A DNA stretch of 12,409 nt from a virus. Lineage: Duplodnaviria; Heunggongvirae; Uroviricota; Caudoviricetes. The first letter of the stretch is position 1, and the number at the start of each line of letters is the position of its first letter. A program made the position numbers and the translations under genes. Below the pieces are notes generated by a model. The model searched no databases, was not told the origin of the DNA, and saw only the letters and a list, made by a program, of their open reading frames with translations. Positions 1 through 12,409 of this stretch are shown here, one piece after another. The stretch is taken from the IMG/VR virus record IMGVR_UViG_3300028968_000090; one strand, 5' to 3'.

Positions 1-116
1 CTTCGTGTAACTATCGTGGCGGTAACGCCCACGAAGAAATACTATTGCGCTGTGCGCAGAAGAGTAATCACCTAACCAATCATACTGATTGCTTATGTGT
101 AACTCTCTACCTCTTA

Positions 117-271
117 ATTCCACTTCCTACATTTAATAACTCTCGTTATTCTCTGTAGTTGTGTAATTACTCGAAGAGAGCGGCTAAAGCTCAATTACAC
201 TCTGCTTTCCTCGTGTAATTTCACTAAGCCTCAATACAATTTCACTTCCTACATTCTGTAGTCGTGTAATT
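117..271 (+). repeat. Dispersed composite repeat pair plus clustered GTGTAATT-type motifs
   Basis: cacttcctacatt at 121..133 and 243..255; tctgtagt(t/c)gtgtaatt at 152..168 and 255..271. The first copy is split by an ~18-bp insert, the second is contiguous. GTGTAA(T/C)T recurs at 5..12, 97..104, 163..170, 213..220, 265..272 and inverted (caattacac) at 192..200. Confidence 0.6.
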
Positions 272-341
272 GTTTTCGGTGGAAAAGCCAGAGGCGACAC
301 CGAAAGAGAATTCTGATCTTATTAATCTTATCTATCTTAGT

Positions 342-393
342 TATCTTACTTACTTATCTTACTTACTTATCTTACTTACTTATCTTACTTACT
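342..393 (+). repeat. Tandem direct repeat, 4 perfect copies of the 13-bp unit tatcttacttact, with degenerate copies on both sides
   Basis: Perfect units at 342..354, 355..367, 368..380 and 381..393. Degenerate copies at about 320..341 and 394..406. Confidence 0.85.
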
Positions 394-930
394 TTATCTA
401 CTTTATTATTAATAATAGCTTTATAAGCTCTCTGTAGCTCTCTGACGCAAGAAACAGCATTCAGGAAGGGAATCACCTTAGAAAAGTGTTCTTTGCGTCA
501 TAATGTGTTTTATGAAGGATTCAGAGGTGTTTCATAACAGAGATGTATAGAGGATACTTTAATTAATTAAAAATAAGGGGTCTAAATGCTTCTCTAACAG
601 CATTAAGCAGGGTAGAGAATGGAAACGCATTGCCTACATATATAAGCTCACTACAGGGCTTTACAGAACGTTTTATAAAGTGACTCTCTATCTTATATCT
701 ACCATTACCTTTTCATATACCTAACAAATACAAAATAAGCCCCTTAAATAAGCCTCTGGCGAGCTAAACAACCTCTACATAAGAGAATGTATTGCTTTTA
801 TCAAAACTTCGTTAGAACGCGTTTTAGAGCGTTTTAGACAATAATGAAGAATAGCACCACACAGGAGAGCACGAATTGCTAAGAAAAAATGTAAGTGCAT
901 GAAAAAGATCAGATTTTTTATGAAAAGGTA

Positions 931-959
931 TTGACAAATGTTTCTTTATATGTAATAAT
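931..959 (+). promoter_or_regulatory. Sigma70-like promoter candidate (early operon)
   Basis: TTGACA at 931..936, 17-bp spacer, TGT extended -10 element, AATAAT at 954..959. Lies about 110 bp upstream of the first plus-strand gene. Confidence 0.35.
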
Positions 960-1070
960 AGGTATTAGAGGGACAGAAAAACATTCTTCTCTAAATAATC
1001 AAAATCAATGCACTTTGAAGCCGTCAGGCTTGCAAGGTGTTTTTTCTTTTAACTGAATAAGGAGTTTTTT

Positions 1071-1259
1071 ATGAAATGGTTTACCCCGGAGCACGTTGTC
1101 TCGGCATTTAAAAAAGGTGAGCTTACACGCCATCAAGTAGTAATGAATCGTAATATGGCAAGGAGTCGAGGTTATCCAGAGCGAGCAGCTTGCTTCAATG
1201 AAGCACTCAAGATTATTGATGAACTAAGAAAAAATGAAAAAGAATCTGAAACAGAGTAA
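1071..1259 (+). CDS. Hypothetical small protein (62 aa)
   Basis: ORF with SD-like taaggag 8-12 nt upstream of the ATG; first gene after the promoter candidate. No recognisable domain. Confidence 0.5.
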   Translation: MKWFTPEHVVSAFKKGELTRHQVVMNRNMARSRGYPERAACFNEALKIIDELRKNEKESETE

Positions 1260-1278
1260 AGAATAGAAGGAGAAAACT

Positions 1279-1446
1279 ATGAGCGAAACTAAGAAACCAA
1301 TTCCGCGCACTTACCTACACGTTGACCCTGAAATCTTCAAGGTTTTATTTGCTGAAGCCAAGAAAAGGCAAATTATGGTCAGTGATTTGATGTTAGAAAT
1401 CATTACTGAAGCAGCAGAGAACATCAAACAAAAAAAGGGTAAGTGA
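1279..1446 (+). CDS. Small ribbon-helix-helix-like DNA-binding protein (55 aa); not in the supplied ORF track (below its length cutoff)
   Basis: ATG at 1279 preceded by aaggag; TGA at 1444..1446. Translation MSETKKPIPRTYLHVDPEIFKVLFAEAKKRQIMVSDLMLEIITEAAENIKQKKGK has a beta-strand then two helices, the pattern typical of Arc/CopG/MetJ-type RHH proteins. Confidence 0.45.
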   Translation: MSETKKPIPRTYLHVDPEIFKVLFAEAKKRQIMVSDLMLEIITEAAENIKQKKGK

Positions 1447-1497
1447 TCCTCATTCACTTTAGTAGCGCATTAAGCGTGATTTATAAGGAGATTTTTA

Positions 1498-2190
1498 ATG
1501 ATTAATCAACTAACTTTTACAAAACACTATGACACGTTTGATAATGTATCAAAGATTTATTCTGATAAATTCCCTCAAGGAAAAGATTTAGATCTATTAC
1601 ATATTGTGCTTTATTTTCGATTCCTTAGTTATCAGGAAAACAACCTTAATTGTTATGAAAGTCACGAAACATTAGCTAAGATTTTTAAGTCTTCATCGTC
1701 AACAATTAAACGTAAGATAAACGATCTTAAAGAGATGGGATTATTAGAAACATCCCCACATCCTGATCCGTATATTTCATCTTTGATTTACAATGCTCTC
1801 CCTCTCACAGATGCACATATTACTCCCCCAGGAGAATCATCACTCTCTGATCTTTCTGAGGCAGAAGAAGCACAGGAACAACCTAAAGGCCATAAACAGC
1901 CTTCTTTTGATGTTCTTGATGATGATTGGGATACGCCTTTACCGTGGGAGACGGAAGAAACACCTGTTTCATCAAGTGATAAGGTAGCTAATGATAATGA
2001 GGAGGATGTGTTAGAGAATTTTGCCTCTCTTATCATCCAGAAGAAACACACCAGAACAGGAGGGGCATCATTTATAGAATTTGCAAATTCACTAGCTTAT
2101 AGACACGGGCTAAAACGACCAAATGGTATTGAGGCATATTTTTCTAAGAATTACCCAAATGTGTATGAAGACTTTGATATTCCATTTTAA
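1498..2190 (+). CDS. Winged-HTH-like DNA-binding protein with acidic C-terminal region (230 aa); possible replication initiator or transcription regulator
   Basis: Strong RBS (aaggag). Segment LSYQENNLNCYESHETLAKIFKSSSSTIKRKINDLKEMGLLE resembles HTH domains of phage/plasmid replication or regulator proteins. Central and C-terminal part is rich in D/E. Confidence 0.55.
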   Translation: MINQLTFTKHYDTFDNVSKIYSDKFPQGKDLDLLHIVLYFRFLSYQENNLNCYESHETLAKIFKSSSSTIKRKINDLKEMGLLETSPHPDPYISSLIYNALPLTDAHITPPGESSLSDLSEAEEAQEQPKGHKQPSFDVLDDDWDTPLPWETEETPVSSSDKVANDNEEDVLENFASLIIQKKHTRTGGASFIEFANSLAYRHGLKRPNGIEAYFSKNYPNVYEDFDIPF

Positions 2191-2201
2191 TAAGGAGGGT
2201 T

Positions 2202-2480
2202 ATGATTCAATATTTAGTAAAAAATCAAGTAGACAGAATTCAGTGTAATGACACAGGAAAACGCATCTATGAAACGCTTGCTTACCTCTATAAAGGAAAG
2301 CCAACACCGCTAAAATATAGCGATGTGTTACATCGAGCAGGGTGCTCTGAAGATGGTTTAAAATTCTGGCTGAAACAGCTATCAAACTTCGGTGTTATAG
2401 AAATTAAAGAATTATCTTTCTCTACATTCAATCTCAAAAGACTAGATAAAGAAATAGAATTCATCTATTCCACTCTCTAA
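2202..2480 (+). CDS. Small winged-HTH-like protein (92 aa)
   Basis: Strong RBS (aaggaggg) 11 nt after the upstream stop. Segment KYSDVLHRAGCSEDGLKFWLKQLSNFGVIEIKE is HTH-like. Confidence 0.5.
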   Translation: MIQYLVKNQVDRIQCNDTGKRIYETLAYLYKGKPTPLKYSDVLHRAGCSEDGLKFWLKQLSNFGVIEIKELSFSTFNLKRLDKEIEFIYSTL

Positions 2481-2609
2481 AATCTCTCTATGTAATTAAA
2501 ATATAAAAGGAAAACATTATTATGATAGTAGCTATGTATTGGTTATTGTTCTTTCTCACGTTAGAAGCATATTTCGGGGTGTTTTCCTTTAAAAGAAAAG
2601 GAAAAATAA

Positions 2610-3020
2610 ATGGCAAAAAGAAAAAACAACGTTGTTAAGAAAATCGGTGATTCAGCTTCTCTTCTAAGTAAACCTAAATCTATTCTAAGACGTAAAGACT
2701 TTAAAGAGCTAGTTACGCTCACCAAGCAAAATAGCGCCCCTGGCGAATGGAAAACAGAGATCATAGAACATTCTCCCTCTGTGCCTTGCGGAGATGAATT
2801 TAACGCCTTACAAGAAATCTTATCTTCAACACCTGGCGTGTTCTGGAAACCTAGAAAAAGAAAAGAGTATATTGTTGATAGCTCTGATCTACGCAAATAC
2901 CAGATTTTAGGATTTGAAGATTATAATCACTACGTTGGTTATCTCGCCACCAATGGCCTAAATAACTTAGTCCCAGAATTCCAAATTCTATGTAATGCTG
3001 ATCACTATGGAGACTTTTAA
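2610..3020 (+). CDS. Hypothetical protein with basic N-terminus (136 aa)
   Basis: ORF with A-rich RBS region; lysine/arginine-rich N-terminal 35 residues. No recognisable domain. Confidence 0.5.
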   Translation: MAKRKNNVVKKIGDSASLLSKPKSILRRKDFKELVTLTKQNSAPGEWKTEIIEHSPSVPCGDEFNALQEILSSTPGVFWKPRKRKEYIVDSSDLRKYQILGFEDYNHYVGYLATNGLNNLVPEFQILCNADHYGDF

Positions 3021-3021
3021 T

Positions 3022-3360
3022 ATGAACAAAAACACGTATGACACAATTTACTCACTAATTAATTATTATGAGGATGATTACCTCCTGCCTTTAAACCGCG
3101 CTGAACTTGAAGCATACAAAGAAAACACGCCAGCGGCACTAAATGAGGCGTTTAAACACTGGGATTTAGCTGTGAATGCCTTCTCGCACCTCTCTAAGCG
3201 TGTAGAGATGCTCTGTAAGCGTGAGAACGCATATCTAACAGCGGACCAGGTATGGGAGCTATCAAACTGGATAGAAGGTCTTGAATCGGACGTTCGCTAT
3301 GTAGGAGACGGCCTTGTTGAACTAGCTCAACGCTTAGGCGCTACTATCACAGAAGAATAA
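3022..3360 (+). CDS. Hypothetical helical protein (112 aa from ATG 3022; the ORF is open from 2995)
   Basis: ORF 2995..3360 in the track. The ATG at 3022 has a ggag SD 9 nt upstream and is preferred over 2995 and 3007, which lack an SD. The stop/start overlap with the upstream gene suggests coupling. Confidence 0.45.
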   Translation: MNKNTYDTIYSLINYYEDDYLLPLNRAELEAYKENTPAALNEAFKHWDLAVNAFSHLSKRVEMLCKRENAYLTADQVWELSNWIEGLESDVRYVGDGLVELAQRLGATITEE

Positions 3361-3389
3361 AAAAAGCAACAAAAAAGTTGTAAAATATC

Positions 3390-3418
3390 TTGACATTTCA
3401 TCTATTGTATGTTAATAT
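3390..3418 (+). promoter_or_regulatory. Sigma70-like promoter candidate (late/structural operon), same architecture as the promoter at 931
   Basis: TTGACA at 3390..3395, 17-bp spacer, TGT, TAATAT at 3413..3418. Sits directly after the stop of the 3022..3360 gene. Confidence 0.4.
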
Positions 3419-3611
3419 AATTATATAGGGTGATTATTTTTCCTTTATTGGTTCGATATTAAAAATTCTTCTTGTCGTTAAAGGGGAGTAAAATCTCCGC
3501 TCCCCGCTTCTCCTCCTCCTTAAGTGTCATTATTACCTCTTTTTTCCTTTGTTATGCATACATCTTGGAGTATGCATAACATAGGGTAATTACATAGGTA
3601 CAAGTTAATAA

Positions 3612-3641
3612 AAGGCGGCTCTAAATGCTGCCTTTTATTTT
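3612..3641 (+). terminator. Intrinsic-terminator-like hairpin inside the leader of the late operon
   Basis: aaggcggc (3612..3619), 7-nt loop, gctgcctt (3627..3634): 8 pairs including one G-U, followed by ttttatttt. Lies about 60 nt upstream of the ATG at 3704. Confidence 0.4.
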
Positions 3642-3703
3642 GCCCGTTATGCAACTTAAAAGTTGTATTTCTTACTTTAAACAAGGTAACAAGGTTTATA
3701 TAA

Positions 3704-3916
3704 ATGTTGTTCTTAAATGATAAAGAGCAAATCATCAAATATAAAGATGAAATGCTGAAAATTAATCCACAAATTACCGAAATGGTAGCTAAATACGCTG
3801 GGTGTTCTGTCGAGGAAGTAGAAAGATGTGTTGAAAAATATTTTTCTCCTTCTTCTCCGTCTACACCTTCCCTTAATGAATTAATCAAATTAAAAGCTAA
3901 GGAGATTACTAAATGA
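3704..3916 (+). CDS. Hypothetical small protein (70 aa)
   Basis: ORF whose stop overlaps the next start (ATGA at 3913..3916), indicating translational coupling. Confidence 0.5.
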   Translation: MLFLNDKEQIIKYKDEMLKINPQITEMVAKYAGCSVEEVERCVEKYFSPSSPSTPSLNELIKLKAKEITK

Positions 3917-4275
3917 TTATTGATTTAGACACTCTATTTCCAGTTCGAAAGACTTTCACAGATATTGTAAGTTATTGTACTGATCCGTTTGCCTCTGTAG
4001 AAAGCAAGGTTTTTGCTTCTCTTCCTGCTGATGTTGAGTGTGGCGACTTGATCACAAGCACGGGCGCTAAATATGAATCAGGAGATGATATCTATGTTGT
4101 TATGAGTGAATTTTTAACGGCTGGAGAAAACAAGCCTGTAGATGTGCTACGTAGCAATGCTGGCCTTGTCTGCATCAAAGCTGATGCCCTGAATGCTGTA
4201 AGTGAAGCAGCAAAAACAGCATTAATTAAAAAAGGCTTCCAGCTTGAAGGCTTTAATACGGTTTTCACTTCTTAA
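3913..4275 (+). CDS. Hypothetical protein (120 aa); by position possibly a head decoration/scaffold-type partner of the downstream capsid-like gene
   Basis: Strong RBS (aaggag). Sits immediately upstream of the 342-aa gene. No sequence-level recognition of a decoration protein; the functional guess is positional only. Confidence 0.45.
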   Translation: MIIDLDTLFPVRKTFTDIVSYCTDPFASVESKVFASLPADVECGDLITSTGAKYESGDDIYVVMSEFLTAGENKPVDVLRSNAGLVCIKADALNAVSEAAKTALIKKGFQLEGFNTVFTS

Positions 4276-4293
4276 TAAAAGGAATAATAATAA

Positions 4294-5322
4294 ATGATTC
4301 TAGGTAATGATTACGTTGATTTAGCTCCGCTTTTCCAGGCTCATAGCACTAGAAACTATCTGCTCTCTACTCTTGATTTTACGGATTCTGTAGGGGTTAC
4401 ATCTCATAAAGTAGCTGTTTCCCAGCTTGTCGAAAGCAACGAATCTCTGTTCAACAAAGAAACCTCTCGTTTCTCTTCTGAACACAACGTTACTAAGCGA
4501 GAACAAGGTAAAGAATGGCTGATTGAAATCCCTTACTTCCTGCGTGAAGATGTGATCCGTCCTTCTGATGTTCAAGGCAAACGTAAACCTGGCACTGATT
4601 TTCAGGAAACACTCACTGATATTTATGCTGACTATGTTGCTAAACACCACGTAGCGTATCAGCGCACTAAAGAAAGCGTATTGGCTGCATCTCTGTTTAG
4701 CGGTAAAACTTACACGCCTAAAACTGATGATGTGTTAATTGAGTGGGGCAAGCTGTTTAACGTATCAGCTATGAAAGCCACTGTGAACGCTTCCAGCACT
4801 GACACCACGAAGATTTTTAAAGAATTTGATCAGATTGCTACTGACATTATCGAGAAAGCACAAAGCCAGGCGGCTGCTGTAGAGCGTATTGTTGTTTTCT
4901 GTAAGCCGGAAGCCTTCTCTGCAATTCGATTCTCTGCTGGTATGGCAAACGCATTCCAGTATGTAAGCCCACTGGAAGAGGGAAATGTTGTGTACCAGCG
5001 TCGTGACCTGCTACCAGGAGTGACAGCGTTCACTATTCCAGGAACTAACATTGATGTTATTAAACTGGTAGATCCGCTACATCTTGCACATATGACCGCA
5101 GACGCTGTAGCTGTGCCTAAATTCGCTAAAGGCTCTAACGTATATCAGAACATCTACGGGGCTGCTTCCAGCACCTTTGAACTGATCAATGCCGATCCTA
5201 CTGAGGTTTATAGCTACAGCTATGAATCTTCTCGTGGTGATGCTGTTAACGTTGTTACAGAGAATAGCCAGATGGTTGTAAACCACGGTGTAGGCTTCTC
5301 CGTTCAAATCACTGTTAAATAA
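4294..5322 (+). CDS. Putative phage major capsid protein (342 aa), tentatively lambda gpE-like
   Basis: Good RBS; the only gene in the element closed by a strong intrinsic terminator. Size and a few motifs (LAASLFSGKTYT, ERIVVFCKPEAFSAIRF) resemble my recollection of lambda E-type capsid proteins. The function is unverified. Confidence 0.4.
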   Translation: MILGNDYVDLAPLFQAHSTRNYLLSTLDFTDSVGVTSHKVAVSQLVESNESLFNKETSRFSSEHNVTKREQGKEWLIEIPYFLREDVIRPSDVQGKRKPGTDFQETLTDIYADYVAKHHVAYQRTKESVLAASLFSGKTYTPKTDDVLIEWGKLFNVSAMKATVNASSTDTTKIFKEFDQIATDIIEKAQSQAAAVERIVVFCKPEAFSAIRFSAGMANAFQYVSPLEEGNVVYQRRDLLPGVTAFTIPGTNIDVIKLVDPLHLAHMTADAVAVPKFAKGSNVYQNIYGAASSTFELINADPTEVYSYSYESSRGDAVNVVTENSQMVVNHGVGFSVQITVK

Positions 5323-5340
5323 TATTTAACGTGTAATAGA

Positions 5341-5374
5341 GGCGTGGCGTGTATTCACGCTTCGCCTTTTTTTT
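5341..5374 (+). terminator. Rho-independent terminator after the 342-aa gene
   Basis: ggcgtggcgtg (5341..5351), loop tatt, cacgcttcgcc (5356..5366), then 8 T at 5367..5374. Confidence 0.75.
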
Positions 5375-5408
5375 ATTTATTTTTTAAATTTTGAGAGGTG
5401 ATTAAAAT

Positions 5409-5612
5409 ATGGAAGTGATTCTGAAATCAAAAAATGGTGTACACGTACATTTAGATGCTAATGATTCTAGAGGCTTGTTAAATCTGAAATATCTATGTTC
5501 TCTCTTAGATGTTCCATATGAAGGAGTAAAAGCCCGTATGTTCAGATTAAACGAGAGCATTGATCAGGCTCTACACCATTTCTTAAGCAAAGAAGGTGAT
5601 AAAAATGATTAA
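5409..5612 (+). CDS. Hypothetical small protein (67 aa)
   Basis: ORF with gagagg RBS; stop lies 14 nt before the next gene's start. Confidence 0.45.
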   Translation: MEVILKSKNGVHVHLDANDSRGLLNLKYLCSLLDVPYEGVKARMFRLNESIDQALHHFLSKEGDKND

Positions 5613-5626
5613 TAAGGGGATTTTAA

Positions 5627-7477
5627 ATGTTAGAAATTAACACTTCTAAAATTAAGAACACAGTAACATTTAGTGTAGATAAAGACAGCTTGAAAAAAGC
5701 GAAAGACTCTATTACAGGCTTAAAGGGATTCGTAGAAAATATCAAGCCAGCTAAGTTAAGGTTTGATAATGTCACTAAAGGCTATAAGAAAGCACAAAGT
5801 GAAGTAGATAAGATTGCTCAACAGAAAGCTAAAACAGAAAAACAAAATCAAAGAGCACAAGCTGCCGCAGCAAGAGCACAGGCAAGGCAACAGCAACAAA
5901 TAGCAGCACGTAAAGAGAAAGCAGAATTAAAACTGTTAGACGTTGGATCAAGCATTAGTGCAATGCACCGTCTCTCTGTAGCGGAACAATATAAAGCTAT
6001 TGCACAGGCTAGAGAGATAGCAAAACAATATGAGCAAGGCGCTATCTCGCTTGCACGTATGAATAGCCAAATGAAACGCCTACAACAGCAACAACGTAAG
6101 ATTAATGGCAACAGAAAAGCTCAATTAGCCCCCGTTAAGGGAGGATCAGGGAATTCCGCCACTATGGGCGCTCTGTTATTTGGAGGCGCTACAGCGGCGG
6201 CTGGCGTGATGGCTGTAAGCAAAGCCTCTGATTTTGTTACTAGCAGCTTCGCTAACGCAGACACCCAAGGGGAGCTAATTCAACGGGCCAAGCTGGGCGG
6301 TGTAGACGTTAACCAGATGTATAATATTACAGAATGGGCGTATAAAAACGGCGTTGACTCTATGATGGGTGATCAAGGGGCTAGGAAATACCTGGATCAG
6401 ATGAAAGATGTTAGGGAACGTGCCGCAAAATCCTACAGTGAAGCTGAATTGGTGAAAGATAAGCAAACCGGAAAATCTAAATGGAAAGGCGGTGATAACG
6501 CTATTAATGAACTTCTAAACATCGGAGTTATTAACAAAAGCGACCTTAAAAAATTTGCTGATAATCCAGCCGGATTAATTTCTAAGGCTGTTAATGGAAT
6601 GATGAAAAAAGGGTTTTCAGACTCCCAAATTGGACAACGTTTAGAAGACCTGGGCGATGATTTGATGCTTACATCAAAATATTGGCAACGTTCCGTTAAA
6701 GATGTACAAGAAAGTATTAACCAGCAAAAAGCCTCTGGAAAATGGCTAACAGAAACACAGCAAGACTCTATTGTTAAGTTCAGAGAACTAAACAGACAGC
6801 TTTCACAGCTTTCTGATGCAAGACAAGTAGCATTCGTAGACGGCTTTATGAAATCTCTTGATCCAAAAGTAACGGAAGAGTTTATGAAAAACCTTTCTAA
6901 TCTCACTCCGTATTTTACAAAACTGGGAGAAGCCACGGGAAGTCTCTTTGAAGCTATTATGAAGATTGTAAACTGGTTTAATCGTAATGATGATAAGACA
7001 GATGCTATTCAGAAAAATATGGGTGATGCACCGCCATTAAGCAATGATGGGATGAAGAAGAATTTAGATAATCTCACTCCTGATCAATATAAAGGCGCTG
7101 GCACTGCAACAACTACACCTGATAATAGTCATTCTCTCTTTAACACGATTAAGGGATGGCTTTTCGATGATAATGCTTCTTCTGTGTCAGATGTAAAAAT
7201 GTCAGTCAGCGAAGCACCGATAACCAATCTCAAACAGGGTGCTTTAAATAATCTTGCAATGACAACTCCGGCTTATAATTTATCTCCTGTATTCAATCTG
7301 AATCCTACATTTGAAGTGGTAACAGAGGTTCCTCTTACTATTAATTCTGACACATCAAGATTAAGCGATTATGTGGATTTTACAGCAAGAGCAAGTCGGG
7401 ATAGCTTCTTGAAATCATTAACATTAACCAGCTTATCAGGACAATCCAACGGCGGGNNNNNNNNNNTCCCGCCATAA
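5627..7477 (+). CDS. Large coiled-coil protein with a Gly/Ala-rich hydrophobic segment (about 616 aa); tape-measure-, scaffold- or ejection-protein-like. C-terminus uncertain because of the N gap
   Basis: RBS aagggg. Q/A/K/R-rich predicted coiled coil at about residues 60-165; hydrophobic GALLFGGATAAAGVMAVSKA segment. The ORF crosses the 10 N at 7457..7466, so the reading frame beyond the gap is not established. Confidence 0.55.
   Translation: MLEINTSKIKNTVTFSVDKDSLKKAKDSITGLKGFVENIKPAKLRFDNVTKGYKKAQSEVDKIAQQKAKTEKQNQRAQAAAARAQARQQQQIAARKEKAELKLLDVGSSISAMHRLSVAEQYKAIAQAREIAKQYEQGAISLARMNSQMKRLQQQQRKINGNRKAQLAPVKGGSGNSATMGALLFGGATAAAGVMAVSKASDFVTSSFANADTQGELIQRAKLGGVDVNQMYNITEWAYKNGVDSMMGDQGARKYLDQMKDVRERAAKSYSEAELVKDKQTGKSKWKGGDNAINELLNIGVINKSDLKKFADNPAGLISKAVNGMMKKGFSDSQIGQRLEDLGDDLMLTSKYWQRSVKDVQESINQQKASGKWLTETQQDSIVKFRELNRQLSQLSDARQVAFVDGFMKSLDPKVTEEFMKNLSNLTPYFTKLGEATGSLFEAIMKIVNWFNRNDDKTDAIQKNMGDAPPLSNDGMKKNLDNLTPDQYKGAGTATTTPDNSHSLFNTIKGWLFDDNASSVSDVKMSVSEAPITNLKQGALNNLAMTTPAYNLSPVFNLNPTFEVVTEVPLTINSDTSRLSDYVDFTARASRDSFLKSLTLTSLSGQSNGGXXXXPP
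7457..7466. other. Assembly gap or masked bases (10 N)
   Basis: Run of n characters flanked by an inverted repeat, ggcggg on the left and tcccgcc on the right. Confidence 0.95.
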
Positions 7478-7498
7478 CATTACAAGGAAATTATTATT

Positions 7499-8212
7499 AT
7501 GGCGACCGCCGGGATTTTAACCATACGTGCAGCAAATACTCCAGAACAACACGTTCAGGCTGTTTACAAAGCAGAACAAGATATAAACTCTACAAAAAAC
7601 GAAAATAGCAAAGCTAATAAAACAAAAGGAGAGAACGGATTTGCTATTGTTACCAGTGGCTTGGCATCTTCTGGCAATGACGTTTATGAAAATTATATGG
7701 CACTGGCCTTTGACAGTGTAGACGATGTGAACGTGAGACGTTCGGCAGATGTCACAAGCTACCCCGTAGAAAATGGTGCTACTGTGTCTGATCACGTTCA
7801 AATTAAAAACAATAAATTTTCTCTTAAAGGGCGTATCTCTGAAACACCGATTAAAAGCGATCCTGGCTTGTTAAAGAGTGCAGGGGTGAACGGGAACAGA
7901 AGATCATTAGCTATCGACTACCTGAATCAGATTATGGACAGTAGACAGCCTTTTCTTCTTGTTACAGAAAATAAAACTTTTGAGAACGTTGTTTTAACAG
8001 GCATCGAATACACAGAAGAGGCAAGCGAATCCCTGGTATTTGATCTTAGCTTTGAGCAAATAAGATTAGTTTCTTATGGCACTGTAAACACTGTAGCTAT
8101 CAAAACACAGCCATCTAAGAACATCGGGGCTAATATGAAAAAACGTGTTAACACTGAAAAACCAAGTAGTGAAGGTGAAGACACTATTACTCCTGCCTTT
8201 AAGCAGGAATAG
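7499..8212 (+). CDS. Hypothetical protein (237 aa), last plus-strand gene before the integrase
   Basis: ORF with aagga RBS. No recognisable domain. Confidence 0.5.
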   Translation: MATAGILTIRAANTPEQHVQAVYKAEQDINSTKNENSKANKTKGENGFAIVTSGLASSGNDVYENYMALAFDSVDDVNVRRSADVTSYPVENGATVSDHVQIKNNKFSLKGRISETPIKSDPGLLKSAGVNGNRRSLAIDYLNQIMDSRQPFLLVTENKTFENVVLTGIEYTEEASESLVFDLSFEQIRLVSYGTVNTVAIKTQPSKNIGANMKKRVNTEKPSSEGEDTITPAFKQE

Positions 8213-8252
8213 CCGTAAACGCCTCTAAAACGCTCTGTAACGATGTAATTAT

Positions 8253-8286
8253 AAAAGAGGCTACCAATCTATGTTGAAGCCTCTTT
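8253..8286 (-). terminator. Possible terminator hairpin between convergent genes (downstream of the integrase on the minus strand)
   Basis: 9-bp stem aaagaggct / agcctcttt with a 15-nt loop. On the minus strand the stem is followed by a U-rich tract (ttttataatt). The integrase stop is 8 nt away. Confidence 0.3.
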
Positions 8287-8293
8287 ATTGCGT

Positions 8294-9628
8294 CTATGGC
8301 GTTGTTTTACGCCTTAAATTTGATTTTTTATTGATTGATAAGCCTTTCTCTATTTCAGGGTAGCGTAGAAGCTCAATATAGTTTTTAAGCTCTACTGGAG
8401 AAGCTGCATTCTTGCTATATGTGCGGAATGTCTCTGTATTACCGCGTGTATGGCCCAGGAGAAGGGCGATCCTGTCTTCTGGAATTTGATTTCGATCAAG
8501 AAGCTGTGCTACTCCGTGTCTCAGAGAATGAAACACCTTCCTTTCTGTTCCCTTTTCCCCTAAAGCCTTTCGTTTAGCTCTTGTAAATCTCTGCGTGTGC
8601 CACGTGGAACGTTTACCATCAGCACGTTCTGTGATGCTGGCGTGATAGAACAAAAAGCCATTGTGAGGCTTTTCACGAAGAGATAACACCAACGGAGTGA
8701 TAAGGCTATGCACAGGCACAACACGTGCCGCAGCTTTCGTTTTTCCCTGTGTGATTTCAAAACACAGCACACCTTCGATCTCTTTCACATCGTCTATTGT
8801 GAGACTTGCTATCTCATTGATCCGCATACCTGTATAAGCACCGATAAGACACAAAGCCATCATTTCTTTGTTTTCTGCTGAATTACCGGAAAATACTTGC
8901 AACACTTGCAATAGCTCTTTGTTAGAAAATGCCTCATAGCTCTCTCTACTTTGTGCCACATCAAGCCTATGCCCTCGCCAGGGGGAGAGCGCCCTTTCTG
9001 GCGCATCGTGGTAACGTGATGAAGCTAACTCCCATAGCTGGGCCATTGGGCTGATATAATTTGCAATTGATTGTTGTGAAAGGGTTTTTTGCATGTGTTC
9101 AATCCAGCCTGTAACAGTGGTGCGGCTCACATCTTGCAATGCAATATCAGGCTTTTTACGGTAGGAGAGAAACATCTCTACCGCTTTTCTTGCCTTAGCT
9201 AAAGTGGCTGGCTTCTTCTTCGTGCTGTTAATTGTCAGGTAGATTTCAAGAATTTTAAGCAATGACGGACACGAAGACGCTGTATCTTGCATTCTGGTAG
9301 CTGTTTTGGCGTATTTAGCCTTACTGCGTAACAGTTCCAGCGTGTTCTCTATTGTGCTGTTTACAGGGGCGACACTCTCCCGTAGACAATGGTATTCATC
9401 TGCAATCTGATCACGCTTTCTACGTGCAACACGAAGATTACTTGTATGTAGACTCCTGACAAACGTCCTTTTTCCTTCAAAAAAGGGCTGCATATACACA
9501 GGCAACGTGATCCTCAAATAGTAGTTACCGTAAGAATCACAGATTATGTATTGGTTAGGCTTGTATCTCATAAAATCTCCGGCTAAAGTGTCGGAGCGTT
9601 TGTAATGTGAAAATTGATTGTAACGCAT
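8294..9628 (-). CDS. int: Tyrosine-type site-specific integrase (phage integrase family)
   Basis: C-terminal catalytic signature: TGMRINE (Arg box), HSLRH, LLGH and a downstream Tyr (RTYSK). Sits beside the tRNA-derived attachment core. The internal ATG at 9571 has a ggag SD and may be the true start (425 aa instead of 444 aa). Confidence 0.85.
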   Translation of the reverse strand: MRYNQFSHYKRSDTLAGDFMRYKPNQYIICDSYGNYYLRITLPVYMQPFFEGKRTFVRSLHTSNLRVARRKRDQIADEYHCLRESVAPVNSTIENTLELLRSKAKYAKTATRMQDTASSCPSLLKILEIYLTINSTKKKPATLAKARKAVEMFLSYRKKPDIALQDVSRTTVTGWIEHMQKTLSQQSIANYISPMAQLWELASSRYHDAPERALSPWRGHRLDVAQSRESYEAFSNKELLQVLQVFSGNSAENKEMMALCLIGAYTGMRINEIASLTIDDVKEIEGVLCFEITQGKTKAAARVVPVHSLITPLVLSLREKPHNGFLFYHASITERADGKRSTWHTQRFTRAKRKALGEKGTERKVFHSLRHGVAQLLDRNQIPEDRIALLLGHTRGNTETFRTYSKNAASPVELKNYIELLRYPEIEKGLSINKKSNLRRKTTP

Positions 9629-9671
9629 AGAAAATGATAATTTTTTCTATAAGATTCAATCAATTAGTAAT

Positions 9672-9733
9672 GGTCGTAGGTGATGGCATTAACACGAGAT
9701 TAATCGAGTGTTTTACTCCTATTATCGGCACCA
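9672..9733 (+). other. tRNA-Thr-derived attachment site: 3'-end fragment of a thrW-like tRNA (pseudo-tRNA, ptwF-like)
   Basis: actcctattatcggcacca at 9715..9733 matches the 3' T-arm/acceptor/CCA end of enterobacterial tRNA-Thr(CGU) as I recall it. ggtcgtaggt at 9672..9681 matches the preceding tRNA segment but is separated from the rest by a 33-nt non-tRNA insert. There is no intact tRNA. Confidence 0.55.
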
Positions 9734-9859
9734 TTAAAATCAAAGAGTTACCCCATATTTAAATACACCACGTTTCCTCCTGTGCCGCATTTGTGCCATT
9801 GTAACCTTGGCAATTCATCAAAATACTGTTCTGACATCAGGCAGTGCAGGTGCAGCTAT

Positions 9860-10270
9860 TTAAACCAATTGCTGCCGCCATTCTTTGACGTAGTCAATCA
9901 GGGCGCGGAGCTTTGGTGCAATATTGCGACGCTGTGGGAAATACAGATAGAAGCCCGGAAATTGTGGAAGAAAGTCATCAAGCAGCGATACAAGCTTACC
10001 GCTTTCAATATATGGCCTGAAAGTTTCCTGAGTGGCAATTGTTATTCCTCCGCCGGCAAGAGCCAGCCTCACCATCAGACGCAGATCATTAGTCGTAATC
10101 TGCGGTTCAATCGCAAGGTCGAAAGTTCTCCCGTTTTCTTCAAATGGCCAGCGATAAGGCGCAACCTCCGGGGACTGACGCCAGCCGATACACTTATGGG
10201 TATTTCCCCCGGAGGCGAGAAAGCGCTCTCCACGCCCGGCCGCAAGGATCAGGACGACGGGGGCAGGCAT
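9860..10270 (-). CDS. yagP: Truncated LysR-family regulator remnant: substrate-binding domain only, no N-terminal HTH (136 aa)
   Basis: C-terminal LysR-like sequence (FPQRRNIAPKLRALIDYVKEWRQ). Its start overlaps the stop of the upstream XdhC-family gene, so there is no room for the HTH domain. Matches the 136-aa yagP remnant downstream of paoD in E. coli, from memory. Confidence 0.55.
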   Translation of the reverse strand: MPAPVVLILAAGRGERFLASGGNTHKCIGWRQSPEVAPYRWPFEENGRTFDLAIEPQITTNDLRLMVRLALAGGGITIATQETFRPYIESGKLVSLLDDFLPQFPGFYLYFPQRRNIAPKLRALIDYVKEWRQQLV

Positions 10271-11205
10271 GAATCCTCCTCATGATGGAGACGTACAGAG
10301 GCGATTTCTGCCAGCACGGAGAGTGCCAGAGTATGCGCATCCCGGGCTTTGGGGAATATCCCGACGGGGGCCCGGATTTGCGCTGTCTCCTCCCTGGACC
10401 ATCCCAGCTCGTGGAGCTTTTGCAGACGTAACGTGTGGGTTCGATGGCTGCCCAATGCGCCGAGATAAAAGGGTTTTGCTTCTCGCGCGGCCTGCAATGC
10501 TGGCAGCTCCCGGTTGAGATCATGGCACAGCAAAATGACCGCCGTGTCGGTATCGATCTGAGCGCTGGCTGAGGCCGGAAAAAGATCGAAGATATGGCTG
10601 TCATAGCCTGTGGCTGCTGCAAGACTCGCGGTTGCCTGCGCCTCAAGAGAACGTCCGTAAATCATCAGCCTGACGCATGGCCTGAACCCCACCTCAAAGC
10701 CATTGAGATTCCAGCCCGTTCGGGTTTGCGTGGGCAGGCACACCAACGATTGTGCTTGCGGATCGTAGCGCAGCCCCGCCGGTTTTCTCTGTTCCAGACG
10801 GTTCAGCACGGCGAGCAGAGGCTGTGCCGAGCGTAGTTTATGGAGCGTCAGCGTGATCCCACCGCCGCAGGGCAGAACGATGTCAAACCACGGCGAACCT
10901 TCGCCATAGCGAATTTCGCGATCGCGGCCTGAGCCCATCATCTCCAGCGCTTCAAAAGCGGCAGCGGCCTCCACGCAGCCGCCAGAGACAAAACCGCAGT
11001 AACGACCATCTTCGCGAACCACCATCTGCGCCCCGAGCGGGCGCGCCGCGCCGCCGTGTATCTCCACCAGCGTCACCAGCACCGCTCCTTTACCGGACAT
11101 TAGCGCCTCTACGGCGAAGCGCAGAATGGTCCGGTGGTCATCGGTGAGAAACGCCTGCTCTGGCTTATGCCAGTGTTCGTCTTTATCAAAAAGCGGGTAT
11201 GACAT
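10249..11205 (-). CDS. paoD: XdhC/CoxI-family molybdenum cofactor insertion/maturation factor (318 aa)
   Basis: N-terminal XdhC signature (GAARPLGAQMVV...GFVSGGCVE) and a C-terminal Rossmann-like domain. Sits directly downstream of the Mo-binding aldehyde oxidoreductase subunit gene, as in paoABCD. Confidence 0.8.
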   Translation of the reverse strand: MSYPLFDKDEHWHKPEQAFLTDDHRTILRFAVEALMSGKGAVLVTLVEIHGGAARPLGAQMVVREDGRYCGFVSGGCVEAAAAFEALEMMGSGRDREIRYGEGSPWFDIVLPCGGGITLTLHKLRSAQPLLAVLNRLEQRKPAGLRYDPQAQSLVCLPTQTRTGWNLNGFEVGFRPCVRLMIYGRSLEAQATASLAAATGYDSHIFDLFPASASAQIDTDTAVILLCHDLNRELPALQAAREAKPFYLGALGSHRTHTLRLQKLHELGWSREETAQIRAPVGIFPKARDAHTLALSVLAEIASVRLHHEEDSCLPPSS

Positions 11206-11214
11206 TGTTTCTCC

Positions 11215-12409
11215 TTAAACCACATCCGGCAGCTTATCGAGCAGCTTATCCAGAGTGATGGGATAATCCCGTACCCGAATACCGGTGGCGTTATACACCG
11301 CGTTGGCGATAGCCGCGCTCACGCCGCACAGGCCCAGCTCACCGACACCTTTGGCCTTCATCGGGGAGGATATGGGGTCGGTATCATCCAGGAAAATCAC
11401 CTCCTGTTTTGGGATATCCGCATGGACCGGCACCTCATACCCCGCCATATCGTGATTAACGAAGTAGCCCAAACGGTCATCCACCGCCAGCTCCTCCATC
11501 AGTGCCGCGCCCATGCCCATAGTCATTGCGCCAATGACCTGGCTGCGCGCAGTTTTCGGATTCAGGATGCGTCCTGCAGCACACACAGCGAGCATACGCC
11601 GGACCCGAACTTCTCCCGTCGCGCTATGCACGCCGACCTCCACAAAATGCCCGGCAAAGGTCGACTGCTGGTACTCTTTGCTCAGTGTTCCGAATTCAAT
11701 GCTCTCTTCCGCTGTCAGTCTGCCGCCTGCGGTGGCTTCATGTAGCGTGGCGCTTCGGGTACCGTTGGTAATCTTGCCGTCGGCAAACTGCGACTGCTCA
11801 GGATCAAACCCGACTGCCGAGGCAATCATTTCGCGAAGCTTCATACAGGCGGCGTAAACGCCGGAGGTGGAGGTATTCGCGCCCCATTGTCCACCAGAAC
11901 CCGCAGAAACCGGGAAACTGGAATCGCCGAGGTGAACCGCAACCTGCTCCAGCGGTACGCCAAGCATTTCCGCTGCCGTCTGGGCCAGAATGGTGTAGCT
12001 GCCGGTGCCAATGTCGGTCATGTCCGTTTCTACGGTAACGGTGCCGTTTTGTTCGAGGTGAACCCGAGCACCCGATTTTTCCAGCAGATTATTGCGAAAG
12101 CCCGCCGCAACACCGTGGCCGACTAGCCACTCCCCGTCGCGCACCTGTCCGGGTGTGGCGTTGCGCTGCTTCCAGCCAAATTTATCCGCTCCGGTGCGCA
12201 AGCACTCGATAAGCTGACGGCGAGAGAAGCAGCGCGTCGGGTCGGCGGGGTCAACCTGAGTGTCATTCAGGATGCGAAACTCGACGGGATCGATGCCCGC
12301 TTTTTCCGCCAGTTCGTCGATCGCGATTTCGAGCGCCATCAGACCGGGGGCTTCGCCGGGCGCACGCATGGCGTTCCCTTCCGGCAAATCAAGCGTGGCG
12401 AGCCGCAGG
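11215..12409 (-). CDS. paoC: Aldehyde oxidoreductase molybdopterin-binding subunit, 3' (C-terminal) portion; the gene continues beyond the window
   Basis: Aldehyde oxidase/xanthine dehydrogenase molybdopterin-binding C-terminal domain motifs (GVGELGLCGVSAAIANAVYNATGIRVRDYPIT). The 5' end of the gene lies beyond position 12409 (the supplied ORF begins at an internal Met at 12387). Confidence 0.8.
   Translation of the reverse strand, partial: LRLATLDLPEGNAMRAPGEAPGLMALEIAIDELAEKAGIDPVEFRILNDTQVDPADPTRCFSRRQLIECLRTGADKFGWKQRNATPGQVRDGEWLVGHGVAAGFRNNLLEKSGARVHLEQNGTVTVETDMTDIGTGSYTILAQTAAEMLGVPLEQVAVHLGDSSFPVSAGSGGQWGANTSTSGVYAACMKLREMIASAVGFDPEQSQFADGKITNGTRSATLHEATAGGRLTAEESIEFGTLSKEYQQSTFAGHFVEVGVHSATGEVRVRRMLAVCAAGRILNPKTARSQVIGAMTMGMGAALMEELAVDDRLGYFVNHDMAGYEVPVHADIPKQEVIFLDDTDPISSPMKAKGVGELGLCGVSAAIANAVYNATGIRVRDYPITLDKLLDKLPDVV

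What the first reader, a model, noticed from the sequence alone, without database searches (positions are those of the whole stretch)
1..9733. Compact integrative element with a capsid-like gene but no packaging or tail machinery: candidate phage satellite or undescribed hijacker
About 9.7 kb of AT-rich DNA is organised as tidy co-directional operons: small regulators, a repeated late-type promoter, a capsid-like 342-aa gene, a 616-aa coiled-coil protein and a 237-aa protein. It ends with a tyrosine integrase at a tRNA-Thr-derived att core. No terminase, portal, prohead protease, major tail, holin or endolysin is recognisable, and the genes do not look decayed (good RBSs, coupling, terminators). 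That combination is not a typical lambdoid prophage, nor P4-like (no primase, sid or psu recognisable), nor a capsid-forming PICI (which would carry terminase and portal). It could be a minimal satellite that supplies only a capsid or scaffold component, or an unrelated mobile element.
Basis: partly seen in the sequence, partly recalled or inferred. Interest (0 to 1): 0.75.

Follow-up and report, generated by a model that had tools for sequence, protein, structure and literature searches.

The report
Satellite of phi92-like virulent coliphages
This is most of a 12-kb mobile island in the E. coli chromosome that makes its own capsid shell and two tail-core proteins and copies a DNA end-signal of the large lytic phage phi92, so it is probably an undescribed parasite ("satellite") of that phage group, which is used in phage therapy.

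Summary
Related complete genomes show a 12.1-12.6 kb island between thrW (tRNA-Thr) and a 20-bp att copy at window 9715-9734. The window lacks its left ~2.4-2.9 kb. Four genes are homologues, in the same order, of phi92 virion proteins: cement protein gp123 (120 aa), major capsid protein gp124 (342 aa), tape measure gp134 (616 aa) and tube initiator gp135 (237 aa, 60% identical). No terminase, portal, sheath, tube or lysis gene exists anywhere in the element. Just left of the window, E. coli copies carry 40 nt identical to phi92 positions 318-357, which straddle the inner edge of its 343-bp terminal repeat. This is a likely packaging-site mimic, and 425 of 5426 complete E. coli genomes have it. 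The same gene layout recurs at 37-80% capsid identity in Klebsiella, Enterobacter, Citrobacter, Cronobacter and Serratia, at different tRNA sites, always 12-14 kb. Genes are under purifying selection (dN/dS 0.04-0.25). [quoted passage not shown] No experiment supports this, I found no excised circles, and I found no published description.

The parts
1..1070 (+). Right part of the long non-coding left arm. It holds inverted ATTACAC-type motifs at about 5, 164, 200, 218 and 269, a 13-nt tandem array at 327-403, and a strong sigma-70-like promoter at 931-959 ahead of the early operon. The origin iterons and the phi92-like packaging block lie further left, outside the window.
1071..1259 (+). 62-aa conserved small protein, first gene of the early operon, function unknown
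   Evidence: Orthologues at 31-65% identity across genera. dN/dS 0.0-0.2. No family hit.
1279..1446 (+). 55-aa small protein. It may be a ribbon-helix-helix regulator, but that is my reading of the sequence only and was not tested.
   Evidence: Conserved in several lineages. No family hit.
1498..2190 (+). 230-aa replication-initiator-like winged-helix protein. This module is swapped between lineages.
   Evidence: PHROG replication initiation families (phrog_270, E 3.6e-9) and Pfam HTH_36 just below its cut-off. Five 22-23-nt iterons plus an AT-rich stretch lie in the left arm of L001. dN/dS about 1.
2202..2480 (+). 92-aa conserved protein, function unknown
2610..3020 (+). 136-aa conserved protein with a basic N-terminus, function unknown
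   Evidence: 33-53% identity in all Enterobacteriaceae lineages examined. dN/dS 0.11-0.13.
2995..3360 (+). 121-aa acidic conserved protein, function unknown
3390..3648 (+). Promoter (TTGACA-17-TAATAT at 3390-3418) followed by a highly structured leader of about 225 nt that ends in a predicted terminator-like hairpin at about 3606-3640, directly upstream of the structural operon. A comparably long non-coding gap sits at this position in other lineages, several with a promoter-like start and a terminator-like hairpin.
   Evidence: Fold z-score -6.25. Alignment A4.
3704..3916 (+). 70-aa protein, first gene of the structural operon, function unknown
3913..4275 (+). 120-aa capsid decoration/cement protein, counterpart of phi92 gp123
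   Evidence: AF2 model pLDDT 86. The top 9 Foldseek PDB hits are minor chains of 122-148 residues from the Sf14, Bas63 and PhiTE capsids (prob 1.0, TM 0.52-0.67). Remote homologues hit phrog_2680, 'head decoration', which is gp123's own PHROG. Same position and C-terminal FTS motif as gp123.
4294..5322 (+). 342-aa HK97-fold major capsid protein (lambda gpE family), counterpart of phi92 gp124
   Evidence: Pfam Phage_cap_E 1.6e-14. phrog_29. 22% identity over the full length to gp124. Family HMM against gp124 E 3.9e-20. PDB 21uy_N.
5339..5363 (+). Intrinsic-terminator-like hairpin after the capsid gene
5409..5612 (+). 67-aa conserved protein just upstream of the tape measure gene, function unknown
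   Evidence: No detectable similarity to phi92 gp133.
5627..7477 (+). 616-aa tape measure protein homologue, counterpart of phi92 gp134. A 10-N gap lies at 7458-7467.
   Evidence: phrog_16051 E 9e-53. All but a few of the 134 matching phage records are Stephanstirmvirinae-type genomes of about 145-150 kb. PDB 21vq_V E 1e-39. Family HMM against gp134 E 1e-109.
7499..8212 (+). 237-aa tail tube initiator, counterpart of phi92 gp135
   Evidence: Pfam Dit_like 2.6e-29. 60% identity to gp135. PDB 21vq_N 7.6e-78. gp135 is the hexameric tube initiator in the phi92 structure (PMC13450770).
8294..9628 (-). Tyrosine integrase (DUF6538 + SAM-like + catalytic domain)
   Evidence: dN/dS 0.04-0.11.
9715..9734 (+). 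attR core ACTCCTATTATCGGCACCAT, a copy of the 3' end of thrW and the right end of the element

Best explanation
The window holds the right-hand ~9.7 kb of a 12.1-12.6 kb integrative phage satellite. It belongs to an undescribed family found across Enterobacterales. The helper of the E. coli lineage is a phi92-like (Justusliebigvirus / Stephanstirmvirinae) virulent myovirus of about 148 kb.

Proposed mechanism:
1. The element sits at thrW, held there by its integrase (shown: integrase, att repeats).
2. On infection by the helper it excises and replicates from its own initiator and iteron origin (inferred from the gene content).
3. Its structural operon sits behind a promoter and a terminated, structured leader, and is switched on by read-through (inferred).
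4. It makes its own capsid shell from its own major capsid protein and cement protein. The shell would be small, about T=4, to fit 12-14 kb. It uses helper portal, scaffold or protease, and terminase, none of which it encodes (the homologies are shown; the assembly is inferred).
5. The helper terminase recognises the element's copy of the phage terminal-repeat boundary sequence and packages satellite DNA (sequence identity is shown; function is inferred).
6. The satellite's tape measure and tube initiator enter helper baseplate hubs. Tails are then built on satellite-specified cores. This would either give satellite-adapted tails or divert helper tail assembly (inferred).

The net result would be satellite spread and probably reduced helper yield.
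For: - Whole-element boundaries and size.
- Four structural genes, in phi92 order, fall in the same PHROGs as phi92 gp123, gp124, gp134 and gp135. They are also supported by PDB sequence hits to the phi92 chains themselves, by family HMMs and by a structure search.
- The tape measure protein matches 134 phage records, all but a few of them Stephanstirmvirinae-type genomes, for both the E. coli and the Klebsiella element.
- A 40-nt exact match, within about 90 nt of similarity, links the element to phi92 positions 318-357 across the 343-bp DTR boundary. A 342-bp DTR was found independently by PhageTerm in phage BME3 (PMC12210895).
- The block is not part of a conserved ORF. It stays intact where its flanks differ. 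It is present in 425 of 5426 E. coli genomes.
- Synteny is conserved across genera at different tRNA sites, within a narrow 12.1-14.2 kb size range.
- Selection is purifying.
- Tail genes track phage sequences while the capsid gene forms its own clade.
- A replication module and iterons are present.
- Cargo hotspots resemble those of P4 and PICI elements.
Against: - There are no experimental data.
- I found no excised circle, attP junction or virion-derived contig. The 12-14 kb metagenome contigs are integrated copies broken at thrW, and the IMG/VR hits are predicted proviruses.
- Only one boundary of the phage DTR is mimicked, and no counterpart of the left cut site was found.
- Klebsiella and Enterobacter elements show no DNA match to any phage in the collection.
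- The capsid protein is only 22-26% identical to the helper's. Co-assembly with the helper portal and scaffold is therefore unproven.
- No excisionase, repressor or inducer-sensing gene was identified.
- Seven conserved small proteins have no assigned function.
Confidence: 0.6

Rival explanations
1. It is a defence island rather than a transmissible satellite. The phage-derived capsid, cement, tape measure and tube-initiator proteins act as dominant-negative decoys that poison assembly of infecting phi92-like phages. The DTR-boundary copy titrates or misdirects the phage terminase. The element spreads only by ordinary integration and transduction.
For: The homologues are of exactly those proteins that nucleate or template assembly. 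Tail genes track the phage sequences. No particle or circle evidence was found. Other satellites and islands are known to interfere with tail or capsid assembly (established knowledge of PICI, P4 and PLE).
Against: The element keeps a replication initiator, iterons and an integrase. Its size is tightly constrained to 12-14 kb across genera. These features are expected for a packaged replicon, not for a static defence locus. The capsid and cement pair forms a coherent, slowly evolving, satellite-specific clade, as expected for a shell that self-assembles. PADLOC gives no hit. This reading is not mutually exclusive with the best explanation.
Confidence: 0.15
2. It is a satellite, but of a different and so far unsequenced helper, for example a temperate relative of the rV5/FelixO1/phi92 supergroup. 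The similarity to phi92 reflects common ancestry or gene exchange rather than a helper relationship.
For: The capsid protein is as close to Pseudomonas Pakpunavirus/Otagovirus-type capsids (25%) as to phi92's (22%). Elements in Klebsiella, Enterobacter and Serratia have no phage DNA match.
Against: The 40-nt exact identity to the DTR boundary, the 60-67% identical tube initiator and the near-exclusive tape measure hits all point to the Stephanstirmvirinae themselves. In the public collections the exact block occurs only in these phages and these elements.
Confidence: 0.12
3. It is a decaying remnant of an ordinary prophage that has lost its terminase, portal and most tail genes.
For: It occupies a tRNA hotspot that also holds cryptic prophages such as CP4-6, Sp1 and Sp2. 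It carries only a subset of the structural genes.
Against: The same minimal gene set and order recur at 37-80% protein identity in at least six genera and at three or more different tRNA sites. dN/dS is 0.04-0.25. No pseudogenes or gene fragments lie between att sites. The relatives of the structural genes are strictly virulent 148-kb phages that do not lysogenise.
Confidence: 0.03
4. It is an integrative plasmid-like or other mobile element that merely carries phage-derived morons, and the phage-like DNA block is a shared regulatory site (a promoter or operator) rather than a packaging signal.
For: Terminal-repeat regions of phages often hold early regulatory sites. The block's function is untested.
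Against: Four co-ordered virion-protein homologues under strong constraint are hard to explain as morons. The block straddles the exact DTR edge. No conjugation or mobilisation genes are present.
Confidence: 0.05

Closest known systems
Capsid-forming PICIs (cf-PICIs) of Enterobacteria
   Same: Integrative islands of about 10-15 kb that encode their own HK97-fold capsid protein and build satellite-specific small capsids, relying on a helper for the rest.
   Different: cf-PICIs encode a complete head and packaging set (portal, protease, head-tail connectors, small terminase) and take only tails from temperate helpers. This element has no portal, protease, connector or terminase. It carries tail-core genes (tape measure, tube initiator), and its relatives are virulent 148-kb myoviruses.
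PLE of Vibrio cholerae (satellite of virulent myovirus ICP1)
   Same: A small chromosomal island that parasitises a large virulent myovirus, with its own replication initiator, small capsids and helper-specific arms-race signatures.
   Different: PLE uses ICP1's coat protein, remodelled by the scaffold TcaP, and encodes no capsid, cement, tape measure or tube-initiator homologue. The integrase type and integration site differ. No sequence similarity was detected here.
P4-like satellites of P2-like phages
   Same: An island of about 11.6 kb integrated at a tRNA gene, in a T=4-sized genome class. It carries a copy of the helper's packaging site (cos), has a capsid decoration protein (Psu), and has defence-gene hotspots. 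P4-like Sp2 occupies the same thrW site in O157 Sakai.
   Different: P4 has a primase-helicase (alpha), Sid, Delta and Epsilon, and uses the P2 capsid protein gpN. None of these is present here. This element's structural genes and packaging mimic relate to DTR-type virulent phages.
PICMIs (Vibrionaceae minimalist satellites of virulent phages)
   Same: Satellites of virulent phages with reduced gene content and helper-dependent packaging.
   Different: PICMIs carry no capsid or tail genes and are packaged as concatemers in full-size helper capsids (PMC10803314 abstract). This element carries four structural genes.
phi92 / Justusliebigvirus structural module (gp123, gp124, gp134, gp135)
   Same: Homologous proteins in the same relative order, and a shared DTR-boundary sequence.
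   Different: The phage has about 250 genes and a T=13 head. The element keeps only four of its roughly 25 structural genes. Identity is 22% for the capsid protein, about 32-36% for the tape measure protein and 60% for the tube initiator. Cement-protein homology is detectable only by structure or transitively through remote homologues.

Membership tests
Phage satellite (general definition) | Lacks genes needed for autonomous virion production | tested here: met
   No terminase, portal, protease, sheath, tube, baseplate wedge, fibre or lysis gene lies within the 12.1 kb between the att sites.
Phage satellite (general definition) | Carries cis or trans functions that exploit a specific helper, such as a packaging-site mimic or structural-protein interfaces | tested here: met
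   40-nt identity to the phi92 DTR boundary. Tape measure and tube-initiator homologues of the same phage group.
Phage satellite (general definition) | Helper-dependent induction, packaging and transfer | not testable with these tools
   This needs infection experiments. A search for circular or virion-derived contigs was negative.
cf-PICI | Own portal, prohead protease, head-tail connectors and small terminase in addition to the capsid protein | tested here: not met
   Pfam, PHROG and NCBIfam scans of every ORF find none of these.
P4-like satellite | alpha primase-helicase, sid, psu, delta, and a cos site of P2 type | tested here: not met
   No such family hits. The real P4-like Sp2 at the same site looks entirely different.
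Classical PICI (Gram-negative) | int - alpA - pri/rep layout, a redirecting small terminase or Rpp, and a temperate helper | tested here: not met
   There is no alpA, primase, TerS or Rpp hit. The only shared features are an integrase and a replication initiator.
PLE | Vibrio-specific gene set (RepA_N initiator, TcaP, NixI and others) | tested here: not met
   No similarity appeared in the PHROG or Pfam scans. The host range is Enterobacterales.
Intact or cryptic lambdoid prophage | Immunity region, Q/late operon, terminase-portal-head-tail-lysis modules or their recognisable remnants | tested here: not met
   None is present. Compare Sp1 at the same site in Sakai.

The most novel reading that the evidence does not exclude
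This is the founding member of a new satellite family that follows a strategy not seen before. It brings its own capsid shell (major capsid protein plus cement protein) and its own tail-core template (tape measure protein, with or without a tube initiator), and takes everything else from a large virulent DTR-packaging myovirus. The stolen parts include the terminase, which it recruits with a copy of the helper's terminal-repeat boundary. It is resident in about 8% of complete E. coli genomes and in many other Enterobacterales, so it is a hidden determinant of the success of phi92/phAPEC8-type therapeutic phages.
Probability: 0.5. Interest if true: 0.85.

Novelty: new variant of a known kind. 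Interest (0 to 1): 0.8.

Why it matters
Known E. coli satellites (P4-like, PICI, cf-PICI) exploit temperate phages of about 40 kb. A common chromosomal satellite aimed at 148-kb virulent Stephanstirmvirinae would be the first E. coli counterpart of the Vibrio PLE-ICP1 system. It would also add a new hijacking logic: its own shell and its own tape measure, with portal, terminase and the tail exterior stolen from the helper.

The question becomes directly testable with available materials: phi92, BASEL or Justusliebigvirus phages, and carrier strains such as 14EC029 or SF-468. These phages are used in therapeutic and biocontrol cocktails, so carriage of the element could explain strain-specific failure of productive infection and unexpected gene transfer. 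The 40-nt block also marks a candidate packaging site for a phage subfamily whose packaging signals are uncharacterised.

Tried and rejected
- Rfam scan of the whole element: only the thrW tRNA reached threshold.
- BLASTP and HMM or hhalign comparisons of the 62, 55, 92, 136, 121, 70 and 67-aa proteins with 23 phi92 structural-region proteins: nothing significant.
- First AF2 model of the 120-aa protein with a shallow alignment: pLDDT 38, unusable. Profile search against PDB sequences: nothing. Resolved only after a deep HMMER search supplied remote homologues.
- Search for circular or excised forms. IMG/VR hits are provirus predictions. Metagenome contigs of 12.5-14 kb have no terminal overlap and are collinear with the integrated form, broken at thrW or att.
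- Search for a second phage-like site matching the phi92 left terminus: only chance 11-12-mers, in inconsistent orientation.
- Non-coding DNA of the Klebsiella and Enterobacter elements against all phages: no match.
- Shared promoter motifs with phi92: both use generic strong sigma-70 -35 contexts, which is not diagnostic.
- Identity with named islands: K-12 CP4-6 and O157 Sakai Sp1 and Sp2 occupy the same site but are unrelated.
- PADLOC and NCBIfam: only weak HTH hits for the Rep-like protein.
- Ten literature searches found no description of this element or of any satellite of Stephanstirmvirinae. The library is incomplete, so prior description cannot be excluded.


Full report
**What is in the window.** The window is E. 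coli chromosome. Positions 9736-12409 are 99.1% identical to the K-12 yagP'/paoD/paoC region. GC content drops from 57-60% there to 33-47% over positions 1-9700. The low-GC part holds 12 co-directional ORFs on the plus strand and a tyrosine integrase on the minus strand at 8294-9628. It ends in a 20-bp copy of the 3' end of tRNA-Thr thrW at 9715-9734. A 10-N assembly gap lies at 7458-7467.

**True extent.** 280 of 5426 complete E. coli genomes hold at least 80% of window 1-9800 at about 95-97% identity.
- In strain 14EC029 (locus L001) the element runs from thrW to the att copy. The direct repeats ACTCCTATTATCGGCACCAT lie 12,091 bp apart.
- Window position 1 corresponds to L001 position 20001, so about 2.4 kb of the element lies left of the window. 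In the closest relatives this is about 2.9 kb, giving a 12,577-bp element.
- That left arm is almost free of ORFs. It holds five 22-23-nt iterons next to an AT-rich stretch.
- No terminase, portal, protease, sheath, tube, fibre or lysis gene exists anywhere between the att sites.

**Gene identities.** The four recognisable structural genes match phi92 virion proteins as follows.

| Window gene | phi92 counterpart | Main evidence |
|---|---|---|
| 342 aa | major capsid protein gp124 | Pfam Phage_cap_E E 1.6e-14 and phrog_29. Collinear with gp124 at 22% identity. Family HMM E 3.9e-20. PDB 21uy. |
| 616 aa | tape measure protein gp134 | phrog_16051 E 9e-53. PDB 21vq_V E 1e-39. Family HMM E 1e-109. 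|
| 237 aa | tube initiator gp135 | 60% identical. PDB 21vq_N E 7.6e-78. Hexameric tube initiator in the phi92 cryo-EM structure (PMC13450770). |
| 120 aa | cement protein gp123 | Structure and transitive homology, detailed below. |

- The tape measure protein matches 134 phage records, all but a few of them Stephanstirmvirinae-type genomes of about 145-150 kb.
- The 120-aa protein upstream of the capsid gene resisted sequence methods, and a shallow AF2 run failed.
- A deep HMMER search then supplied remote homologues. Two of them hit phrog_2680, 'head decoration', which is the PHROG of phi92 cement protein gp123.
- With the deeper alignment, AF2 gave pLDDT 86. The nine best Foldseek PDB hits are the 122-148-residue minor capsid chains of the Sf14, Bas63 and PhiTE capsids (prob 1.0, TM 0.52-0.67).
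- hhalign also lines up the C-terminal halves of the 120-aa family and gp123, and both end in FTS.

The element therefore carries homologues of phi92 gp123, gp124, gp134 and gp135 in the phage's own order. It carries none of the roughly 20 other structural genes. The 230-aa protein resembles phage replication initiators. Seven other conserved small proteins remain unassigned.

**The link to the helper's DNA ends.** I ran BLASTN of the non-coding left arm against 50,697 phage records.
- The search found 64 matching records, all but one from enterobacterial phages of about 145-154 kb, and those whose taxonomy I checked are Stephanstirmvirinae.
- L001 positions 18775-18814 are 40/40 identical to phi92 positions 318-357.
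- The phi92 record annotates a 343-bp direct terminal repeat at positions 1-343. The match therefore straddles its inner boundary, GCGTTA|AGCACC.
- A 342-bp DTR was found independently with PhageTerm in the Justusliebigvirus BME3 (PMC12210895).
- An alignment with a Klebsiella and a Citrobacter member of the subfamily shows about 90 nt of similarity, with an invariant 26-nt core (AAAATCGCGTTAAGCACCTCTCGCAA) (the first base of the 27-mer varies in phage Tr1).
- The block is not part of a conserved ORF.
- It stays intact in elements whose immediate flanks differ.
- It occurs in 425 of 5426 complete E. coli genomes, always on the chromosome.
- In the public collections the exact core is found only in these phages and these elements.
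- A copy of the helper's packaging site is the classic signature of a satellite (P4 cos; established knowledge). I infer that this is one. Function is untested, and only one DTR edge is mimicked.

**A conserved family.** Capsid homologues occur only in Enterobacterales chromosomes. Identity to the window protein is 77-97% in E. coli, 60-64% in Citrobacter, Enterobacter, Cronobacter, K. aerogenes and Dryocola, 56% in K. pneumoniae, 41% in Sodalis and 37-39% in Serratia.
- Their contexts share one architecture. In order, it is a long non-coding arm, two small genes, a swappable Rep-like gene, three small genes and a non-coding leader of about 350-700 bp. Then follow a 70-74-aa gene, the cement gene, the capsid gene, a 63-67-aa gene, a 610-629-aa tape measure gene, a variable cargo slot and a minus-strand integrase.
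- Integration sites differ: tRNA-Thr, tRNA-Gly(CCC), tRNA-Leu(CAA), and an unresolved site with no tRNA gene nearby in Serratia.
- Sizes stay within 12.1-14.2 kb. This is the range of T=4 satellites such as P4 at 11.6 kb (established knowledge), which fits a capsid-limited genome.
- Between E. coli copies, dN/dS is 0.04-0.25 for all genes except the Rep-like one, which is about 1. Capsid-gene dS reaches 0.3-0.4, indicating old, exchanged alleles.
- A decaying prophage remnant is therefore very unlikely.

**Co-evolution pattern.**
- Capsid proteins of the elements form their own clade: 57-80% identity among Enterobacteriaceae members against 22-26% to phi92.
- Tape measure proteins are as far from each other across lineages (28-40%) as from phi92 (27-39%).
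- The tube initiator of one lineage is closer to phi92 (65-67%) than to the E. coli elements (51-54%).
- This fits tail-core proteins that must fit helper-encoded partners (hub, tube) and are repeatedly exchanged with, or track, the helpers. The shell proteins mainly interact with themselves.
- The slot between the tape measure gene and the integrase is a cargo hotspot. In Klebsiella it holds a Cas2/VapD-like moron that is 67% identical to a P2 hotspot gene.

**Regulation (weak inference).** A sigma-70-like promoter lies at 3390-3418. It is followed by a strongly structured leader of about 225 nt (z -6.25) that ends in a terminator-like hairpin just before the structural operon. Other lineages have a comparably long non-coding gap at this position, several with a promoter-like start and a terminator-like hairpin. 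This suggests read-through or antitermination control. I could not confirm the 'repeated late promoter'; the repeated 22-mer is an RBS junction.

**What is missing.**
- There is no evidence of excision or packaging. IMG/VR hits are provirus calls. Metagenome contigs of element size are integrated copies broken at thrW.
- The non-coding DNA of the Klebsiella and Enterobacter elements matches no phage in the collection.
- No excisionase or repressor was recognised.

**Comparison with known systems.**
- The element fails the defining gene sets of cf-PICI (no portal, protease, connector or TerS), P4-like, classical PICI and PLE.
- It is unrelated to the islands that occupy thrW in K-12 (CP4-6) and in O157 Sakai (Sp1, and the P4-like Sp2).
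- In life style it works most like PLE-ICP1: a small island against a large virulent myovirus. It resembles cf-PICI in having its own capsid protein, and P4 in carrying a packaging-site copy, a decoration protein and a genome of about 12 kb.
- The combination of its own shell, its own tape measure and tube initiator, and a stolen portal, terminase and tail exterior is not described for any of them.
- Ten full-text searches found no description of it, nor of any satellite of Stephanstirmvirinae. A December 2025 commentary names P4, PICIs, cf-PICIs, the Vibrio PICI-like elements (PLE) and the new jumbo-phage-associated islands. The library is incomplete, so novelty is provisional.

**Verdict.** The finding is real and interesting. 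[quoted passage not shown] A decoy or defence role is a compatible alternative. A different helper, or a purely regulatory role for the shared block, are the less likely alternatives.

Noticed in passing
window 327-403: A 13-nt tandem array, CTTATCTTACTTA x5.9, lies in the non-coding arm. It is shorter in L001, so its length varies between strains.
   Followed up: partly
window about 5, 164, 200, 218, 269; L001 18890-20269: About 12 copies of ATTACAC(A/G) occur within 1.4 kb, where about 0.3 would be expected. Seven direct copies lie left of the five origin iterons (L001 19704-19815) and four inverted copies lie right of them, converging on the iterons. They look like binding sites for an element-encoded protein.
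   Followed up: partly
L003 2768-3585; L007 3955-4726; L006 2932-3689: Family members outside E. coli carry a catalytic-domain-only tyrosine recombinase (183-205 aa) plus a partner of about 63-67 aa on the minus strand at their left end. Both are absent from the E. coli thrW copies. They could be a multimer resolvase or a directionality factor.
   Followed up: no
L003 13331-13791; L008 13520-13987; L003 4394-5083; L007 2311-3932: There are two cargo hotspots. One lies between the tape measure gene and the integrase: a Cas2/VapD-like 92-aa moron, 67% identical to a P2-EC53 hotspot gene, in Klebsiella, and a 155-aa protein in Enterobacter. The other is at the left end: a Dam methylase in Klebsiella, and an HNH protein plus a 258-aa protein in Enterobacter.
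   Followed up: partly
window 1498-2190: The Rep-like gene is the only one with dN/dS near or above 1 between E. coli copies. It is replaced by unrelated initiators in other lineages.
   Followed up: partly
window 3424-3648: The 225-nt leader folds far better than shuffled controls (z -6.25), with a long perfect hairpin at about 3548-3582 and a terminator-like hairpin at about 3606-3640. It has no Rfam match and could be a regulatory RNA.
   Followed up: partly
window 7458-7467: A run of ten N, an assembly gap, lies inside the 3' end of the tape measure gene. The ORF length of 616 aa is therefore approximate; it is 610 aa in L001.
   Followed up: yes
window 9860-10270 (minus strand): yagP here is a truncated LysR-type gene with only the substrate-binding domain. 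RefSeq marks it as lacking its N-terminus in 14EC029, next to the att site, whereas O157 Sakai carries a longer, 900-bp yagP.
   Followed up: no
L132, L133 (GTDB genome contigs): Two short contigs binned as 'Bacillota bacterium' MAGs are in fact fragments of this E. coli element, 94% identical to L001 and including the phage-like block. They are probably mis-binned.
   Followed up: yes
phage collection records MG065639, MG065645, MG065656 and others: Records named 'Campylobacter phage' (about 146 kb) match the same phi92 proteins at the same identities as the Justusliebigvirus coliphages. Their host attribution looks doubtful.
   Followed up: no

What the first reader, a model, noticed from the sequence alone, without database searches (positions are those of the whole stretch)
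117..271. Cluster of GTGTAATT-type motifs and a split composite repeat in the non-coding left region
Six or more copies of GTGTAA(T/C)T occur within about 270 bp, in both orientations. A composite repeat (cacttcctacatt plus tctgtagtNgtgtaatt) is present once contiguously and once with an ~18-bp insert. This density is typical of iterons at a replication origin, integrase arm-type sites or operator arrays. It lies upstream of an operon encoding RHH and winged-HTH proteins that could bind it.
Basis: seen in the sequence. Interest (0 to 1): 0.5.

Follow-up and report, generated by a model that had tools for sequence, protein, structure and literature searches.

The report
Polar repeat boxes flanking island origin
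The repeated GTGTAAT motifs are real and form the right half of a mirror-oriented set of short boxes that bracket the replication origin of an uncharacterised E. coli phage-satellite-like island, but they are not the binding sites of the island's own initiator protein, and what binds them is still unknown.

Summary
GTGTAAYT occurs 6 times in the window, all within 1-271 (0.71 expected; 0 of 200 shuffles reach 6). The composite repeat exists once contiguous and once split by 18 bp.

The window starts about 110 bp right of a modular replication origin, seen in the window's own element on a longer contig, L006. That origin has arrays of 15-24-bp iterons followed by an AT-rich stretch.

- **Initiator target:** across 42 related islands the iteron type co-varies with the N-terminal winged-helix domain of the 230-aa initiator (35 of 38 typed loci). 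The GTGTAAT cluster stays the same under three different initiator domains.
- **Integrase:** the cluster is also unchanged between islands whose integrases are 32% identical and use different tRNA sites.
- **Promoter:** it lies 660 bp upstream of the operon promoter.

So these are not initiator iterons, arm-type sites or promoter operators.

GTGYAAT boxes are strictly polar around the origin: 230 minus to 3 plus on the left, 108 plus to 24 minus on the right. In the window they form the arms of three imperfect palindromes in a hairpin-prone segment.

My best reading is a second, initiator-independent class of origin-flanking cis element. The binder and mechanism are unresolved.

The parts
1..115 (+). 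Hairpin-rich conserved segment directly right of the origin's AT-rich region. It contains the first GTGTAACT (5-12) inside the stem CTTCGTG...CACGAAG, the conserved anchor TGCGCTGTGCGCA (46-58), and the non-conserved GTGTAACT at 97-104.
   Evidence: The ssDNA folding z-score for the 120-nt window starting here is -8.0. The anchor is present in all 42 related regions. The 97-104 copy reads GTGTTAAC in most relatives.
116..168 (+). Palindromic unit P1: AATTCCAC-TTC-CTACA [18-bp palindromic insert 134-151] TGTAG-TT-GTGTAATT. The box is at 161-168 (+).
   Evidence: Repeat families D4/D5. Predicted hairpin. The insert is present or absent in different relatives: L136 and L140 lack it.
193..220 (.). 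Palindromic unit P2: AATTACAC (box on the - strand, 193-200), a 12-nt spacer, then GTGTAATT (box on the + strand, 213-220). The 8-bp arms are perfect.
   Evidence: Invariant in all lineage-1 loci except the L010 deletion.
238..271 (+). Palindromic unit P3, the contiguous copy of the composite repeat: AATTTCAC-TTC-CTACA-TTC-TGTAG-TC-GTGTAATT. The box is at 264-271 (+).
   Evidence: L133 carries the 19-bp insert in this unit instead.
272..309 (+). Fourth hairpin, TTTTCGGTG...CACCGAAA, closing the hairpin-prone segment.
   Evidence: Conserved in the alignment.
327..403 (+). G-free, CT-rich tandem array of 13-mers (CTTATCTTACTTA, about 6 copies). Its length varies between islands. Function unknown.
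931..959 (+). Operon promoter (TTGACA-17-AATAAT with a TG extension), 660 bp downstream of the cluster.
1498..2190 (+). Rep-like initiator. It has a variable N-terminal winged-HTH domain, an acidic linker and a C-terminal ...YEDFDIPF tail. Its inferred targets are the E-type iterons GGGGTAGGTCAYWGTGARCTA, which lie about 190-235 bp left of window position 1 (L006 4270-4312). Its targets are not the GTGTAAT boxes.
   Evidence: PHROG replication-initiator hits and HTH_36. Covariation between domain and iteron type.

Best explanation
The cluster is the right-hand half of a bipartite set of short asymmetric boxes (consensus Y-GTG-Y-AAT). These boxes bracket the replication origin of a roughly 12.5-kb low-GC integrative island that resembles a phage satellite.

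The origin proper consists of an array of 15-24-bp iterons recognised by the island's O-like initiator, followed by an AT-rich unwinding region. It ends about 110 bp left of window position 1.

Six to eight boxes lie on the minus strand over about 1.2 kb left of the origin. Four to six lie on the plus strand 300-440 bp to its right, and these are the finding. On both sides the motif therefore reads 5'->3' away from the origin, that is, on the lagging-strand template of a fork leaving it.

I infer that the boxes are a second, initiator-independent class of origin-accessory cis element. They would be recognised by a factor common to all islands of the family, encoded by the island, the host or the helper phage. 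That factor would help build or regulate the origin complex in an orientation-dependent way.

Shown here: the enrichment, the polarity, the position relative to the origin, and independence from the initiator, the integrase, the RHH alleles and the 92-aa protein.

Inferred only: that the boxes are bound at all, by what, and that they act in replication.
For: - **Enrichment.** 6 GTGTAAYT against 0.71 expected. In L006, 18 GTGYAAT against 3.65 expected, 11 of them within 1.7 kb of non-coding DNA. It is the top k-mer by unbiased tests.
- **Polarity.** In 42 distinct related regions the left side has 230(-):3(+) and the right side has 108(+):24(-). The 24 are the inverted arm of palindrome P2. Within L006 alone, Fisher p=0.005.
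- **Recurrence in unrelated sequence.** The polarity and the distance recur in a second island lineage. Its right flank cannot be aligned to the window and carries GTGCAATA at +300 to +440 from the AT-rich centre.
- **Motif preservation.** At a homologous left-side box, ATTACAC in one lineage is ATTGCAC in the other, so the motif is kept.
- **Origin identity.** Five initiator N-domain types pair with five iteron types: A 12/12, B 2/2, C 7/7, D 6/6, E 8/11.
- **Independence from the initiator.** The window, L001 and L002 carry the same cluster with three different initiator domains.
- **Restricted location.** Box density in the island's coding part and in the candidate helper phage is at background, 0.3-0.8 per kb against 6-7 per kb.
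Against: - No binder was identified. The only well-conserved small protein (62 aa) models as a three-helix bundle with no significant match to DNA-binding folds. The RHH protein has at least three divergent alleles. The 92-aa protein is absent from L003, L135 and L139, which keep the boxes.
- In the left-side alignment the boxes are no better conserved than their flanks, and several are lost in individual lineages.
- L010 has lost three right-side boxes by recombination between the two composite units.
- The 97-104 copy is specific to a few loci.
- Spacing between boxes is irregular (32-180 bp), which is unlike known cooperative arrays.
- The related loci share ancestry, so the polarity counts are not independent events.
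Confidence: 0.42

Rival explanations
1. Single-strand hairpin signal. After the AT-rich region melts, the chain of palindromes at window 1-310 is extruded on the lagging-strand template. It then acts as a primosome-assembly or priming site (pas/ssi-like) for host PriA/DnaG or for the helper phage's T7-like primase-helicase. The GTGTAATT arms matter as stem sequence, or as a sequence read in single-stranded DNA.
For: - The segment folds far better than shuffles as ssDNA: z -4.1 for 90-320 and -8.0 for 1-117.
- The non-homologous right flank of lineage 2 is also hairpin-rich, z -4.3.
- The polymorphic 19-bp insert is itself a palindrome placed at the hairpin apex.
- The distance from the unwinding region is conserved at about 300-440 bp.
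- The motif lies on the lagging-strand template on both sides.
- The island has no helicase, loader or primase gene.
- Its initiator ends in an SSB-like ...DFDIPF tip. SSB interacts physically and functionally with PriA (abstract of PMC8246471). pas sites are hairpins that resemble replication forks (PMC5778457).
- The candidate helper encodes a T7-like primase/helicase.
Against: - The six to eight left-side boxes are isolated and that region is not structure-prone (z between -1.8 and +1.6).
- The lineage-2 boxes are not paired in stems.
- The palindromes keep a conserved mismatch in the outer arms.
- There are no compensatory changes to test, because the stems are invariant.
- No sequence signature of known pas or G-sites was checked.
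Confidence: 0.2
2. Long-range transcriptional control sites. The boxes bind a regulator, for example the RHH protein or a helper-phage protein. This regulator silences or activates the divergent transcription units on either side: the recombinase gene to the left and the structural operon to the right.
For: - On each side the boxes have the same orientation relative to the flanking transcription unit.
- RHH proteins are known, from my own knowledge of the omega repressor and PutA, to bind short asymmetric heptad-like motifs in arrays.
- The operon has a promoter followed by a leader terminator, which implies tight regulation.
Against: - The cluster is 660 bp from the promoter at 931-959, and no promoter-like site lies in it.
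- RHH alleles (A, B and a third in L005) do not co-vary with box content or promoter sequence.
- Islands lacking the recombinase gene (L004, L006) keep the left boxes.
Confidence: 0.12
3. Packaging recognition sites. The boxes are where a helper-phage small terminase or an equivalent protein binds (pac/cosB-like), so that island DNA is packaged into capsids.
For: - The island encodes capsid, tape-measure and Dit homologues but no terminase or portal, so a cis packaging signal must exist somewhere.
- The 2-3-kb non-coding region is the obvious place for it.
- Multi-copy oriented repeats are typical of pac/cosB regions (my own knowledge).
Against: - The non-coding region has no DNA similarity to any of 50,697 phage records, even at E<=1.
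- The candidate helper genome has no comparable box cluster.
- Sites spread over about 1.7 kb and centred on an origin are unlike known pac or cos sites.
Confidence: 0.1
4. One reading: the boxes are the iterons of the island's own initiator, or arm-type sites of its integrase.
For: They are short repeats near an origin, in both orientations, upstream of an initiator gene.
Against: - The initiator N-domain co-varies with different, longer iterons adjacent to the AT-rich region in 35 of 38 typed loci.
- The GTGTAAT cluster is identical under initiator domains A, B and E.
- The cluster is kilobases from both att sites and is unchanged between integrases that are 32% identical.
Confidence: 0.04
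5. No present function. The boxes are remnants of repeat expansion and gene conversion in fast-evolving non-coding DNA.
For: - Boxes are gained and lost between lineages.
- The composite unit recombines: the L010 deletion, and movement of the insert between units.
- Boxes are no more conserved than their flanks.
Against: Drift does not explain three observations: the strict polarity switch at the origin in every locus, its recurrence in a non-homologous right flank at the same distance, and tolerance of only T/C at one position.
Confidence: 0.1

Closest known systems
Lambdoid-phage O protein / ori-lambda iteron system
   Same: - The initiator has a specificity-determining N-terminal DNA-binding domain and a separate C-terminal recruitment domain.
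- Four to five dyad-symmetric iterons are followed by an AT-rich region.
- N-domain and iterons are exchanged together between relatives.
- PHROG hits include 'replication initiation O-like'.
   Different: - Here the origin lies about 1.7 kb upstream of the initiator gene, not inside it.
- No P-like loader is encoded.
- The GTGYAAT boxes have no counterpart in ori-lambda, and the initiator does not specify them.
Satellite phage P4 ori/crr type I iterons (octamer TGTTCACC; from my own knowledge)
   Same: An 8-bp motif is repeated in direct and inverted orientation in two separated clusters of a satellite's replication region.
   Different: - P4 octamers are the binding sites of its own alpha primase-helicase.
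- Here the boxes are independent of the island's initiator, and no primase-helicase is encoded.
- Strict mirror polarity about an AT-rich centre is not a described P4 feature.
E. coli oriC arrays of DnaA boxes in opposite orientation in the two halves (from my own knowledge)
   Same: Asymmetric short sites are arranged with opposite polarity on the two sides of an origin, giving an oriented nucleoprotein complex.
   Different: - The box ATTRCAC has an invariant A where the DnaA box TTWTNCACA needs T, and the base after CAC is variable.
- Spacing here is tens to hundreds of bp, not 2-3 bp.
- The boxes flank the unwinding element on both sides.
Primosome assembly / single-strand initiation signals (phiX174 pas; plasmid R1 G-site; RSF1010 ssiA/ssiB)
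   Same: - They are hairpin-forming, strand-specific elements a few hundred bp from, or within, an origin.
- They serve to load helicase or primase once the DNA is single-stranded.
- In RSF1010 there are two sites on opposite strands.
   Different: - No sequence relationship was established.
- The left-side boxes are not in hairpins.
- Function is untested.
SaPI/PICI origins (short iterons in two sets flanking an AT-rich region; from my own knowledge)
   Same: It is a satellite origin with short repeats on both sides of an AT-rich segment.
   Different: - SaPI iterons are bound by the island's own Rep helicase and vary with it.
- Here a separate long-iteron array fills that role, and the short boxes do not vary with Rep.

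Membership tests
Iterons of the element's replication initiator | The repeat sequence co-varies with the initiator's DNA-binding domain among relatives. | tested here: not met
   Five N-domain types pair with five other iteron types (35/38 loci). The GTGTAAT cluster is identical with domains A (L001), B (L002) and E (window).
Iterons of the element's replication initiator | A regularly spaced array lies directly adjacent to the AT-rich unwinding region. | tested here: not met
   The boxes start about 300 bp from the AT-rich centre and have irregular spacing of 32-92 bp. The long iterons are spaced about 22-24 bp and abut the AT-rich stretch.
Iterons of the element's replication initiator | The initiator protein binds them. 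| not testable with these tools
   This needs EMSA or footprinting with the purified 230-aa protein.
Integrase arm-type sites | They lie within the attP arms, roughly 100-200 bp from the crossover core. | tested here: not met
   attL (the tRNA end) is about 2.7-2.9 kb left of the cluster (L001 11119-11192 against 14164; L006 about 1750-1825 against 4664). The integrase and attR are more than 8 kb to the right.
Integrase arm-type sites | They co-vary with the integrase. | tested here: not met
   The thrW-type integrase of the window and the glyU-type integrase of L001 are 32% identical, yet both islands carry the same cluster.
Promoter operator array | The sites overlap or adjoin the -35/-10 region of the regulated promoter. 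| tested here: not met
   The only strong promoter is at 931-959, and none is predicted in 1-420.
Promoter operator array | They co-vary with the cognate repressor (the RHH protein). | tested here: not met
   RHH alleles A and B are distributed independently of box content and promoter type, and L005 has a third allele.
pas/ssi-type single-strand initiation signal | Stable hairpins form on one strand near an origin. | tested here: met
   ssDNA fold z -4.1 and -8.0, with 0 shuffles as stable. Lineage 2 gives -4.3.
pas/ssi-type single-strand initiation signal | It supports strand- and orientation-specific priming or helicase loading. | not testable with these tools
   This needs in-vitro ssDNA-to-dsDNA conversion assays or in-vivo primer mapping.
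DnaA boxes | A match to TTWTNCACA. | tested here: not met
   In 48 non-redundant box contexts the position equivalent to T2 is invariantly A, and the base after CAC is A in only 28 of 48. The consensus itself is recalled from memory.

The most novel reading that the evidence does not exclude
The GTGYAAT boxes are strand-specific recognition signals on the lagging-strand template. They direct a hijacked replisome component outward from the island's origin on both sides. That component would be the helper phage's T7-like primase-helicase, or a host SSB-client such as PriA, recruited through the initiator's SSB-like ...DFDIPF tail. This would be a way for a satellite with no helicase, loader or primase of its own to take over the replication machinery of a virulent phage.
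Probability: 0.15. Interest if true: 0.75.

Novelty: new variant of a known kind. Interest (0 to 1): 0.5.

Why it matters
Islands of this family are present in about 12-14% of complete E. coli genomes (660-754 of 5,426). I found no description of them in the searchable literature.

Their origin region shows an unusually clean natural experiment. Initiator DNA-binding domains and iterons have been swapped at least five ways, while a second set of polar boxes stays constant. That separates two layers of origin recognition and gives a concrete handle for finding a new origin-binding or replisome-recruiting factor.

The island has tail and capsid gene homology to phi92-like virulent phages. If that means it is their satellite, the boxes and the initiator's SSB-like tail could explain how it replicates during infection.

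If the boxes prove dispensable, the finding reduces to an ordinary repeat-rich origin flank.

Tried and rejected
- **Rfam.** A permissive scan of the whole non-coding region found only the flanking tRNA.
- **Phage DNA similarity.** blastn of the non-coding region against phage records gave nothing at E<=1e-5, and one spurious 45-bp Vibrio hit at E<=1.
- **IMG/VR pattern scan.** A scan for three spaced GTGTAAT copies returned only unrelated tandem repeats and was uninformative.
- **Other species.** A single-protein scan of representative genomes found nothing, and the Rep alignment was too divergent to use. The 62-aa alignment found only four Escherichia-type loci, so the family looks confined to Escherichia.
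- **Homologue search.** The search with the initiator listed only near-identical proteins.
- **62-aa protein.** It gives a confident three-helix model, but Foldseek against PDB has no hit below E=3.9, and the PDB sequence search found nothing meaningful.
- **K-12 CP4-6.** The right end (yagK-intF) is a different element, so K-12 data cannot be transferred.
- **Candidate helper genome PHB05.** No box cluster and no orientation bias relative to genes.
- **Recalled consensus comparisons.** I compared the box with several known sites and rejected each on specific mismatches:
  - DnaA box;
  - Tus Ter core (GTTGTAAC, one base out of register);
  - marbox (no second element);
  - GalR/LacI-family half-site (wrong pair geometry);
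  - sigma-70 -10 and extended -10 (G at the essential -11 position);
  - P1 parS box A (ATTTCAC, which occurs only as the degenerate palindrome arms).
- **Literature.** Four of the five literature searches looked for a description of the island and found none.

Full report
**1. Observation**

GTGTAAYT occurs six times in the 12,409-bp window, all in the first 271 bases: 5, 97, 161, 213 and 264 on the plus strand, and 193 on the minus strand. Shuffling gives an expectation of 0.71, and none of 200 shuffles reaches six.

The motif was not cherry-picked. AATTACAC is the commonest 8-mer of window 1-310 and ATTACAC is the commonest 7-mer of the complete intergenic region. No dinucleotide shuffle out of 500 produces any k-mer that frequent.

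The composite repeat is as described. Positions 116-133 and 152-168 are separated by 18 bp, while 238-255 and 255-271 are contiguous.

**2. What the window is**

Bases 1-9,700 have 32-46% GC and bases 9,800-12,409 have about 60% GC. The right end encodes host yagP, paoD and paoC homologues.

The low-GC part is one transcription unit:
- a promoter at 931-959, followed by an intrinsic terminator at 1010-1048;
- ORFs of 62, 55 (RHH-like), 230, 92, 136, 121, 70 and 120 aa;
- a 342-aa Phage_cap_E capsid protein, then ORFs of 67, 616 and 237 aa, the last Dit-like;
- a tyrosine integrase on the opposite strand at 8294-9628.

The first 1,100 bp match 660 of 5,426 complete E. coli genomes. In strain NGF1 the same island is a 12.5-kb insertion at tRNA-Gly. 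The window's own island, with its left flank, was recovered from a metagenome scaffold as L006, where it sits at tRNA-Thr. Window position 1 corresponds to L006 4504.

**3. The real origin lies just outside the window**

In every relative, the DNA immediately left of the window start contains an array of four to five 15-24-bp repeats, mostly dyad-symmetric. A 60-80-bp stretch of about 90% A+T follows.

The repeat sequence differs between islands: CACAGAATTCTGTTA, ACCCCTATCAA, GTAACGAnnnGTTACA, AGGAAATGAGTTCC and GGGGTAGGTCAYWGTGARCTA.

The 230-aa protein matches phage replication-initiator families, including O-like ones, through an N-terminal HTH_36 domain. Its N-terminal domain is hypervariable and falls into five types, while its C-terminal part has two types.

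N-domain type and the iteron type nearest the AT-rich region agree in 35 of 38 typed loci. The three exceptions are mosaic origins that also carry the expected iterons. Each N-domain type occurs with both C-domain types, so the pairing is not simple linkage.

This is the classic signature of an initiator and its iterons. The window's initiator (type E) should therefore bind the GGTCAYWGTGA repeats at L006 4270-4312, about 190-235 bp left of window position 1.

**4. What the GTGTAAT boxes are not**

- **Not the initiator's iterons.** The cluster at 161-271 is base-for-base the same in islands with initiator domains A, B and E.
- **Not arm-type sites.** It is the same in islands integrated at tRNA-Thr and tRNA-Gly whose integrases are 32% identical. 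It also lies 2.7 kb or more from either attachment site.
- **Not a promoter operator.** It is 660 bp from the only convincing promoter.
- **Not tracked by the small proteins.** The RHH protein exists in at least three divergent alleles that assort independently of the boxes. The 92-aa protein is missing from islands that retain the boxes.

**5. What they are**

Relaxing the motif to GTGYAAT and looking beyond the window shows that the finding is half of a larger structure. Six to eight further copies lie left of the origin over about 1.2 kb, all on the minus strand.

Across 42 distinct related regions the counts are 230 minus to 3 plus on the left of the AT-rich centre, and 108 plus to 24 minus on the right. 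All 24 minus-strand copies on the right are the inverted arm of one palindrome.

A second island lineage has a right flank that cannot be aligned to the window. It still carries one to three plus-strand GTGCAATA copies at the same distance, +300 to +440 bp.

A position-weight analysis of 48 non-redundant contexts shows no information beyond Y-GTG-Y-AAT. Elsewhere in the island, and in a candidate helper phage, the motif is at background density.

**6. Fine structure within the window**

Each composite repeat is an imperfect palindrome. The outer arms are AATTyCAC and GTGTAATT, and the inner arms are CTACA and TGTAG. The pair at 193-200 and 213-220 forms a third palindrome with perfect 8-bp arms, and a fourth hairpin follows at 272-309.

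As single-stranded DNA, 90-320 folds with z = -4.1 and 1-117 with z = -8.0. The unrelated right flank of lineage 2 is similarly structure-prone, at -4.3. The left box region is not.

The 18-19-bp insert is itself a small palindrome at the hairpin apex, and it is polymorphic:
- absent from unit 1 in L136 and L140;
- present in unit 2 in L133;
- in L010, recombination between the two units has deleted the intervening 103 bp.

**7. Mechanism**

The data place the boxes in the cis-acting origin region. They show that the boxes are oriented with respect to the origin and are independent of initiator specificity.

I therefore favour an origin-accessory element read by a factor shared by all islands (confidence about 0.4).

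The main rival (about 0.2) is that the window's palindromes act as single-strand hairpin signals for helicase or primase loading. This would fit several facts:
- the motif lies on the lagging-strand template on both sides;
- the island has no helicase, loader or primase gene;
- the initiator ends in ...YEDFDIPF, which resembles the E. coli SSB tip MDFDDDIPF;
- pas sites are fork-like hairpins (PMC5778457).

It does not explain the unstructured left-side boxes.

Transcriptional control, packaging recognition and non-function remain possible at about 0.1 each.

Weaknesses of any functional reading are that the boxes are not better conserved than their flanks in the left block and are individually dispensable in some lineages. 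No binder could be identified.

**8. Comparison with known systems**

The iteron and initiator layer behaves like the lambdoid O/ori system. The difference is that the origin lies outside the initiator gene and no loader is encoded.

The short polar boxes resemble P4 type I octamers, SaPI iterons and the oppositely oriented DnaA-box arrays of oriC in form. They fail the defining tests for initiator iterons, arm-type sites, operators and DnaA boxes (see the membership table).

I found no publication describing this island or its origin. I rate it a new variant of a known kind, namely origin-associated repeat elements.

**9. Verdict**

- The mechanism is unresolved but testable.
- Interest is 0.5.

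Noticed in passing
L006 3886-4392 (about 110-620 bp left of window position 1); also L001 13680-13890 and L142 2650-2830: This is a modular replication origin. Five interchangeable iteron types each pair with a matching N-terminal domain of the 230-aa initiator. L006 is a mosaic carrying arrays of several specificities side by side, apparently fossils of past swaps.
   Followed up: yes
window 2161-2187 (C-terminus of the 230-aa protein): The initiator ends ...NVYEDFDIPF, and the second C-domain type ends ...EIYDSIPF. An acidic linker precedes the tail. This resembles the E. coli SSB C-terminal tip ...MDFDDDIPF that recruits SSB-client proteins. The final Pro-Phe is invariant in all variants.
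   Followed up: partly
window 3913-8212: The island's Dit-like protein is 58-60% identical to a tail protein of phi92-like virulent myoviruses (Justusliebigvirus, Stephanstirmvirinae). The 616-aa protein is a homologue of their tape-measure protein (27%, N-terminus 55%). The capsid protein is a distant homologue of theirs (22%). Gene order is the same: a small protein before the capsid gene, then a small protein, tape measure and Dit. No terminase, portal or tail tube is encoded. This suggests an undescribed satellite or hijacker of virulent phi92-like phages.
   Followed up: partly
window 931-1070: A near-consensus promoter (TTGACA-17-TG-AATAAT) is followed by a strong intrinsic terminator (13-bp stem plus a U-run, 1010-1048) before the first ORF. 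The arrangement is conserved in all lineages. It implies that operon expression is controlled by antitermination or attenuation.
   Followed up: partly
window 327-403: A tandem array of 13-mers (CTTATCTTACTTA) is completely free of G on the top strand. Its copy number differs between islands. Together with 1-420 it gives a strong C-over-G skew of -0.23.
   Followed up: no
window 7457-7466: A run of ten N lies inside the tape-measure-like gene, so the window comes from a scaffolded draft assembly. The 616-aa reading frame is interrupted there only formally.
   Followed up: yes
L001 12482-13260; L005 1419-1997: Many relatives carry a small serine recombinase (Resolvase plus HTH, 179 aa), with res-like repeats (GTATTCATTTGGT twice; TTGGCA...TGCCAA) at the left edge of the non-coding region. 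One lineage has a 192-aa tyrosine recombinase in the same place. The window's own island (L006) and L004 have neither.
   Followed up: partly
window 1279-1446; L005 4544-4720: The 55-aa RHH protein has at least three divergent alleles with different beta-strand residues (RTYLHV, RTCFHI, NINFDS). The L005 copy is not annotated in RefSeq.
   Followed up: partly
window 8294-12409: The island occupies the thrW / CP4-6 site next to yagP-paoD-paoC. However, it is unrelated to the yagK-yagN genes that K-12 carries there.
   Followed up: yes

What the first reader, a model, noticed from the sequence alone, without database searches (positions are those of the whole stretch)
3390..3703. Late promoter followed by a ~250-nt structured leader ending in an intrinsic terminator, upstream of the capsid-like operon
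A near-consensus promoter (TTGACA-17-TGT-TAATAT) is followed by about 285 nt with no ORF. The leader contains a GGGGAG/CTCCCC hairpin (3484..3507), a CU-rich tract (cttctcctcctcc), a 10-bp-arm inverted repeat ttatgcatac-N8-gtatgcataa (3552..3579) and a terminator-like stem-loop with a U-tail (3612..3641) about 60 nt before the first late gene. The layout resembles lambda pR'-6S RNA-tR', where late genes are expressed only after antitermination, and P4-type RNA-mediated immunity. It suggests either a small regulatory RNA or antitermination control of the structural operon, possibly responding to a helper phage factor.
Basis: partly seen in the sequence, partly recalled or inferred. Interest (0 to 1): 0.65.

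Follow-up and report, generated by a model that had tools for sequence, protein, structure and literature searches.

The report
Gated leader before satellite capsid operon
A strong bacterial promoter, a tightly conserved ~215-base folded non-coding RNA and a stop signal sit just before the capsid genes of a small phage-satellite-like island in E. coli. The same layout recurs in related islands of eight other enterobacterial lineages, so it most likely acts as the on/off gate for the island's structural genes.

Summary
TTGACA(3390-3395)-17-TGn-TAATAT(3413-3418) is followed by about 285 nt with no ORF. This stretch holds three strong hairpins, the last an intrinsic terminator (3607-3641) 62 nt before the first late ORF (ATG 3704).

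The window is an E. coli chromosomal island of about 9.7 kb next to paoD/paoC. It carries an integrase, a Rep-like gene, a capsid, a tape-measure-like gene and a Dit-like gene.

Among 40 distinct copies the leader varies about three times less than the flanking genes. Changes avoid the stems, and all wobble pairs work only on the + strand.

Related islands in Enterobacter, Citrobacter, Cronobacter, Klebsiella, Serratia and Sodalis keep an ORF-free gap of 343-1007 nt. Each gap opens with a near-consensus promoter and closes with a terminator 31-136 nt before the late ORFs.

New here: two copies of the dyad GCAAC-N2-AAAA-GTTGTA bracket the unit (3366-3382 and 3651-3667). The dyad is conserved family-wide as YAAC-N6-GTTR and is probably an operator.

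Best reading is a lambda pR'/tR'-like gate under operator control, in which late genes need read-through. No Q/N-type protein and no P4/P1-type antisense pairing was found. Nothing has been shown experimentally. I rate it a new variant of a known kind, of moderate interest.

The parts
3366..3382 (.). Dyad O1, GCAAC-AAAAAA-GTTGTA, 8 nt upstream of the -35 (centre about -51 from the predicted start). Operator-like.
   Evidence: two exact copies of GCAACNNAAAAGTTGTA in the window, 0.04 expected, 0 of 200 shuffles with two; 38 of 40 variants identical. YAAC-N6-GTTR lies at the promoter in 7 lineages.
3390..3418 (+). Sigma-70 promoter: -35 TTGACA (3390-3395), 17-nt spacer, extended -10 TG (3410-3411), -10 TAATAT (3413-3418). 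Predicted start about 3425-3428, so the RNA begins A(U)AGGG.
   Evidence: The -35 is invariant in 40 variants; the -10 is TAATAT in 38 of 40 (TAGTAT in L023, TAACAT in L033). The equivalent promoter sits 13-30 nt after the upstream stop in 11 of 12 lineage representatives. The start site is inferred, not measured.
3428..3482 (+). 5' part of the leader: A/U-rich, weakly structured, almost invariant within the class. It opens with the GGG that 10 of the 12 lineage representatives place 7-10 nt after the -10 (L055 lacks it).
3483..3505 (+). Hairpin H1: GGGGAGU / GCUCCCC, 7 bp, 9-nt loop.
   Evidence: -12.2 kcal/mol; 7 of 7 pairs invariant in 40 sequences.
3506..3545 (+). C/U-rich, G-poor linker. 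Contains cttctcctcctcc (3507-3519) and CCUCCUUA (3515-3522), which equals the 3' end of 16S rRNA. Composition is rut-like. Length is polymorphic.
   Evidence: C/G peaks at 2.78 in 3495-3572, against an island 95th percentile of 2.09. CTC copy number and a 9-10-nt indel vary.
3546..3585 (+). Hairpin H2: 16-nt arms with one internal mismatch, 8-nt loop.
   Evidence: I22; -21.3 kcal/mol. U-A in 20 and U.G in 20 sequences at 3559/3572, C-G to U.G once, one break.
3607..3641 (+). Hairpin H3, an intrinsic terminator: GC core 3614-3619 / 3627-3632, A-tract 3607-3613, U-tract 3633-3641.
   Evidence: all 13 pairs invariant. A terminator-like hairpin lies 31-136 nt before the late ATG in the other lineages. 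Function is inferred.
3651..3667 (.). Dyad O2, GCAAC-TTAAAA-GTTGTA (hairpin H4 spans 3649-3668). It lies 10 nt after the U-tract and 37 nt before the ATG.
   Evidence: A second YAAC-N6-GTTR copy lies 35-59 nt before the late ATG in L081, Enterobacter, Citrobacter and Cronobacter.
3668..3703 (+). 5' UTR of the first late gene, with SD-like AAGG at 3691-3694. This is the most conserved stretch of the region.
   Evidence: diversity 0.0065 for 3642-3703.
3704..3916 (+). First late ORF (70 aa), followed by a 120-aa ORF (3913-4275) and the major capsid gene (4294-5322).
   Evidence: Variable sites fall mostly at third codon positions (13/7/3).
5339..5372 (+). Second intrinsic terminator, directly after the capsid gene and before the tape-measure-like and Dit-like genes.
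   Evidence: Equivalent terminators occur in the class B and class C islands.
2202..2480 (+). 92-aa winged-helix-like ORF of the early operon. Candidate binder of the dyads; this is speculative.
   Evidence: pLDDT 66, H-H-H-strand-strand; all best PDB matches are winged-helix DNA-binding regulators, but E >= 0.0036; conserved in position across lineages.

Best explanation
This is the regulatory gate between the early (replication) module and the late (capsid and tail-like) module of a phage-satellite-like integrative island of about 10 kb.

A near-consensus sigma-70 promoter with an extended -10 fires into a leader of about 215 nt. The leader is untranslated, C-rich and strongly folded, and it ends at a Rho-independent terminator 62 nt before the first late gene. 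RNA polymerase arriving from the upstream early operon meets the same terminator.

The default product is therefore a short non-coding RNA. The capsid operon is made only when polymerase reads through H3, and then through the second terminator behind the capsid gene. That is antitermination or regulated attenuation, as at lambda pR'-6S-tR'.

The promoter is probably not free-running. Two copies of one dyad (O1 at about -51, O2 at about +234) bracket the unit. They are most simply read as operators for a dimeric DNA-binding protein, able to loop and shut the promoter in the integrated state.

Shown: the sequence elements, their conservation, the strand asymmetry, the family-wide architecture, and the lack of an alternative promoter.

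Inferred: transcription start and stop, terminator efficiency, the need for and nature of the read-through factor, operator function, and any link to a helper phage.
For: The elements are present and fold far better than shuffles.

Leader diversity is 0.016, against 0.058 and 0.041 in the flanking genes.

Among 40 distinct copies, 4 of 86 stem columns carry substitutions against 34 of 268 other columns (p = 0.04). Counting indels too, 8 of 86 stem columns vary against 55 of 204 transcribed non-stem columns (p = 0.0006).

99.9% of cells are paired. The three one-sided changes all go through G.U, and every wobble pair is valid only on the + strand. The + strand fold is 10 kcal/mol more stable than the minus strand fold.

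Twelve lineage representatives were compared: three E. coli classes with subtypes, Enterobacter, Citrobacter, Cronobacter, Klebsiella, Serratia, Sodalis and one metagenomic lineage. Capsid identity falls to 37%. All keep an ORF-free gap of 343-1007 nt. Each gap opens with a TTGACA-like -35, a 17-18-nt spacer and a TAnnAT -10, preceded by TG in 8 of 12. Each ends in a terminator-like hairpin 31-136 nt before the late ATG.

No other promoter with at least 9 of 12 matches lies downstream of the last terminator, except in Serratia.

A strong terminator follows the capsid gene in the three E. coli classes examined.

The dyad pair is far above chance and conserved, with a constant N6 spacer of variable sequence. 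In several lineages it lies inside the promoter spacer and overlaps the -10.
Against: There are no transcript data of any kind.

No Q-, N-, RfaH- or Psu-like protein was recognised in the island.

There is no obvious alternative antiterminator pairing for the 5' arm of H3 (direct reading).

There are no double compensatory changes, because the class is too conserved.

The leader body is unrelated in sequence between classes. A generic attenuator would not need the very high within-class conservation seen here, so the RNA may do more than terminate.

A terminator just after a promoter is also what a plain sRNA gene looks like.
Confidence: 0.45

Rival explanations
1. It is a stand-alone small-RNA gene. 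The promoter and terminator delimit a regulatory RNA of about 215 nt whose real job is in trans: on host, helper-phage or island mRNAs, or by titrating a protein. Its position before the late genes is secondary, comparable to the abundant IIR non-coding RNA between gene clusters of the Vibrio PLE satellites.
For: It has its own strong promoter and an intrinsic terminator with a long U tail.

The whole RNA body is conserved within the class three times better than the neighbouring genes.

It has C/U-rich single-stranded tracts, including CCUCCUUA, which is identical to the 3' end of 16S rRNA (own knowledge). That tract is complementary to the UAAGGAG Shine-Dalgarno sequences repeated in the island (D3).

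PLE satellites make their most abundant transcript from an inter-cluster non-coding region (PMC7567579).
Against: No target stood out. Duplex energies against island mRNAs are within the range of shuffles. The one 17-nt complementarity (154-170) does not covary and is deleted in 16 of 40 variants. Leader-to-RBS pairing is not cognate-specific.

The C/U tract, the best seed candidate, is the most length-variable part.

Between lineages the promoter and terminator are kept but the RNA body is not. That fits a cis role better. There is no Rfam family match.
Confidence: 0.2
2. It is an operator-controlled late promoter with a long 5' UTR and no antitermination. The dyads do all the regulation. H1-H3 stabilise or process the mRNA, or merely damp expression, and H3 mainly insulates the late genes from early-operon read-through.
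For: The dyad pair is conserved across lineages. In several it overlaps the -10, which is the classic repressor position.

A conserved winged-helix-like ORF sits in the early operon.

No antiterminator gene was found.
Against: H3 has the full anatomy of an efficient intrinsic terminator: a GC core, a 7-nt loop and 8 U in 9 nt. It lies downstream of the promoter it would have to serve, and this placement is kept in all lineages. Some lineages carry two or three terminator-like hairpins in the leader. That would be wasteful for a plain UTR.
Confidence: 0.2
3. It works at the DNA level only. The palindromes are protein-binding or packaging (pac), replication or recombination sites, and the RNA folding is incidental.
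For: H2 is a 40-bp near-palindrome. O1 and O2 behave like DNA operators, with a fixed N6 spacer and variable spacer sequence. Satellites need a pac site, and none has been identified here.
Against: All five wobble positions in H1-H4 and all three one-sided substitutions keep pairing only in + strand RNA.

H3 has a U-tract, which has no meaning in DNA.

The likely origin, a set of 13-nt iterons, lies elsewhere at 318-404 (D1).

An invertible switch is excluded: the flanking repeats are direct, and all 48 full-length copies recovered are colinear.
Confidence: 0.07

Closest known systems
Lambda late control region pR' - 6S RNA - tR' (Q antitermination); own knowledge of the system
   Same: A strong sigma-70 promoter sits at the junction of the early and late genes. 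A leader of about 200 nt (194 nt in lambda, about 215 nt here) ends in an intrinsic terminator just before the structural genes. Further terminators lie inside the late operon. The gene array is colinear, so early transcription runs into the same terminator.
   Different: No Q-family gene lies upstream. The -10-like element GATTAT sits at about +9 to +14 and the conserved GGG at +2 to +6, which does not reproduce the lambda arrangement. The promoter is bracketed by operator-like dyads. The leader is far more structured and more conserved than a simple spacer would be.
P4 CI RNA and P1/P7 c4 antisense RNA immunity (Rfam C4)
   Same: It is a satellite or phage element with no obvious protein repressor next to the promoter. 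A non-coding RNA is made from the leader of the operon it could control.
   Different: There is no match to the Rfam model. There are no repeated complementary target boxes near the downstream RBS. The RNA would be 215 nt rather than 69-77 nt, and there is no sign of processing sites.
PLE (Vibrio cholerae satellite) inter-inverted-repeat non-coding transcript (PMC7567579)
   Same: It is a non-coding unit between two co-oriented gene clusters of a satellite of a lytic phage, flanked by repeats.
   Different: The PLE RNA has antisense homology to leaders of PLE ORFs, and none was found here. There is no sequence relation. Expression here is unmeasured.
HK022 put RNA (cis-acting, protein-independent antiterminator); own knowledge
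   Same: A structured RNA is encoded between a strong promoter and the terminators that must be passed. No antiterminator protein is identifiable.
   Different: put is two adjacent stem-loops of about 70 nt. Here H1 and H2 are 40 nt apart and differ between classes. This cannot be tested with these tools.
Two-operator looping control (gal OE/OI, lac O1/O2); own knowledge
   Same: Two identical dyads lie on either side of a promoter: 285 bp apart here and 594-739 bp apart in sister lineages.
   Different: The binding protein is unknown. O1 lies upstream of the -35 in this class but inside the spacer in others. The loop would enclose a terminator as well.

Membership tests
Lambdoid Q-dependent late control unit (pR'/qut/tR') | Sigma-70 promoter immediately upstream of the late operon, followed by an intrinsic terminator before the first late gene | tested here: met
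   (sequence level only).
Lambdoid Q-dependent late control unit (pR'/qut/tR') | Q-family antiterminator gene encoded upstream | tested here: not met
   No Pfam or PHROG hit to any antiterminator at E <= 5 for the small ORFs. PDB profile and fold searches give only generic helical bundles for the ORF upstream of the promoter. A helper-encoded Q cannot be excluded.
Lambdoid Q-dependent late control unit (pR'/qut/tR') | Q-binding element at the promoter plus a -10-like pause-inducing element in the initially transcribed region | tested here: inconclusive
   GATTAT lies at about +9 to +14 and a conserved GGG at about +2 to +6. In sister lineages the dyad lies between -35 and -10. The spacing differs from lambda, and there are no pause data.
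P4 CI / P1 c4 antisense immunity RNA (Rfam C4) | Match to the covariance model | tested here: not met
   No hit with E <= 1 in the leader. None in 10 related loci.
P4 CI / P1 c4 antisense immunity RNA (Rfam C4) | Complementary target boxes in the same transcript, overlapping the RBS of the downstream gene | tested here: not met
   Mean cognate leader-RBS duplex energy is -18.6 against -17.9 +/- 3.5 for non-cognate pairs. For this class it is -12.0, and 74% of shuffles do as well.
Trans-acting base-pairing sRNA | Own promoter and Rho-independent terminator | tested here: met
Trans-acting base-pairing sRNA | Conserved single-stranded seed with identifiable conserved targets | tested here: inconclusive
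   No target above background within the island. Host and helper genomes were not scanned. The C/U tract is length-polymorphic.
Invertible promoter switch (fimS / hin type) | Inverted flanking repeats and both orientations present in populations | tested here: not met
   The flanking 17-mers are direct repeats. All 48 full-length copies recovered from genomes, metagenomes and viral contigs are colinear.
Operator pair with DNA looping | Two copies of the same dyad flanking the promoter, conserved in relatives | tested here: met
Operator pair with DNA looping | A cognate dimeric DNA-binding protein that binds both sites | not testable with these tools
   There is only a candidate: the 92-aa winged-helix-like ORF 2202-2480 (weak scores).
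HK022 put-type cis antiterminator RNA | Nascent two-stem RNA that makes the transcribing polymerase terminator-resistant | not testable with these tools
   No Rfam family matched the leader or the related loci. Testing this needs in vitro transcription.

The most novel reading that the evidence does not exclude
The leader RNA is itself the regulator of a so far undescribed family of capsid-encoding satellites. It would be either a put-like cis-acting RNA that makes polymerase started at this promoter (but not early read-through polymerase) resistant to H3 and to the post-capsid terminator. Or it would be a class-specific immunity or helper-sensing RNA. The strict within-class conservation and complete between-class divergence would then mark specificity groups, as with nut/N or the P4 CI types.
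Probability: 0.15. Interest if true: 0.8.

Novelty: new variant of a known kind. Interest (0 to 1): 0.5.

Why it matters
The island type is common. The leader occurs in 307 and the capsid operon in 397 of 5,426 complete E. coli genomes, and relatives occur in at least six other enterobacterial genera. I found no description of it in the searchable literature.

It carries its own capsid, tape-measure-like and tail-tube-initiator-like genes, but has no recognisable repressor or late activator. The region studied here is the only candidate switch between its replication module and its structural module. It therefore gives a concrete, small (343 bp) handle for asking how such an element stays silent and how it senses a helper.

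If read-through proves to be RNA-driven or helper-driven, it would add a new regulatory solution to satellite biology. If not, it is one more example of late-operon attenuation.

Tried and rejected
- Rfam, on the window at E <= 1, on three sister loci at E <= 1, and on seven other-genus loci at gathering score: nothing in the leader.
- BLAST of the class A and class C leaders against 50,697 phage records: no homologue.
- Sequence homology between the class A leader and the class B/C leaders: only chance 8-11-mers.
- P4- or c4-like antisense pairing: rejected.
- Complementarity of 3586-3602 to 154-170 (16 of 17 pairs): rejected, because the left site is unchanged whether the leader segment is deleted or mutated.
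- Leader peptide or hidden ORF, including the 31-aa frame starting in the H3 loop and the 122-aa minus-strand frame: rejected on indels, and on the absence of the 31-aa frame from the class B sequence checked.
- RfaH ops (GGCGGTAG) and lambda boxA: not present in this class, by reading. The CGCTCTTA in the class C terminator was judged coincidental.
- Invertible switch: rejected.
- boxB-like RNA reading of the dyads: judged less likely than DNA operators. Loop sequences are not conserved, the N6 spacing is constant, and the 4-5-bp A/U-rich stems are weak. However, three wobble-type changes are compatible with RNA.
- Antiterminator search in small ORFs by Pfam, PHROGs, PDB sequence search and two single-sequence AlphaFold models with Foldseek: only a weak winged-helix signal for ORF 2202-2480 and a generic three-helix bundle for ORF 2995-3360.
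- Literature searches for the island family and for leader sequence strings: nothing found.
- RNAalifold on the B/C 5' domain gave only a weak consensus because the alignment is poor.

Full report
**Context.** The window is E. coli chromosome. Bases 9715-12409 (about 60% GC) are paoD/paoC and are 99-100% identical to many E. coli records. Bases 1-9715 (32-45% GC) are an integrative island. On the + strand it carries small ORFs, a Rep-initiator-like HTH protein (1498-2190) and three small ORFs. Then comes the 343-nt gap under study (3361-3703). After it come a 70-aa ORF, a 120-aa ORF, a major capsid protein of the E family (4294-5322), a 67-aa ORF, a tape-measure-like protein (5627-7477) and a Dit-like tail-tube-initiator-like protein (7499-8212). 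On the minus strand there is a tyrosine integrase (8294-9628). At least 80% of the island is found in 282 of 5,426 complete E. coli genomes, the gap itself in 307, and the capsid operon in 397. Bases 1267-1836 are 97-99.6% identical to genes of the 146-kb lytic phages inny and muut. Bases 7529-7607 are 91% identical to a tail-tube-initiator gene of a 145-kb phage. So the island exchanges DNA with large lytic phages and looks like a satellite. I did not find the family described in the searchable literature.

**The observation.** The promoter is TTGACA 3390-3395, a 17-nt spacer, TG 3410-3411 and TAATAT 3413-3418. H1 is at 3483-3489 / 3499-3505. The C/U tract is at 3507-3519. The exact 10-nt inverted repeat at 3552-3579 extends to 16-nt arms at 3546-3561 / 3570-3585. 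The terminator has GC core 3614-3632, flanking A- and U-tracts and a tail ending at 3641, which is 62 nt before ATG 3704. Hairpin energies are -12.2, -21.3 and -9.7 kcal/mol, the last rising to -17.4 when extended. The predicted RNA 3425-3645 folds at -64.7 kcal/mol (z = -6.1). The complementary strand gives -54.5 (z = -4.3). No ORF is credible. Only 20-35-aa chance frames and a minus-strand 122-aa TTG frame exist. The 1-, 3-, 9-10- and 17-nt indels among natural variants would disrupt them.

**Selection within the class.** I collected 48 full-length copies of this leader type (40 distinct) from complete genomes, metagenomes and viral contigs.

- Nucleotide diversity is 0.016 in the gap against 0.058 and 0.041 in the 400 nt of coding sequence on either side. 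In that coding sequence, changes fall mostly at third codon positions.
- The -35 hexamer is invariant. The -10 is TAATAT in 38 of 40 copies (TAGTAT in L023, TAACAT in L033). The H1 and H3 stems and the U-tract are invariant.
- Only 4 of 86 stem columns carry substitutions, against 34 of 268 other columns (p = 0.04). Counting indels too, 8 of 86 stem columns vary against 55 of 204 transcribed non-stem columns (p = 0.0006).
- There are no double compensatory changes, because the class is too uniform. The three one-sided changes are U-A/U.G (20 and 20 sequences), G.U/A-U (36 and 4) and C-G/U.G (39 and 1). These, and the two fixed wobble pairs in H1 and H3, are valid pairs only in + strand RNA.
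- This argues for an RNA-level constraint on the + strand, though the number of independent events is small.

**The family view.** This is the most informative result.

- Two other E. coli island classes (capsid 70-77% identical) and relatives in Enterobacter, Citrobacter, Cronobacter, Klebsiella, Serratia, Sodalis and a metagenomic lineage (capsid down to 37% identity) keep the same gene order. They also keep an ORF-free gap of 450-1007 nt at the same place.
- The leader bodies are unrelated in sequence between classes.
- In all 12 lineage representatives the gap begins with a near-consensus promoter: a TTGACA-like -35, a 17-18-nt spacer, and a TAnnAT -10 preceded by TG in 8 of 12. It starts 13-30 nt after the upstream stop codon, or 93 nt in Klebsiella. 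A GGG lies 7-10 nt after the -10 in 10 of the 12 (L055 lacks it).
- Each gap ends in a GC-hairpin-plus-T-tract terminator 31-136 nt before the first late ATG.
- Several leaders contain additional internal terminator-like hairpins.
- Except for one candidate in Serratia, no promoter with at least 9 of 12 matches lies downstream of the last terminator.
- The three E. coli classes examined also have a strong terminator right after the capsid gene.
- The window's version is the shortest member of this series.
- The pattern is a conserved promoter and terminator with a divergent body, yet strict within-class conservation. That is what one expects of a cis-acting gate whose body interacts with a class-specific partner.

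The 17-mer GCAAC-NN-AAAA-GTTGTA occurs twice in the window and nowhere else. One copy is at 3366-3382, 8 nt upstream of the -35. The other is at 3651-3667, 10 nt after the U-tract. The chance expectation is 0.04, and 0 of 200 shuffles give two copies. Thirty-eight of 40 and 36 of 40 variants keep the two copies exactly. The degenerate dyad YAAC-N6-GTTR occurs twice per gap in the metagenomic lineage L081, Enterobacter, Citrobacter and Cronobacter. One copy is always at the promoter, either upstream of the -35 or inside the spacer overlapping the -10. The other is 35-59 nt before the late ATG. About 0.8 copies are expected in a whole 10-kb island. Class B has the dyad in its promoter spacer. 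Class C has one-mismatch copies at both places (read). The fixed 6-nt spacing, the variable spacer sequence and the position over the promoter core point to an operator for a dimeric DNA-binding protein. A boxB-like RNA hairpin is less likely. An invertible switch is excluded, because the repeats are direct and all copies are colinear. A conserved 92-aa ORF of the early operon (2202-2480) gives a moderate-confidence winged-helix model whose PDB matches are all DNA-binding regulators. The scores are weak, so it is only a candidate.

**Mechanism.** I commit to the gate model. The strong promoter, and any polymerase coming from the early operon, transcribes the C-rich structured leader and stops at H3. 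No + strand terminator was found by the scanner between 1903 and 5339; H3, at 3607-3641, escaped that scan. So the default product is an RNA of about 215 nt. Late genes need read-through of H3 and then of the post-capsid terminator. The C/G ratio peaks at 2.78 over 3495-3572, above the island's 95th percentile, so Rho could add to the block. The dyads probably repress the promoter in the integrated state. What relieves termination is unknown. No Q, N, RfaH-type or Psu-like protein was detectable, and I see no alternative antiterminator helix. The remaining possibilities are a helper-encoded factor, an unrecognised island protein, or the leader RNA itself acting as put does in HK022. The antisense models of P4 and P1 were tested and failed.

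**Rivals.**
- A stand-alone sRNA gene, with the PLE IIR transcript as precedent (PMC7567579).
- An operator-controlled promoter with a long stabilising 5' UTR.
- A purely DNA-level element.

The first two cannot be excluded without transcript data. The third is disfavoured by the strand asymmetry and the U-tract.

**Verdict.** It is a new variant of a known kind of control, embedded in an apparently undescribed and widespread island family. Interest is moderate (0.5), and higher if the RNA proves to be the active regulator.

Noticed in passing
window 3366-3382 and 3651-3667: Two exact copies of the dyad GCAAC-NN-AAAA-GTTGTA bracket the promoter-leader-terminator unit. The family-wide form YAAC-N6-GTTR sits at the promoter and again 35-59 nt before the late ATG in several genera. 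It is a probable operator pair.
   Followed up: yes
window 318-404: Five to six tandem 13-nt repeats (CTTATCTTACTTA) lie in the ORF-free left part of the island. They are likely iterons of the replication origin for the Rep-like protein 1498-2190.
   Followed up: no
window 795-836 and 8216-8257: A 42-nt inverted repeat (76% complementary, core CGTTTTAGAGCGTTTTAGA) flanks the whole + strand gene array. One arm is upstream of the early promoter (931-959). The other lies between the Dit-like gene and the integrase stop.
   Followed up: no
window 1267-1836 and 7529-7607: Bases 1267-1836 (small ORF 1279-1446 and the start of the Rep-like gene) are 97-99.6% identical to hypothetical genes of the 146-kb phages inny and muut. 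Bases 7529-7607 are 91% identical to a tail-tube-initiator gene of phage EC_OE_11. This indicates recent exchange with large lytic phages, which are possible helpers.
   Followed up: partly
window 5339-5372: A strong intrinsic terminator (GAGGCGTGGCGTG...CACGCTTCGCC plus T8) sits directly after the capsid gene and before the tape-measure-like and Dit-like genes. Equivalent terminators are present in the class B and class C islands.
   Followed up: partly
L003 4884-5758; L004 4714-5706 (sister E. coli islands): The equivalent gap is 875-993 nt and ORF-free. It starts with a promoter-to-first-terminator unit of about 240-270 nt. At the equivalent position of that unit, both classes appear (by eye; not tested with the pair-counting tool) to have a 13-bp helix of different sequence. 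The gap also holds a conserved central block (GTGATTCCT.AAA.TCTGA...TGCATCCACA...AGCG.TTAGCC). No Rfam match. This may be a larger structured RNA.
   Followed up: partly
window 3515-3522: CCUCCUUA in the single-stranded C/U tract is identical to the last 8 nt of E. coli 16S rRNA (own knowledge). It is complementary to the UAAGGAG Shine-Dalgarno motif repeated before five island ORFs (1058, 1484, 3006, 3898, 5613). It is present only in this leader class.
   Followed up: partly
whole island, window 1-9715; loci L073-L081: The island family (integrase, Rep-like HTH, small winged-helix-like ORF, E-family capsid, tape-measure-like protein, usually a Dit-like protein) occurs in Escherichia, Enterobacter, Citrobacter, Cronobacter, Klebsiella, Serratia and Sodalis. 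No portal, terminase or protease was recognised. Its capsid is only 22-26% identical to the nearest phage capsids, which are Pseudomonas myophages. I found no published description.
   Followed up: partly
L075 about 4860-4910 (Klebsiella relative): Upstream of the Klebsiella promoter, the YAAC-N6-GTTR dyad is replaced by two palindromes, AGGAATGTTCCT and AGGAATATTCCT. This suggests a different operator specificity.
   Followed up: no
window 9715-10270: This stretch, next to paoD and outside the island, is 99% identical to the last 556 bp of the phage phi458 record, annotated as 'tail assembly protein'. It is probably host or island-junction DNA in that record rather than a true tail gene.
   Followed up: no

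What the first reader, a model, noticed from the sequence alone, without database searches (positions are those of the whole stretch)
4294..5374. 342-aa highly-expressed-looking gene closed by a strong terminator: putative major capsid protein of uncertain family
It is the only gene in the element followed by a strong hairpin plus T8 terminator (5341..5374), and it follows a coupled pair of small genes. Its length and a few local motifs resemble lambda E-type major capsid proteins as I recall them, but the similarity is weak. If it is a capsid protein, the element encodes its own shell protein without the rest of a head module. If not, the most prominent gene of the element is of unknown function.
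Basis: partly seen in the sequence, partly recalled or inferred. Interest (0 to 1): 0.55.

Follow-up and report, generated by a model that had tools for sequence, protein, structure and literature searches.

The report
Capsid gene of a phage satellite
The 342-aa gene is a genuine, intact, selected lambda-E/phi92-type major capsid protein, and it sits in a small (~12.7 kb) tRNA-integrated E. coli island that also carries its own tape-measure and tail-tube-initiator genes copied from large virulent phi92-like phages, which makes the island look like an undescribed family of phage satellites.

Summary
ORF 4294-5322 (342 aa) follows a translationally coupled gene pair and ends at the best terminator in the window.

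**The protein.** It is a real HK97-fold major capsid protein (MCP) of Pfam Phage_cap_E. Its closest solved relative by sequence is phi92 gp124. PGAP already calls it "major capsid protein". The P-loop-like motif is a chance match.

**The context is the interesting part.**
- The gene lies in a 12.7-kb element at thrW with an integrase and a rep-like gene, and no detectable portal, protease or terminase.
- The element does carry homologues of the tape measure (28-36% identity) and tail-tube initiator (60%) of virulent ~146-kb Stephanstirmvirinae phages.
- It also carries a 55-aa protein matching one of those phages at 53 of 53 aligned residues.
- The core ~70 aa / ~120 aa / MCP / ~65 aa / TMP is conserved in 12.5-14.2 kb islands at several tRNA sites in E. 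coli, Klebsiella and Enterobacter, and the same gene order occurs in Serratia.
- MCP dN/dS is about 0.1.

**Best reading (inferred, not shown).** The element is a satellite of phi92-like phages that makes its own small shell and chimeric tails. I found no paper describing it.

The parts
4294..5322 (+). Major capsid protein, 342 aa, HK97 fold, Pfam Phage_cap_E (the finding)
   Evidence: dN/dS is 0.09-0.13 and the gene is intact in all alleles. It has the highest Fop in the element.
5339..5374 (+). Intrinsic terminator closing the capsid operon (13-bp interrupted GC-rich stem plus T8)
   Evidence: top hit; dG -20.9, z -4.95.
3913..4275 (+). 120-aa protein, translationally coupled and always directly upstream of the MCP, in the position of the helper phage's head-decoration gene. 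Function unproven.
   Evidence: Synteny. dN/dS 0.07-0.24. The family occurs only in these islands and all members are 'hypothetical'. The poor model (pLDDT 60.7) gives weak fold hits to the ~124-aa accessory chains of the Sf14 and Bas63 capsids (E 0.04-0.16). There is no sequence-level support.
3704..3916 (+). 70-aa protein, first gene of the capsid operon, fast-evolving with a conserved C-terminal tail. Function unknown.
   Evidence: The idea of scaffold-tail mimicry was tested and not supported.
3390..3645 (+). Conserved control region: near-consensus sigma-70 promoter (3390-3418), 16-bp palindrome (3546-3585), hairpin plus T-run (3607-3645) just ahead of the capsid operon
   Evidence: (I25). 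Identical in L001 and L012 at nearly every aligned column apart from three indels (95% mean column identity over 353 columns, indel columns included), while the MCP dS is 0.2-0.4. No Rfam hit and no phage DNA match.
5409..5612 (+). 67-aa protein, always directly upstream of the tape-measure homologue. Function unknown.
   Evidence: Synteny. No similarity to the phage tail assembly chaperone or the phage 75-aa gene.
5627..7477 (+). Tape-measure protein homologue. The ORF end is inflated by a 10-N gap at 7457-7466. The true stop is probably near 7459, giving about 609-612 aa.
   Evidence: phrog_16051 at 9.4e-53. 28-36% identity to Stephanstirmvirinae TMPs, with a near-identical N-terminus. The N-run is shown.
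7499..8212 (+). Dit-like / tail-tube-initiator ('phage baseplate protein') homologue, 237 aa. Optional in the family.
   Evidence: PF21821 at 2.6e-29. 58-60% identity to Justusliebigvirus and other ~146-kb E. coli myovirus proteins. 91% nt identity over 79 nt to phage EC_OE_11. Absent in L013 and in the Klebsiella, Serratia and Enterobacter elements.
8294..9628 (-). Tyrosine integrase of the element
   Evidence: PF00589, PF20172 and PF13102; phrog_1.
9715..9737 (+). attR core, a 23-nt exact copy of the 3' end of tRNA-Thr (thrW); right end of the element
   Evidence: The partner copy lies at the thrW gene 12,734 nt away in L001.
1279..1446 (+). 55-aa protein (looks ribbon-helix-helix), identical to a protein of Justusliebigvirus phage inny over 53 of 53 aligned residues
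1498..2190 (+). 230-aa HTH / replication-initiator-like protein, 32% identical to the neighbouring phage inny gene
318..404 (.). 13-nt tandem repeats (CTTATCTTACTTA), candidate iterons or origin, continuing into iteron-like repeats just left of the window
   Evidence: D1, D2; L001 5464-5882.

Best explanation
The ORF encodes the major capsid protein of a ~12.7-kb integrative element that behaves like a phage satellite of large virulent phi92-like myoviruses (Stephanstirmvirinae: Justusliebigvirus and Phapecoctavirus). Shown: the protein is an intact, purifying-selected, codon-optimised HK97-fold capsid protein of the lambda-E/phi92 type. It is the third gene of a compact operon closed by a strong terminator. 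The element has att sites, an integrase, a rep-like gene and iteron-like repeats, and no portal, protease, scaffold or terminase was detected. The only phage-like structural genes detected are the MCP, a tape measure and a tail-tube initiator. All three have their homologues in phi92-like phages, and one small regulator-like protein is identical over its aligned length to a protein of such a phage. Inferred: when a phi92-like phage infects, the element excises and replicates. Its capsid operon is switched on, possibly by read-through of the leader terminator at 3607-3645, and the MCP is made in bulk. With the two small co-operonic proteins it assembles a small shell on helper-supplied portal, protease/scaffold and packaging machinery. 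That shell would be sized for a 12.5-14 kb genome, in the range held by T=4 satellite capsids such as those of P4, the SaPIs and PLE. The 146-kb helper genome cannot fit in it. The particle is completed with helper tails into which the element's own tape measure, and where present its tube initiator, are incorporated, as shown experimentally for PLE satellites of phage ICP1.
For: MCP identity. Function retained: dN/dS 0.09-0.13, intact in all eight alleles compared, highest Fop in the element, strong terminator. Element anatomy: att repeats and 12,734-nt size; integrase, rep-like gene and repeats. No other head or packaging gene was detected by Pfam, PHROGs, NCBIfam or PADLOC among the genes scanned, nor against a whole helper-type phage ORFeome, where only MCP (2.2e-6), TMP (9.5e-41) and Dit (7.4e-80) match. 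Link to phi92-like phages: TMPs of three element lineages all hit the same number (134) of phage records with the same organism make-up, dominated by ~142-152 kb Stephanstirmvirinae-type myoviruses. Dit is 58-60% identical with 91-93% nt identity at its 5' end. The 55-aa protein is identical to phage inny over 53/53 aligned residues, within 97-99.6% identical DNA. The MCP family profile is closest to phi92 gp124. Family behaviour expected of a packaged element: the core gene order is conserved in E. coli, Klebsiella, Enterobacter and Serratia. At least three tRNA integration sites are used. Element length is confined to 12.5-14.2 kb in seven elements from E. coli, Klebsiella and Enterobacter. 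The module is present in 287 of 5,426 complete E. coli genomes. Precedents: PLE satellites of a virulent myovirus encode their own TMP, TAC and hub protein and build chimeric tails (PMC12987554). The SaPIbov5 satellite encodes a capsid-protein homologue only 24% identical to its helper's (PMC8569155), comparable with 21% here.
Against: Nothing here shows excision, replication, packaging or transfer. Element-sized metagenome contigs turned out to carry host flanks. All 21 IMG/VR hits lie inside 19-76 kb contigs, most of them prophage predictions from isolate genomes, and none is an element-sized virion contig. No packaging signal, small terminase or DNA similarity to the phage packaging region was found. 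An MCP only 21% identical to the helper's would have to work with the helper's portal, protease and scaffold, which is unproven. The proposed accessory role of the 120-aa protein rests on weak fold hits from a low-confidence model. The element TMP is only about 7% shorter than the phage TMP, so it does not obviously change tail length. The T=4 size argument is by analogy from established knowledge and was not computed.
Confidence: 0.55

Rival explanations
1. Ccm-like size director. The element is a satellite, but its MCP does not build the shell alone. It co-assembles with the helper's MCP, for example by occupying the pentamers, and forces a smaller shell, as SaPIbov5 Ccm does with phage phi12.
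For: The element has only an MCP homologue and no portal, protease or scaffold, exactly like SaPIbov5. Identity to the helper MCP is 21%, against 24% for Ccm and CP. The helper MCP is the closest solved relative by sequence.
Against: The MCP is much more conserved among element lineages (57-79% aa) than the TMP (24-32%), although the lineages' TMPs resemble different helper genera. The MCP is not a recent derivative of the helper's MCP, being about as distant from Pseudomonas phage MCPs as from phi92. It travels with two dedicated co-operonic small proteins, and its very high expression signals suit a bulk shell protein. None of this is decisive.
Confidence: 0.2
2. Defence-only decoys. The island is not transmitted in particles. 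Its diverged MCP, tape measure and tube initiator are dominant-negative copies that poison capsid and tail assembly of phi92-like phages and so protect the population (assembly interference, compare Tai and PLE11 Rta).
For: Satellites and islands do carry assembly-interference defences (PMC11364771; Rta in PMC12987554). The phage-like N-termini of the TMP and Dit with diverged bodies are what an interfering mimic would look like. There is no packaging evidence.
Against: A narrow element size range across genera and integration sites is not expected for a pure defence island. Full-length conservation of a 342-aa shell protein under strong purifying selection with the fold intact is more than a decoy needs. 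A rep-like gene plus iteron-like repeats point to replication on induction. No known defence family matched.
Confidence: 0.12
3. Decayed prophage. The island is the remnant of a temperate phage, and the MCP, TMP and baseplate genes are leftover late genes with no present function.
For: Integration at a tRNA with an integrase, at the same site as the K-12 cryptic prophage CP4-6 (the K-12 point is from memory; locus context). IS insertions and truncations occur in some copies.
Against: The same minimal gene set and order recur in four genera and at several tRNA sites. All core genes are intact with dN/dS of 0.04-0.24 wherever dS is unsaturated. Size is constrained. The structural homologues come from strictly virulent 146-kb phages, not from any temperate phage.
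Confidence: 0.03
4. Encapsulin-like bacterial nanocompartment shell unrelated to phage particles.
For: HK97-fold proteins include encapsulins. Two encapsulin structures appear at ranks 49-50 of the fold search.
Against: The Pfam family is Phage_cap_E, not an encapsulin family. The top 40-plus structural hits are phage capsids with much higher TM scores (0.55-0.67 against 0.34-0.37). No cargo enzyme is present, and the neighbours are tail genes.
Confidence: 0.01

Closest known systems
Lambda gpE-type major capsid proteins (Pfam PF03864), specifically phi92 gp124 and the MCPs of related lytic myoviruses (PhiTE, Sf14, Bas63, ICP1)
   Same: Full-length Pfam match, HK97 fold, similar length (342 against 333 aa), no N-terminal delta domain, and a small gene directly upstream as in lambda (D-E) and phi92-like phages (decoration-MCP).
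   Different: Only 21% identical to the phi92-like MCP and 22-26% to the best phage hits. It is encoded in a 12.7-kb island without portal, protease, scaffold or terminase. Relatives at intermediate distance are all chromosomal genes of Enterobacterales and Aeromonas, not known phages.
SaPIbov5 Ccm (satellite-encoded capsid-protein homologue; PMC8569155, PMC5052747)
   Same: A satellite carrying a lone, distant (24% there, 21% here) homologue of its helper's capsid protein and no other head gene. In SaPIbov5 the outcome is a small T=4 shell.
   Different: Gram-positive PICI with a temperate cos siphovirus helper, against an enterobacterial island with a virulent 146-kb myovirus helper. Different MCP families. 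Ccm's pentamer role is shown by cryo-EM, while nothing is shown here. This element also carries tail genes.
PLE satellites of Vibrio phage ICP1 (chimeric tails; PMC12987554)
   Same: Small integrative satellite of a virulent myovirus that encodes its own tape measure plus a baseplate/hub-type protein with low identity to the helper's (20-41% there, 28-60% here). Gene order is small gene, TMP, baseplate gene. Both have a replication initiator with iterons (the PLE RepA/iteron point is from memory).
   Different: PLE hijacks the helper's MCP and resizes it with the external scaffold TcaP, whereas this element carries its own MCP. PLE is about 18 kb with a serine integrase (from memory), while this element is 12.5-14.2 kb with a tyrosine integrase at tRNA genes. 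Sequence homology to PLE proteins was not tested.
Capsid-forming PICIs (cf-PICIs)
   Same: Enterobacterial satellites that make their own capsids and take only tails from helpers. Some carry putative tmp genes (PMC12987554, Extended Data Fig. 10).
   Different: Here only the MCP, from a different Pfam family, is present.
P4 (Sid/Psu) and PICMI satellites
   Same: Small tRNA- or chromosome-integrated elements dependent on a helper. P4's 11.6-kb genome in a T=4 shell (from memory) is in the same size class. PICMIs parasitise virulent phages (PMC10803314).
   Different: P4 uses the helper's MCP plus an external scaffold. PICMIs encode no capsid-remodelling genes at all. No P4 hallmark gene was detected.

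Membership tests
Pfam PF03864 Phage_cap_E (lambda gpE-type major capsid proteins) | Whole-protein score above Pfam's gathering threshold with near-complete profile coverage | tested here: met
   54.2 bits against a cut-off of 22.9, E 1.6e-14, residues 14-341 on profile positions 9-329 of 329. All full-length homologues also carry PF03864.
HK97-fold capsid proteins | Predicted structure with N-arm, E-loop, long spine helix, P and A domains, matching solved capsid proteins | tested here: met
   Model pLDDT 74.7, pTM 0.75, 34-residue helix 103-136, low-confidence loop 47-74 where an E-loop would lie. Foldseek against the PDB: the top hits are phage capsids, E down to 2.7e-18, probability 1.00, TM 0.64-0.69.
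   K138 is Q, T, E, V or R and T139 is V or S in homologues. The motif sits at the C-terminal end of helix 103-136 followed by a strand. No NTPase family hit.
Phage satellites (general) | Small integrative element with its own integrase, att sites and replication functions | tested here: met
   23-nt exact att repeats 12,734 nt apart at thrW. Tyrosine integrase. Rep-initiator-like HTH protein and iteron-like repeats.
Phage satellites (general) | Lacks a full set of virion and packaging genes, so it must depend on a helper | tested here: met
   Only MCP, TMP and Dit homologues were found, with no portal, protease, terminase, sheath, tube or fibres detected.
Phage satellites (general) | Induced, replicated, packaged and transferred by a specific helper phage | not testable with these tools
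   Only indirect links exist: structural homologues and identical or near-identical segments shared with Stephanstirmvirinae. No free or packaged form was found in public assemblies.
cf-PICI | Complete satellite-encoded head module (MCP, protease, portal, head-tail connectors, small terminase); feature list recalled from memory | tested here: not met
   None of these except an MCP was detected by Pfam, PHROGs or NCBIfam.
PLE | Satellite-encoded TMP and baseplate protein homologous to those of a virulent myovirus helper (chimeric tails) | tested here: met
   TMP phrog_16051 at 9.4e-53 and 28-36% identity to the helper-type TMP. Dit-like protein 60% identical. This is a functional resemblance only.
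PLE | Sequence homology to PLE genes (large serine integrase, RepA, TcaP, etc.) and Vibrio/ICP1 specificity | not tested
   No PLE sequences were compared. The integrase here is a tyrosine recombinase and the hosts are Enterobacterales, so family membership is unlikely.
SaPIbov5 Ccm-type capsid redirection | Satellite MCP homologue incorporated with helper MCP to give a smaller shell | not testable with these tools
   Homology to the helper-type MCP at 21% parallels Ccm/CP at 24%. Particle composition is unknown.
P4-like satellites | Sid, Psu, delta, epsilon, alpha primase hallmark genes (list from memory) | tested here: not met
   No such family among the Pfam, PHROG or NCBIfam hits for any element gene scanned.

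The most novel reading that the evidence does not exclude
This is the type example of an undescribed, widespread family of enterobacterial satellites of virulent phi92-like (Stephanstirmvirinae) phages. The module is in about 5% of complete E. coli genomes at 80% coverage or more and about 10% counting partial or divergent matches. The same core gene order occurs in Klebsiella, Enterobacter and Serratia, and related capsid genes occur in Citrobacter, Yersinia and Aeromonas. The family would combine two piracy strategies so far seen only separately: a private capsid shell built from a single satellite MCP gene without its own portal or protease, and chimeric tails containing a satellite tape measure. 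Its tape measure would be swapped between lineages to track different helper genera.
Probability: 0.5. Interest if true: 0.78.

Novelty: new variant of a known kind. Interest (0 to 1): 0.6.

Why it matters
As a gene call this is ordinary, because NCBI's pipeline already names it a major capsid protein. The context is what matters.

- **Therapy phages.** Phi92-like and Phapecoctavirus phages are broad-host-range virulent phages of interest for therapy. A chromosomal element in 5-10% of E. coli genomes that carries diverged copies of exactly three of their virion genes is likely to affect their yield and to be mobilised by them.
- **Generality of tail piracy.** If it is a satellite, chimeric-tail piracy, reported in 2026 as unique to Vibrio PLEs, would be shown to be general.
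- **A new capsid strategy.** An MCP gene without any other head gene, in a Gram-negative satellite of a virulent phage, would be new.
- **Tractability.** The hypothesis is directly testable with available strains and phages of E. coli.

Tried and rejected
1. **P-loop NTPase reading of ASLFSGKT.** Rejected, because the motif is not conserved and sits in the wrong structural context.
2. **The 120-aa protein as a homologue of the helper's head-decoration protein.** No BLASTP or hhalign similarity and no PDB sequence hit. The only signal is weak fold hits from a poor model, so it is kept as a lead only.
3. **The 70-aa protein as a CpmB-like scaffold mimicking the helper scaffold's C-terminus.** The tail motif is conserved among orthologues. 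However, a profile of it does not rank the phage scaffold's C-terminus among its top hits in the phage ORFeome, so the idea is dropped.
4. **The 67-aa protein as a tail assembly chaperone or counterpart of the phage 75-aa gene.** No similarity.
5. **Shared packaging or regulatory DNA with phages in the non-coding left arm and the operon leader.** Nothing found.
6. **Known RNA families in the window.** None.
7. **Known defence families.** None.
8. **Free circular or virion-derived copies.** Element-sized contigs carry host flanks. All IMG/VR hits lie in larger chromosomal contigs.
9. **Close relatives in one-genome-per-species contigs.** Searching with the single protein found only one locus.
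10. **Nine literature searches for a description of this element family.** None found. The library is incomplete, so prior description cannot be excluded.
Full report
**1. The observation**

The ORF list gives 4294..5322 (+), ATG start, 342 aa. Two small genes precede it: 3704..3916 (70 aa) and 3913..4275 (120 aa). They overlap by 4 nt (ATGA), so they are translationally coupled. The 342-aa gene starts 18 nt after the second, behind an AAGGA Shine-Dalgarno.

The terminator is real.
- The hairpin at 5339-5363 followed by T8 is the top terminator-like site in the window.
- It folds at -20.9 kcal/mol, z = -4.95, and none of 200 shuffles folds as well.

One qualification applies. A hairpin plus T-run of similar strength (3607-3645, -19.2 kcal/mol, z = -2.8) lies in the intergenic leader upstream of this operon.

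"Highly-expressed-looking" holds up. The gene has the highest fraction of E. coli optimal codons in the element (Fop 0.62 against 0.31-0.54) and 3 of 12 rare Arg codons. The optimal-codon list was taken from memory.

**2. What the protein is**

Sequence evidence:
- Pfam Phage_cap_E (PF03864) matches essentially end to end: 54.2 bits against a cut-off of 22.9, E 1.6e-14, profile positions 9-329 of 329.
- PHROG 29 "major head protein" matches at 1.1e-15.
- Against PDB sequences, the single protein hits a capsid protein (9zbi, 5.6e-11) and phi92 gp124 (8.6e-6).
- A profile of 21 family members (A1) puts phi92 gp124 first at 1.1e-19 over the full length. Then come 9zbi, PhiTE, Bas63 and Sf14.

Structural evidence:
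- The AlphaFold2 model has pLDDT 74.7 and pTM 0.75. It shows a 34-residue spine helix (103-136) and a disordered loop at 47-74, where the E-loop of an HK97-fold protein would lie.
- Foldseek against the PDB returns phage capsid proteins at the top: PhiTE (2.7e-18, TM 0.65-0.69), Bas63, Sf14, ICP1, YSD1, Chi and lambda.
- This is the same group of lytic-myovirus MCPs, next to lambda and Chi, that a recent paper links by sequence and structure (PMC12846349).

The Walker-A-like ASLFSGKT is at residues 132-139.
- It lies at the C-terminal end of the spine helix running into a strand, the opposite of a P-loop's strand-loop-helix.
- Its Lys and Thr are replaced in most homologues.

The gene is functional, not a relic. 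It is intact at 342-345 aa in all eight alleles compared. dN/dS is 0.09-0.13 wherever dS is not saturated.

The annotation is not new. PGAP labels it "major capsid protein" in complete E. coli genomes, and one 90%-identity cluster holds 2,818 sequences named "phage capsid protein".

**3. Where it sits**

The right-hand 2.7 kb of the window (58% GC) is host DNA: a yagP-like LysR pseudogene fragment, paoD and paoC. The rest (33-47% GC) belongs to an island integrated at tRNA-Thr (thrW) next to proA.
- In strain PSJ-22, a 23-nt exact repeat of the tRNA 3' end lies 12,734 nt from the tRNA.
- The right-hand copy is at window 9715-9737.
- The window therefore holds the right 9.7 kb of a 12.7-kb element.

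Element genes, left to right:

| Position | Feature | Evidence |
|---|---|---|
| Outside the window | DNA-invertase-like serine recombinase and iteron-like repeats | |
| 318-404 | 13-nt tandem repeats | |
| 895-1446 | Small ORFs | |
| 1498-2190 | HTH / replication-initiator-like protein | |
| 2202-3360 | Three unknown genes | |
| 3390-3645 | Conserved control region | |
| 3704-5322 | 70 aa, 120 aa, MCP, then terminator | |
| 5409-5612 | 67-aa gene | |
| 5627-7477 | 616-aa tape-measure homologue, phrog_16051 at 9.4e-53 | |
| 7499-8212 | 237-aa Dit-like / tail-tube-initiator homologue, PF21821 at 2.6e-29 | |
| 8294-9628 (-) | Tyrosine integrase | |

No portal, protease, scaffold, terminase, sheath, tube or fibre gene was detected with Pfam, PHROGs or NCBIfam among the genes scanned. 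No known defence family matched.

**4. The link to phi92-like phages**

I compared the 16 proteins listed for the element with the complete ORFeome of Justusliebigvirus EC_OE_11 (145,528 nt, 2,268 stop-to-stop segments).
- Exactly three have clear homologues: MCP (2.2e-6), TMP (9.5e-41) and Dit (7.4e-80).
- The left-arm recombinase matches weakly.
- In the phage these genes lie in the orders protease, 371-aa protein, head decoration (130 aa), MCP; and chaperone, 75 aa, TMP (659 aa), tube initiator (236 aa). The element reproduces the local order around each.

Pairwise identities to the phage proteins:

| Element protein | Identity to phage protein |
|---|---|
| MCP | 21% |
| TMP, residues 155-610 | 28% |
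| TMP, first 66 residues | 55% |
| Dit | 60% |

The N-termini are strikingly phage-like.
- Dit residues 11-34 are 24 of 24 identical to the phage, with five synonymous changes (93% nt). The rest of the gene is 59% identical at the nt level.
- TMP residues 1-28 are 85% identical at the nt level.
- The TMP N-terminal motif is kept in all element lineages.

In the phage collection, TMPs from three element lineages that are only 24-32% identical to each other (window, L013, L006) each hit 134 records with the same organism make-up. These are the ~142-152 kb Stephanstirmvirinae-type myoviruses.

Two Justusliebigvirus genomes (inny, muut) share 97-99.6% identical DNA with window 1267-1836.
- The 55-aa protein at 1279-1446 is identical to inny gp185 over 53 of 53 aligned residues.
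- The adjacent HTH gene is 32% identical to the neighbouring phage gene.
- The element and these phages have therefore exchanged DNA recently.

The MCP is not a recent capture from the helper. It is about as far from phi92-type MCPs as from those of Pseudomonas myoviruses (22-26%).

**5. It is a family**

The order ~70 aa, ~120 aa, MCP, ~65 aa, TMP-like (609-629 aa), variable genes, integrase recurs widely:
- E. coli at thrW, at a second site with the same att core, and at tRNA-Gly.
- Klebsiella at tRNA-Gly.
- Enterobacter at tRNA-Gly and tRNA-Leu.
- Serratia, and metagenome contigs.

The Dit-like gene is optional. The elements use different integrases.

Element lengths from att repeats are 12,492, 12,734, 13,407, 13,541, 13,939, 13,963 and 14,164 nt. 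That is a narrow range across E. coli, Klebsiella and Enterobacter and three kinds of site. No att repeat was found for the Serratia locus.

In complete E. coli genomes, the structural module is present at 80% coverage or more in 287 of 5,426. A more divergent lineage brings the total with any match to 544.

An exhaustive profile search of 1.84 billion representatives finds only 251 proteins at E <= 1e-3. The intermediate relatives are chromosomal "major capsid proteins" of Klebsiella, Pantoea, Yersinia, Plesiomonas, Serratia and Aeromonas.

**6. How it most likely works**

Shown:
- A selected, high-expression capsid protein sits in a size-constrained, tRNA-integrating, rep-carrying island.
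- The island lacks most virion genes.
- It holds diverged copies of three virion genes of virulent phi92-like phages and has exchanged DNA with them.

Inferred: the island is a satellite of these phages.

There are precedents for each half.
- PLE satellites of the virulent myovirus ICP1 encode their own TMP, chaperone and hub protein (20, 20 and 41% identical to ICP1's). They incorporate them into chimeric tails and need the TMP for transduction. That paper called PLEs the first satellites known to do this (PMC12987554).
- SaPIbov5 carries a lone capsid-protein homologue, Ccm, 24% identical to its helper's. Ccm fills the pentamers of a small T=4 shell (PMC8569155).

My preferred reading is that the element MCP, with the two small co-operonic proteins, builds a small shell on helper portal and maturation machinery.
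- The element's 12.5-14.2 kb is in the range carried by T=4 satellite capsids (P4, SaPIs, PLE; established knowledge, not computed here).
- Such a shell would exclude the 146-kb helper genome.

The operon leader suggests control by antitermination on infection.
- It has a near-consensus promoter at 3390-3418, a roughly 220-nt leader with a 16-bp palindrome, and then a terminator.
- It is identical in L001 and L012 at nearly every aligned column apart from three indels, while neighbouring genes have dS of 0.2-0.4.
- This is inference by analogy with lambda PR'-tR'.

**7. Rivals**

- **Ccm-like co-assembly with the helper MCP.** This cannot be separated from a private shell without particle data.
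- **Defence-only decoys.** This fits the phage-like N-termini. It explains poorly the size constraint, the replication module and full-length selection on the shell protein.
- **Decayed prophage.** This is contradicted by the recurrent minimal gene set, intact genes and virulent-phage origin of the homologues.
- **Encapsulin.** This is excluded by family and fold ranking.

**8. What is missing**

There is no direct evidence of excision, replication, packaging or transfer.
- Element-sized contigs carry host flanks.
- IMG/VR copies sit in larger chromosomal contigs.
- No packaging signal or shared non-coding DNA with phages was found.

The roles of the 70-, 120- and 67-aa proteins are unknown.
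- The decoration-protein idea for the 120-aa protein rests on weak fold hits from a low-confidence model. It has no sequence support.
- The scaffold-mimic idea for the 70-aa protein failed an objective test.

**9. Novelty and verdict**

The gene call itself is already known. Nine full-text searches found no description of this element family, or of any satellite of Stephanstirmvirinae. The library is incomplete, so prior description cannot be excluded.

I rate the whole as a new variant of a known kind: a phage satellite combining a lone satellite MCP with satellite tail genes, directed at virulent phi92-like phages. It is of moderate to high interest and directly testable.

Noticed in passing
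window 7457-7466: A run of 10 N (assembly gap or mask) sits exactly where the tape-measure gene should stop. In the near-identical locus L001 the protein ends ...SNGG* at this point, so the window ORF 5627..7477 is over-extended by about 6 codons.
   Followed up: yes
window 3390-3645: Near-consensus sigma-70 promoter (TTGACA-17-TAATAT with TG), a roughly 220-nt leader holding a 16-bp perfect-arm palindrome (3546-3561 / 3570-3585), then a hairpin plus T-run (-19.2 kcal/mol) directly ahead of the capsid operon. The region is more conserved between alleles than synonymous sites of the flanking genes. The layout recalls lambda PR'-6S-tR' antitermination control. No Rfam family and no phage DNA match.
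   Followed up: partly
window 1267-1836 (ORF 1279-1446 and the start of 1498-2190): DNA 97-99.6% identical to Justusliebigvirus phages inny and muut. The 55-aa protein, which looks ribbon-helix-helix, is identical to inny gp185 over 53/53 aligned residues. The adjacent HTH/rep-like gene is a 32% homologue of the neighbouring phage gene, which has two such HTH domains plus an endonuclease-like C-terminus.
   Followed up: partly
window 5627-5710 and 7529-7607: The first ~25 residues of the TMP homologue and residues 11-34 of the Dit homologue are (near-)identical to the phage proteins while the rest has diverged. The Dit segment has 5 synonymous and 0 amino-acid changes in 24 codons. This points either to recent gene conversion or to a strongly selected docking interface.
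   Followed up: partly
window 318-404, and L001 5464-5882 (just left of the window): 13-nt tandem repeats (CTTATCTTACTTA, 5-6 copies) and several families of 21-33-nt iteron-like direct repeats in a ~2-kb gene-poor stretch. This is a candidate replication origin for the rep-like protein.
   Followed up: no
window 795-836 and 8216-8257: A 42-nt imperfect inverted repeat (76%, core 19 nt at 89%) brackets nearly all plus-strand genes of the element. A DNA-invertase-like serine recombinase (179 aa, phrog_125) lies in the left arm outside the window, and the helper-type phage also encodes a 'recombinase family protein' weakly similar to it (E 7e-4). Whether the segment inverts was not examined.
   Followed up: no
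L013, L006 and the window (TMP genes): Between element lineages the tape-measure gene is far more divergent (24-32% aa) than the capsid gene (57-79% aa), and the lineages' TMPs are best matched by different helper genera (Phapecoctavirus against Justusliebigvirus). This suggests modular swapping of the tail gene to follow helpers.
   Followed up: partly
window 9715-9800: The attR core and adjoining sequence are 98.8% identical to a stretch of temperate phage phi458 (44.9 kb). This is presumably the attP region of a phage using the same thrW site, which is also occupied by the cryptic prophage CP4-6 in E. coli K-12 (the K-12 point is from memory).
   Followed up: no
L011 12369-13645; H40-H49: Several E. 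coli copies of the element are interrupted or truncated by IS1, IS5 or IS600 insertions, in one case removing the integrase and the neighbouring pao genes. Part of the population is decaying.
   Followed up: no

What the first reader, a model, noticed from the sequence alone, without database searches (positions are those of the whole stretch)
5627..7477. 616-aa coiled-coil protein with a hydrophobic Gly/Ala segment, interrupted by an N gap flanked by an inverted repeat
The composition (long Q/A/K-rich coiled coil, then a glycine-rich hydrophobic stretch) recalls tape-measure, scaffold or DNA-ejection proteins, but it is short for a tape measure and no tail genes accompany it. The 10-N gap at 7457..7466 is bracketed by ggcggg and tcccgcc, so the unresolved bases probably sit in a GC hairpin. 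The true stop codon and C-terminus are therefore unknown, and an additional small feature could be hidden there.
Basis: partly seen in the sequence, partly recalled or inferred. Interest (0 to 1): 0.45.

Follow-up and report, generated by a model that had tools for sequence, protein, structure and literature searches.

The report
Satellite-island tape measure protein, E. coli
The 616-aa ORF is really a 610-aa tail tape measure protein carried by a 12.3-kb integrative island found in about 9% of complete E. coli genomes, and the island looks like an undescribed satellite of virulent phi92/phAPEC8-like phages that supplies its own capsid protein and tail-core parts.

Summary
The ORF, the 10-N gap and the flanking GGCGGG/CCCGCC inverted repeat are all real. 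The 616-aa length is an artefact. In 15 of 16 gap-free copies the gap reads TAAT, so a TAA stop follows …SGQSNGG and the protein is 610 aa. [quoted passage not shown] The next gene is a tube initiator, 58-60% identical to the phage's, so tail genes do accompany it. The gene is under purifying selection (dN/dS 0.07-0.2). It lies in a conserved module (p70, p120, major capsid protein, p67, TMP, tube initiator, integrase) on a ~12.3-kb island bounded by att repeats at thrW, leuX or srsR. The island has no portal, terminase, tube, sheath or baseplate genes. Two island lineages each carry, in a non-coding arm, a copy of the sequence spanning the terminal-repeat boundary of a different phage genus (Justusliebigvirus, Phapecoctavirus). 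Best explanation: a satellite that builds chimeric tails around its own, ~50-aa shorter TMP, as shown for Vibrio PLE satellites in 2026. Mobilisation is inferred, not shown.

The parts
5627..7459 (+). Tape measure protein gene: 610 codons (5627-7456) plus an inferred TAA stop at 7457-7459, hidden by the Ns
   Evidence: phrog_16051 'tail length tape measure', 9.4e-53. PDB 21vq_V phi92 gp134, 2.1e-38. BLASTP to PHB05 TMP, 9e-33, end to end. dN/dS 0.07-0.20. Stop inferred from 15 of 16 relatives.
5627..5746 (+). N-terminal 40 residues, unusually similar to the Justusliebigvirus TMP
   Evidence: 72% aa identity to PHB05 against 45% to island lineage 2. 81% DNA identity over 106 nt including the RBS. 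pS 0.44 against ~0.72 elsewhere, on only 18 synonymous sites.
5765..6127 (+). A/Q/K-rich long-helix (coiled-coil-like) region, residues 47-167; about 70 aa shorter than in the phage TMP
   Evidence: AF2 helices 47-111, 118-136 and 142-167, pLDDT 80-95. Composition. Alignment gaps relative to PHB05.
6131..6238 (+). Gly/Ala-rich hydrophobic segment, residues 169-204; aligned with the equivalent segment of the phage TMP
   Evidence: Highest Kyte-Doolittle 19-residue stretches at 176-183. Aligned in BLASTP. Low AF2 confidence.
6239..6796 (+). Conserved central helical domain, residues 205-390; holds the family's invariant residues and is swapped as a block between island lineages
   Evidence: pLDDT 83-94. 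Invariant D257, K260, D261, E340. Mosaic TMPs in L021 and L022. No match in solved structures.
7307..7456 (+). C-terminal region ending ...LTLTSLSGQSNGG; aligns with the part of phi92 gp134 (residues 631-656) seen inside the baseplate
   Evidence: Global alignment gives 35-50% identity in the last 50 residues. phi92 structure paper. Not significant when searched alone.
7451..7473 (+). GC hairpin (GGCGGG / CCCGCC) whose loop holds the stop codon; the 10-N run 7457-7466 replaces about 4 nt (TAAT)
   Evidence: Reconstructed fold has a 6-bp stem and 5-nt loop; the 65-nt context folds at -14.4 kcal/mol (z -1.86). No T tract follows.
5409..5612 (+). p67, a small conserved ORF always found immediately upstream of the TMP gene; HTH-like pattern; function unknown
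   Evidence: Conserved in E. coli lineage 2, Buttiauxella, Citrobacter and Phytobacter at 31-52% identity. No similarity to the phage's pre-TMP ORF.
7499..8212 (+). Tail tube initiator (Dit-like), homologue of phi92 gp135
   Evidence: Pfam PF21821, 2.6e-29. 58-60% identity to Justusliebigvirus. PDB 21vq_N, 7.6e-78.
4294..5322 (+). Major capsid protein (HK97 fold, lambda gpE-type family)
   Evidence: Pfam PF03864, 1.6e-14. 22% identity to PHB05 MCP. PDB 9zbi_A 5.6e-11 and phi92 gp124 8.6e-6.
3704..4275 (+). p70 and p120, two conserved ORFs upstream of the MCP; p120 occupies the position of the phage cement/decoration gene, but homology is not shown
   Evidence: Conserved order across genera. 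hhalign against the phage cement protein is not significant.
8294..9628 (-). Tyrosine integrase
   Evidence: Pfam PF00589, 2.9e-17, and phrog_1.
9669..9734 (+). Island right junction: island ends at 9668, followed by a degenerate tRNA-Thr 3' copy with the 20-bp att core ACTCCTATTATCGGCACCAT (9715-9734)
   Evidence: Comparison of island copies and junctions.
1498..2190 (+). HTH / replication-initiator-like protein of the island
   Evidence: phrog_270 and related replication-initiation families, 3.6e-9. HTH_36.

Best explanation
The ORF encodes the 610-aa tail tape measure protein of a ~12.3-kb integrative island that behaves like a phage satellite of virulent Stephanstirmvirinae myophages (phi92-like Justusliebigvirus and phAPEC8-like Phapecoctavirus).

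Proposed mechanism. When a helper phage infects, the island's p67-TMP-tube initiator genes are expressed. A TMP trimer seats its C-terminus in the helper's baseplate hub, under a hexamer of the island's own tube initiator. Helper tube and sheath then polymerise around the TMP until they reach its N-terminus, which matches the helper's. The result is a chimeric tail. Because the island TMP is about 50 aa shorter, the tail should be roughly 5-7 nm shorter. These tails would join small capsids built from the island's own capsid protein and filled with island DNA, which the helper terminase recognises through a copied genome-end site. On infection the TMP is ejected first, and its Gly/Ala hydrophobic segment helps to form the channel across the inner membrane.

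Shown here: TMP homology and architecture; the tube-initiator neighbour; purifying selection; the conserved module; att-bounded integration at several sites; absence of all other virion genes; the copied terminus sequence in two island lineages.

Inferred: helper dependence, packaging, chimeric tails, shorter tails and small capsids.

The N gap is an assembly or masking artefact over the loop of a GC hairpin that contains the real TAA stop.
For: TMP identity. phrog_16051, 9.4e-53. phi92 gp134, PDB 21vq_V, 2.1e-38. gp134 is the trimeric TMP, with residues 631-656 inside the baseplate. End-to-end BLASTP to the PHB05 TMP aligns the hydrophobic segment and the C-terminal end. AF2 predicts long helices and a confident central domain. 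The best named BFVD fold matches are myophage TMPs.

Context. The tube initiator is immediately downstream. The gene order matches the phage order with the intervening genes removed. Only MCP, TMP and tube initiator have homologues in a whole helper-type genome.

Maintained function. dN/dS is 0.07-0.20 at dS 0.13-0.22, and about 0.2 between lineages. More than 800 intact clusters were found. The module is conserved in Phytobacter, Citrobacter, Buttiauxella and Kluyvera.

Mobile element. The island is 12,309-12,371 bp, bounded by direct repeats at thrW, srsR or leuX, with swapped integrases. It occurs in 486 of 5426 complete E. coli genomes. Its GC content is 38.6%, against 37.5% for the phage and 58.7% for the chromosomal flank.

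Link to the helper. A lineage-1 46-mer is 93% identical to phi92 nt 318-363, which spans the annotated DTR boundary at 343. Lineage 2 carries an 81-83-nt match to the equivalent unique/DTR junction of Phapecoctavirus. Nucleotide 1 of the Mt1B1_P17 genome lies inside the shared core TG(C/T)TTAACGCGA.

Precedent. PLE satellites encode their own TMP, chaperone and hub protein, and make chimeric tails that are 10 nm shorter; deleting tmp cuts transduction by 96-99.9%.

Gap. 15 of 16 copies read TAAT at that position.
Against: There is no direct evidence of excision, replication or packaging. The ~12.3-12.5-kb contigs only break at att repeats. IMG/VR hits are prophage calls in isolate genomes, not virome contigs. 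No tail assembly chaperone was identified; p67 looks like an HTH protein and has no detectable similarity to phage genes. The island MCP is only 22% identical to the presumed helper's, so its compatibility with the helper portal, scaffold and protease is unproven. The lineage-2 tube initiator is closest to Justusliebigvirus, not to the genus whose terminus it copies. The lineage-2 TMP has no phage-like N-terminus. The C-terminal similarity is not significant on its own. Some copies carry IS insertions in the TMP or tube-initiator genes. The shared non-coding block could be a regulatory site rather than a packaging site.
Confidence: 0.6

Rival explanations
1. Anti-phage interference module. The island's TMP and tube initiator act mainly as dominant-negative or decoy subunits that poison tail assembly of infecting phi92-like phages. 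This would protect the population whether or not the island itself is transferred.
For: Divergent copies of exactly the proteins that nucleate tail assembly. The N-terminus is kept helper-like while the rest diverges. Tail-assembly interference is a known defence strategy of satellites and prophages (Tai, listed; Rta). The island is widespread in E. coli.
Against: This does not explain why the island also keeps its own capsid protein and a copy of the phage genome-end site. In PLEs the satellite TMP is a structural component, and a separate protein (Rta) does the blocking. The two roles are not mutually exclusive.
Confidence: 0.15
2. Inert remnant of a defective prophage. The TMP gene is left over from a degraded phi92-like prophage and has no present function.
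For: Only a subset of virion genes is present. Some copies are interrupted by IS elements. NCBI annotates most genes as hypothetical.
Against: Purifying selection at high synonymous divergence. The same compact six-gene module occurs in several genera. Intact att repeats occur at three sites with exchanged integrases. Identity to the phage proteins is only 22-60%, so this is not a recent deletion derivative. The related phages in the collection are ~145-150-kb phages, and no integrase is annotated in the PHB05 genome examined.
Confidence: 0.07
3. Self-sufficient minimal particle. The island builds a tailless or GTA-like particle or protein compartment from its own capsid protein. The 610-aa protein would serve as a scaffold or DNA-ejection protein rather than a tape measure, which is.
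For: The island has its own HK97-fold capsid protein. Small HK97 elements without portal or tail genes have been proposed in metagenomes.
Against: The protein is homologous end to end to a TMP that was located inside a contractile tail. It is followed by a tube initiator, which has no role without a tail tube. There is no portal or terminase to fill a capsid.
Confidence: 0.03

Closest known systems
Tape measure protein gp134 of Escherichia phage phi92 (Justusliebigvirus), PDB 21vq chain V; PHROG phrog_16051
   Same: Homologous along the whole length: the N-terminal ~40 aa, the coiled-coil region, the Gly/Ala hydrophobic segment, the conserved central domain and the C-terminal ...LTL..SGQS..G end. 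Same position directly upstream of the tube initiator gene.
   Different: About 30% identical overall and 49-50 aa shorter (610 against 659-660). It lacks the phage's Gly-rich low-complexity insert and part of the charged coiled coil, and has an insert in the C-terminal third. It is encoded on an integrative chromosomal island, not on a 148-kb virulent phage genome.
PLE satellites of Vibrio cholerae phage ICP1: satellite-encoded TMP, chaperone (TAC) and baseplate hub BhuB giving chimeric tails (Nature 2026, PMC12987554)
   Same: An integrative island, apparently exploiting a virulent myophage, that encodes a divergent and shorter copy of the helper's TMP plus a second protein of the tail-initiation complex. 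In PLEs the TMP is 20% and BhuB 41% identical to the helper's; here the TMP is ~30% and the tube initiator 59% identical.
   Different: Different host and helper. The second component is a tube initiator, not a hub protein. No chaperone was recognised. This island encodes its own major capsid protein, whereas PLEs reuse ICP1 coat protein. Chimeric tails are demonstrated for PLEs and only inferred here. Sequence relatedness to the PLE TMP was not tested.
Capsid-forming PICIs (cf-PICIs) of Enterobacteria
   Same: Integrative islands of similar size that encode their own HK97-fold capsid protein and take tails from a helper. Some are reported to carry putative tmp genes.
   Different: cf-PICIs encode a full capsid and packaging module (portal, protease, connectors, terminase). 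This island has only the capsid protein and two small neighbouring ORFs, with no portal, protease or terminase.
Satellite phage P4
   Same: Nearly the same genome size (11.6 kb against 12.3 kb; P4 size as cited). Integration at a tRNA gene, including leuX in some copies. It carries a copy of the helper's packaging site; for P4 this is from my own knowledge.
   Different: P4 reshapes the helper's capsid protein with Sid and Psu and encodes no capsid protein, TMP or tube initiator. No P4-type genes were detected here.

Membership tests
Tail tape measure protein, phi92 gp134-like (phrog_16051) | Significant sequence homology to a protein experimentally located as the TMP of a tail | tested here: met
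   PDB 21vq_V phi92 gp134, E 2.1e-38. phrog_16051, 9.4e-53. gp134 is identified as the trimeric TMP in the virion structure.
Tail tape measure protein, phi92 gp134-like (phrog_16051) | Gene lies in the tail module directly upstream of the tube initiator / baseplate hub genes | tested here: met
   The tube initiator starts 39 nt after the inferred stop. Same order as PHB05 gp126-gp127.
Tail tape measure protein, phi92 gp134-like (phrog_16051) | Long alpha-helical / coiled-coil stretch plus a hydrophobic, membrane-active segment | tested here: met
   AF2 helices 47-167 with pLDDT 80-95. Hydrophobic peak at residues 176-200.
Tail tape measure protein, phi92 gp134-like (phrog_16051) | C-terminus that docks inside the baseplate hub | tested here: inconclusive
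   The last 50 residues align at 35-50% identity within the global alignment. The C-terminal 69 aa alone do not retrieve gp134. No complex was modelled.
Tail tape measure protein, phi92 gp134-like (phrog_16051) | Sits in the tail lumen and sets tail length | not testable with these tools
   Needs particles, mass spectrometry and electron microscopy.
Satellite with chimeric tail assembly (PLE type) | Element depends on, and is packaged by, a helper phage | not testable with these tools
   Indirect support only: no portal, terminase, tube, sheath or baseplate genes, and copies of two phage genera's genome-end sites.
Satellite with chimeric tail assembly (PLE type) | Encodes a divergent TMP homologous to the helper's and of different length | tested here: met
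   About 30% identity; 610 aa against 659-660 aa.
Satellite with chimeric tail assembly (PLE type) | Encodes further tail-initiation components (chaperone, hub) | tested here: inconclusive
   A tube initiator is present. No chaperone was recognised; p67 has no detectable similarity to phage genes.
Satellite with chimeric tail assembly (PLE type) | Membership in the PLE family proper (V. cholerae host, ICP1 helper, PLE core genes) | tested here: not met
   The hosts are E. coli and other Enterobacteriaceae. The phage relatives are Stephanstirmvirinae. None of the Pfam or PHROG matches to the island's ORFs is to a PLE protein, but no PLE sequence was compared directly.
cf-PICI | Complete capsid and packaging module (capsid protein, portal, protease/scaffold, connectors, terminase) | tested here: not met
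   Only the capsid protein was found. The largest ORFs are TMP 610, integrase 444, MCP 342, tube initiator 237 and Rep-like 230 aa, so there is no room for a portal or large terminase.
P4-like satellite | Psu, Sid, Delta and Alpha primase genes with a P2-type cos site | tested here: not met
   No such hits in PHROGs or Pfam for any island ORF.
Defective Stephanstirmvirinae prophage | Recent deletion derivative of a phage genome, with genes decaying | tested here: not met
   22-60% protein identity to the phage. dN/dS 0.07-0.2. The module is conserved across genera.

The most novel reading that the evidence does not exclude
A widespread, undescribed family of enterobacterial phage satellites, present in about 9% of complete E. 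coli genomes including the O104:H4 and APEC O1 strains examined, parasitises virulent phi92/phAPEC8-like myophages. It combines three piracy strategies in 12.3 kb: its own major capsid protein for a small head; its own tape measure and tube initiator for chimeric, slightly shorter tails; and a copied direct-terminal-repeat cleavage site matched to the helper genus so that the helper terminase packages it.
Probability: 0.5. Interest if true: 0.85.

Novelty: new variant of a known kind. Interest (0 to 1): 0.68.

Why it matters
Satellite-encoded tape measures and chimeric tails were first demonstrated in 2026, for Vibrio PLEs, and were described there as the first case. An E. coli counterpart would show that the strategy is general. 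Such an element would carry its own capsid protein and a tube initiator, and would target virulent phages of a group widely studied for therapy. It would also give a tractable model in E. coli. Practically, about one in eleven complete E. coli genomes carries the island. If it interferes with or hitch-hikes on phi92/phAPEC8-like phages, it could affect phage host range, therapy outcomes and gene transfer. For annotation, the protein should be called a 610-aa tape measure protein and the gap should not be read through.

Tried and rejected
(1) The ~12.3-12.5-kb Logan contigs carrying the gene looked like free or packaged island genomes. They simply break at the att direct repeats (leuX or thrW), as any repeat-bounded segment would in an assembly graph, so this was rejected as evidence.

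(2) IMG/VR viral contigs: all 12 loci are prophage-style calls from isolate genomes, with no virome-type contigs.

(3) PDB 9zbi, the best solved-structure match of the island MCP, turned out to be an ordinary Pseudomonas Pakpunavirus capsid and not a satellite.

(4) p120 as cement/decoration protein and p67 as the phage's pre-TMP ORF or chaperone: BLASTP and hhalign found nothing significant, and PHROG hints were only at E 0.02-0.07.

(5) Looked for a second match to the other DTR boundary or elsewhere in the phi92 terminal region: only the 46-mer is significant.

(6) Predicted that the lineage-2 tube initiator would be closest to Phapecoctavirus: not met.

(7) Hidden enzymatic domain in the central TMP domain: Pfam has no hit and Foldseek against the PDB has nothing below E 0.4.

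(8) Rfam on the ORF-poor left arm: only the flanking tRNA.

(9) The hairpin as an intrinsic terminator: no T tract.

(10) Literature searches for a described satellite of phi92/rV5-like phages found none in the held library. This is not proof that none exists.

(11) The genome-contig scan with the 17-sequence alignment failed for lack of conserved stretches, and was repeated with 5 sequences.
Full report
**Observation.** The window has an ATG-to-TAA ORF at 5627..7477 on the + strand. Its single run of Ns is at 7457..7466, flanked by GGCGGG (7451-7456) and TCCCGCC (7467-7473). Residues 46-168 are rich in Ala, Gln and Lys. Residues 169-200 are 25% Ala and 22% Gly and contain the most hydrophobic stretch of the protein. 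An open frame of more than 600 codons in 39% GC DNA is far beyond chance.

**The gap.** The same gene occurs in 486 of 5426 complete E. coli genomes. In 15 of 16 gap-free copies that I fetched, the sequence at the gap is GGCGGG-TAAT-TCCCGCC. The TAA follows ...SGQSNGG directly, so the protein is 610 aa. Homologues are 608-613 aa. The ten Ns therefore stand for about four bases in the loop of a hairpin with a 6-bp GC stem. The 616-aa reading is an artefact of translating through the Ns to the next in-frame TAA. One natural variant (L022) has lost the stop and does read through to that same TAA. No T tract follows the hairpin, so it is not a canonical terminator. Terminator-like sites lie after the capsid gene and after the tube initiator gene. 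A hidden extra feature in the gap is unlikely.

**What the protein is.** PHROGs assigns it to phrog_16051, 'tail length tape measure protein', at 9.4e-53. Pfam has no model for it. Against solved structures the only real hit is phi92 gp134 (PDB 21vq chain V, 2.1e-38). The 2026 phi92 virion study identifies gp134 as the trimeric tape measure protein, with residues 631-656 of 659 resolved inside the baseplate. It identifies gp135 as the hexameric tube initiator, and counts 24 tube/sheath rings in the tail.

BLASTP against the 660-aa TMP of Justusliebigvirus PHB05 aligns the two proteins from end to end. This covers the N-terminal 66 aa (55% identity), the Gly/Ala hydrophobic segment, a central region (27% identity) and the C-terminal '...LTL..SGQS..G' end. 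An AlphaFold2 model built on a 36-sequence alignment gives confident long helices at 47-167, low confidence for the hydrophobic segment, and a well-predicted helical central domain at 205-390. That domain matches nothing in the PDB. In the viral predicted-structure library the best named matches are myophage tape measures. The family is narrow: 71 clusters at 50% identity among 1.84 billion representatives, with full-length members of 584-668 aa.

**Tail genes do accompany it.** The next gene (7499..8212) is a Dit-like tube initiator. It matches Pfam PF21821 at 2.6e-29, is 58-60% identical to Justusliebigvirus proteins, and matches phi92 gp135 at 7.6e-78. Upstream lie a small conserved ORF (p67), a lambda-gpE-type major capsid protein (PF03864) and two more small ORFs. 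Downstream lies a tyrosine integrase. In PHB05 the order is decoration protein, MCP, nine further structural genes, a small ORF, TMP, tube initiator. The island has the same order with the middle removed. A tblastn of every island ORF against the whole PHB05 genome finds only MCP (22% identity), TMP and tube initiator.

**The island.** I compared full copies from strains MIN6 and NCTC10973. The element is 12,371 and 12,309 bp long. In MIN6 it is bounded by the 3' end of tRNA-Thr (thrW) and a degenerate copy of it. In NCTC10973 it is bounded by a 52-bp duplication of the LysR-family gene srsR. Other copies sit at leuX and carry a different integrase.

The window holds the right 9.7 kb of a thrW-type copy. 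The island ends at 9668, and the att core is at 9715-9734, next to the yagP remnant and paoD/paoC. Island GC is 38.6%, close to the phage's 37.5% and far from the flank's 58.7%. The left ~3.7 kb is ORF-poor.

A second lineage, found for example in O104:H4, has a TMP 63% identical to the window's and the same gene order. The p67-TMP-tube initiator block recurs in Phytobacter, Buttiauxella and, as far as the short contigs reach, Citrobacter and Kluyvera. Phytobacter and Citrobacter also have a 345-aa capsid-like protein and the small ORFs upstream, and Phytobacter has the integrase.

**The gene is maintained.** Within the lineage dN/dS is 0.07-0.20 at dS 0.13-0.22, and between lineages it is about 0.2. 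The TMP is also mosaic. In L021 and L022 residues ~211-420 are 97-100% identical to lineage 2, while both ends are window-like and all neighbouring genes are 95-100% identical to the window. The first 40 residues are 72% identical to the phage TMP but only 45% identical to lineage 2. DNA identity to the phage is 81% across the RBS and the first 88 nt of the gene. Synonymous divergence from the phage is lower there (pS 0.44 against ~0.72), though this rests on only 18 synonymous sites. This suggests exchange with, or constraint to match, a Justusliebigvirus partner at the end of the TMP that lies at the top of the tail.

**Link to particular phages.** The island's left arm lies outside the window. 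In lineage 1 it contains a 46-mer that is 93% identical to phi92/PHB05 nt 318-363. The sequence is conserved in 62 Stephanstirmvirinae records and in 428 E. coli genomes. In the phi92 reference the left direct terminal repeat is annotated 1-343, so the 46-mer spans its inner boundary.

Lineage 2 lacks this 46-mer. At the same island position and in the same orientation, it matches a non-coding terminal region of Phapecoctavirus at 81% over ~83 nt. In Phapecoctavirus Mt1B1_P17 the terminal repeat is 328 bp, as I determined by comparing the two ends. The island match spans the unique/repeat junction, with 29 nt outside and 52 nt inside. The first nucleotide of the phage genome lies within the core TG(C/T)TTAACGCGA, which is shared by both phage genera and both island lineages. 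The phi92 boundary falls in the same core, offset by one base.

So two island lineages each carry the genome-end site of a different phage genus. This is what a satellite that borrows the helper's terminase would need. A regulatory role for the block cannot be excluded.

**Comparison with known systems.** The closest functional precedent is the PLE satellites of the virulent Vibrio myophage ICP1. In 2026 they were shown to encode their own TMP, chaperone and baseplate hub protein. PLE virions carry the PLE TMP and exclude ICP1's. The PLE TMP is 95 aa shorter and PLE tails are 10 nm shorter. Deleting tmp cuts transduction by 96-99.9%. That paper calls PLEs the first satellites known to manipulate tail assembly, and notes putative tmp genes in PLE-like elements and in some cf-PICIs.

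The island here is not a PLE, because its host, helper group and gene content differ. It is not a cf-PICI, because it has no portal, protease or terminase. It is not P4-like, because it has no psu, sid, delta or alpha genes. I found no description of a satellite of phi92/rV5-like phages in the held literature.

**Mechanism and confidence.** I regard the TMP assignment (about 0.95) and the 610-aa C-terminus (about 0.9) as settled. The satellite reading of the island is strongly suggested but indirect (about 0.7). That the TMP works as in PLEs is an inference by analogy (about 0.5). In that model the island TMP, seated in the helper hub under the island tube initiator, templates a chimeric tail about 50 aa (roughly 5-7 nm) shorter than the helper's.

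Several points weigh against it. There is no evidence of free or packaged island DNA. No chaperone was recognised. The capsid protein is only 22% identical to the helper's. The lineage-2 tube initiator is not matched to the genus whose terminus it copies. The C-terminal similarity is not independently significant. Some copies are disrupted by IS elements. The main rival is that the tail proteins act mainly to poison helper tail assembly, and that role could coexist with a structural one.

Noticed in passing
outside the window: MIN6 NZ_CP069692.1 3853271-3853401 (island coordinates ~1138-1183); L013 2089-2171: The ORF-poor left arm of the island carries a copy of the phage sequence that spans the direct-terminal-repeat boundary. 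Lineage 1 matches Justusliebigvirus (46 nt, 93%). Lineage 2 matches Phapecoctavirus (~83 nt, 81%). The shared core is TG(C/T)TTAACGCGA, and the phage genome end maps inside it.
   Followed up: yes
window 318-404: A tandem array of about 6-7 copies of a 13-nt unit (CTTATCTTACTTA) lies in non-coding DNA upstream of the regulatory and replication-like genes. Copy number varies between island copies (1-7 CTTACTTA hits), and the array is absent in lineage 2 and Phytobacter. It could be an iteron-like origin element or a contingency repeat.
   Followed up: partly
window 9669-9734; L002/L005; L010-L012: Near-identical islands use at least three attachment sites: thrW, leuX, and inside the LysR-family gene srsR with a 52-bp duplication. 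The leuX copies carry a different, 397-aa integrase. The thrW and srsR copies have ~94-95% identical integrase regions yet different att sequences.
   Followed up: partly
L021 3990-5828, L022 8066-9892 (TMP genes): These TMP genes are mosaics. Residues ~211-420 come from lineage 2, while both ends and all neighbouring genes are lineage 1. The central domain is therefore exchanged as a cassette between island lineages.
   Followed up: yes
window 5409-5612: p67 is a 67-aa ORF conserved immediately upstream of the TMP gene in every genus examined. It has an HTH-like pattern (LLNL..LC.LLDV.Y.GV..R.FR) and no detectable homologue in the phage. It could be a regulator of the tail genes rather than a chaperone.
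   Followed up: partly
window 4294-5322: The island capsid protein is more similar to the Pseudomonas Pakpunavirus capsid (PDB 9zbi, 5.6e-11; Pseudomonas myophage capsids lead the tblastn list) than to the capsid of the presumed helper (phi92 gp124, 8.6e-6, 22% identity). This contrasts with the 59% identity of the tube initiator.
   Followed up: partly
L013 12145-13125; hits H173, H174: In O104:H4 strain FDAARGOS_348 the island's tube initiator gene is split by an ISKpn26 insertion. In two other genomes IS2 or IS600 lies within the TMP / tube initiator region. Some copies are therefore inactivated.
   Followed up: no
L005 8036-8575, L013 2175-2726, L010 1376-1915: Many island copies carry a Hin/Gin-type serine DNA invertase (phrog_125, 1.7e-61) in the left arm, close to the terminus-like motif. 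The window/MIN6 type lacks it. The helper-type phage PHB05 also encodes a DNA invertase. The two were not compared.
   Followed up: no
window 9860-10270: A remnant of a LysR-family gene (yagP) lacking its N-terminus lies next to the island's integrase end, followed by paoD and paoC. This is the thrW-yagP region where K-12 carries the CP4-6 prophage; that identification is from my own knowledge.
   Followed up: no
phage collection: Several records labelled 'Campylobacter phage' (for example A150, C3, A110a; ~146 kb) give the same matches, with identical identity and score, as E. coli Justusliebigvirus genomes. They are probably mislabelled or contaminant records.
   Followed up: no
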